A stretch of DNA of 63,540 nt, filler included, from Reclinomonas americana ATCC 50394 (taxonomy: Eukaryota), in the NCBI GenBank assembly GCA_048213135.1. It is 9 parts of 3 records of this genome, joined end to end, with 100 filler letters (N's around TTAATTAATTAA, not from the genome) between each part and the next. Parts side by side here need not be neighbours in the genome. Positions count along the whole stretch, not along the records: positions 39,175 to 49,455 come from PS015129.1; 8 more parts are not named here. The stretch is one strand, 5' to 3'. This document shows, in pieces, positions 1 through 63,540 of the stretch. The notes under the pieces are model-generated. The model was not told where the DNA came from, made no database searches, and saw nothing but the letters and a program-made list of their open reading frames with translations. Within the stretch, counting starts at the first letter, position 1. Every line of letters begins with the position of its first letter. Made by a program: the position numbers and the translations under genes.

Positions 1-934
1 TTTTTCCCCTTCTTGCGCCTCAGCATTTCCCCCTTCTTGCGCCCCACTCCCCTTGCGCCCCACCCCCATTTGCATCCCATTCCCCTTGCGTTTCCCCCTT
101 CTTGCGTCCCACCCCCCTTGCCCCCCACCCCCTTGCGCCCCACTCCTTGCCCCCCTTCCAGCCTTACCTCCAGCGCTGTTGCTCAGCTGCAATTGCTCAA
201 ACAAGAAATCGGCATACATCAAGAAGGCGTTCGGCGGCGGCGACGACATTTTNNNNNNNNNNNNNNNNNNNNNNNNNNNNNNNNNNNNNNNNNNNNNNNN
301 NNNNNNNNNNNNNNNNNNNNNNNNNNNNNNNNNNNNNNNNNNNNNNNNNNNNNNNNNNNNNNNNNNNNNNNNNNNNNNNNNNNNNNNNNNNNNNNNNNNN
401 NNNNNNNNNNNNNNNNNNNNNNNNNNNNNNNNNNNNNNNNNNNNNNNNNNNNNNNNNNNNNNNNNNNNNNNNNNNNNNNNNNNNNNNNNNNNNNNNNNNN
501 NNNNNNNNNNNNNNNNNNNNNNNNNNNNNNNNNNNNNNNNNNNNNNNNNNNNNNNNNNNNNNNNNNNNNNNNNNNNNNNNNNNNNNNNNNNNNNNNNNNN
601 NNNNNNNNNNNNNNNNNNNNNNNNNNNNNNNNNNNNNNNNNNNNNNNNNNNNNNNNNNNNNNNNNNNNNNNNNNNNNNNNNNNNNNNNNNNNNNNNNNNN
701 NNNNNNNNNNNNNNNNNNNNNNNNNNNNNNNNNNNNNNNNNNNNNNNNNNNNNNNNNNNNNNNNNNNNNNNNNNNNNNNNNNNNNNNNNNNNNNNNNNNN
801 NNNNNNNNNNNNNNNNNNNNNNNNNNNNNNNNNNNNNNNNNNNNNNNNNNNNNNNNNNNNNNNNNNNNNNNNNNNNNNNNNNNNNNNNNNNNNNNNNNNN
901 NNNNNNNNNNNNNNNNNNNNNNNNNNNNNNNNNN

Positions 935-1321
935 CTGCAGTATGCTGACAAGCACCGCACCCTCGGGGGTCGTGAGACGGCCCACGAGTTGCGACACCCA
1001 ACGCAGGAACATCCACGACGGGACCTTGCAGTGGGCAGGCGGTGAGCGACATGCAAGGACAGAGGACATATCGCAGAGGAGATACCTCTTGCTGCACGCG
1101 GCGAATGACTGCATGTGTCGAGTCGTACTTGAGCAGATCGAAAACGTGGGGGAAGGCCTCGATAGACTCGCGCTTGCCAAACGTCATGGCACGCAAGTAG
1201 CATTCGGCTGCTTGTGCCGCCAGCTCCTCCATGGAGCAACCCGGCAGCGTCAGTTCTGCGATTCGACAACGACTGAGCTCACAGATGCGTGCAAGATGCG
1301 CAACACCAAATCCCCCATGCG
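935..1321 (-). CDS. PRKDC: DNA-PKcs FAT-domain exons on a gap-bounded, inverted contig
   Basis: Minus strand reads ...ECYLRAMTFGKRESIEAFPHVFDLLKY...VQQE, an intron, then VPSWMFLRWVSQLVGRLTTPEGAVLVSILQ. This resembles DNA-PKcs VPCWQFISWISHMVALL and continues directly into RLATDYPQAMYYP on the + strand at 2137. Confidence 0.8.
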
Positions 1322-2136
1322 NNNNNNNNNNNNNNNNNNNNNNNNNNNNNNNNNNNNNNNNNNNNNNNNNNNNNNNNNNNNNNNNNNNNNNNNNNNNNNN
1401 NNNNNNNNNNNNNNNNNNNNNNNNNNNNNNNNNNNNNNNNNNNNNNNNNNNNNNNNNNNNNNNNNNNNNNNNNNNNNNNNNNNNNNNNNNNNNNNNNNNN
1501 NNNNNNNNNNNNNNNNNNNNNNNNNNNNNNNNNNNNNNNNNNNNNNNNNNNNNNNNNNNNNNNNNNNNNNNNNNNNNNNNNNNNNNNNNNNNNNNNNNNN
1601 NNNNNNNNNNNNNNNNNNNNNNNNNNNNNNNNNNNNNNNNNNNNNNNNNNNNNNNNNNNNNNNNNNNNNNNNNNNNNNNNNNNNNNNNNNNNNNNNNNNN
1701 NNNNNNNNNNNNNNNNNNNNNNNNNNNNNNNNNNNNNNNNNNNNNNNNNNNNNNNNNNNNNNNNNNNNNNNNNNNNNNNNNNNNNNNNNNNNNNNNNNNN
1801 NNNNNNNNNNNNNNNNNNNNNNNNNNNNNNNNNNNNNNNNNNNNNNNNNNNNNNNNNNNNNNNNNNNNNNNNNNNNNNNNNNNNNNNNNNNNNNNNNNNN
1901 NNNNNNNNNNNNNNNNNNNNNNNNNNNNNNNNNNNNNNNNNNNNNNNNNNNNNNNNNNNNNNNNNNNNNNNNNNNNNNNNNNNNNNNNNNNNNNNNNNNN
2001 NNNNNNNNNNNNNNNNNNNNNNNNNNNNNNNNNNNNNNNNNNNNNNNNNNNNNNNNNNNNNNNNNNNNNNNNNNNNNNNNNNNNNNNNNNNNNNNNNNNN
2101 NNNNNNNNNNNNNNNNNNNNNNNNNNNNNNNNNNNN

Positions 2137-3677
2137 AGACTGGCTACCGACTACCCGCAGGCCATGTACTACCCGCTGCGCATCTCTGAGGAGGCCATCA
2201 ACGCCACACGACACTGTTCGCGCGAGGTGAAGACCGCCTTTGCCGAGATGATGGAACTGACGGAGATGCCGCAGCTGGCCATTTTCACCCGTGGCCTCTC
2301 GCGCCTTGACAACCCCGAGCTGAGGTGAGACATTCGCTGGTGAAGGCGAATGTGGTGGCAGCTCACGCAACATGGCGCAGGTGGAAGCACATCTGGGTAC
2401 CGGCCATTACCGACTGCCTGGCAAATGGCAAGGGAGCAGAACAGGTGACGATGGAGACGCACTCTGCTCATGTCCACTCCTCTCCCCTCCTCATCGCATG
2501 TTTTCGCATCAGTTGCGCCGTATTTTCGACGAGGCGCGCCGCGACTGCCTTGTGCGCGATGGAGAGGATCCGGGGTTCATCAACGACCAGTTTGCCGAAA
2601 AGATCGGAGTCGAGATTCTGCAGGTGACTATTGATTCGCCAAGATTGCTGGTGGTTGTCGTCGCTGACCGATGGTATATATGTATATGTAAGACCACTGG
2701 CGATCACGGACAACGACTGAAAGCCGATACTGCACGGCGTGTGGCGGAGATCTTTGAGCATGTGGATCCGGCGGCACGGGCGCTCTTTATCGATCCGTCC
2801 GGTCGTCTCGGCCCATTGTATCAGGGTTGCGTGTATTTCTCTTGGCGAATGAATCTGTGTGTTCCTTGCATAACTCTGGGAGGGCGCGTGCGCAGGTCAC
2901 CTCAAGATGCGCGACTTTAGTCACGCGCTGGCCAAGTACCAGGCGCGCATCGGTGAGCCGACAGTCGACATGCCTGGCCAGTACACTGGCGACGCGGCGC
3001 CGCAGCCCGACGAACTCGTCAAGGTGTGCGGGAACTGGCGAGTATGGAGAAAGGCTGCACTCTCTCACTGCTGTGCGTGTGAGGGCAGATTATATGCTTC
3101 GGGCAGTTTGTGCGACTGCTGCCGTCCATTCGCAAGCCGAAGCGCATCACGGTGTTTGGCAGTGATCAGCGCGAGTATCGGTTCCTTGTCAAGGGTGGAG
3201 AGGATTTGAGGCAGGATCAGCGGATCAGTGAGGTGGGTAGGAGGGGGAAGGGGTTAGGAGGGGGAGGAGGTTGAAGGGGGAAAAGGAGGGGAGGGAGGGA
3301 GAAGGAGGAAAAGGGACAAGTAGGGTGTAGATGGAGAGGGAGGATACGTAGGGAAGGGAGTTTATCTGGTTTGTTGTGTTGTGTTGTTGTTGTTGCTGGT
3401 GCTGTGGTGAAGAGCAGAAAAATGTGCGAAGACCCTTAGAGATATTTATCTTTGTCAGTACAGGCCCTGATGTTGATATTCATTAGTTGCTATTATTGTT
3501 GATATTGTGACAAGGAGAGCAGATGACCTAAGAGAAACACGTTTGCTGTCGATGTTGTTCCTGTATTTTGTACGTTGCTGCTGTTGTTCATGGTGGTTGT
3601 AATGGAGTGAGCTGAAGAAGAGATTTAAGTGTCGATGTAGGTTTGATGTGCCATGCTTGTTAATAGTCGTCGTCGGC

Positions 3678-3757
<80 letters not shown>

Positions 3758-5666
3758 AGTCGTCGTCGCCTCTCTGTGACTTGCTCTCAGTGCATGTGTT
3801 TCGTTGTCATCGCTGCTGTTGTCCTTGTTGACAGCGACGTTGTCCACTCTCTGGACTGCCTTTCAGTGATATTCATGTTGCTGCTGTGCCACCCGGCTGA
3901 CTTGATCGCTCACGCAGTTGTTCCGCACGATGAACGCCATCTACAATCGAGTGGCCGACACGCAGAAGCGCGGCGCCAGCATCATGTGCTACCAGATCAT
4001 TCCCATGTCGACGGTTTGTCAGCAGTGCTCCAATTGATATGGTTTCCACGCGCGTGCGTGACCACCACCCTTTTCCATTTGATGCACAGCGTGTGGGCAT
4101 CATTGAGTGGGTGGACAACACAGAACCCATCCAGTCGCTGATGGAGTCGATCAAGGGTGTTCGCGGTTGCGTAACCCCCCGCCGCAAAATCGCGCACACC
4201 GCGCACTGCTCTCACTGCTGCGCAGAGGCAACCGGTCTGGCCAATCAGGTCGACCAGAAGGAGATGGGCAACGCTGGTCCCGCCTACATGTCCAAGGCGC
4301 TGCCGTCGTTCGACGCCACCATGCTGACGAAGCACCAGACAGAGCGCGACTTCTATCCTCGGTTTGTTGGGGGGGCTCCTGCAGATGCACATGTGAGGCG
4401 CGCGCTAAACGCATGCACCACGCAGCGACATTATTGTGCAAGCCTTGCGACAGCGGTCGTCATCCCCCGAGGCCTTTTTCGTGTTGCGACAGCGATTCAT
4501 CGATTCGCTGGCCGTGCTGACCATCTCTGGGTATGTGGTCGGTTTGGGTGATCGCCATTTGGACAACTTGCTGGTGCACACCAAGGTCAGTTTTGCCAGC
4601 GCGTTGTGATACAATCAAAACAAATCGGTTGATGCTGATTTGGTGGTCGACGCTAGAGTGCGCGACTGATGCCCATCGACTTTGGGCATGCTTTCGGATC
4701 GGCAACAGAGGTGTTGCCGGTGCCGGAGATTGTCCCGGTTCGCCTGACCAACCAGTTTGTGCGGTACGTGGTGGTGAAGGGCGATTGTTTTTACTGCGCA
4801 ATCTTGTCACCAATTCTCTCTCTTTTTGCAAACACAATCAGTGTGTGCGAACCGGTGGGCATTGATGGCACTCTCAAACCGATCATGGTGCGCTGCATGC
4901 AAGCGCTGCGCGCCCACCGCCACGTGCTGCTGCGCATTCTGGAACTCTTTGTTCAGGAGCCGCTGCTCGATTGGCTGCAGCATGCGGAGAAGGTTCTGCC
5001 GCGAAAGACTCTCGTTTGTTGCCAGCATGGAGCTCACATCCTTCGTGCAGGTTCATCAACGGCGCATCGCAGCAGTCAAGGACGCTGGAGGCCGAGCGGA
5101 GGAGCAAGCAGAGGATGAGGTGGAGGATGAGGAGGACATGGATGTGGATGACCGACCGGAAAGGTTTGAAGGGAGATGAGAGGGAGAGAGGGAGAGAGGG
5201 ACAGGGAAAGTGTCGGAGCGAAAGTCTGATTGGGGAGAGTCTGACGTCACCGACTCATTGCAGCGGAGCGGCGTGGTTTGCGCGTCGGCGAGTGGAGATT
5301 GCGCGACGAAAGCTGCTGCTCTACAATCCCGCTCACTTGTTGATGGAGGAAGTTGAGGCCAATCGTCACGTGCAGGCGTGGAGCCGCAACGTGACCAAGA
5401 CGGCGGCCGCCAGACTCAAGCATCACAACATTATCGAGGCCTACCGCGATGTGCGTATATTTATGGCGATGTACCGATTCGGCACACTGACTGGTGTGTG
5501 ACGTCTCTCGCAGCTGGTGCTGGGCGAGCGAAGTGGCAACTCGGACAGGAGTCGCTTCCCGCAAGTGTGTCACTCGGTCGAGGAGCAAGTGCACTGCCTC
5601 GTCGATCTGGCCACGGATCCACTCGTGCTGGGTCGCATGTGGGGCGGCTGGCGCGCGTGGTTGTAG
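2137..5666 (+). CDS. PRKDC: DNA-dependent protein kinase catalytic subunit, C-terminal part (end of FAT, PIKK kinase, FATC); multi-exon, 5' truncated
   Basis: Spliced peptides DYPQAMYYP, MPGQYTG, SIRKPKRITVFGSDQREYRFLVKGGEDLRQDQRI, GLGDRHLDN, IDFGHAFGSATEVLPVPEIVPVRLT and the FATC end SVEEQVHCLVDLATDPLVLGRMWGGWRAWL*. TAG at 5664-5666. Confidence 0.95.
3680..3756. repeat. Compound (GCT)n(GTT)n microsatellite in a PRKDC intron
   Basis: Directly visible trinucleotide runs. Confidence 0.95.
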
Positions 5667-5721
5667 CGGCGAGAAGAGCAATGCATTCTCGTGCCATTTG
5701 TTGTTGATGAATGTTGAGAGT

Positions 5722-8700
5722 TTAGAGTTTGGCCATGGGCCATGCTGTGAAGCCTTCTTTCACTGCGGTGGCGAGGGCCGGTGGGAGCTGTCGCGTGGGG
5801 AAGGGTGATATGAGAGAAGTGGATCACAGAGAGGGTGTGGGGGAAGGGAGCAATGGAGGACCAGCCAACGAGTGAGAAGGAAAACTTTCGCATCCAAGCG
5901 AGTGATGGAGAGAGAAGGATCACGAGACAAGAACAGAACGTGCACTGAGACGCAAGGAACGACAAGGAGATAGAAAGAGAAGAAGGAGCAGGAGTAAAAG
6001 ACAACAAAGAAGCAGGATGAACAGAGGATAAGAGACACTTGAACTCCCTGGAAGAGAGGAATTGAGAAGAAGGGCCGAGGGGGAAAGAAAAGCAGCAGAC
6101 ATGGAAGAAGGATGATCAAGGGAGAAGTGACACAGAACGCGCTCGCACTCCAAGGAAGAGAGAAGGGGGAAAAGAAAAGCATGCGCTCGAACTCGAAGGA
6201 CCAGAGGGAGGACGGCAGACGTGGAAGCAGGATGATCAAGGAGCAGTGCGCGCTAGCACTCTCAGTGAGAGAGGAATTGAGAAGACAAAGACCGAGGGGG
6301 AAAGGAAAGCAGATGCGCTTGAACTCCAAGGAACAGAGGGAGGACAGCAGACGTGGACATGATGATCGCCAAGGAGAAGTAAAACAGAACGCGCTCGCAC
6401 TCCCAGGAAGAGAGAAGGGGACATGCGCTTGAACTCGAACGACAACAGAGAGGACAGCAGACGTGGAAGCAGGATGATCAACAGAGAAGTGACACAGAAC
6501 GCACTTGCACTCTCAGGAAGAGAGAACGAGATGGTACAGAAGTTGAGTTGAACGACAGCAGAACAACTCGCGCTCAGACGCGTCGATAACATCATAACAG
6601 TTCCACCAACTCACCTTGCTGCTCAGCCGCTGCAGTGCCGTGTCCCGCAGCAAACGCGACGTAGTCGTCATGCGCGGGGACTTCAACGTCCATGCGGACC
6701 GCACGCGCTCATCTGGTCGGTTGAAATCGTGCAGCGGCGTGACATCTGCAACGTACTGCAATCAGGAAAAAAGTAACTGAAAAATGCACATCCACTGGTG
6801 ATCGCACCGCGCGGGTCACGGAGGAAGCGCACGAGCACAGGGGCCAGGTAGTAGAATGGCAACGAGAGGCCCATTTCCGGTAGCGGCTGCTCATAGAAGT
6901 TGACGCGGTGTGAGATGAGAGCGAGTGGACGACCGGTGCCCGCAACCAGTAGACCACCGCTGCATCCACTGTGCGCACGGTGTTGAGACACAAAATACGA
7001 GGGCATAGGCAAACAAACAGACACACCTAAAAGTCCCAGCAGTTGTGTGCAGCACAACCGGTCGCGGCTCCGGTCCTTCGCTCTGCACCACAGAACTGAG
7101 AACTCCAACAGTGGCCGACAGCGAGAGATCTGTACCAAAAGGCGAAGACGTGAGACACGGAGGTGGGAAAGTGGGAAACACGATATACACACCTGCACCG
7201 GGACCGTACACGGGATAGCCGAGAGAGTACACGGTGGCGCCGATGAGTGGGGCAAGCGACTGCGGTTCGACAAACTCTCCCATGTCCACAAACGGGCATC
7301 CATCGACATTGTCGCACTTGAGCAGCGCCACATCGGCCTGCAGAACACAATCGGCAACAACGGACACAAGAGAGGAAATGCAGTGTGAAGCGCCACGCAA
7401 CTCCACCGCTGTCGGCGACAAAAATGACTTGGGCTTCGCGCCAAAAGGCACGCTGGTTGTTGACAGTGAACCGCACGTGCACGCTGTGGAGTGGCGAAGG
7501 GTGAGCGAGCGCCTCGCTGCAAAGGGTGGCGGACAAAGCGATGGAAACTGCAGAACTGCAAGGCCGGAGTCCAGTGCGCGAGGACGTGCCGATTGGTGAG
7601 CAAATCTGCGGACGAGAGGTTAACAACACGAGCAGAGAGACATCACACCAGAAAAACAAGAAAGACGCACAGCCGTCGGCAGATATCACCACGCCGGAAG
7701 CCCACTTGGATTCTGCGTCAATGAGGACCACGAATGACATGGAAGCCTCCTATGTCCACACATGTGAGTGCTGGAATCCAACGGCACCAGGAAAAAGAAC
7801 GAGATGAGCGTAACCACAGCAGAAGGTATCGAGCTCTTGACAGACACAGACGAGGAGGAAGGGGACGATTCGGCCACGGTGGCCAACGCCGTGGCCAGTG
7901 GTGGTATGGCATCGGCCAGCATGCGGCGGCGAGCAGCAAAGCTCAACGTGCGTCCAAAGCCAAACTGCGTTGTGTGGCGCGAGTCAAGGCCGCAGTGACA
8001 AGTCGTGAAACTAAGATGAGGGAGAAGTGTGCTTGAATCAAAAAAGGATATACATCAAGAAACGTCGGCGCCAGGAGCTGGAGTAACACGAGAGAAAGTG
8101 AGCATCATTTGAGGACCTCGGCCTTCCTCGTCAACTGACGCAACACCGAGAAAGCTGGCGTCGGTGGCCGAGAAAATGGGGGCGCCCTCCATGCCGGGCA
8201 TGGCACGAATGTCGACCAGCAAGAGACGCGAGTCCACCACGTTGGACACCACGCCCTGCGACACCGAATTGGCCAGCAGCGACGGGCAAAACATGGACAT
8301 GGGCGAGCCGATGGCAAACACGGGCGAGGCGACGCCAATAGACTCGCCGCTGGCCGCAAAGGCCACACGATGCGCCCGCTCCCACACCTCGCGTGTCTCC
8401 TCGGACAGTTTGTGCGGTGGCAGGCGGAGGCGCAGCAGGGCGCACTGTGTGTCGGGTTTCTCCTTGTTGAAGCGAAATTGGGAGAGCGCCAGGGACATCT
8501 GAGAAGGGGATAAAGAGGGAAGGGAAGATGAGGGGAGAGTGAGGAGCAAAGAGCGGAACACAGGTTGCGAGATAGTATGCAAGGGAAAGGGGGTGGAGAT
8601 AAGAAGACGAATGATCACACAGCGCAGGGGAAGAGAGTGTCAAATTGGGCGTGAGGAGGGGATAGTAGATGGAGAATCAAGAACACGAACTGAACACAGA

Positions 8701-9836
8701 TTGCGAGACAGGATGGAAGAGAACGAGGGTAGAGTGGCACAGAACAAGGGGGACGAATGGCCAGACAGCACAGATTAGTGTCACAATGGACGAGAGGAGG
8801 AAGATGAAAGGATTGAAAGACAACACAAACGCGTCAACAATAAGATCTGGAATCAGTTTGCGAATGGGAATGAGAACGAGGGCCACACAGCACAGACAAG
8901 AGAGTGCAGGATAGGAGGGATCATGAGAGGAGGCGGGAAGACGAACGGCAATGCGAAAGAGAATGCAACAGATAAGAGGCACGTGACACAGAGAAAGGGG
9001 AACGAATGACATAGTAGAGTAGGACTGGTTCTGTGTCGGCGAGTGGAGAGACCATGAGAGAGTACGAGAGAGACAAAGAAAATGATGAAAAGACGCGACA
9101 GAGAGCGCGAGTCTCCTCCCTCGACCACCGCACCTCCTCCAACGAGACCATCTCCACAAAGTCGACGAGCATCGCCATGTGCTCGCCATCGGGTCGCGTA
9201 AACGTTGCCGACACCGAGGCTCCACTGAGCAGGGCCAGCGGAATGCGATCCAACCTGTACCTCCCCAGTGCAGCCGCCCGCAAGAATGGACGCACTGCTG
9301 AGGCGCCCGCCAAGATCAGCCCGTCGCGAGGATCAATGAGGATGCCTGAGGCGCTGAAGGAGGCCGATGATTGGGCTCTGTGTGTGAACGGGGGAGTGAG
9401 AGGGAGGACTGGAGAGAGGAATGAAGGAGAGCGCGTAACTGTGGCAAGTGAACAGTGTGCTGCACGGCGCTCTTGTCCACCTGCATGACGGGGGTGAGGG
9501 AGGGAGGGAGGGAGGGAAGGGGAGAGAGAAAGAGACAGGGAAAGAGGGTGAAAGAGAGAGAGAGGGAGACAGGGAAAGAGGTGAAAGAGAGAGAGAGAGA
9601 GACGAGGGAAAGAGGGTGAAAGAGAGAGAGATGAGAGTTGAGACTGACGAGAAGCATCGATGAGAAGGGACTGTGGGAGGGAGAGAGATGACGAGAGAGA
9701 GAGAGAGAGAGCGCGAGCGAGAGAGAAAACGAGAGAGAGCGCGCGAATGCAAGACAACTCGCAGGTGAAGACGCACCGGACCAATGGCTTCGACGTAGCA
9801 GCAGAGCACGCGTACACTGGCGACCAGAGCTTCCAT
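5722..9836 (-). CDS. TYSND1: Peroxisomal leader-peptide processing protease (TYSND1/DEG15-like, two trypsin-like domains) ending in PTS1 AKL
   Basis: Exons encode SASGILID, GSPMSMFCPSLLANSVSQGVVSN...DIRAMPGMEGAPIF, WASGVVIS...LTNRHV, DVALLK and HSGCSGG. The last exon (5722-5787) reads LPPALATAVKEGFTAWPMAKL*, a PTS1-type tripeptide. Confidence 0.88.
6040..6525. repeat. Degenerate tandem repeat (about 4 units of 110-132 bp) in the last intron of TYSND1
   Basis: Anchor GCAGAC(G/A)TGGA recurs at about 6095, 6215, 6347 and 6457, with shared GGATGATCAA and CAGAACGCGCTCGCACTC. Confidence 0.85.
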
Positions 9837-9904
9837 GCGTGCAAGTCAGTTGTGCGTGTGNNNNNNNNNNNNNNNNNNNNNNNNNNNNNNNNNNNNNNNN
9901 NNNN

Positions 9905-9916
9905 TTAATTAATTAA
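9905..9916. other. Artificial scaffold-join spacer TTAATTAATTAA (also at 16993, 24062, 39119, 49500, 53491, 59409, 62473)
   Basis: Identical palindromic 12-mer with stops in all six frames, always flanked by short N runs. Genes are truncated at these points. Confidence 0.97.
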
Positions 9917-9992
9917 NNNNNNNNNNNNNNNNNNNNNNNNNNNNNNNNNNNNNNNNNNNNGAGAGAGAGAGAGAGAGACGAGAGACGACGAG

Positions 9993-10070
<78 letters not shown>

Positions 10071-10771
10071 CGTTGCGACCACCGCACAATTTTTGGCGCG
10101 AATGTCTCTCTCCATTGCAAGTTGTGTGGCGTGTGTAGTCTTTACAAAGTCAGTTTGCAGTTTCCGTTGTGTTCGTTCAGCATCTTTTCACCAAACTGCT
10201 GCAGCACGCAGCGCTGCGAACACACGACAGCCCACCGCAGATTTGGCGCGAAATCAACTGTGCACCCGTTGTCCGTGTGTATGTGTTCGTCTGCGCTCGT
10301 CGCGAGTGAGCTTGTAGTGCGCTGTAGTGTGTGTCGACACAGACAAGACAATCGTATCATTGCTTCGTGCACTTCAGCAGTGAGTTGTTGGTTGGTTGGT
10401 GTCTGCTACCCAACTCTCGTCGCGTCCAGTCGTGATCAATGCCAGATGTTATCCATCCACGTGTGCAGTGTGGTGATCAAGAACAGTAGCAGAGAGAGAG
10501 AGTGGGTGTGTTGCGGAGTCCGCCACACTTTGTAATTGGCGCGAAGTCATCATACTGTATGATGATTTTGTGTTCAGTGAGATAGGCAGGATTTTGCGCG
10601 GTGTTTGACAAAAACGCACACTGTCACAAACGTACGGTGCCTTTCTCTCTCCCTCTCCTCTCCCTCTTCCTCTTCCTCTCTCTCTCTCTCTCTCTCTCTC
10701 GTATATTTTCACGCTCTCCCTCACCCACCCACACTTTGCATTGGTGCTAAACTCCTTGAACTGACATGCAG

Positions 10772-11933
10772 GTCGTCTTCCTCTGCGCGTCAACGCTCTC
10801 GGCCTTGCTGCCAGAGCCATCAACGGCGGTCCGTATCCAGAAAATGAAGGGTTCCAGAGCGGCATTGGTTCTCAGGTCAAGATACAATACGCCTATGTGA
10901 GTACAGTACTTGTCAATTTTTTATCTTCTGCATTCTTCTTCGTCATCTTCTTCTCTTTCTCCTCTCTCTCTTGCACACAAGCGCACACGGTTCTATCGCT
11001 GCTCATCTGGTTGCTCATCTTGCGCAACTGCAGGATGTGACTCCCCCCGACTCGGAGGGAAACTCGTACTTTTCTGAGTTACGCCTAGCTTTGAGTCGCC
11101 AATTACATGCACGGCTGCTGTGTAACATACAGCGGTAATGATACCAACAGTTGGAATATTAATTCTGGCGTCATCCGCCGAGTTCAGTTGAGCACTGGTG
11201 CAGTGGACACGTTGGCCGGTGTGTATGGCGAACTTGGCGTTGTTGACGGTCCATTCAGCGCCGCACGGTTTTCTCGGTTTGTGTGCACCACGAAGACGCT
11301 TTGGAGTAATCGTTGTGTCTAATGGCTGGCATACGCAGTGTTTCTTATTTCGCTCGTGATCCTCGAGGGGATATATACCTGCTCACGCAATTGGTACGTC
11401 ATTTGCTGCCAGGGCAGTCTTCGCCGTCGGTTCTAATCTGACCGTGCGTTCGACTCGGGTATTTTCTTAGAATAACAATCCCAACATACCTGGCAGTCTG
11501 CGAAAGCTAGACATGACGGCAAGGACCGTCAGCACAATTTTGGACGAGACTGCCAACGGGGCCGAGATGTATAACAACCCAAACGGTATGCTGTACAGCA
11601 AGGCTACGGGCATGCTCTACATTATCGAATACAGCAAGTCATGCGTACGGTGAGGTTACAAACCTGCGCAGCGAGTACTGAATACTCTCTGGGTCAGCAT
11701 TCACTGATGCAAACCTTCATGCATGCACAGACGTCAGTCTCCGACCACAGGTCAGCTTTTTGCGTTTGTGGGCACTTGCGGTGCCAGTCCCCCTTTTCCT
11801 GCACCGGCAACTTTGTTGGATGGCGTGGGCACGGCCGCGACAATGTGGCTCTCAGGTCCTCAAGCCATTACTGACGATGGCAAGACCATATATATGCTCG
11901 ATCGACGTGGATATGCGTTGCGCAAGGTGTGGA

Positions 11934-12029
<96 letters not shown>

Positions 12030-15000
12030 TACGTACGTAGTAGTGTAGTANNNNNNNNNNNNNNNNNNNNNNNNNNNNNNNNNNNNNNNNNNNNNNNNNN
12101 NNNNNNNNNNNNNNNNNNNNNNNNNNNNNNNNNNNNNNNNNNNNNNNNNNNNNNNNNNNNNNNNNNNNNNNNNNNNNNNNNNNNNNNNNNNNNNNNNNNN
12201 NNNNNNNNNNNNNNNNNNNNNNNNNNNNNNNNNNNTGTGTGTGTGTGTGTGTGTGTATGGTACATTAACTGGTGGATAATACTGCAAGATTGACGTCCTC
12301 ACCGCCGCGATCACCACGCTGGCGGGATCTCTCACCGCGACAACCGCCAGTACGGTGGACGGCGTTGGTCCAGCTGCTCGGTTCAACTACGCCCCCTACA
12401 CCATTGCTCTGGACCCCACCGAGCAGTTCTTGTTCATTCCCGATGTTGCGTTGAGGTGGTTGATGCCACGGGCTTCTCGGTTGACTATATTCACCAGTGA
12501 GCCTCTTCGCTCCCTCGTGGATTATATAGGGATACTCGCCTGCTGATCGCTTGCGTCAAGTGGATCTCAACTCGCGCGCGGTGACCACTATTCCGATTTT
12601 GGAAGGACCGGGAGGTCGGGCTGATATCAACTACATCTGGGTGAGTGAGTGAGTGATTATGGGAGTGAGTAAGTGAGAGGGAGGCAGAGTGAGTGAGTGT
12701 ATGTGTGTTGAGAGAGCACGTGTGATTCAATGCATATGAGCAGGCTCAATTTCAGTGCGCAGTCGCAGACGCTCACTTACTCGCTCACGCACTCACTCAC
12801 TCTGTCTTCGCGCGTAGGTTGGTATGCACTTCTTCAAGGGAGCGCCGACTGCTTTGAGTTGCGTGCAACGACTTTCCCCGGTTGGATAGTCACAGGTGCT
12901 GAACCCCTTACTCTGTGCAGTGATTGGTGCCGAAAACGGTGTCGATGGAGACTGGATTGGCTTCATTCGCGTTGAACCCATCGCTCCTAGCAGTACGTCT
13001 CCGGGTGCCTCTTGCATGTTGAGTGTGTGAACTGGAGTTGTTGCTGAGCGATTTGTATGCAGCCGGCTTCAAGCCGCTGACAGCGATAGCGATCAAGGCC
13101 GGCATCGCCTCGCAGGCTGCAGAATTTGGCGCACCGCAGTCGGCAATCTCTGGAGTGACGACGGCCTCTGTTGCTTTGTTTGCCAATCGTCAATGCTCTG
13201 GCACGGCGCGGACGGTACTGCTGTCTGGCTCCATTGGGTCGGTTGGAACTGCGTGGGTGGTTCGCGCTTCGTTCGACACGACAGCCGAAATGGACTCGAT
13301 CACATACTTCCTGTGCGTGGATCCTGACGGCGCTGCTGGACCCCTGCAGGCCGTGGCTCTGGCCGAAGTGCACATTTGTTGCGTTCTGTGTGCTTGAAGA
13401 GCAGAGTCATTTGCACAATACGACTCACACGCACCCTCACCCTCTTTTTTCGTACGACAGTCACTGTGACGCAGGCGACTCCGAACATTCTGTTCCAGGG
13501 TCGTCAGAGCACACGTGTGGTTGTGACAGGCAGCAACTTCATCGAGGTCAATCCCGAGACCGCTGCTGCCGGCGTGAACCCTGCGACTCCTGGTGGCACC
13601 GCTGCGTCGTTCTTCCTCGCTCCCAGTGATGCGTGCTCTGCGATCGGCACTCGAGCCGAGGCCGTTACTGTTGACCTGGTGCCGGGCGACGGCACCAAGT
13701 TGCGCTTCTCGATCTCCACCACCACGACTGTGAATGAGTCGACAACGTGCACTGTGGATGCCGCAGCGTCGTACACGCTGTGCGGACGGTCTGTGTTTTT
13801 CTTTTCCTGCTAACATTGCTTTGTTTTGTTCCCGTCCTTCCGCTCTGACTCAAGACTCCGTCCCTTCCTTGATGTACACAGCTTCCAAGACGGCACATAC
13901 GTGCCATTCATCAGCGGTATCTCGATCCAGGCCCCACCGGATCCGGTCATTGCGTATTCGACACCATCGAGCCTCTCGCTGCAATCTCCCACCGTGGTCT
14001 CGATTTCGTCTGTGAACAATGCCTTCACCAATTGCACTCGCTTCAAGGTTGTCGACATTGACACCAGCTGCTCGGGCGCTGCATCGAGTTGCGTACATCT
14101 GACGTCGTTCGCGCCCAAGTTGTATAAGGGTGTGCTGCTCACTGCTGTTTTCGACAGGTGCCGTCACCCTCCAGTCATACTCCGCCATGTCGCTCGATGC
14201 GTCGCTGTGCGTCAGTTCCGGCTGCAAGTCGTTCGACATTAGCATGACCGCGATATCGGCACACGCTGTGCAGCTGTGCGTGGCGACCACGCCGGGCGGT
14301 GCGTGGACAGCGGTGCCCGGGGAGACATTCTCGTCGGGCATGCTTGTGCAGACGTCGAATGTTACGGCCAACCAAGTTGGTACGACGGTGAGGATGAGAA
14401 GGGAGGGCGAGGGAACACAAGCGTGAGAGGCAGAGAGAAGAGAAGGATCCGGAGCTTAGCTGGGCGAGTTGCCCTCTGCTGGGAGGTAGGATGTCCAGAC
14501 TTTGAGAGAGAAAGTAACACAAGTATGAGAGGCAGAGAAGGGTTGTGCTCAACAGAGGGTGTCCAACACTGAGTATTAGTGCATTGGTGAATGAGGAAGA
14601 GAGAGAGAGAGAAAGAAGCAGAAGGATACGAGGTCATGTCTCTCTAATCAGTGGGCGTCTGGACTCTTGCGATATCGATGTCAATTTCCCACAATTTTCG
14701 TCACACCTCATTGGTTTCCCTTCTCTCTGTGTCGTAAGTCGTCAGTTCTTTTGCCGTAGCTGGTGCAATGAGCAATGGCATATCTGTTGTGGATGGGTCC
14801 TCTGTTATCATGTCGTTGGCTTTCCGTGCTTCAAAGTTGCCTCTCGTCGCTGTTGCAAGCAAGTTTCGAGAGGTGGCACAAGCTCGACGAGCAACGCAAT
14901 GCGTGTTTGATCTGTTGTATCCATTACATCATACCTTGTAATTCTCCATTTCCCCCCAATGTCTTGTACCTCTTCCCTCGCATGTCACTCACCGTGGTGT

Positions 15001-16052
15001 CTGTGTGCAGATGAGCACCGGCACTGGCGTTCGTTCTGTCACCATTACCCATACCTTCCCGCAACCGTTTGCAAGCACTCCGAAAGTGCTCATTGGAGTC
15101 GCGGCGCTCACCAATGCGTCGACAAACGAAACCAGCTTCTACTGTGCCTTCCCCAGCGTCACCACCACCGGGGTTTCTGTCCGCTGCTCTGCTCTCGGCA
15201 AGGCACAATTCTCCAGTCTGATCACCAGTTTCGTTCACCATTGCCTTGCATTTTCCGATTGGTGCATGCCATTGATCATCCTCGCCTGTGTGTGTGTGTG
15301 TGCGTGCCCAGACTACCTGGCGGTCTCTGCCGATGCGTCCAACACGTCCATTTTGGACAATCAAACTGCGCCGTTTGATGGACCCAAGAGCTGGACTGAT
15401 GCGACAACGAACAAGAACGCTCGCCACGTTTCGTAATTCGAGAGTGTGTGATGCGCGGCTGCTCGTCTGCTGTGTGCTCATGTCACGGATGTTGCAGACG
15501 ATCTCGCTGTCCAATGTTTTCTCCTTCCGTTTCACTCCGTCCGCGGCTCTCGCTCTCTCTGGCCTCTCTTCTGGTCGCTTTGGCAGCTCGGCATCCGACA
15601 TTCTCACCGACAACTTCGAGCTGAGCATCAGCTCTCAATCGACGTGGTCGTCGCAGTTGATTGGTGTTGTGCGCGGTGACTCGCGGGTGCAGCAAGTGGC
15701 GGTGCGCTATCTGGTGGCGTCGTCGGGCAAGAGCGGCTACGTTGTGCTGTCGGGCAAGACAACACACATTGGCACGGCGGCTGCGGTGGCTTCGCTGATT
15801 GGCGCATCGACTCCGTTCGGTGTGAAGCAGGGCGACTTCAACTACGCGGTGTTCCTGCGTGGCTGGAAGGCTGCTGGTACTGGCGCGGGCCAGATCAACC
15901 CGTCGGTGCTGCGTAGCGATGCAGCGCCGGCGCAGGGCAGTGCACCTGCCGCCACTTCGTACGGCCAGCTGACGATTGCACCGACGGCCGGCACCAACGT
16001 GGCCGAAACGTACGTGTCGTGGATTGCCATTGGCATTCCGGCCACTGCGTGA
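10772..16052 (+). CDS. Large multi-exon protein: NHL-repeat beta-propeller, Ser/Thr-rich beta-sandwich stalk, C-terminal H-type-lectin-like region (5' end uncertain)
   Basis: NHL-like repeats IRRVQLSTGAVDTLAGVYGELGVVDGPFSAARFS, LLDGVGTAA and ITTLAGSLTATTASTVDGVGPAARFNYAPYTIALDP. Later exon TGVRSVTITHTFPQPFASTPKVLIGVAAL resembles H-type lectins. Stop at 16050-16052. Confidence 0.7.
11937..12026. repeat. (TG)n microsatellite, intronic, at an assembly gap
   Basis: Directly visible. Confidence 0.95.
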
Positions 16053-16457
16053 GCATGTCGCGATACGCGTACGCACCCACACGGCCGACGGCGATGTTTT
16101 CCTTTTGCGATTTTTTCTTCATTGTTGCCTCTTGAGGTTCTTCGTTTCCGCCGTCGACGTGTCACTTTCCCCTTCGATTGAAAAAGAGCCATTAGGGTGG
16201 ACTGAGGCTCACTGAGAGTTGATTGGTTCTTGGAGGTTGAAGCAGGAGCTCCGTCCGGAGAGCAACTGTTGCGCGGGGGCAGTCGGCCAGGCGTTCTCTG
16301 CGGAGGAACCGGTACCCGGTACCGGTACCGGAAAACCATCCTTCCCGATCCATTGTTGCATTCTTCCTCGTACGCGTTCTCCATCAACATTAGGGATGAT
16401 GATGAGAAGAAGGAGGAGAGCGCATCGAGGTCGCCTGCTCATCGTGGTGTGCGTGCA

Positions 16458-16826
16458 ATGACGGTCCACAGACAATTCGCGACGTCGAGCGCGTGGGAGC
16501 CGCCAAAGTCGGCCGCCCAAGAGGACATGTGTTCGATATTTGACTCTGCAGTGCAGTGTGGGCGCACTAGTGTACCCTGCTGTGCCCCGCTGTGGCCTCC
16601 ACACACACACACAGACACCATGCAACGCACCAACTCTGGCTCATTACCCCACCCCAACAATGCCTCGAACACGACGACCTCCTTTGCCGCCACTCGTGCT
16701 CGCCGCGCCAACACGCCCTCTTCCTCGGCAGTGAGAGGCGTCTTCAGTGAGGAGCTGACAGTGGACGTCATGCCTGCTGCCACGCAGCTGCCCAATGAGG
16801 TGAACAGCAGTGGAACGGTGACTGGC
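16458..16826 (+). CDS. Probable 5' exons of a hypothetical low-complexity protein, truncated by scaffold end
   Basis: Open frame MTVHRQFATSSAWEPPKSAAQED...QRTNSGSLPHPNNASNTTTSFAA...NSSGTVTG followed by a GTGAGG donor and (GA)n. No recognisable domain. Confidence 0.35.
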
Positions 16827-16892
16827 GTGAGGCCTCACAGGGACCCATTGTTGCGTGAGAGTGTGGGAGGGAGGGAGAGAGAGGGAGAGAGA

Positions 16893-16942
<50 letters not shown>

Positions 16943-17535
16943 AGGAGGNNNNNNNNNNNNNNNNNNNNNNNNNNNNNNNNNNNNNNNNNNNNTTAATTAA
17001 TTAANNNNNNNNNNNNNNNNNNNNNNNNNNNNNNNNNNNNNNNNNNNNTGAGTGGGGTGAGTGGCGTGAGAGAGAGAGCGGGAAGGATGAGAGATTGAGA
17101 GAGTAGCAGAGAGAGAGAGAGAGAGTGAGTTGCTCTCCTGTGCACGCACAATGGTTAGTCAGTCTGTACACGTGGTGGGGTGTGTACGTGCGCGTGTGTG
17201 TGCACTCGCGCGCATTTGATGATCACTGCGTGAGATATCAGTTGACACACTCGCTCTCCTTGCCTTTCACCCTCTCCTCTCCTCTGTCGCTCTCTGAGTG
17301 TGTGTGTACCACTTGTGTGCACACGCACTCACCCACCCACACACCTACTGGCATCTCTATTGCGCCGGGTGTATTTGGCGCCGTGGTCGGGTCGGACACG
17401 ATTTGCTGATGTGTATGTACGTGCAGGCCAGGAGCTGACGGCCAGCGGTCAGCGCGCCAAACGACACGATACACGTTGCGTCTTCATCACTGCACACCAT
17501 AACGTGTGTGTGTGCTCACTGTGTGTGCGACAGCC

Positions 17536-20500
17536 ATGGAGGCGTTCGAAAAGAGCATGCAGCAGCGTCGCGAGGGTCAAGGCCTGTTTGTGTCGCGCGG
17601 TGCTTCGTATCTTGGTGAGCCGCTGTTGCGTGGTTCTCGTTGGCTGTATAGTGTGCTGATCTCGCCGGGCGCAGCTTCCATGGCGCCCAGTACCGCCGCT
17701 TCGCCACCCGCGTCTGCGTCCGCCGCGGCTGCGGCATCGGCAATGTCTCTTGGCTCCGCTGCGGCGTCGTCGCCGTCGTCGCATGGCAGCATTCCACCGG
17801 CCACACCCGCAGGCTACGCCAGCCGCTACATGGCCGAGAAGAAGGCATCGCGTGGAGCTGTGATGCCGGTCAACATTGATTCGCCACAGCGCATCAACTC
17901 CATCATGGACAGCTTTGCGTCGCCGGCCACGCAATCTCGCACGCTGTCGGACATTTTTGCACGTGCTGGTGGTCGACCTGACGATGTTGTGTGCTATGTA
18001 ATTGTCGACGTGCTCGTTCATCGGGTTGCTTATTGTGTGGGATGCGCAGAGCACGATTGAGCTGGACGACCTCGGTACCATGGAGCTCGGCAGCGATGGT
18101 ATGCGCTCCCCCGCCGGTGTGTTCCCCTCACGCAATCCGCCGCCGGCCTCTCAACGATCACCACTGAGCGCCATGACCACCCTGCCTGGTGAGCGAGAGA
18201 GAGAGAGGGAGAGGGAGAGGGAGAGAGGGGAAGTGAGCGTTTACTAATGTGTGGAACAACAGGTCGCGAACTCCCTCGACCGCCCCCGAATTTGCCGCCA
18301 GAGAGCAGTCGTCCGCCACCGGCTGTTGAGGACCGGCCAACGTTCCGCTTCAGTGCGACAGATGCCGGTACCTTTGATCGCCTCAACACCGTGGAGCGAC
18401 AGCTGCAGGATGCCGCCCCTCGTTGCGTCACTCGCGCGCATGCCATGGTCTCTGTGGCTCTCGCTCATCTGTGTCGCGCCACGCAGTGACCACCATTGAC
18501 CTGCGCAACTCGTCCACTGATCCTCGTGCTTCGGGTGCGCGTAGACCACCCATTAATGGCACGCCTGGCTCACCGTCGGGAGTTGCGTCGGTATTCTTTG
18601 TCGTCCACGTGACCAAGCTCGGTGATTTTCTCTTTTCCTCACCGTGGAATTCATTCGTACCTGCAGGGCCGCCCTTACTCGGCCTACGACGTTGTCGGAG
18701 TGGAGATTCCGGAAGAGGACGAGCGCAAGACATTTGTGCGCCTCAAGGGCACGGATGAGCGCCTCACGCAGGGACGCACCACCAAGGGCCGCGTCATGCG
18801 TGTCCCCGAGTCGTGGAAGCAGTTCATGGTGCGCGCTCTCTCTCTCTTTTCATTCATATCCGCGCATCTCGACTCGTTCGCACTCACAACGCATTTGTCT
18901 GTCTGTGCAGATTTACATGCTGTCGTTCATGATCTTGACGCTGTTGCTGCTCATTCCGATGCTGACGTGGATTGGTTTTGCAATGGTCGGCGGCGAGGTG
19001 TTTTCATTTGCCGGCTCGATGACCTTTGGCTCCGTGTTGACTGTCACCCGCGACGGTCTCGTCGGTATCAATGCACACACTCCCCGGCACACGCTGGAGG
19101 TGAGCACGTCGTGTGTCTGTGCAGTGAGTGATGCCCTCCTCATCACTGATTCGTCCCGCTTCCCCTCTTCAACTCGCGCGCAGATTGTGGACCGCACAAA
19201 GAACGGCGCCAGCATGCGCATCACCACCATGGTCAACGACATACGGCAGGCGAATCGAACCACGCAGAATATACAGTTTGGTCTCTACTCCACCACCGGC
19301 GAGTTCACACCCGGCATGAGAATACGACACGAATTCACAGGCAGCTTTGCGACGAAGAGTTGCGAATCTGTTGTTGTTGTTTTACCCCCAGAGTGTTTCT
19401 GCTCCTCGTGTTTTTGACTTGTATTTTCTGCTGCCGCACAGATACTACGACAACGACAAGCCGCTCTGTTCCACTGTTCCCGACCGGTGGACGAGCCGGT
19501 CGTCGGTCCTTGCTCTCCTCAGGCAGCACTGGCACTACAGCAGTGCCTGCTCCCGTGGACACTGCCGCGAACGCGTTGCGAATGCGCACGGCGCCTGCCA
19601 AGCATCAATTCCACCATCGGGTACACATTGCTTGCCGGTTGACGCGTTCTAGTCGACTTTCTATTCCACTCACTCATGGAGGCGCAGGGCAACCGCTTCG
19701 AGTATGAGCGCGCCGCTGTGGCCTACTCACCGCATGCAGCACCGTACGATGCTGAGTTGGATGCGTACGATTTGCGAGCGGCCACCGGCACCAACAGCAC
19801 CAACACAACTCATCCGACCGACGACACGGGAGAGGAGGACCTCACTCCGCTGCCGAATACGCGTTTGACCATTGAGGGAGGCATGGTACTTGTGGACAAC
19901 GATGTCAACATTTTTGGCGAGGGCTCTTTGGATGGCAAGCTGTACCTGCGGCAAGAGAACGCCAATCGTACAGTGCGAGAGGATGGCAGTCTCGAGTACG
20001 GTGGGTGTAACAAGCATAAGTGTCTCTGTGTGTTCTCATCCTGTTAATCTCTTCTTTTGGTCACGTCTGCAGACGGCGACTCGCTTGTGCTAGAGAACCG
20101 GAGCGGATCCTTTATTGTGTCGCGCGACAACTTTCTCCTCCTGCAAATTCGACGCGACGGCTCGTTCTCCACTGGTGGCGATTTCTCCGCGCGTGGTCTG
20201 CGCACAGAGGGTCTCTTCACCGCGCAGCGTCTGTTGATCTCGTCAGAGGACACGCAGACGTCGGCGCTGGTGTCGGTGAATGGCGATGCAGAAATGAGAG
20301 TTGCGTACTCGTGTGTGTAAGGCGCGACATTATGGTATCATCGTGCTGATTGTCGATTCGTCGGCTGCAGATTATCAGTGCACCGGATCATACCAGCTCG
20401 CTGCGCCTGGAGAGCGCCAACGTATCGTACGCCATGGGTGTGTCGAACACTGGTGGATTTTCCATCTCCCGCAACTCCACCAGCGGGCTCGGTATCACCG

Positions 20501-23500
20501 GCAAGGTGATGGAGATTCGCGAGACTGGCGACGTGATTATGCGCAGTCGTAGTTTCCAGATTGCAACCGCACGTGACGAGCCGCTGACGGCCACGATCGC
20601 CAGTCGTACGGGTGCCTCCAGTATTTTTGTGCAAGCAGAGAATCCCACCGCGCGGTGAGTTGCTCGTACGATTCCCCTCTCTCTCTCTTTCTCTATCCCC
20701 GTGCCACTCACGACATCGTTCTGTGCCATTAGTGCCGGTCTCCGCTTGGCCTCCGGCAACAATGCCTTTGAGTTGACGGCAAAAGGCAGCACGTTCTCCA
20801 TGCGCTACTACAACAAAGAGTCGCAGTTTTTACAGAGCTTCTTTGATGTGACCGAATCGGTCAGCTCAACAGGCGACCCACAACGATCCGTGGTAGTGAC
20901 GGCCACTGATTTCTCGGTACGTTTCCGTATCAGCGAAAGGAGAGAGAGAAATGGGTGGAGAAAAGGAAGAGAATGGAGCCTCATTCTTTGTCGCTCTCTT
21001 GTCAGTGAGAGGGGGAGAGAAGCACGCAAATTCATCTACTCCTCCTTGCTCATCCCTTGTTCGCACAGATAACAAACGTCGTTGGTGCGAATATGGACAT
21101 TACCATTCAGTCACGGACGCAGGCGGCGAATGTTCTGGTGCAGTCGGCGGCGTCTGGCACGTTCCCGGCCTCGTTGGTGATGGCCAGTGCGAATAGCAAG
21201 CACTACCTGCAAGGCCTCGGGTCGACTTTCAAAATGATTCGCGAGACCACGCCAGTGGGTGGATCGACAACGACAACGACGCTCATGCAGTGGGATCCGT
21301 TGGCGGCCACATTCTTTTCTCGGCAGTGGACGGTTAGCTTGTTGTGCGATCACATCTACTTGCCACTGTTTGTAGCATGCGCTTACGTGGTGCTGTGCAG
21401 CTGCAACCGTTGGGCTCTGGAAATGCCGAGTTCCGCGTGTTGGCCAATCCGCTCAGTCCCAGTTGCGCATCGAGTGGACTCGCAGACTCATTCCCTTTGT
21501 TGCGTGCACACTCACGCGCCACTTTTTTTCGTTTCACTGCAGATGGTGGCAATTCTACTCTCTCTGTCCGATCGACAGGCGCGCAGTCCACGGCCGAGTT
21601 CTCCATGGCCAATCCCTCTGGCCAATTCAAAATGACAGTCAACAAGGTACGGTTGAAAGCAACAATTATGTGCATATCAGTGGTGGTATATGTATTGACG
21701 ATGTCTGCGACAGGATGGAGATTTGGTGTGGGTCGTCGCTGGCACCGGTGCCTCTTCCACCACACACACCATCAACATCAAGCCAAGCACAGGCAACATG
21801 GATATCACGACGGGAACCGTCACGTTCAACTCTGGACTGCACGTTTCGCAAGTGGCATACTTCCAAGGTGTGTTGCTGCGCGGGTGCGGTACCTGTCGCC
21901 ATTGTTGTTCCTGTTTTGCCTCTCTCTCCAGTCATATCACGTCACTTCCTTATCGCGGTATCGCATGCAGACGACGTTACGCTGGTCGACTCAAGCATGT
22001 ACCTCGGTGCCGATTTGCAACTACGTATTGGCATGGGTTCCGACGGCGTGTTAGATATATCAGCATCACAGCGCATTGCCGGTAGTCTCTTTATTGGCAA
22101 AGACTTGACGGTCAATGGTGACACGACTTTATCTGGTAGTGTGGCACGCGCGATGGCACCCACCCAGGGAGAGCTTGTTCTTCTGCTGACACACTGATTG
22201 CACAGGTACGGTGAGCTTGGTCAATGCCAATGGTTCCGCCGGTAAGGTCTACATCGGCGGCGATCAAATGGATCAATATGCACCCGCCCTCTGGCGTTCC
22301 GCGCCCAAGACAATCACCATTGACAGTGGCTTCACGGTCAACGACTTGCGACTCAACGGTAACTTGCGCGTGCAGGGCACCACCGTGCTGGAAGGTTGCG
22401 TCTTGAGGCACAGAACACCACGGTGGCGGGGGAGGGCGCTGACTGAAGTATGTGTGCAGAAAATCTCGTGATTGAGAGTCTGGAGGGCATCAAGTTTGGC
22501 ACACCCGGCGTCAACCAGGTACAACTGAAGGCCCTCGACGCCTCCAACATCCAGACCGATCAACATTTCAACATTCAAGGTGCGTGTACTCTGTGCGCCC
22601 ACCCAAGTCCGTCTTTCACACCGCTGACTACGCTGTCCCCGTGTGTGCCGCAGGATCTCTGTTTGTCGACCGCGACATGTCAGTGGGTGGCATCATTTTC
22701 GCTTCCGTCTCCGGCAACCCGGGCTTCCGACAGACTCGCTTGCCCGTGTATCCGGCGCTGACGCCAGTCACCATCAACGAACTCGATTCAACAGGAGTTG
22801 CGTTGTGATTACTGTCATTCTTCACCCTCGTCACATACTCATCATCCTCTACTTCCCAATACGCGCAGGTCGCCAAGGATCCCCCGACACTGACAACAAC
22901 GGATCTTGGTGCCGAAATGTATGGCATTACTGCCACAGACGGCAAGCCGTTGTTCCCGATGCGCTCCGCGTCCCTGGACGCCTTGATCCTTGTGCACTGC
23001 TTCGACACGGGTTGCAGTATCACACGCGCCTGGCTTCTCGATCAGGCCAGTGGCGGCGCCTCTAGTTGCGTTCCTCCTTTGCCCATTCTGCTCGTATGCT
23101 CTGTGGCCTGACCGTGCCTGTCAGATTACGGCTTTGCCACGAGCATGACAGTTGGACCCGACACGTTTGGCCTCGTGGCATACTCGCGTGGTGGCGAACT
23201 AGCCATTGGCCATTGTCGCAACGTGCTCTGTCAGGGTATCGATACACCACCCGCGCACTTTAGCCTCGGTGGAACAGTTGTAGTGCGTACGGCGCCTTGT
23301 GTCTCTTGCGTGAACGGCCAACTGTTTGACTAACCACGCTACGCTGTGTGGCGACAGTACACGCAAATTACCATGGGCGCCGACGGCTTACCCGTGGTGG
23401 CTGCATTGTTACAGAGCGGCTCATTGATTATCAGGCATTGCAAAGAAACTCTGTGCACGTTGGCGCCCGACTACACGTACACAATTAACAACGTCTCGCC

Positions 23501-23944
23501 AGGTGAGTACGCCACCATTGGCGCGGCACCGCCAGTATTCATTTTGCTCACTGTCACGATTGGTGCCCTCGTCGCAGGTGTATTTTCCATGACGCAAGGA
23601 GTGACAGGCTTTATTATTTTCGCCTACCAGGGCAGTGACAATGCGTTGTATTTCGGCACTTTCAACTCTATTGACATGTCGACCGCGCCGGCAACGCGAA
23701 AGGTGACATCGTCGGCTACATCCTACGGGTGCGTCTGCAGGTGTCACTCTTGTTCGCAGTCCGTGTGTGTGTGTGTGTGTGGCGTGTTGACATTTACCAC
23801 GTAGTGCGGCGGTGAATTTGGTCGTTGGTGTCGACGGGTTCCCGTTCATGGCGTGTCGGAACGACGACACGTCGCCGGGGTTGTTGATGGTGGTGCACTG
23901 CAAGGCGCAGGATTGCTCAACAGCAGATGTGACTACTGGCGGAG
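17536..23944 (+). CDS. Large type II membrane protein with tail-fibre-like beta repeats and Cys-containing propeller-like repeats (3' truncated)
   Basis: Many GT-AG exons. Disordered S/P/A-rich N-terminus, one TM segment (IYMLSFMILTLLLLIPMLTWIGFAMV, from 18911), then DGLVGINAHTPRHTLEI, GKDLTVNGDTTLSG and LNGNLRVQGTT, and about five repeats of G-x-DG-x-P...L-x-x-x-HC-xxxx-C. Confidence 0.75.
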
Positions 23945-24167
23945 GTAAGAGGGAGGGAGAGAGAGAGAGGAGGGAGAGAGAGAGAGAGAGAGTAGTATGC
24001 GTCCGTTCCTTCCGTCTNNNNNNNNNNNNNNNNNNNNNNNNNNNNNNNNNNNNNNNNNNNNTTAATTAATTAANNNNNNNNNNNNNNNNNNNNNNNNNNN
24101 NNNNNNNNNNNNNNNNNAAGGAGAAGGAGTCTTCTTGTTCTCTCAGCTCACACTTTTGCGACTGCAG

Positions 24168-24690
24168 ATTGCGCGGAAAGAGATTCCGGCCAAGTTCTTG
24201 CATGAGGACGACCACGTTGCGTTTCTCCTGTGCACAGACGGCGAACCCCCGTTCTCTTGCGTTTCCTTCTCATCGCCGTATCTCGCGCAGTGCGTTGCCA
24301 TTGCCGACATTAACCCCGTGGCGCCGACACACTTCCTCGTGATTCCCAAGTTGCGACACAACAAACGAGCGATTGTGCTTCTTCTCCCACTCACGCTCTT
24401 TTCCTGCAGGGTCAAGATCCCCATGGTGGCTGTGGCCGAGGAGCAACACAAGGAGGTGCTGGGCCACCTGCTGCTGGTGGCAGCCAAGGTCGCCAAGGAG
24501 CAGAAGCTGGATGCCGGATACCGCCTGGTCATCAACAACGGACCCGAGGGCTGCCAGAGTGTCTACCAGATGCACGTCCACGTGATTGGTGAGTGCGCAT
24601 CGCAGGCGAAATACACATGCGCCAGGCATAGAAGTCTCACGACTGTGAGCAATGGCAGGTGGCGCGCAACTCGGTTGGCCGCCGTGCTAA
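24168..24690 (+). CDS. HINT1: Histidine triad nucleotide-binding protein (HINT family), 5' truncated
   Basis: IARKEIPAKFLHEDDH/CVAIADINPVAPTHFLVIPK...[34 protein letters not shown]. Three GT-AG introns. The triad reads QMHVHV, so the first His is replaced by Gln. Confidence 0.92.
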
Positions 24691-24855
24691 CCCCAACGAC
24701 GGAAAATCGCGTGTCGGCACCCACCACCACCTCCCCTCTTCCCTCGCAGCAATGCCGGAGCAAGTAAAACACACAAACATTGCACTGCACTTCCACGAGT
24801 CCTTTTGCTGCCCGCTGTCCTCCGCCCCTTATTGTTTTCGTTCTTCAGTCTCTCA

Positions 24856-27178
24856 ATGCGCGCCATCCTCGTGCTCCTCGCGGCTCTTGTCGCCACTCTG
24901 TGCCTGGCCACACTGGCCACCTCTGCGCTCTCCGCCGACCAGCGCCGCCGCAATGTGTACAGCGGACCCATGATTACTCCGCTCACCGACGACGAGTACA
25001 CTCTGCTGTGGAACGCCTGGAAGAAGCAGGTAAGAGAGAGAGAGAGACAGGAGGAAGCATGCAAGCAGGAGAAGAAGAGTAGAGACAGGGAGTCATGATC
25101 GATATGTATGAGCTGACTTGGTGTCTTCTTCTCCTCTGTCTCTCTCTCTCCCTTGCTCTCTGTGTGCGTGTGCGGGATTGACGCAGCACACTCGCGCGTA
25201 CGAGACCAGCGCGGAGGAACAGTTCCGCTTCGGAGTGTTCCGCGGCACTGTCGATCACAGTTGCGTTCTTCTCGCACACACACTCACGTAGAGACGACAT
25301 AGAGCACAAAGAGACTCACTCACTCTTGCGCGCTCTGTGCGTGCAGTCCGCCAGCGCAACTCGGAGAACCGCAGGTTTGTGTTTGTGCTTGTGTGTTTGT
25401 GTGATTGTGCACCATGTCACGCGCGCTCACTGACTCACTGCGCTCACAGCTACCGCCTGGCGTGAGTGGACCTCTGTTGTTCTTTGTTGTGTGTGTCTCT
25501 GTCTTGTGTCACTTGCTCACTTCTCTGCGGCCAGCCTGAACAAGTTCTCCGACTTGACGCACGGTGAGTGCAGCTCGTTGTCTGATTTTCTCCGCCTTGG
25601 TTGTATCATTGCATTGACACCGACGACAATCCATGTCCGTGCATGCGCAGAGGAGTTCAAGGTGACTTGTGTGCTGCAGATTGATGCCCTGCATGATTTA
25701 CTCTTCTATCTGACGCTGTCTTCTGCTCGTGCAGGCGTTTGTCGGCCGCTTCAAGCGCCACATGGAGCCGTCGCAGGATGTGCACAGCGTGTCGGGCGCT
25801 GCGCCGCTCAAGTGGGACTGGCGCCAGCACGGTGCCGTCACGGGCGTCAAGGATCAGGGACAGTGCGGCAGCTGGTGCGTGGAGAGGAATGGAGAGGGAG
25901 ACTGATGGGAGGAAGGAAAACAAAGTTGATCACTCTTGTTACGCAGCTGGGCGTTCTCGGCCGTCGGCTCGATTGAGGGCGCGCACTTCAACAAGACCGG
26001 CACTCTGCTCTCTCTCAGCGAGCAGCAGGTGTGTGTAGGTGGTGGAAGCGAGAGTGGCCACCTTCTTACTCACTGCGTGCACAGATTGTCGACTGCGACA
26101 AGCGCTCTGGCGACGAGGGCTGCAACGGCGGCGAGATGGTGAGTGGCAACAGTGTTGATGATTTGGGATTGGCAGCACTCAGTAATGGCTGTGTGCAGGA
26201 CTCGGCCTTCATGTACGTCAACCAGACCGGTGGCCTCATGTTGGAGAAGGACTACAAGTACTACGCGTTGCGTATTTTGTGATGGCTCCGCAGTCATCGG
26301 CCAGTGGGCATGCCCTCACTGCTGATGCACAGTGTGGACGGCAAGTGCAAGTTCGATGCTGCGAAGGTTGCCGCCAAAGTTTGTGAGTACGAGTACACAC
26401 TCTCTGCTGTTCTTGGCGTTGCATGATGTTCACATTCGGTTTTACTCGCCTAAGCTGGCTACATTGATGTGAACCACGGCGACACTGCCGCCACCGACAC
26501 TGAGTTGGTGGACGCCATTTACACGGTGTGTAATTGCAGTGCATCATGCTTGTAATGACACGGAAGAACTGACGGAGTGCTTGTCTTGCTTGCGTATCTT
26601 AACCAGAACCCTGGTGAGTTTGCACTCATCTGTCCTCATCATGTGTTGCCACGTGCTCACTGTGCCTGCGCTAGTGTCGGTGGCCATCTACGCTGCTGGC
26701 GACGACTTCCAGTCGTACGAGAATGGAGTCTTCGACTCGCCCGAGTGCATGGACATCAAGCCGGACGACCTCGACCACGGTGTGTGATCTGATCATGATA
26801 CTGTTCCATCTCCCCCTCCACTCTTGCCACCACTGACCCTCTGCTGTGCAGGTGTGCTGGCCGTCGGCTACACGTACTCTGGCAAGACCAACCAGGATCT
26901 GGTGTACTACGTGAAGAACTCGTGGGGCGAGGACTGGGGCGATGATGTGCGTGTGCTTTTCCCTACTTCGTTTGACCAAAGTGCCGGTGTCTCACGTTGC
27001 CATTTTGCTGTGCCATCTAGGGCTACATCACCTTCCTCGGTGGCGCCGACCGCAAGGGCCGCGCGTACAACACCTGCGGCATTCTGTGGAGTTGCGCCTC
27101 TCTTGTGCTGATCTCGTTGTGTTGGACTCTGCTCACACACCTCGCACAGCTCCGTCCTACGCCATCGCCTCTGGGTAA
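24856..27178 (+). CDS. Cathepsin L-like cysteine protease (C1A, signal peptide plus I29 propeptide), 17 exons
   Basis: Signal peptide [72 protein letters not shown] and [10 protein letters not shown]. Confidence 0.95.
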
Positions 27179-27447
27179 ACAATGTGGCGTGGAATCAGAT
27201 GGCCTCGACAATGTCGCCCTGCGATTCCGTTTCTGTGTTTTTCTATGGAACCCCCCCTTGTCTCCCTCTTGTCAGTGAACTGAGATGGGATGAGATGCTC
27301 TGCAAACACACACATTTTGTTCTCTACAGACTCATTCTCCATCCGATTGTCCTCCCACTCACTCGCTTCCCCTGTACTCCGTACATCAGCGCTTGCCCAC
27401 ATCAACGGCAGCGCGATCCATTGCCTCCCTCCTCCCTCCTTTCTCCC

Positions 27448-28621
27448 TCACTGATTGACGAATCGCTTGAATGCCCTGCGCATCCTGTGGATGAACAGAC
27501 CAATGTCGTTGGTCTCGTTCACCTGGCGCAGCAACTCAGGGACTTCTGGTACGGCCGGGTGGCACTCGTCGACTGCCGCCATGGTGAGAACGAGACGTAG
27601 AAGAACACCACAGGTGTGCGCGTGCTCACCGACATATTTGCGCTCCGCATTGAGGAACAACATAAACATGAACCGCCGGTCTGGTGCGTTCCGATCGATG
27701 AGCGTAAAGACGACCTGGAGGCGGTGGTCGGCCAGTCGGATCATCCGCAGACCGAATCGCGACTCAAAGTACTCCATGTCCAGTGTCTGTTGCTGCTTCT
27801 CCTCCTCGCGCTTCTCCATTTCTCGCGAGACCTCTGCGGTCGAGTGGTGTGAGTAGGAGGAGAGTAGACAGTGGGTGTGGGGAGGTGAAGCACTGAGCGC
27901 AACTCTGGCGCTTGGCCTCCAGCTTGCGCTTCTCCTCCGCCACCTTCTCGAACAGCGCCAAAGCCTCCGCCTCCTCCTTGCGAGCTTGTGCCTGCAACTG
28001 CGCGAGCTCGTTGCGCTCCTTCTCGTCGGACTTGGTCCGCTTGCCAATGTCTGGTGTGTGACAGGTGATGAGCGAAGAGACACACAAAGAGTGGTAGTCA
28101 AGTGATGAACCTGCGTCCAGTCGCTGGCACCGGACGGTCAGTTCGCGTTCCAGAGATGCCAGTTGCTGCGGGGGAACGGTGATGAGAAGAGGTAGGAGAA
28201 TGGTGAGATGAGCAAGGGTGGCCAACCTTCATGACCTCGCTCGTGTCCTTCAGCTTGTCGTAGTGGACCTGTTGTCACACATGCGCAGTGAGCTCAAGCG
28301 CGAGGGAGAGGATGACAAGCTGTTGAGTTGGCTTACCTTTTGCGCACAGGAGATGTTCTGTGATGGCAAACGACGATAGAAGGGTCAGCGGCAAGCGGAA
28401 GGAGAGAGAGCAACAAGGAGACGGATGACACGAACTCGCGTACGACACTGTCTCTCTCCCCCACACATCCTCTCTGTTACACACTCACTTTCTCTCTCTC
28501 ACTTTCGTCCCTCGCTCCTCACCTTCTTCTCCTCCGCAATCCAAGTGTCAAACGTCGACCGCACAGCTGCGCTGTGTGCCTCCCACTCCGCAATCGCCGA
28601 CGCCAATTGAGCAGCAGCCAT
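27448..28621 (-). CDS. SPC25: Kinetochore protein SPC25 (NDC80 complex)
   Basis: Coiled-coil N-terminus, then the RWD-type region FESRFGLRMIRLADHRLQVVFTLID...ECHPAVPEVPELLRQVNETNDIGLFIHRMRRAFK. Confidence 0.88.
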
Positions 28622-28720
28622 TTTCTCTTCCACAGACTCGAAAACACTGAGTGACCGTTACGCGGAAAGGACAAATCACTCGAGCTCGCGCCCAACTTCA
28701 CTCCACAGACGCAGCCAAGC
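28622..28720. promoter_or_regulatory. Putative compact bidirectional promoter between SPC25 and the WD40 gene
   Basis: Only about 99 nt separate the two divergent predicted start codons. Confidence 0.45.
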
Positions 28721-30512
28721 ATGGTTTGTGTGGACACATGCCCACTCGTGTGTGTGAGAGAGTGTGTGTGAGTGGAGTGAGAGAGAGAGAGTGGACTGCT
28801 GATTTTCCCTCATGCATGTGTCACACTCTATTTCCGTCATGCAGGGCCAGTCCACATCATCGGCCAACAGCGTCGACTCGATATCGTACCCGCGACCAGC
28901 CATTAGCATCCATTCCATTCACCGACATGGCGTCACTGTGACACCACTGACACGCGGTCCAACGACCTCGCTCTTCCCGCCGGCATCGCCCGTCACCGCC
29001 CTGCATTTGCACATGTGCACCAGTGCGGGTGTTTCTCCGATGCGTGCCGCGGAGAGTGGTAGTGGTAGTGGCAGCGGCGCAGGTGGAGAGGGAGCAGTGT
29101 CGGCTGCGCGTCCACTGGTGGTGCTGGTGGCGGGGTGTTTGGATGGGAGTGTGCGGCTGTTAGAGACGCGATATGTGCCGACGCCGGTCGATCAGCCGGC
29201 GCAGGCGGGCTACCAGGAGCCGCACTATGAGGTGCGGCAAGTGATGAATGTGGCGCGGAGAAGCGTGTCGAGCTTTGCGGCGCATCCGGAGCGCACCGAG
29301 GTGATCTATGTTGGTGAGTTCTTGTTGAGAGTGCGCTGGTTTGTGTCTCTTCCTCCTTCATGACTGTGTTCTCGTGAAGGCTCGTTCGATGGCACGGTGG
29401 CAGTGGTCAACGCAAACACCGGCAAGATCATGCAGCCGGCGACCATGGTGTTTGAGTCCTCGGTGTTCACAGTGGTGCGTCAGCGTTTCGCAAAGCATTC
29501 ACCACGCTTTCCCTCTCTCAATTCTCGTGTTTACACAGTCTGCGTCCTCCACGTGCCTGGCGGTGGGCGGTCTCGACAACTTCATTCGCATTGTGCACAT
29601 TCGCGACGACCCCGAGCACAACTACTGCCTCGGTGCCGTGGTCAGCGTGCTCAAGGGCCACACTGATGTGATCTTCACGCTGGCGTTCCATCCAGCCAAC
29701 AACGATCTGCTGGCCTCCGGAAGCGACGACGGCACAGTGCGCTTGTGGAACGTGCAGAATGACACGGAGACGGCACAGACGTTGCTCGGCGGTGAAATTC
29801 AGAGTGTGCGCTGGTGCGGCGCCACGGCCAAACATCTGGCCGTGTGCTCCTTCAAACCAAATCTCGTGTCGGTGCTGGACTCGGAGGCGCTCGCGACGGT
29901 GCCGCCGCGTCGTGGCGAAGACGATTTCCAGCATTCGAAGGGAGTGAAGCAGTTGGCTGTCGTCGGCAGTGGAGGGCGGTGCGTCGCGATCGCTTTGCCA
30001 TTGCTGCCTTGCTCCTGTGCTGACCTTGTCCCTTCTCTCGTCACTCACAGCTCTGTGCTGAGCGCTTCGCACGATGGGAGCTGCCGGTTGTGGGATTCGC
30101 GGACTGCCACCTTCCAGGGATTCGTATCTCGTGGCGACTGTGAGGTGGTGGCGGTTGCTTCGACGGACGACGGCACGCTGGCAGTGACCGCCGACAGTCG
30201 CGGCGGTGTGTGCATGTATCGAGTCGACGATGTCGGTGAGTCACCGCCCTGTGTGCGCGATCACATGTCTCCTGCTTCCATCTCACCCACTTCGCCACCA
30301 CAGCGACGCTTCTCTTTGACGAGTTGGAGGCCATTGCAACGTGCTCTGAGGTGCTGCAAGAGGCCGATGTCGATCCCGACTCCCTGGTGAGCATCGTCAT
30401 GCGCAGCATGTTGTGGGACGATGCCGACCTGCGACGCAAGGCGGAAATGTTTCGCTTGCAGTCAGACCACGGAGAACAGTGGGCCTCTCGCGCCCCTAAT
30501 GGTGCGTGGTAA
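28721..30512 (+). CDS. WD40-repeat protein with predicted N-myristoylation site (MGQSTS)
   Basis: WD repeats LKGHTDVIFTLAFHPANNDLLASGSDDGTVRLWN and VLSASHDGSCRLWD. Predicted first coding exon is ATG alone (28721-28723), then intron 28724-28844. Confidence 0.8.
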
Positions 30513-30878
30513 TGAACGAATGCAGACACAGCCAGTCGCAAATCACGCAGTCACCATTCATTTCACTGAAAGAAAACGACCACGCAAACACCAAACCAAA
30601 CCATTGTTTTCCGTTGTTTTTTTCGACTACACCGCGCGCGGCAAGACGCACGCCCTCCTTAAACAAGTTGATAGATAGATAGATGCTCAAACACAGACAG
30701 AGAAAGAGAGGTAGAGAGTGAGAGAGACGGGCGGCAGCACTCGGGACTTTCACACGCGACCCCAACTGTGCGCTCTACCCATCAGCTCACACCTCACCAC
30801 GAAACACAATAGGAAGAAGAAACTAGAGAAGCACGCCCACGAGAGAAAGTTGGGCCACCAGCATGCATCATACTCAAA

Positions 30879-33310
30879 TTACGGCGCAGCACCTTCGGGC
30901 AGCTGCTGCTGCTGTTGTGCGCCAAGATGCCGAACGTCCTGCTTACATACGGGGCATTCGGGCTTGCGCAAGAACCACTCGTCGATGCAAGCGGTGTGGA
31001 ACATGTGGATGCACGGGAGCATGCGCACTTGGTCTTTTGACAGGTATGGCTCCAGGCAAATGGGGCACCTGTGTGTTACGGGAAAGTAAGGAAAAACGAA
31101 TTTGCAGTTGGACTCAGACATGATGGTGCGGATTACGCAACTCTCGACGATCGGCGTCCAGGTGCTCCACATCTTCCAGCTCAAAAGTGGCCGTGTAATT
31201 GTCGGCCAAAGAGCGTGCGTTGGCAGCTGCAACGCGCTGCACGAGAGAGGGGTTAGCAACCATGCAGAGAGAGACAGATGGCATGAATCTTGCTGCTCTC
31301 TGCCACTCACCGGATCCGCTTGCTGCATCATTTGCATCTGGTGCAAAAAGAATCTCCTCATTACATCGGAATAGTCCACTTGCTGAGGTGCACCGTGATA
31401 GCGGTAGTGTTGCACAAACGGAGCTCCAGCAATGCCCACGTACGGCTGTCCAGGCACCGCCGGCTGTACTCCTGCAATCCCCGCATAGGGTTGCGCAGGC
31501 GCCGCTTGCGGCACATGTTGTTGTTGTTGTTGCTGATGCTGGTACTGCTGCGGCTGCAACGGCACCGGATGATAGTACGGCAATTGGTGCGCCGCCAAAT
31601 GTTGCTGGTGGTACGGAGCAGCGACTGCTGCCGCATTCTGTGCATAAACGGCGGCATAGGCCTCGGGCGCGGGTGGCTCCCACTGCGTTGTGTGCGTGTT
31701 GTGGTCGACGTAGTATACTCTGCGCGGTGGATGCAGGTAAGCGATGAGAGGGAGGGAGGGAGGGAGAAAGAGGGCGGCGGAATGTGACAAACCTGCCGTG
31801 CGGATCGTACGCTTGTGTCCAACCGGGTGGCAACTGCAGCACCGGCGCCGAAACCACTTGCTGCACCTCGATTACAGACGCTGGTGATACTGGCGGAGGT
31901 CGTTGTTGCAGCTGCGGCTGTGGCTGCTGGTGATATTGTTGTTGTGGTGGTGCCTGGCGGCTCTGCGAGCGCTGTTGGACGTGTGCGTGCCGGTGTTGTT
32001 GTGCCACGGCGGGTACCGGGTGTGGAGAGGCGGCCAGGAATGAGCCAGGACCGCCAGGTGACCGACCAGAGTTTGAACCGTGAATGATGCCACCCGAGAC
32101 AATGGCCGGGGGCGCGGCGGCGGTTGGTCTGGAGGGGGAGGAAAAGGGAGAGATGTGAGAAACAAGCGAGATCCTCCGAGATGCGAGCGGGAGAACATTG
32201 CGCGTGGAAAGAGGAGGTGTAGTGGTGGTGCGCGTGCAAGCTGGTGGGGGTGCCGTTGGCACGCACGAGAGAAACAGAGGGTCACGACAAACTACTGCCG
32301 CAAACTGATACGGCAGCCCGCATGAAACACGGCAAATATGAGATGCAACAGGAATGCACGACGAGAGGGAATCAACGACCAGAATCACTGCCGTCTGATA
32401 CACAAGCCGCAGAGAGGAGAGAGAGGGGAAGAGAGAGGGGGGGAGGGGGCTAGAGAAGAGAGAGCGACACGCGGAACGAATGAAACTGGACAATTGTGGA
32501 CGACGAGTGGCGTCGCGAAGCTCAGCGAGAAATGTGCAAAAACGCTTCTGTGCACGTGCTGCGATGACAAGTGGCTACAGAACACTGCGCTCGAACAGCA
32601 ACAGCATACACAGCTCGCGGAACGACGAGAACCGGAAAGGAACACGCACAAAACGAAACGGCGGTACGGACAACAAAACACACAGCAACACCTGACAGAC
32701 AAACAGACACAGACACGCACATGCGCGCGTACATAGAGCGTGGAGTGGGAAGAAAGAACGAAAGAGAAAGAGAGAGGGAGAGAGACGTGCATCGAGACAG
32801 CGAGTGCGAGAAATACAAGGCGCAGACACAGCTGTTCCTTCCTCTCTCTCTCCCAATCTTATTTCCAACTCTCCCTCTCACAGACACACTCATAAACAAA
32901 AGCGCGACACAGCACGACGACGGGACACGCACACGCACAGACACTCCGAGCAATGTTCACATTACACCCCCGACACGTCATCCATTTGCTCTCACTCACC
33001 TCTGCTCCTGCCTCCGTCGCCCCCCAGAAAAGCAACACTGCCGTCTCCTCTCCTCTCCTCCTGTTGCTTGCCCTCCTCCTCCACTGCTGCTGCTGACGAG
33101 CGACGAGAGCGAGTCTCGCGCGGCCGCAGACGACGCACACACTGCTCGCGCTGTTGACTGCGGTTGCTGTGGCGGTTGTTGTTGTTGTTGTTGTACAACG
33201 GGAAGGTCCCAATGCGTAGTCTGTGTGTTGTGATCGACATAGTATGGCAATCCGGTGCCCTCTTGCACGCGCTCTTCCCATCCCTCTGGCAGTTGTTGCG
33301 GTCGACTCAT
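30879..33310 (-). CDS. Two-WW-domain, Q/P-rich protein with C-terminal RING-H2 finger (putative E3 ligase)
   Basis: WW1 LPEGWEERVQEGTGLPYYVDHNTQTTHWDLP. WW2 LPPGWTQAYDPHGR/VYYVDHNTHTTQWEPP. RING-H2 CPICLEPY...LPCIHMFHTACIDEWFLRKPECPVCK. Confidence 0.88.
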
Positions 33311-33933
33311 TTGCTCATTGATTCACTCCACATGCACACACCCAGCGGCTAATATGATTATGTGGATAGCGTTTGGTGTGCGAGAGGTGCGCGTGCGCGT
33401 GTGAGAGAAGTGATCGCGAGTGAATGTGAGGACTTTACGCGTGAAATTTCGCGTGTCTGCGACTCCGGACTCGAGCTTTTTCCTGAAGTTTGCATTTTGC
33501 TTTCCGCCCTTGCCACTTGCAAAAGGAATGCGTCGCTGTGGTGCCGATCGTATCGCAGCGAAAAGTACGCGCGTCCGACGTTTGAATTCGAGCTTGCATC
33601 GGAGCGCAGCGACGTCGAGCCCGCGGCGGCCACTCGCTGGGCTGTGCTCAGTGAGGATTCTGTACATGGAGTTCGTTTCTCGGATGTTGCTGTGCGTGCG
33701 CGAATCCGGAGGGGATCCGTTCCGCGGAGAGACAGCGGAGGTTTCGGCTCGACGTACGCGTCGCGATCGACGTCAATGCATTCTTCCGATCGCACGGCAG
33801 CGAGTTGTGCGCTGCCACGGTCCCCAGTGTAACGACCGCGCATGTGCAGAAGACGCGCACGGAGCTGAGGACACGGGAAAGCACGCGCGAGACACGAATT
33901 CGAGCAATTCGAGGCTGCGGGACACGATTGCGA

Positions 33934-36900
33934 ATGAACCTGGTGAGCGCTCGTTGCTTGACACGTGTGCGCGTTTACAGTTTGCGATTGCTGAGTGCGT
34001 TGTTTGTTTTGCGCGCAGCCCATCTTTGACGGTGAGTATCGGTACGCGGAGAGTGTGCAAGAGACGGAGCACTATGAGTACTTGGCGGATCTGTACTCGT
34101 TGGTGATTGCGATTGAGGCGCTGGAGAAGGCGTTTGTGAGGGATGCGGTCAGGGCGGAGGAGTTGCGGAGGCGGGGAAGGGAGGGGAAGAGGGGAAGGGG
34201 GAAGGGAGAAGGGGACAGGAAGGGAAGAGAAGAGAAGAGAAGAGAAGAGAANNNNNNNNNNNNNNNNNNNNNNNNNNNNNNNNNNNNNNNNNNNNNNNNN
34301 NNNNNNNNNNNNNNNNNNNNNNNNNNNNNNNNNNNNNNNNNNNNNNNNNNNNNNNNNNNNNNNNNNNNNNNNNNNNNNNNNNNNNNNNNNNNNNNNNNNN
34401 NNNNNNNNNNNNNNNNNNNNNNNNNNNNNNNNNNNNNNNNNNNNNNNNNNNNNNNNNNNNNNNNNNNNNNNNNNNNNNNNNNNNNNNNNNNNNNNNNNNN
34501 NNNNNNNNNNNNNNNNNNNNNNNNNNNNNNNNNNNNNNNNNNNNNNNNNNNNNNNNNNNNNNNNNNNNNNNNNNNNNNNNNNNNNNNNNNNNNNNNNNNN
34601 NNNNNNNNNNNNNNNNNNNNNNNNNNNNNNNNNNNNNNNNNNNNNNNNNNNNNNNNNNNNNNNNNNNNNNNNNNNNNNNNNNNNNNNNNNNNNNNNNNNN
34701 NNNNNNNNNNNNNNNNNNNNNNNNNNNNNNNNNNNNNNNNNNNNNNNNNNNNNNNNNNNNNNNNNNNNNNNNNNNNNNNNNNNNNNNNNNNNNNNNNNNN
34801 NNNNNNNNNNNNNNNNNNNNNNNNNNNNNNNNNNNNNNNNNNNNNNNNNNNNNNNNNNNNNNNNNNNNNNNNNNNNNNNNNNNNNNNNNNNNNNNNNNNN
34901 NNNNNNNNNNNNNNNNNNNNNNNNNNNNNNNNNNNNNNNNNNNNNNNNNNNNNNNNNNNNNNNNNNNNNNNNNNNNNNNNNNNNNNNNNNNNNNNNNNNN
35001 NNNNNNNNNNNNNNNNNNNNNNNNNNNNNNNNNNNNNNNNNNNNNNNNNNNNNNNNNNNNNNNNNNNNNNNNNNNNNNNNNNNNNNNNNNNNNNNNNNNN
35101 NNNNNNNNNNNNNNNNNNNNNNNNNNNNNNNNNNNNNNNNNNNNNNNNAAGAGAGAGAGAGAGAGAGAGAGAGCTCTCAGCTGATGAGAGGGAGCACTGT
35201 TCCACAAGAATTATGAGAGCGAATGAGTGTCAGAGAGATTGAGAAAGCTCATTGAGTGTATTGTCAAACGGGTGATTGAACGTGGCGTGGAACTCTGCTC
35301 GTGAATGCGCGTGGTGTCTCCGCTCTGGCTAAAGAGTAGAAACACGCACAGTTAGAGAAAGAGCAACAGCTTCGTCTCTCCAAGTGGAGCACAGAGAGGA
35401 AAGCTCACTGTGTTGTCAAACGGGTGATTGTAGCACAGCGGCAGAGGCAGAGAACTTGGTGTAACTCTGCACATGATTACTGCGTGTGTTGTAGAACCAG
35501 GCACTGACAGAGATTGAACGAGAGAGACCTCCATCGTTGAATGAGAGAGAGGGAGAGAGAGCTCTGTACCCTGCAAAACAAGGTGAAAGCGAGAGAGAAA
35601 TAGAGATGCCGACAGTCGGAGCGTTTGGGTGAAGCAAGACGGACTGAAAGAGCTTTGTATGTCGCCGTGCAAAGTCTGACAGAAAGAGAAAGAGAGCGAG
35701 ATACACACTCACTCACACGCACAAGAGAGAGAGAGCGAGAAAGAAGGAGATGAAAGAAGGAGAAAGAAAGAGGGACGGTGAGAAAGCAACTCGTATGTGG
35801 AGTGGTAGAGTGAGCTTCGTGTTTTCTGGGAAGCGAAGGATGGTAAGACTGCATGGGAATGAGAGAGAAGAAGCTGCGAGAGATTGCGTGTGCGCGCGGC
35901 GATCGNNNNNNNNNNNNNNNNNNNNNNNNNNNNNNNNNNNNNNNNNNNNNNNNNNNNNNNNNNNNNNNNNNNNNNNNNNNNNNNNNNNNNNNNNNNNNNN
36001 NNNNNNNNNNNNNNNNNNNNNNNNNNNNNNNNNNNNNNNNNNNNNNNNNNNNNNNNNNNNNNNNNNNNNNNNNNNNNNNNNNNNNNNNNNNNNNNNNNNN
36101 NNNNNNNNNNNNNNNNNNNNNNNNNNNNNNNNNNNNNNNNNNNNNNNNNNNNNNNNNNNNNNNNNNNNNNNNNNNNNNNNNNNNNNNNNNNNNNNNNNNN
36201 NNNNNNNNNNNNNNNNNNNNNNNNNNNNNNNNNNNNNNNNNNNNNNNNNNNNNNNNNNNNNNNNNNNNNNNNNNNNNNNNNNNNNNNNNNNNNNNNNNNN
36301 NNNNNNNNNNNNNNNNNNNNNNNNNNNNNNNNNNNNNNNNNNNNNNNNNNNNNNNNNNNNNNNNNNNNNNNNNNNNNNNNNNNNNNNNNNNNNNNNNNNN
36401 NNNNNNNNNNNNNNNNNNNNNNNNNNNNNNNNNNNNNNNNNNNNNNNNNNNNNNNNNNNNNNNNNNNNNNNNNNNNNNNNNNNNNNNNNNNNNNNNNNNN
36501 NNNNNNNNNNNNNNNNNNNNNNNNNNNNNNNNNNNNNNNNNNNNNNNNNNNNNNNNNNNNNNNNNNNNNNNNNNNNNNNNNNNNNNNNNNNNNNNNNNNN
36601 NNNNNNNNNNNNNNNNNNNNNNNNNNNNNNNNNNNNNNNNNNNNNNNNNNNNNNNNNNNNNNNNNNNNNNNNNNNNNNNNNNNNNNNNNNNNNNNNNNNN
36701 NNNNNNNNNNNNNNNNNNNNNNNNNNNNNNNNNNNNNNNNNNNNNNNNNNNNNNNNNNNNNNNNNNNNNNNNNNNNNNNNNNNNNNNNNNNNNNNNNNNN
36801 NNNNNNNNNNNNNNTTTCGGCCACGGCGCGCGCCTGTGCCTGCACCGTGGCGGCGACAGCTGCCGAGGCGTGCTCGATGGTGGCCGGGATGCCACTGGCG

Positions 36901-37932
36901 ATGCGACGGGCCGCCAGTGGGCAGTCCATCTTGTACTCGGCGATGAAACGGTCCACGTCGTAGGTGTCGATGACGGGGAGGATGGTTTTGATTTTGGCGA
37001 GGAGATCGCGGCATTGAGCGGTGTATCTGAGTGGGTGGGAAGGGAAAGGGGGAGGGGAATAGGAGAAGGGGAAGGGGGGAAAGGGCAATGGTGAGCTGGA
37101 ATTCTCTTTCGNNNNNNNNNNNNNNNNNNNNNNNNNNNNNNNNNNNNNNNNNNNNNNNNNNNNNNNNNNNNNNNNNNNNNNNNNNNNNNNNNNNNNNNNN
37201 NNNNNNNNNNNNNNNNNNNNNNNNNNNNNNNNNNNNNNNNNNNNNNNNNNNNNNNNNNNNNNNNNNNNNNNNNNNNNNNNNNNNNNNNNNNNNNNNNNNN
37301 NNNNNNNNNNNNNNNNNNNNNNNNNNNNNNNNNNNNNNNNNNNNNNNNNNNNNNNNNNNNNNNNNNNNNNNNNNNNNNNNNNNNNNNNNNNNNNNNNNNN
37401 NNNNNNNNNNNNNNNNNNNNNNNNNNNNNNNNNNNNNNNNNNNNNNNNNNNNNNNNNNNNNNNNNNNNNNNNNNNNNNNNNNNNNNNNNNNNNNNNNNNN
37501 NNNNNNNNNNNNNNNNNNNNNNNNNNNNNNNNNNNNNNNNNNNNNNNNNNNNNNNNNNNNNNNNNNNNNNNNNNNNNNNNNNNNNNNNNNNNNNNNNNNN
37601 NNNNNNNNNNNNNNNNNNNNNNNNNNNNNNNNNNNNNNNNNNNNNNNNNNNNNNNGACCACACAATTCTTCATCACCGCCATGGATTCGCTCAAGCTAAA
37701 CATGCACTGCGTCGACGAGGTATTCCCACTGCTGCAGGACGTACTGGAGGGCCTCACACGAGTGGCCACGGTGCGACCGGACTCGGAATCGGTGGAGAAA
37801 CTGAAGCAGTGGATCGCCACCCTGCAGCAGATGCGCGCGGCGGATGAGCTCAGCGAGGACCAAGTGCGGCAATTGTCATTCGATCTCGATAGCTCCTACC
37901 AGGCGTTCCACAGATCACTATCCAGTCAATAA
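33934..37932 (+). CDS. VPS28: ESCRT-I subunit VPS28 (middle exon on an inverted gap-bounded contig, 36815-37026, minus strand)
   Basis: EHYEYLADLYSLVIAIEALEKAFVRDAV, then the inverted piece YTAQCRDLL...FIAEYKMDCPLAARRIASGIPATIEH, then FITAMDSLKLN...ELSEDQVRQLSFDLDSSYQAF. Splice phases are compatible (GA|A TAC). Confidence 0.9.
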
Positions 37933-38044
37933 AACACTTTGTTGGAGAAGAGAACTTCGCATCAAATCAATTGCTGGCACGCGTTAACGACAGCGTTTTT
38001 CACATATCAAAAGATCGGAGAGAAAGCACACTCTGTGTCACATC

Positions 38045-38550
38045 ATGGGCGCCGGTTGCTCTACCTCCGGACCCACGCCTCTTCGGCGGAACAGCAGTGT
38101 CGTTGCGTGTGCACACTCAACTCTCACACACTCACTGTAAACGCCTGTGTGTTGTTGGTCGTTGACCTCTCTCTCTTCTCTGTCTCACACACACAGCGTC
38201 CATTCGCACGCCGCATGGAGGCCACCATTGCGCGTCTGGAGCACGTCTCTGCTGCTGTGCGCCTGGTACGACTGGAGCTGTGCGGGGAGGCGCCCTTTTC
38301 GTTTTTCGCTGGTCAGTCACTGCGCGTGTGGCACGAGCTTCCCGGCGACAACCCGCCGCAGTCTCCCGCGCAAAAGGCCGGAGGCAAAGCAGGAGGAACT
38401 CCACGTGCCAACTTCTCCATTGCGTCGTCTCCGCGGGAGATGGCGGAGCTGAAGGAGGCGACTGGGAAGCGATTTTTGGAGGTGCTGGTCGGACGCAGTG
38501 GGAACCCCGTGGTGACGTGGTTGCACTCGGAGGAGGCCAAAGTGGGGAAC
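38045..38550 (+). CDS. FAD-binding oxidoreductase (OXNAD1/ferredoxin-reductase-like), 3' truncated
   Basis: VRLVRLELCGEAPFSFFAGQSLRV...NFSIASSP...LEVLVGRSGNPVVTWLH. An upstream exon MGAGCSTSGPTPLRRNSSV splices in frame. Confidence 0.72.
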
Positions 38551-38639
38551 GTTGAGTACTCGCCCCGGGTGGAGGGGGAAAGAGGAGAAATAGGGCGAGA
38601 CAAGCCATCTTCGTGAGGGAGATGCACAACACTGGGGTA

Positions 38640-39000
38640 CTTCCTTCCCTTCGCTCACCCCCTTCCACGTGTGGAGTATTGAGTGCCGTGGGGTGGAGGG
38701 GAAACATGTCTGTCTTGTCGTGGAGAGAAAGAGGAGACAGGCAAGACTCGTAAGAGACAGCGAACATCTCGGTCTTTTCTCATCTTCCCTTCGCTCACCC
38801 CCCCTTCCACGTATGGAGCATTGAGTGCCCTGGGATGAAGGGGAAACGTATCTGTCTTGTTGGCTTGCCTATCTCCACGACAAGACAGACACGTTTCCCC
38901 TCCACCCCATGGCACTCAAGGAAGGGGGTGAGCGAAGAGAAGACGAGAAAAGACCGAGATGTTAGCTGTCTCTTTCGAGTCTTGCCTGTCTCTCCACGAC
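38640..39000. repeat. Direct plus inverted ~130-140 bp repeats forming an imperfect palindrome
   Basis: Unit CTTCCCTTCGCTCACCCC..TTGAGTGCC..GGGGAAAC.T.TCTGTCTTGT at about 38645 and 38785, with a reverse-complement copy at about 38871-38995. Confidence 0.85.
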
Positions 39001-39255
39001 CACTTAGGACTATAGAGAACATCTCAGTCTTATCTTTCCCTCCCTGCGCTGACCCCTTCCTTCGCATGCGCAGANNNNNNNNNNNNNNNNNNNNNNNNNN
39101 NNNNNNNNNNNNNNNNNNTTAATTAATTAANNNNNNNNNNNNNNNNNNNNNNNNNNNNNNNNNNNNNNNNNNNNTTCTGTGACCACGCGCAAGATCTCAG
39201 TCGTCTGAACGACTCACGACGCGCAAGTGCCACCACCACCCATCTCGCACTCACC

Positions 39256-41211
39256 GATCCATGGTGGCCGGTGCGTGGCCGCTGGTCGGCGCCATCTCCT
39301 GTCGGGCAGCGGGCGATATAGAGCGCGAGCGCGACGGCTCAAGCTCCTCCTCTTCGTCGGCCATCATGCGGCGCTGCAGGCACAAGTCAGCCTACGCACA
39401 ATCTCACACCTCAATTCCAACTCTTTTCTATGCCTACACACCGACGGCGGAGCACCACGTGCCCTCGGCTGCTGTGGTGGCGGACCCACGTGGATACGAC
39501 GATCGGACGCCGCTGGCGCGGCACTGACCAGCGCCGGGGACGATGGGCGACCAGCAACAGACACTGCTCGAGTGGGCGACGACGGCCGAGCACCTGCATT
39601 GTGCCAGGTAAGACGGCGGTCACGCCGGAGCGCTCCTCAAACAAAAAACTCACCCGTGGGACTTTCGGGTGTGGCAGAGCGTGCGCGCTCCACAGCGCCT
39701 TGCTGCTGCTGGTGCTGATGATGAGAGTCCTCCACTGCCACGTTGACAGAGGTGTGGCCGTGCTCGCCAGTCGACGCGCCGTGCTCTCCCTCCTCCTCCT
39801 CGCCCTCACCGTCCGCTTCGACCTTGGGGCGGCGCAGCGGCTGGCGGCTCAAACGGAAGTAGTGCACAATGATGCAGAGTGCGATGAACGCCAACAGCGA
39901 CGTGACGCCAGCCAGGAAGTACACACTGCGCAAAAAATGGAGTGAGACAAGAGGCTCCCGCACAATCCAGAGCCTCCTTGCAGCAGCACACACGCACATG
40001 AACATGATGATGGTCGCCGTGTCCATGGGTGACGGTGGCATGAAGACGGCCACACCCACAATCGGCACACCCAAATGGTAGATGGTGATCAGCAGTGTGG
40101 TAATGAGCGCGAAAATGGTGAAGCCGAACGAGCGCAGCGTCACGCACGCCGTGCCGACCAGCAGCGACAAAATGTACGCCGGTCCCACATAAATCAAGTA
40201 AAAGCTCTGCGCAGGCGAAAGTAACGTCAGCGCACACACTCTCGCACGCACACTCACCCATGCTGACAGCAGACGCAACTCCATAAAACAAGTCATTGAC
40301 GGCCGTGAATGCAACCACCGGGTTCTTCAGGCGATACACGTAATCGGGCCAGCCGGCAATGGCCGTCAGCGCCAACAGCTGCAGCGCCATGGCCACCTTG
40401 TAGAAACGCCATGATCGTGTCAGTTCCCGCGTCGATGCCTTGATGGCCTCGGCGTGCTCCGCCACCAGCGTGGCATCGTCCACCTCCTGCTGGTACTCGC
40501 CGCCGGCAACGGGTGAGTTCCTCCCATCTCGTGGACTGGACGGCTGCCCAATCTGTGGTGTGTCACAAAAGATATGAGCTTCACGTGCTCGATACTGTCG
40601 CACGCACACAGACACTCACCAGCGGCGACAGTGGTCGCCCGGCACGCTCATCCTGCAGCGTATTGTGCACATCACGCGTCAACGTCTCCAGCATCTGCTC
40701 CAGCACCAGCGGCTGGCTGACGCTCAGCTCCGGCTGCGCTTGCACTGCTTCTTGCAATCGCTTCGTAAACATCGCTCGCCGCCCATCGTGCCTCATGTGC
40801 GGCAACGAGCGCTCCAACCACGTGACATAGGCCGCCGATCGCTGCCTTGACGCGTCGTGAGCCGCATGCGACGCCGCTGTGGTCGGCGACGGTGGTGCCG
40901 GTGACGGAGTGCGTTGACGAGGTGCGGGTGACGGAGAACCGGCGCCAATCACTGCAGTGGTAGACAGAGAGTCAGACTCACGAGATGGACGTCAAACGAC
41001 AGCGATCAGGAGAAGAGGAGGAGAGACGCAGCATCTCAGCAAGCCGGAAGCCGGCGTCGCCGCTGCTCACACGCAACAAGAAAACAACACGCACACAAAG
41101 ACCGACATCAGAGGACACATGCACCAAAGTAGAGAGGAGCAAACATAAGAACGCAACAATGGCGACGAGTGGGCGACGGGGCACGACCGACGGGATCATA
41201 CGGCGCATCAT
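39256..41211 (-). CDS. Hypothetical multi-pass membrane protein with N-terminal signal/anchor (3' truncated)
   Basis: MMRRMIPSVVPRRPLVAIVAFLCLLLSTLVHVSSD, then several hydrophobic segments (FYLIYVGPAYILSLLVG, FTIFALITTLLITIYHLGVPIVGVAVF, VYFLAGVTSLLAFIALCIIVHYF) in GT-AG exons. Confidence 0.6.
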
Positions 41212-41917
41212 CGTTGCCACTGGCGGCCGACAATCGCCCTCCAACTGCCTCACCATATGCCAACGAAGTCAGCGGAGGCAATCGCTGGACAGAGTTGTTG
41301 CGTTCGGCGTCCCAGCGATCCCTGCGAGGAGGAGAAGCAGCGAGTGAGTGCCTCGAGGCTCTCTCAACTGCGAACTGACGAGCAGACGATGTGCGCGCGC
41401 TCTCTCAGGACGCAACTCTTCTGTATCAGGACCACGTGAAGGCATCCGCGCACGAGGAACTCGACGAGCCGACGGTCGCTGAGATGAGCAGAGAGGGTGA
41501 GACAAAATGTCCGATGTTGAAACAGAAGATCGAAATCAACAAGAAACGCACTTGCACACACACGCACACACACACACACACACACGCACACACACACACA
41601 CAAGTGCGCGTACAGTGACACATGCACCAAGCTACACGTGCGCAGTGCGTGTGTCCTCACCTCAGCCATTATCGATATCTCTTCTCCGCTGCGGTCACAC
41701 ACTGCTCCTCACAGAACACAGATCCACACTTGCACAGATGAACACTCGGTCTTTCTGTCGCACGCACACGCTCTCTCACTCTCGCAGATCCTTCGTTGTG
41801 TGTGGTTCGTCGTTGGGACAGAAGAGAGTGACTCACGCGCCCCGATTGTCCGCGAAAAGTTCTCACTATCCGCTGTGTTTCCCCGCGCGCGCGTACACAC
41901 ACCCGCTTTGTTATTTG

Positions 41918-43018
41918 ATGGCTGCTTCGACCAACCGCAAGTTCCTCTTCACCTCAGAGTGTTGCGTCTTCTCTTCATTCTTTCCTTGTCTTGCAGTTTG
42001 GTTTTTCGCTCATTGAGCTTACCGTCTCGCTACATACACACGCAGCGGTCTCTGAGGGCCACCCTGGTGAGCTCCGTGTTTGTCGTGTGTTTATGTTTGT
42101 GTGTCACAGTGTCAACTGATATTCCGCGCGCGTGCTACCAACTGCTGCAGACAAGCTTTGCGATCAGGTTTGTTGACACATACGCTGTCGCCTCTCTCTC
42201 TCTCTCCTTCCTTCTCTCTGTCTCCTTCCCTCTTGCTGTCGCCCCAAATGCACGTGTCGTGTCGCGCACCGTCTGCGTGTCGTGAGGGGGCGATGTGCAT
42301 GCACATCGCTTTCCGCACCTTTTGCCTCTCCCACGCTCCGCCCCTCTCCACCCACTCCCTTCCACCACTCTATCACCTGCACACATGCCTTGTGCACTGG
42401 TCGTCCGCATTCCGGCGTGTGATCTTCCTCCTCTTCCTCACTGAGTGTTTGCACATTTCGGGCCATGTCGCACCCCTCTCACTCTGCTTGTGACAGGTTT
42501 CCGACGCCGTGCTCGACGCTGTGCTGACGCAAGATCCCTTTGGCCGCGTGGCTTGCGGTTCGTATGTTTCTCGCGCAATTGCCCCGCCTTTACAATCGTG
42601 ATTGCTCAATTGGTGGAGCTTTTGCATGATCTTCCGCACACAGAGTCGGCCTCCAAGACTGGGTGCGTGCCACGCACGTAGACATGCACCTGCGCAGCTG
42701 TGTTGCTCACGTAATCCTTTTTGTTCTCTTCTCTTCTCTCCAGCATGATCCTGGTGTTCGGCGAGGTGCGTTTCCACCCCACTGCAGCAGTCGGAGCGAC
42801 TGTTCTTACACGCGCGAGCGCAGATCAGCTTCGCCGGCCACTTGGACTGGCAGGAGGTGGTGCGCGGTGCCATCCGCGACATTGGCTACGATGACGGCGC
42901 CAAGGGCTTCGACTACAAGTCGTGCAACGTGCTGGTGGCGGTGGAGCAGCAGTCGCGCGAGATTGCCGAGGCCGTGCACGTCAACAAGTCGCTGGAGGAG
43001 ACCGGCGCCGGCGATCAG
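41918..43018 (+). CDS. MAT: S-adenosylmethionine synthetase, N-terminal part (truncated at gap)
   Basis: Spliced [27 protein letters not shown]...RVACESASKTGMILVFGEI...[17 protein letters not shown]...EQQSREIA...GAGDQ. Confidence 0.95.
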
Positions 43019-43631
43019 GTTGGTGGACGGAGAATGCCAAAAGAGAAAAGTATTCGTCTGTTTTTTTCTCAGACAAGTGAGTNNNNNNNNNNNNNNNNNN
43101 NNGGCCGTCTGCAGCGTAAAGTTCTTCTTGATGCGGATCGCACTGTACCTCGACGCACCTGCAACGTGTGGTCACAACACCAAGACTGCTGCAACAACTT
43201 GCCCACATCACAAACCCATTGTCGGCTGCGGTGCCAGCGCCACTGCGGTCGACGACTCAGGCTCCTCCTCTGGTTCCTCGAGCGTGATAATGTCCGAGTC
43301 GACGACAGTCGCCACTGCCGAGGTGGACCACTCCAGCGCCTGCACAGACTCGCACAATGAGCACGCAATGCCACCTCTGCCTCACTTGGTGCACACAGAC
43401 CTGCATCTCCAACGCCGACACTGTGCGCACACTCTGCGTCGACGCGCTCTCCGCTGCTCTCTCTGGCCTCCTTCCCGACTTCCACAGGAGCCATCGCCAC
43501 AGTCGTGATAGTCGCTCCAGCAGCCACCTCCAAAGTGACTGCACAAGTGGCAGCATGCATGCGGTGATAGCGAAGTGCGTCGTCGTTGGTTCATCGATAA
43601 TCTACTCCACTTCCTTCAAGTGGGTCCGGCG

Positions 43632-45858
43632 ATGCGCCGCCGCGTCGCGTTGCTGCTCGTTGTTGTGGTGGCGGTGCTGCTGCTCACCGAAAGCGTGGTG
43701 GCGGAGGAAAAAGAAGACGATGACGAGCTGGCATTGGCGCGCGAGGCAAAAATCGATGGCATGCAGTACACACTGAAGCACGAAAGCACCTCACAGTCGC
43801 TCATGTTTGGCACGCACACGTCTGTGCGAGCTGCTGGTGTGTCTCACGTGAGAGAGAAATCGATCTGTTTTTCTCTCTTCTCACTCTCTGTGTGTGCAGT
43901 CCGCGAACACATTCGCAGTCGCGGCATTGGTGATGATGTGACAGAGGAGCTGGTGACGGCTGCGCGCGACACACTGCGCACAATGGGTCTCTACGCACCA
44001 CCGGTAAGTTGCATCGCGATCTTGCTTTCACATTGGTTTTCACTCAACCATTTGTCTGCACACTGCCAGAGGAGGAAAGTCGGGCTGTTGGTGGCTGGCC
44101 GTGTACACGTGCTGCGAGTGGCTCGCGATGGAAGCGATTGTGCCGCAGTCGGTGAGTCGCCAGCACGTTGCTGGCCATCAAAGTCGTTTCGTGTTGCTGA
44201 CACATTGCCAGCCAAGCGGTTCGCTCACGAGCAGCATCTGGAGGAGGAATACGTGCCGGCCATGGAGCTGGCCCTGCGGCTGCAGCTGAAACACAATATG
44301 CCAGAGGTTTGGTGGAGTTGCTCTTTTTTTTTTTTCGTGCACTCATGCCACGTGCTGCAGCCGACAGTCGCTCCCGCTGGCATGGAGCACCTGCGCAAGG
44401 GATTCATGGTCGGCTTTCTCACCTCGTCGCTGGCGATTGTCGGCCACGTCCACTCGAGCATTAAGATCTTGTACTTTACGGTGATGCCCGGGTGCTCGTG
44501 GGTGTACCGCTTTGGTGAGTTGTTCTTGGGAGTGTCGCATCTGCACCAGCACTGAAAATGTTGTGAGCAGCACCCAACATTGCAAAGCCGAGTATTCGCT
44601 TCGAGTACGTCCTGCTGCACGATGCAAGGGAGGAGATCATCGCCGATGTGAACAGTGTGGCCAAGTATATTGCCGAGCATCCGGCGGTGAGTGGGAACTA
44701 GGTGTTGGCCATTGTGACACCACGCTCATTTGTGCACCCCACGCAGGAATTTGCTTCACACTTTGTGGTTCGTGCACAGAGATACTGTTCTCTTGTTCAC
44801 ATAACAGGTACTCATCTTTTGCTTCTCCACAGCCGCCACTGCCGAATCCCTCCGCCTCGCTGGCCAACCGCATTCAGCCGCCGTTGCCACTCTCCCCTCG
44901 CACCGAGTGGTTTCCATTCAAAGCGGAGGACCCGCCGCGTGCTTCGTATCGCTCCTCTGACGAGGAGCAGCGCGTCCGCCGTGTTACACCAACACCGTGC
45001 AAGATCATCGAGGACAAGACTCGTGACGAGCCAACGCAACCTCCCGAGTGTGAGCTGTGTGGGTCGCAGTTTGTGCGCCAGCAACCGCGACCACCACTCG
45101 GTCGTCGCGTGCACATTGTGATCGGAGTGTTCTCCATGGACACGGCGCGTGAGAGTCGCGATGTGGCTCGCTCGACCTGGATGCGGTACCCCAACGTGTA
45201 CCACCCGCAAAACAATCCCGACGGCACCGTACAGGTGGTTTTCCTGCTGGGTCGACCCAATCGATGTGCCGCCGAGCCGCTGCTGCGTGAGGAGGGTGCT
45301 GCTCATGGCGATCTGTTCTTCTTGGACATTCGCGAGAATGTGGCCGACGGCAAGATGCGCGACTGGCTGGTGGCCGCCGCCGACTACTACGCCAACACCA
45401 CCGTGCGCTACGTCAGCAAGAGTGACGGTGACATTTTTCTGCGCACAGTGGAACTCGAGCGGGAGCTCTCGCACCTACCGCGGGAGCGCCTGCTGTGGGG
45501 TCCCGGCCACACTGCCTATCGCAACCAGATGATCTACGACTTCACCATTGGTTTCACGATGATCATGTCGTTCGACTTGGTGCAATGGGTTCGCGACGCA
45601 CCGCTGCCGACGGCTGAGTACTTTGGGATCGACGACTGCGCGTTTGCGTGGTGGCTGGCTGCCGCCGACGTACCGGTGCACTTTGTGCCCGACATTCGCT
45701 TTCACGACGACAGCACCCACATGCGTGGCTACTTTGCCGAGCCGGTCACCGACGAGAGTATCTGCGTGCATCGGGTGGTCTCCCGAGCAACGGCTGAGAG
45801 CCTTCTGGCGAGATTTCCGCTGGCGGAGGCCGTCAGCAGCGACATTGACGAGAGATAA
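43632..45858 (+). CDS. GT31 (beta-1,3-galactosyltransferase-like) glycosyltransferase with long N-terminal extension and signal peptide
   Basis: Signal MRRRVALLLVVVVAVLLLTESVVA. GT31 motifs RDVARSTW, VVFLLG, EEGAAHGDLFFLDIREN, YVSKSDGDIF, MSFDLV and IDDCAFAWWL. Confidence 0.78.
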
Positions 45859-45982
45859 GGCTGCTCATTGTGGAGGCAATGCTCCAACGGCGAGACATTG
45901 TATAGTTTGTGAAGTCACGTGTCATGCACGACAGTCGGTCCCACAAGGCCGCAATTGCACTTCGTTTGTCGACTCTCCCGCG

Positions 45983-48009
45983 ATGGCGTCCAGCGGACTC
46001 GGCTTTGAGAATCGCGCCGTCGGCGTTCTCCTCGGCGTCATGGTGACTCACTGCACAGCAAGCACACACTCACACTCAGCGTGTTGTCTGACGCTGTTTT
46101 TTCCTTGCCTCCTCTCAAACAAGGTCGGCGATGTGCTGGGTGCCGCCGTGGAGGGTGAATCTGCACAGGCCATCGCTCGTCGGTTCCCCGACGGAGTGCG
46201 CGACTTTGTGCCTTGCAAGCACATGGGATTGCCGGATTTGCCCGAGAGATTTGGTGAGAGGAGTGAGAGCACTTCCCACTGTCCCCTCTCTGCTCACGTC
46301 TCCTCTCTCTCTTCGTGGCACGCAGGCATGTACACAGACGACACAAATGCGACTCTCGCTCTCGCCACCAGCTTGGTGAAGCGGCGTGAGCTGGACGTGC
46401 AAGACGTGGCGGAGGAGCACGCGCGCTTTGGGGCACTGGAGCCTGTGCGTGGCTGCCCGAGCAGCATGATGGCACTGATGCAGCTGATTCGTGACGGTGT
46501 GCCGGCGACGGAGACGGTGAGTCTCTTGCCGAGTGTGAGCAGGAGCAGCAGCAGCACCGGCGGCCTTACATAACCATCATCACTGCAGGGCACCAAGATC
46601 TTCGCTGACGGGTCGTGGGCCAATGGCGGCGCCATGCGGATCGCTCCTGTGGCCATTGCCTTCCGCAACACGTCGTTTCGCGTTCTCCGTGAGGCTGTCC
46701 GGCAGGCGCTGCTATTCTCTCACGTGCATCCCGAAGGTCTCTGTGTGTACCTCTTGTCTTTGTGCATCACCCTGTTCCCCTTCTCATTGGCGTCTCATTC
46801 ACAGCCGTGGACGGCGCCTACATTCTCTGCCGTGCTGTGGTCATGCTGTTTGGCGAGCACGCTTTCGAGTTCTCCCCGATCTCGTTCTTCTCGCGTCTGC
46901 GGCAGGGCACGGAGACGGAGGCGCTCTGTGGCCGACTGGATACCATAGAGGTGTTGTTGGAGCAGGGCGACAAGGCGGGCATGGCAGACGAGGAGGTGTA
47001 TGGCATTCTTGGCTCGGAGTTTCAGATTCGCACGGCCGAGGCCGTGTCGTGTGCACTGTGGATGTTTTTGCGCCACTGGGCGACGCCCGAGGAGTGCCTC
47101 ATTCGGTGCGTGAGTCTCGGCGGTGACGCAGACACGATTGCGTGCATGTGCGGTGCGCTCCTCGGTGCACTGCACGGGTATCACTGGATCCCGGCACGCT
47201 GGCTCGACAACCTCGGTGCGCAGCAAAAACAGAACGCACAGCATGTGAACGCGCCACCATGAGTTCTCACTCTTCTTTCTTCTCGGCGTGCGTGCAGAGA
47301 ATGGAGAACGCGGTCGCGACCATGTCATCGAGCTGGCTCGCCAGCTGGCCTCGCTCGACTTGACGTCTGTTCCGCGCCTCGAGTCGACACCACCCGGTGC
47401 ACTGCCGCCGCCTCCGCCTCCCCCCGTTTCTGCCGAGCTGCGTGAGCGTTTGCAGACTGTGGAGCGCCTGTTGTCGGACGTGCTGCTGGCGCAGCAGGCT
47501 GCTGTTGGCATGGATGTGCCTCCAGACTTGGTGCGTGCTCTCATGACAACTGATCGAGAGAGAAGGTATCTCACTCGCGATGTTGCTTGCAGCTCATGGC
47601 AGAACTGCTGCTGAGCCCGGATTATGCCGACGTGTATCGGCTGGCTTTCGATATTCTGTGTGAAAATGCAGACGGCATGTTGCCGAGCGTCGCCGCCGCT
47701 GCGCACGAGCAGTGCTTCTTCCCGCCGACTCTCTTCCCGGGCATCGGCATGTGGAAGCGGCTCCTGGAGGAGAAGGAGCACGCTGATCCCACGCGGCGCC
47801 TGTCGCGTGAGGAGTGGAACGAGTGCCTGCAGTATGCCATCGCCCTGGCCACCGATTCACCAATGGCCGCGCAACCGGTGCTCACCGTGTCGGCGTCGCC
47901 GGCAGCAGCAGCAGCAGCGGCTGCCGCAGCGGCTGCACCAGGTGCCGATCAGTGGATATCGCCACTCATTCGCGAGTTCCACGAGTTGCAGAGCCCACCG
48001 CGGAGATAA
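45983..48009 (+). CDS. ADP-ribosylglycohydrolase (ARH3/DraG family) with C-terminal DCN1-like domain
   Basis: VGDVLGAAVEG, YTDDT, SWANGGAMRIAPV, SHVHP and GGDADTIACMCGALLGA. An in-frame final exon (47593-48009) resembles the DCN1 PONY domain. Confidence 0.85.
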
Positions 48010-48132
48010 TAACAACGGAGGAGGGTGGATGGTGAAGTGAAACGTCGGATCGCGTTTCACAGCGAGTTGTTGCTGTTGCCACAAAGCAGACGTTGAGTTG
48101 TCAGTCCTGTTATATGTCGTCCGCTCGTCGTC

Positions 48133-48395
48133 ATGTTCGTGTCGCGATTACGCAACACCGTCGCCTCGGCGATCGGTGGTGCAAGTGGTGCTGTTCTGGG
48201 CGCTGCCATGCGCGGATCGTGGCGAAGACCAGTGCTCACCACAGTCGGTGTGGGTGCAGTTGTTGCGCAATCATTCCTCCTTGTGTCCAGATGCACTGTC
48301 ACAACACTCTCACCTTCGCGTATGTGCGCTGTGTGGTCTCGTCTTGACAGGTGCTGCTTGGTGGGCTGACGATCAGTGCGGCCTCGTTTCCACTG

Positions 48396-48426
<31 letters not shown>

Positions 48427-60357: not shown

Positions 60358-60796
60358 CGCTGTGTTTCTGGTGGGTCTCACAGCACGAAAACAAAAAAGA
60401 TAACAATCTCCTTTTTCTCTCATCCTCGAACTCGTTCTCTCCTTCTTCCTTACAGCAGAGACACACTTGCCTCTGACTCCCTCTCTCTCTCATGAAAAGA
60501 AGACGAGACGCACTCTTCTCACTCTCTCTCTCTCTCTCTCTTCCTGTATTGCACATGAACCTGTTAATCTTCCGTTTTTTCTCTCACACACGCCACAAAG
60601 TTACATCTCTCCTTCCTCTCACAACAGAGGAGGACACATTTGCCGTCTCTCTCCAATTAATGAAGAAAAAGAAGCTCTCTCTTCCCATCTTTCTTTCTTC
60701 TTCTTCTTCTCTCTCTGCTCTGTCTCTCTCCCTCTCCCTCTCCCTCTCCCGCTCCCTCTCCTTCTCTTTCTTCCCCCTTCTCCTTCCAACTCACTG

Positions 60797-62030
60797 ATTG
60801 TCATGGACGCCAACGGCAGCGACATCTCATCCACTGATGCCACAGCCGACGACGCCGACCGGTCGTGCACGTACTGGTAGAAATCCGGCGACCCATACGC
60901 CGCCGTGAAGCGCGCATCGACACTGGCCGCCAGCACCGCATCCAGCACGTGAATGCAGTTGCGCAACTCCCGCATGTGACCCGCCACCAAGTAGTGCTTG
61001 ATGAGAGAGGCGAGCTGTAAAGTCGAGGCACATGAGCGAGTGGAACAAGCAGTTGGCAACCACGGACCATACGACGCACCACAAACAGCAGCAGCACGTG
61101 ATGGTCGACGCGTTGCGAGATGAAGCCAAACATGATCTGATGCAACATTTGCACCAGTCGCCGCACACTTGCCGACTGCTCGTCCGCGCGAGCCGTACGC
61201 TGCGTTGCACCTGCGCCGCAATGGAGTCCTTGTGATACATGGACAATCGTTGCACACCACCGCACACACATACCTGCCGAGTTGGTGCTCGCCGGCAACA
61301 CCGACGCCTTTGGGTACGACGGCAACGACATGAGCGTCGACGAGCCGCCACCCACCGGCCGGCCCGGCATCGCTGGCAGTGCGGAAGCAGACTGGAACAG
61401 CTCGTAAAGCTCTGTGCTGCAGTGATCTTGAACAAAGAACACCAGCGTCGAGGCCATGGATGTCTGTACGCACACAACAGAGTGAGCGACTGTGTTTTTG
61501 TTACAGCGACGGGATTGTCACAGAACTGGTGGTCGCAGCAAGCGCTGTGACGGCACGCGACTGGCGAGCGACACACTGTCACCGGATGCCGCCGCCGACG
61601 GCGACACGGGTGTCGTTGTCATGGCGGGCGGCGTGACCTGGGTGCATGGCTTCTTCGCAGGACGCGGAGCGACCTCTGACGAGTCGTTGGTGTCGGTCGA
61701 CGACTGCCACACATGAGGTGAGAAGAGGGCGAGCGACAGGGGCCACAACTCGCCGCTCAGCACGCAACTTGTACGGCCACCACGGGAATGTCCACCTCCA
61801 CAGCGGCATCCACCATCATTGGCTTTGGCGGCGGAGGTGGTGGCGTCGGTCTGCATGCATAGAAATCACGGTTAGAGCCTTTCTCTTGGTTCGCATATGC
61901 TGGGAACCTGCAACGCAACAGTCGAGGCAGCGGCTCTTCCATCGCGTCATCGGCATCCATCGCATCACTCATTTCCGGTGCCTGCTGCGAGGACGGCATC
62001 GCTGGCAGGTCATCGGCCATGTCAACCTGC
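60797..62030 (-). CDS. Internal exons of a hypothetical protein (disordered acidic/Pro-rich part followed by a helical region)
   Basis: GT-AG-bounded open segments VDMADDLPAMP..., STLVFFVQDHCSTELYELF, LVQMLHQIMFGFISQRVDHHVLLL and LASLIKHYLVAGHMRELRNCIHVLDAVLAAS. Family not recognised. Confidence 0.55.
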
Positions 62031-62568
62031 ACCGAATAGGCATCAGTCGCCGAACCTCTCGGATCCCTCTCCACTCTCCGTATACCAATCTGTCTCTTCT
62101 TATCTTTCTTTCTTTCTTTCTTTCTCTCTTTCTTTCTTTCTTTCTTTCTTCCTTTCTTCCTTTCTTTCTTTCTCTCTCTTCCTTTTTCTCAGTTACTTTC
62201 TTTCTTCTTTCTTTTGCTCTCTCTCTCTCTCTCGCTGTCTATCTCTCCCTCCCTCTCTTTCTTACTTTCTCTTTCTTTTCTTCTTTCTTTCTTCCCTTCT
62301 TTCTATCGCGCTTTGCTCACTCTTGTACAATCTCTTGTGCTCTGTCTCTCTCGCTGCCTATCTCTCCCTCTCTTGTTGTCTCTCTCCCTCTCGCCTGTCT
62401 TTCCTTTTCTCTCTTTCTTTGTCTCTCTNNNNNNNNNNNNNNNNNNNNNNNNNNNNNNNNNNNNNNNNNNNNTTAATTAATTAANNNNNNNNNNNNNNNN
62501 NNNNNNNNNNNNNNNNNNNNNNNNNNNNTCACGCACTCCCCTCCTTCCCTACTGTCCCTCCCATGCAG

Positions 62569-63350
62569 CTCCTACCAATCCCGCTCATCGCCGCCGCCCT
62601 CACCACCCCCGGAACGCATCCTGCCCGGCGCATCGGCCACATGGGGCGTGTCACCGACCAAGATCACGCAAGGCGACTCACCACCACAAGCCGGCACCTA
62701 CTCCTCACCCCCGCAACTGTCGTCGACCGTGTCGTCGCCCGTGCACAACCTGGTGCCGGGCTCGCCACCTCGTGTGAATCGCGCGCGCCGTCATCACGAG
62801 GACGAGCCGCTCCCCGTGCGTCCGCCAACACCGAGCCAGCTGCTGGCTGCGGTGACGCACGAGCTCGATGCGGTCGCGCTGGCCGAGGCGGAAGAGGTTG
62901 TGCGAGCGCAAGTGGAAGGTGTGCATTGTTGCGGATTGTTCCTTGTCCTTTTGTTGTTTATTCAGTCCTCCCCGCATTGCACGATAGCAGGCGCCGCAGT
63001 GCGCACCGCCGCTTCGTCGAGTGGTGGCGGGGCCGGCAGTGGCAGCGGCAGCGGCGGTCATCCCAGTCCGGTGGCCAAGAAGAAGCTGCAGCGCTCAATC
63101 TCGTCGCCCATCCCGTCATCTCCTGGATCCGAGACCGGCAGTCGGTCCCGCAACTCGCCCGTCGCTGCCAGCAAGTCGTCGGTGAGTACCTCAGACAGCT
63201 TGCTTTTGTAGGTGCCTTTCGAATCGCTCATGTTGAGTGCATCTGGCAGACTCCGACGCGCAAGTCGCCACCGGCGGCCATCTCTCGCCAGTCACCCATT
63301 CCCATGTCGTCCCCACCGACGGGCGCCGGCGTCGGATCACCACAAGACCA
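62569..63350 (+). CDS. Internal exons of a Ser/Pro-rich hypothetical protein
   Basis: Open, GC-rich SP-repeat peptides (VSPTKITQGDSPP, KKLQRSISSPIPSSP) separated by GT-AG introns. Both ends are missing. Confidence 0.5.
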
Positions 63351-63406
63351 TCGACAGTTGCCGTCGTCCACTGTTGCGTCCTTTGTTTGCGAGCGTGCCT
63401 CTTCTC

Positions 63407-63478
<72 letters not shown>

Positions 63479-63540
63479 TCGTGCTCTCTCGTACGTACGT
63501 CCGCCGCGTCGTCTCGTCTCGTCGCGCGTCCGTCGTCCGT

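Follow-up and report, generated by a model that had tools for sequence, protein, structure and literature searches.

The window, that is, the whole stretch of 63,540 nucleotides of Reclinomonas americana DNA analysed here, contains at positions 45983–48009 (plus strand, as are all parts of the gene given below) a predicted gene of seven exons, which encodes 529 codons plus a stop and is interrupted by six GT-AG introns. The joined exons come to 1590 nt with zero internal stops, and all six introns are short, at 62–82 nt, introns 1–5 measuring 68–82 nt. Homologues align straight through the positions of introns 1–5, covering all five junctions within the ADP-ribosylhydrolase (ARH) domain. The coordinates and anatomy of this predicted model, including a 62-nt phase-0 intron at 47531–47592, agree with those given in a preliminary description of the locus. 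Genes here are spaced about 124 nt apart. An antisense open reading frame (46798–47856, minus strand, 353 codons) was considered as a gene and rejected, having no Pfam match and a negative codon score.

Exons 1–6 encode an ARH3-type ADP-ribosylglycohydrolase with every metal motif. Exon 1 (45983–46042) begins with the ATG at 45983, contributes 20 codons to the start of the ARH domain, and its junction with exon 2 is spanned colinearly by the homologue P0001. The Pfam family ADP_ribosyl_GH (PF03747; cut-off 26.2 bits) is matched by exons 2–5, which together cover profile positions 8–287 of 287. Exon 2 (46124–46253) carries the GDxLGxxxE motif and matches positions 8–44 of the profile (E 0.0034), its 17.5 bits lying below the cut-off, whereas exons 3, 4 and 5 lie above it. 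Exon 3 (46326–46516; 28.2 bits) holds the TDDT metal motif, which aligns with DraG and ARH3 chains as well as with the homologues. Exon 4 (46589–46736; 27.6 bits) encodes ARH core with a GxxxNGxxMR segment that is seen in the homologue alignment, and exon 5 (46805–47215; 76.3 bits) encodes the C-terminal half with GGDADT, its match (positions 162–287 of 287) running to the end of the profile. Among solved structures, exon 5 is closest to human ARH3 chains (E 3e-8), on which its DxDT motif aligns. The nearest homologue shares 48% identity over exon 5, is colinear through the domain and ends just after the helix at 47362. An alignment with five homologues shows all three motifs, GDxLGxxxE, TDDT and GGDADT, and the metal-binding residues are presumably those of the GDxLGxxxE, TDDT and DxDT motifs. 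The protein thus has the whole catalytic domain and the three motifs in common with ARH3 (ADPRS/ADPRHL2), and the domain, described earlier as complete with intact motifs, is so by both profile coverage and motif alignment; it looks catalytically competent.

The final ARH helix is encoded by the first part of exon 6 (47298–47362), where P0001 crosses the exon 5/6 junction and stops just past the helix. The five aligned ARH homologues end at or near this helix, whereas the R. americana protein runs about 194 residues further. The middle of exon 6 (47363–47431) encodes a Pro-rich linker with a run of eight prolines, the poly-Pro linker of the preliminary description, and has no counterpart in those five homologues. 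The end of exon 6 (47432–47530) encodes 33 residues that match neither Pfam nor a full PONY profile and score as coding in frame. A sub-threshold Pfam match of exon 6 to CATASP (E 0.011) was set aside as chance. The predicted intron 6 (47531–47592) is 62 nt long, lies in phase 0 and reads GTGCGT...CTCAC...CAG, with a donor of the GTGCG type, a branch-like CTCAC site, a pyrimidine run and a terminal CAG; its codon score lies below zero in each of the three frames, and those of exons 6 and 7 are positive in the proposed frame. If intron 6 were kept in the transcript, an in-frame TGA at 47612–47614 would end translation, in agreement with the stop noted earlier at 47614. Since neither a relative of the tail nor a second example of the architecture was found, the splicing of intron 6 is proposed from its splice signals and coding statistics.

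Exon 7 encodes 138 amino acids. Its residues 1–88 (47593–47856) form a core of four helices resembling the C-terminal lobe (C-lobe) of the PONY domain, as judged by Pfam PF03556, our own HMM, hhalign and the language-model Atlas. The core is followed by a low-complexity insertion with a poly-Ala run (47857–47952), which would form the loop preceding the last helix, is absent from 31 PONY rows, has a codon score of about 0 and reaches a pLDDT of only 44–65 in the alignment-guided model described below. A putative last PONY helix (W..LIREFHEL) and the C-terminus (47953–48006), placed by MAFFT and the guided model, precede the TAA stop codon (48007–48009).

The tail had been described as DCN1-like, and a profile search with the exon 7 peptide returned Cullin_binding (PF03556) as its sole Pfam match at E ≤ 10 (E 8.3e-4, 20.2 bits, query residues 11–88 on profile positions 19–96 of 118), a score that misses the gathering cut-off of 27.9 bits. 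Three versions of the query scored 20.2, 20.8 and 21.3 bits (E 3.7e-4 to 8.3e-4). Smaller pieces, namely exon 7 residues 1–51, 45–91 and 110–138 and the 36 residues that end exon 6, matched no Pfam family at E ≤ 10. A control set of 261 six-frame ORFs gave one probably spurious Pfam match, New_glue, at E 2.6e-4, and because this E-value is similar, the Pfam match alone is insufficient. We built an HMM from PONY domains of 31 metagenome ORFs, which sample the family with a bias because all 31 rows were chosen via one C-terminal motif; with it, exon 7 scored 18.0 bits against 3.3 for the runner-up among 702 ORFs of the window. None of 5000 shuffled sequences reached the real score of 17.0 (best shuffle 10.9; reversed sequence -2.1). 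Comparison of exon 7 with PONY by hhalign gave a probability of 90.8% (E 1.2e-6, 83 columns). All 30 language-model neighbours of the tail in the Atlas are Cullin_binding clusters (top score 0.92, 192 of 256 features shared), and with PF03556 clusters left out the top score falls to 0.76 with 97 features (Caleosin). Identity to the PONY rows is 14–28%. The match begins at the first residues of exon 7 and runs through four consecutive helices in order. Of the conserved PONY residues, the tail retains the F-Y-x-F helix Tyr, one Ala, two Trp and the closing F-x-E. At the sequence level, exon 7 thus resembles PONY more than chance would explain.

AlphaFold run on the single sequence of exon 7 gave a model too poor to use, with a pLDDT of 49, and Foldseek with this model found nothing at E ≤ 0.001 and no DCN1. 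With the PONY rows as alignment the pLDDT rose to 81, in a model that is not independent, the alignment itself being PONY. This guided model superimposes on DCN1 residues ~148–250 with a Z of 12.7 and an rmsd of 2.2 Å over 103 residues, EF-hand proteins following DCN1 at Z 6.5; Foldseek also ranked DCN1 first, with an E of only 0.34. The model, biased by its alignment, packs 47953–48006 as the last helix of DCN1, and MAFFT places IREFHEL on the I/L-D-D/E-F-V-E-W/Y end of PONY. The hmmalign alignment left the last helix unaligned, and when this helix was sought with a profile of its own, 20 columns long, the exon 7 ORF was absent from the best 13 window ORFs. Given the lack of signal with that profile, this helix is only a plausible match to PONY.

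A full-length PONY profile of 219 positions, derived from 25 full PONY domains, matches the tail at positions 112–192 only, and a search with it for the PONY N-lobe in exon 6 and the rest of the protein found none. Judged by these matches, the tail is half a PONY domain, the C-terminal lobe that constitutes the Cullin_binding part of Pfam, without the N-lobe. The earlier description of the tail as DCN1-like therefore stands as to PONY likeness (Pfam, own HMM, hhalign and Atlas) but only for the C-lobe, not the full PONY domain. This lobe is the part of DCN1 and DCNL1–5 (DCUN1D1–5) with which the tail aligns (Pfam positions 19–96 of 118; full profile 112–192 of 219). Unlike those proteins, the tail lacks the N-lobe and any UBA or other N-terminal DCN-type region, carries an Ala-rich insertion of about 30 residues in its last loop, and is appended to the C-terminal end of an enzyme, whereas in DCN1 the PONY domain makes up the core of a small scaffold. 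The pocket for the acetylated N-terminus of UBC12 is built mostly from the N-lobe.

The retained lobe is also altered at its cullin-contact residues. According to PMC4886823, the DAD patch (D226, A253 and D259 in yeast Dcn1) is invariant and is the cullin-binding determinant, and its mutants lose cullin binding wholly. Our assignment of the corresponding columns is a presumptive one, made from spacing (six residues from A to D) and invariance. In these columns the tail has Glu, an ambiguous residue and Arg in place of Asp, Ala and Asp, which bears out the earlier remark that the acidic patch is altered. The Glu (exon 7 residue 73; 47809–47811) occupies the column of the first patch Asp, which is Asp in 31 of 31 PONY rows. 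A Glu at this position is a conservative change. The middle position is Ala in the MAFFT alignment, or Gln if the helix is taken as continuous. The Arg (47971–47973) falls on the last patch Asp in the MAFFT alignment with the PONY rows and reverses its charge; this Asp is likewise present in 31 of 31 rows, its invariance there being fixed by the search pattern. Overall, the tail carries E, E, R and H where PONY conserves D, W, D and V, a nearly invariant Trp having become Glu. Because the N-lobe is absent and the invariant acidic cullin-contact residue is an Arg, we infer that the tail would be incapable of acting as a scaffold-type NEDD8 co-E3, a loss of DCN1 function read from its residues.

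Word-indexed protein searches with the tail (longer and near lengths) yielded no relative, an exhaustive phmmer search against 1.84 billion representatives gave 0 matches at E ≤ 1e-3, and phmmer against PDB sequences returned chance-level rows with no DCN1. A megablast search of the gene against phage records, an uninformative set, gave no match. The seven ARH homologues found (309–384 aa) carry PF03747 only, PF03556 being absent from all seven (0/7), and PF03747 occurs in 0 of 45 PONY-bearing ORFs. Keyword-pair searches of the literature found no paper describing an ARH-DCN1 architecture. The fusion of an ARH domain to a PONY C-lobe is taken as real and apparently undescribed, as had been supposed. 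An ADP-ribose-related module and a DCN1-type module do share one polypeptide in five metagenome or metatranscriptome ORFs that combine WWE with a complete PONY domain (L052, L053, L059, L018 and L038), for which two-term literature searches found no description. In these the ADP-ribose module is an N-terminal domain that reads poly-ADP-ribose (WWE), whereas the R. americana protein has an eraser, and their Cullin_binding domains are strong and complete (83–93 bits) with intact D/A/D columns, unlike the tail described here.

The reading we favour, to which we assign a probability of roughly 60%, is that the locus is one gene for an ARH3-type hydrolase whose lineage-specific tail is a very divergent PONY C-lobe re-used as a docking or regulatory module. 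The C-terminal extension of about 194 residues would comprise the Pro-rich linker, the 33-residue unmatched stretch and the C-lobe on a phase-0 exon of its own. The hydrolase would cleave ADP-ribose off proteins or off small esters of ADP-ribose, and the tail, as a helical module, would place or control it. Such a re-used docking module is most likely, rather than a neddylation co-E3. Of the two ideas put forward in the preliminary description, the repurposed interaction module fits these data better, and the link to cullin neddylation fits less well, the N-lobe being absent and the DAD patch altered.

The tail might still bind cullins, and would then dock the hydrolase on a cullin, or on a winged-helix domain like that of cullins, so that ADP-ribose on or near cullin-RING ligases is erased; this would couple ADP-ribose signalling to the ligases, the tail itself not promoting neddylation. 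In DCN1 the DAD patch (PMC4886823) lies on the lobe that the tail has kept, the first patch residue is still acidic, and the WWE-PONY ORFs indicate that ADP-ribose and DCN1-type modules are combined elsewhere. A gene for an RBX1-type RING lies about 6.6 kb downstream in joined-window positions, which carries little weight in a eukaryote. Against these points, the residue replaced by Arg is among those that the same paper calls invariant, and the mutants reported there lose all cullin binding, so that we consider cullin docking unlikely.

We regard it as improbable that the tail is not homologous to PONY and has its PONY-like aromatic spacing by chance, as a rapidly evolving helical or EF-hand-like extension specific to the lineage. 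The sub-threshold Pfam score, the similarly strong New_glue match among the controls, the low identity to PONY rows and the absence of matches among the 1.84 billion representatives and PDB sequences are all compatible with it, as is an Atlas recognition score of 2074, below the 2300 that 91 of 100 known-family proteins reach. However, Pfam, our own HMM, hhalign and the language-model features all name one family and no other, EF-hand families are absent from the Pfam results at E ≤ 10, no shuffle attained the real score, and the match runs from the first residues of the exon through four helices in order. Quite improbable, finally, is that exon 7 lies outside the hydrolase protein, through retention of intron 6 with its TGA or as a separate small gene from an ATG at 47596: no homologue was found to span the exon 6/7 junction, the second codon of exon 7 is an ATG and genes are closely packed, but intron 6 has the splice signals given above and a length near that of the five homology-confirmed introns, it scores as non-coding between flanks that are coding in a continuous phase-0 frame, and a gene of its own would leave zero intergenic space and overlap the read-through stop of the hydrolase.

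The finding carries moderate weight, coming as it does from the sequence of a single orphan gene. ARH and PONY domains are each well known, and we found no record of both in one protein. Together with the WWE-PONY ORFs, their union hints at repeated combination of ADP-ribose enzymes or readers with DCN1-type modules in microbial eukaryotes, a possible cross-talk between two modification systems. A far-reaching and very doubtful extension is that some protists wire ADP-ribose signalling to cullin activation through DCN1-derived modules, WWE-PONY proteins reading and the ARH-half-PONY protein erasing and competing with DCN1. In such a scheme, WWE-PONY proteins would sense poly-ADP-ribose and direct neddylation to cullins, and a compensating charge swap would let the ARH-half-PONY protein dock at the cullin surface that they use; it would then act as an intrinsic off-switch where ligase activation depends on ADP-ribose. 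More generally, if the fusion is expressed, the rear lobe of PONY would be detachable and re-usable as an independent module, and the protein would provide a natural case in which to ask what a C-lobe binds once the classical cullin-contact residues change.

The gene lies in a eukaryotic, gene-dense and intron-rich scaffold, only 124 nt past the stop codon of the upstream gene, and has a GC content of ~0.59–0.63 throughout. From the ATG at 45983 to the TAA at 48007–48009, its seven exons (45983–46042, 46124–46253, 46326–46516, 46589–46736, 46805–47215, 47298–47530 and 47593–48009, all +) join to 1590 nt, or 529 codons with no internal stop. The six introns, of 62–82 nt, all run from GT to AG and, as judged by eye, each carries a CTNAC/T-like site 5' of the acceptor. 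Taken as in-frame pieces, exons 2–5 each match ADP_ribosyl_GH (PF03747) and no other notable family, and combined they span profile positions 8–287 of 287; by itself, exon 5 reaches 76.3 bits (cut-off 26.2). Among solved structures, human ARH3 chains come closest to exon 5 (E ~3e-8), the alignment pairing the DxDT motifs, and the TDDT motif of exon 3 aligns with DraG and ARH3 chains. When exon 5 was queried against longer proteins in a word-indexed search, seven proteins of 309–384 aa were retrieved, in all of which PF03747 is the sole precomputed Pfam domain. Against five of these homologues (P0001–P0004 and P0007; P0005 and P0006, the weakest and most partial matches, were excluded), the spliced model aligned colinearly across all of the first five exon junctions, with GDxLGxxxE, TDDT and GGDADT all kept. 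Homology therefore confirms introns 1–5. The nearest homologue, P0001 (48% identity over exon 5), ends a few residues past the helix that finishes at 47362, and a C-terminal extension of ~194 residues 3' of this position is absent from the five aligned proteins. It consists of a Pro-rich linker (47363–47431, +), 33 residues with no family match (47432–47530, +) and, beyond the predicted intron 6, the 138 residues encoded by exon 7, the tail.

Most likely, the tail truly descends, in eroded form, from the C-lobe of PONY, the cullin-docking domain of DCN1, and was acquired on its own exon. A 219-position profile built from 25 full-length PONY domains matches the spliced protein only at positions 112–192, the C-terminal lobe, from the second residue of exon 7, and finds no N-terminal lobe anywhere in the spliced protein; thus, the exon border is the lobe border. 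It is largely the N-lobe that builds the pocket into which UBC12 inserts its acetylated N-terminus. The preliminary description had proposed a DCN1-like domain with an altered DAD patch, and of the domain the PONY likeness stands, by Pfam, a 31-row HMM, hhalign and a language-model Atlas, but for the C-lobe only. Among conserved PONY columns, the tail keeps the first-helix Tyr, one Ala, two Trp and the final Phe and Glu, and has Glu for a nearly invariant Trp (exon-7 residue 39), Glu for the Asp of the R-D-x-W motif (residue 73), Arg for the Asp of the final I-D-D-F motif (residue 127) and His for the Val after that Asp column. According to the passages of PMC4886823 on this patch, PONY binds cullin via the invariant DAD residues, D226, A253 and D259 in yeast Dcn1, and DAD mutants lose all cullin interactors. 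We infer that these correspond to the invariant D, A and D alignment columns, on the basis of their invariance and the six-residue spacing from A to D; the A and second D columns, but not the first D, were fixed by our PONY search pattern. On that reading, the patch of the tail would be E at the first position, A or Q at the second, as set by the alignment of the split last helix, and R at the third, in line with the alteration first described. A residual or re-tuned cullin interaction is possible but unlikely.

Cullin_binding (PF03556) is the only Pfam family that exon 7 matches at E ≤ 10 (E 8.3e-4, 20.2 bits; exon-7 residues 11–88 on profile positions 19–96 of 118), and restricting the query to the 91-residue core yields E 3.7e-4, these scores falling under the cut-off of 27.9. 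Our control took, from all six frames of the window, 261 stop-to-stop ORFs (all 111 N-free ORFs of at least 150 codons and 150 of the 159 of 100–149 codons, ORFs touching the 4814 N bases being excluded). Apart from matches fitting real genes, it yielded one of like strength, a sub-threshold New_glue match at 3458–3862 (−; E 2.6e-4, 21.1 bits) that is probably compositional and spurious. Pfam E-values of ~1e-4 to 1e-3 can thus be spurious in such GC-rich DNA, and the Pfam match of exon 7 alone is therefore only suggestive. To sample PONY, metagenome contigs were scanned with one degenerate motif from the domain end, giving 116 loci; all 45 ORFs that extend for 117 codons or more 5' of the motif proved to encode genuine Cullin_binding domains (E 1e-23 to 1e-40), and 31 rows were kept for an HMM after removal of those >80% identical. 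With this HMM the exon-7 ORF scored 18.0 bits and the runner-up among all 702 window ORFs of at least 50 codons 3.3; the exon-7 peptide scored 17.0 bits, a value reached by none of 5000 shuffles (best 10.9), and its reversed sequence −2.1. hhalign of exon 7 with the 31-row alignment gave a probability of 90.8% (E 1.2e-6, 83 columns). In the Atlas, all 30 nearest clusters are Cullin_binding (top score 0.92, 192 of 256 features in common), and the best named neighbour with these excluded is Caleosin (0.76, 97 features). phmmer with the tail found no match among 1.84 billion representative proteins or PDB sequences, as expected because the match strength is only ~20 bits. AlphaFold gave pLDDT 49 for exon 7 without an alignment, and Foldseek on this model returned nothing. 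Set atop the 31 PONY rows, exon 7 reached pLDDT 81.4 and pTM 0.70, with its low-complexity insertion disordered, and the guided model superposes on human DCN1 ~148–250 and yeast Dcn1 155–269 with Z 11–12.7 (at best rmsd 2.2 Å over 103 residues), calmodulin-type EF-hand pairs coming next at Z 6.5; Foldseek ranked DCN1 top, with an E of only 0.34. Since the PONY rows drive this model, it shows a predicted compatibility with the PONY fold and is not independent proof. An origin of the likeness other than homology is quite improbable beside the shuffles and hhalign; the Atlas recognition of exon 7 (2074), under the level typical of most known-family proteins, does count against the PONY assignment.

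Codon-usage log-odds, trained on 1048 codons of Pfam-supported segments elsewhere in the window, were +0.34 for exon 6 and +0.48 bits per codon for exon-7 residues 1–91 in the proposed frame, similar to the ARH exons (+0.24 to +0.43), and negative in the other two frames and in all three frames of intron 6; the poly-Ala part of exon 7 (−0.14) is uninformative. The coordinates of the preliminary description were all right, including the 62-nt phase-0 intron at 47531–47592, and its read-through stop is present as a TGA at 47612–47614. An error of the gene model at intron 6, which lies in the extension that the aligned homologues lack, is unlikely alongside these codon scores. A 353-codon antisense ORF across exons 5–7 was rejected, with negative log-odds and no Pfam match. 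The poly-Ala run (47893–47940, +) is a GCA/GCG/GCT repeat tract that may vary in length between strains, and a (GT)n run lies 3' of the gene at 48388–48425 (+), within or beside the next small ORF. Elsewhere in the window, an ORF at 54648–55091 (−), ~6.6 kb downstream, has a zf-rbx1 RING-H2 match (E 5.4e-6) and is part of an RBX1 gene, and a gene at 30882–33322 (−) encodes WW domains (E 2e-12) and, at its C-terminus, a RING-H2 finger (zf-RING_2, E 2.9e-13).

PF03556 occurs in none of the seven ARH homologues and PF03747 in none of the 45 PONY ORFs, so that no second ARH–PONY protein was seen among them, and in keyword searches of the literature we found no paper describing this architecture, as had been supposed at the outset; an unpublished InterPro entry may exist. 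WWE, a poly-ADP-ribose reader, is joined in one ORF to a complete, high-scoring PONY domain in five metagenome or metatranscriptome loci, with WWE above the Pfam cut-off in L052 (83–1102, +), L053 (310–1323, −) and L059 (194–1336, −) and just below it in L018 (98–1204, −) and L038 (96–1166, +); no description of this combination was found in a keyword search of the literature. In a further locus, L075, one ORF (833–1831, −) encodes the end of Cullin_binding (profile 80–118) and then a UCH/USP deubiquitinase domain; this may represent a further unusual arrangement of PONY, or else neighbouring genes' exons read together. Table 2 of PMC2815550 places human ADPRHL1 and DCUN1D2 adjacent at 13q34, ~2.3 kb apart, with CUL4A nearby; this pairing of an ARH-family with a DCN1-family gene is probably coincidence, though curious next to the fusion.

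Taken as an eroded PONY C-lobe, the tail has probably lost the ability to act as a NEDD8 co-E3. We favour, with a probability of roughly 0.6, a role in which it would serve as a docking or regulatory module for the ARH3-type enzyme.
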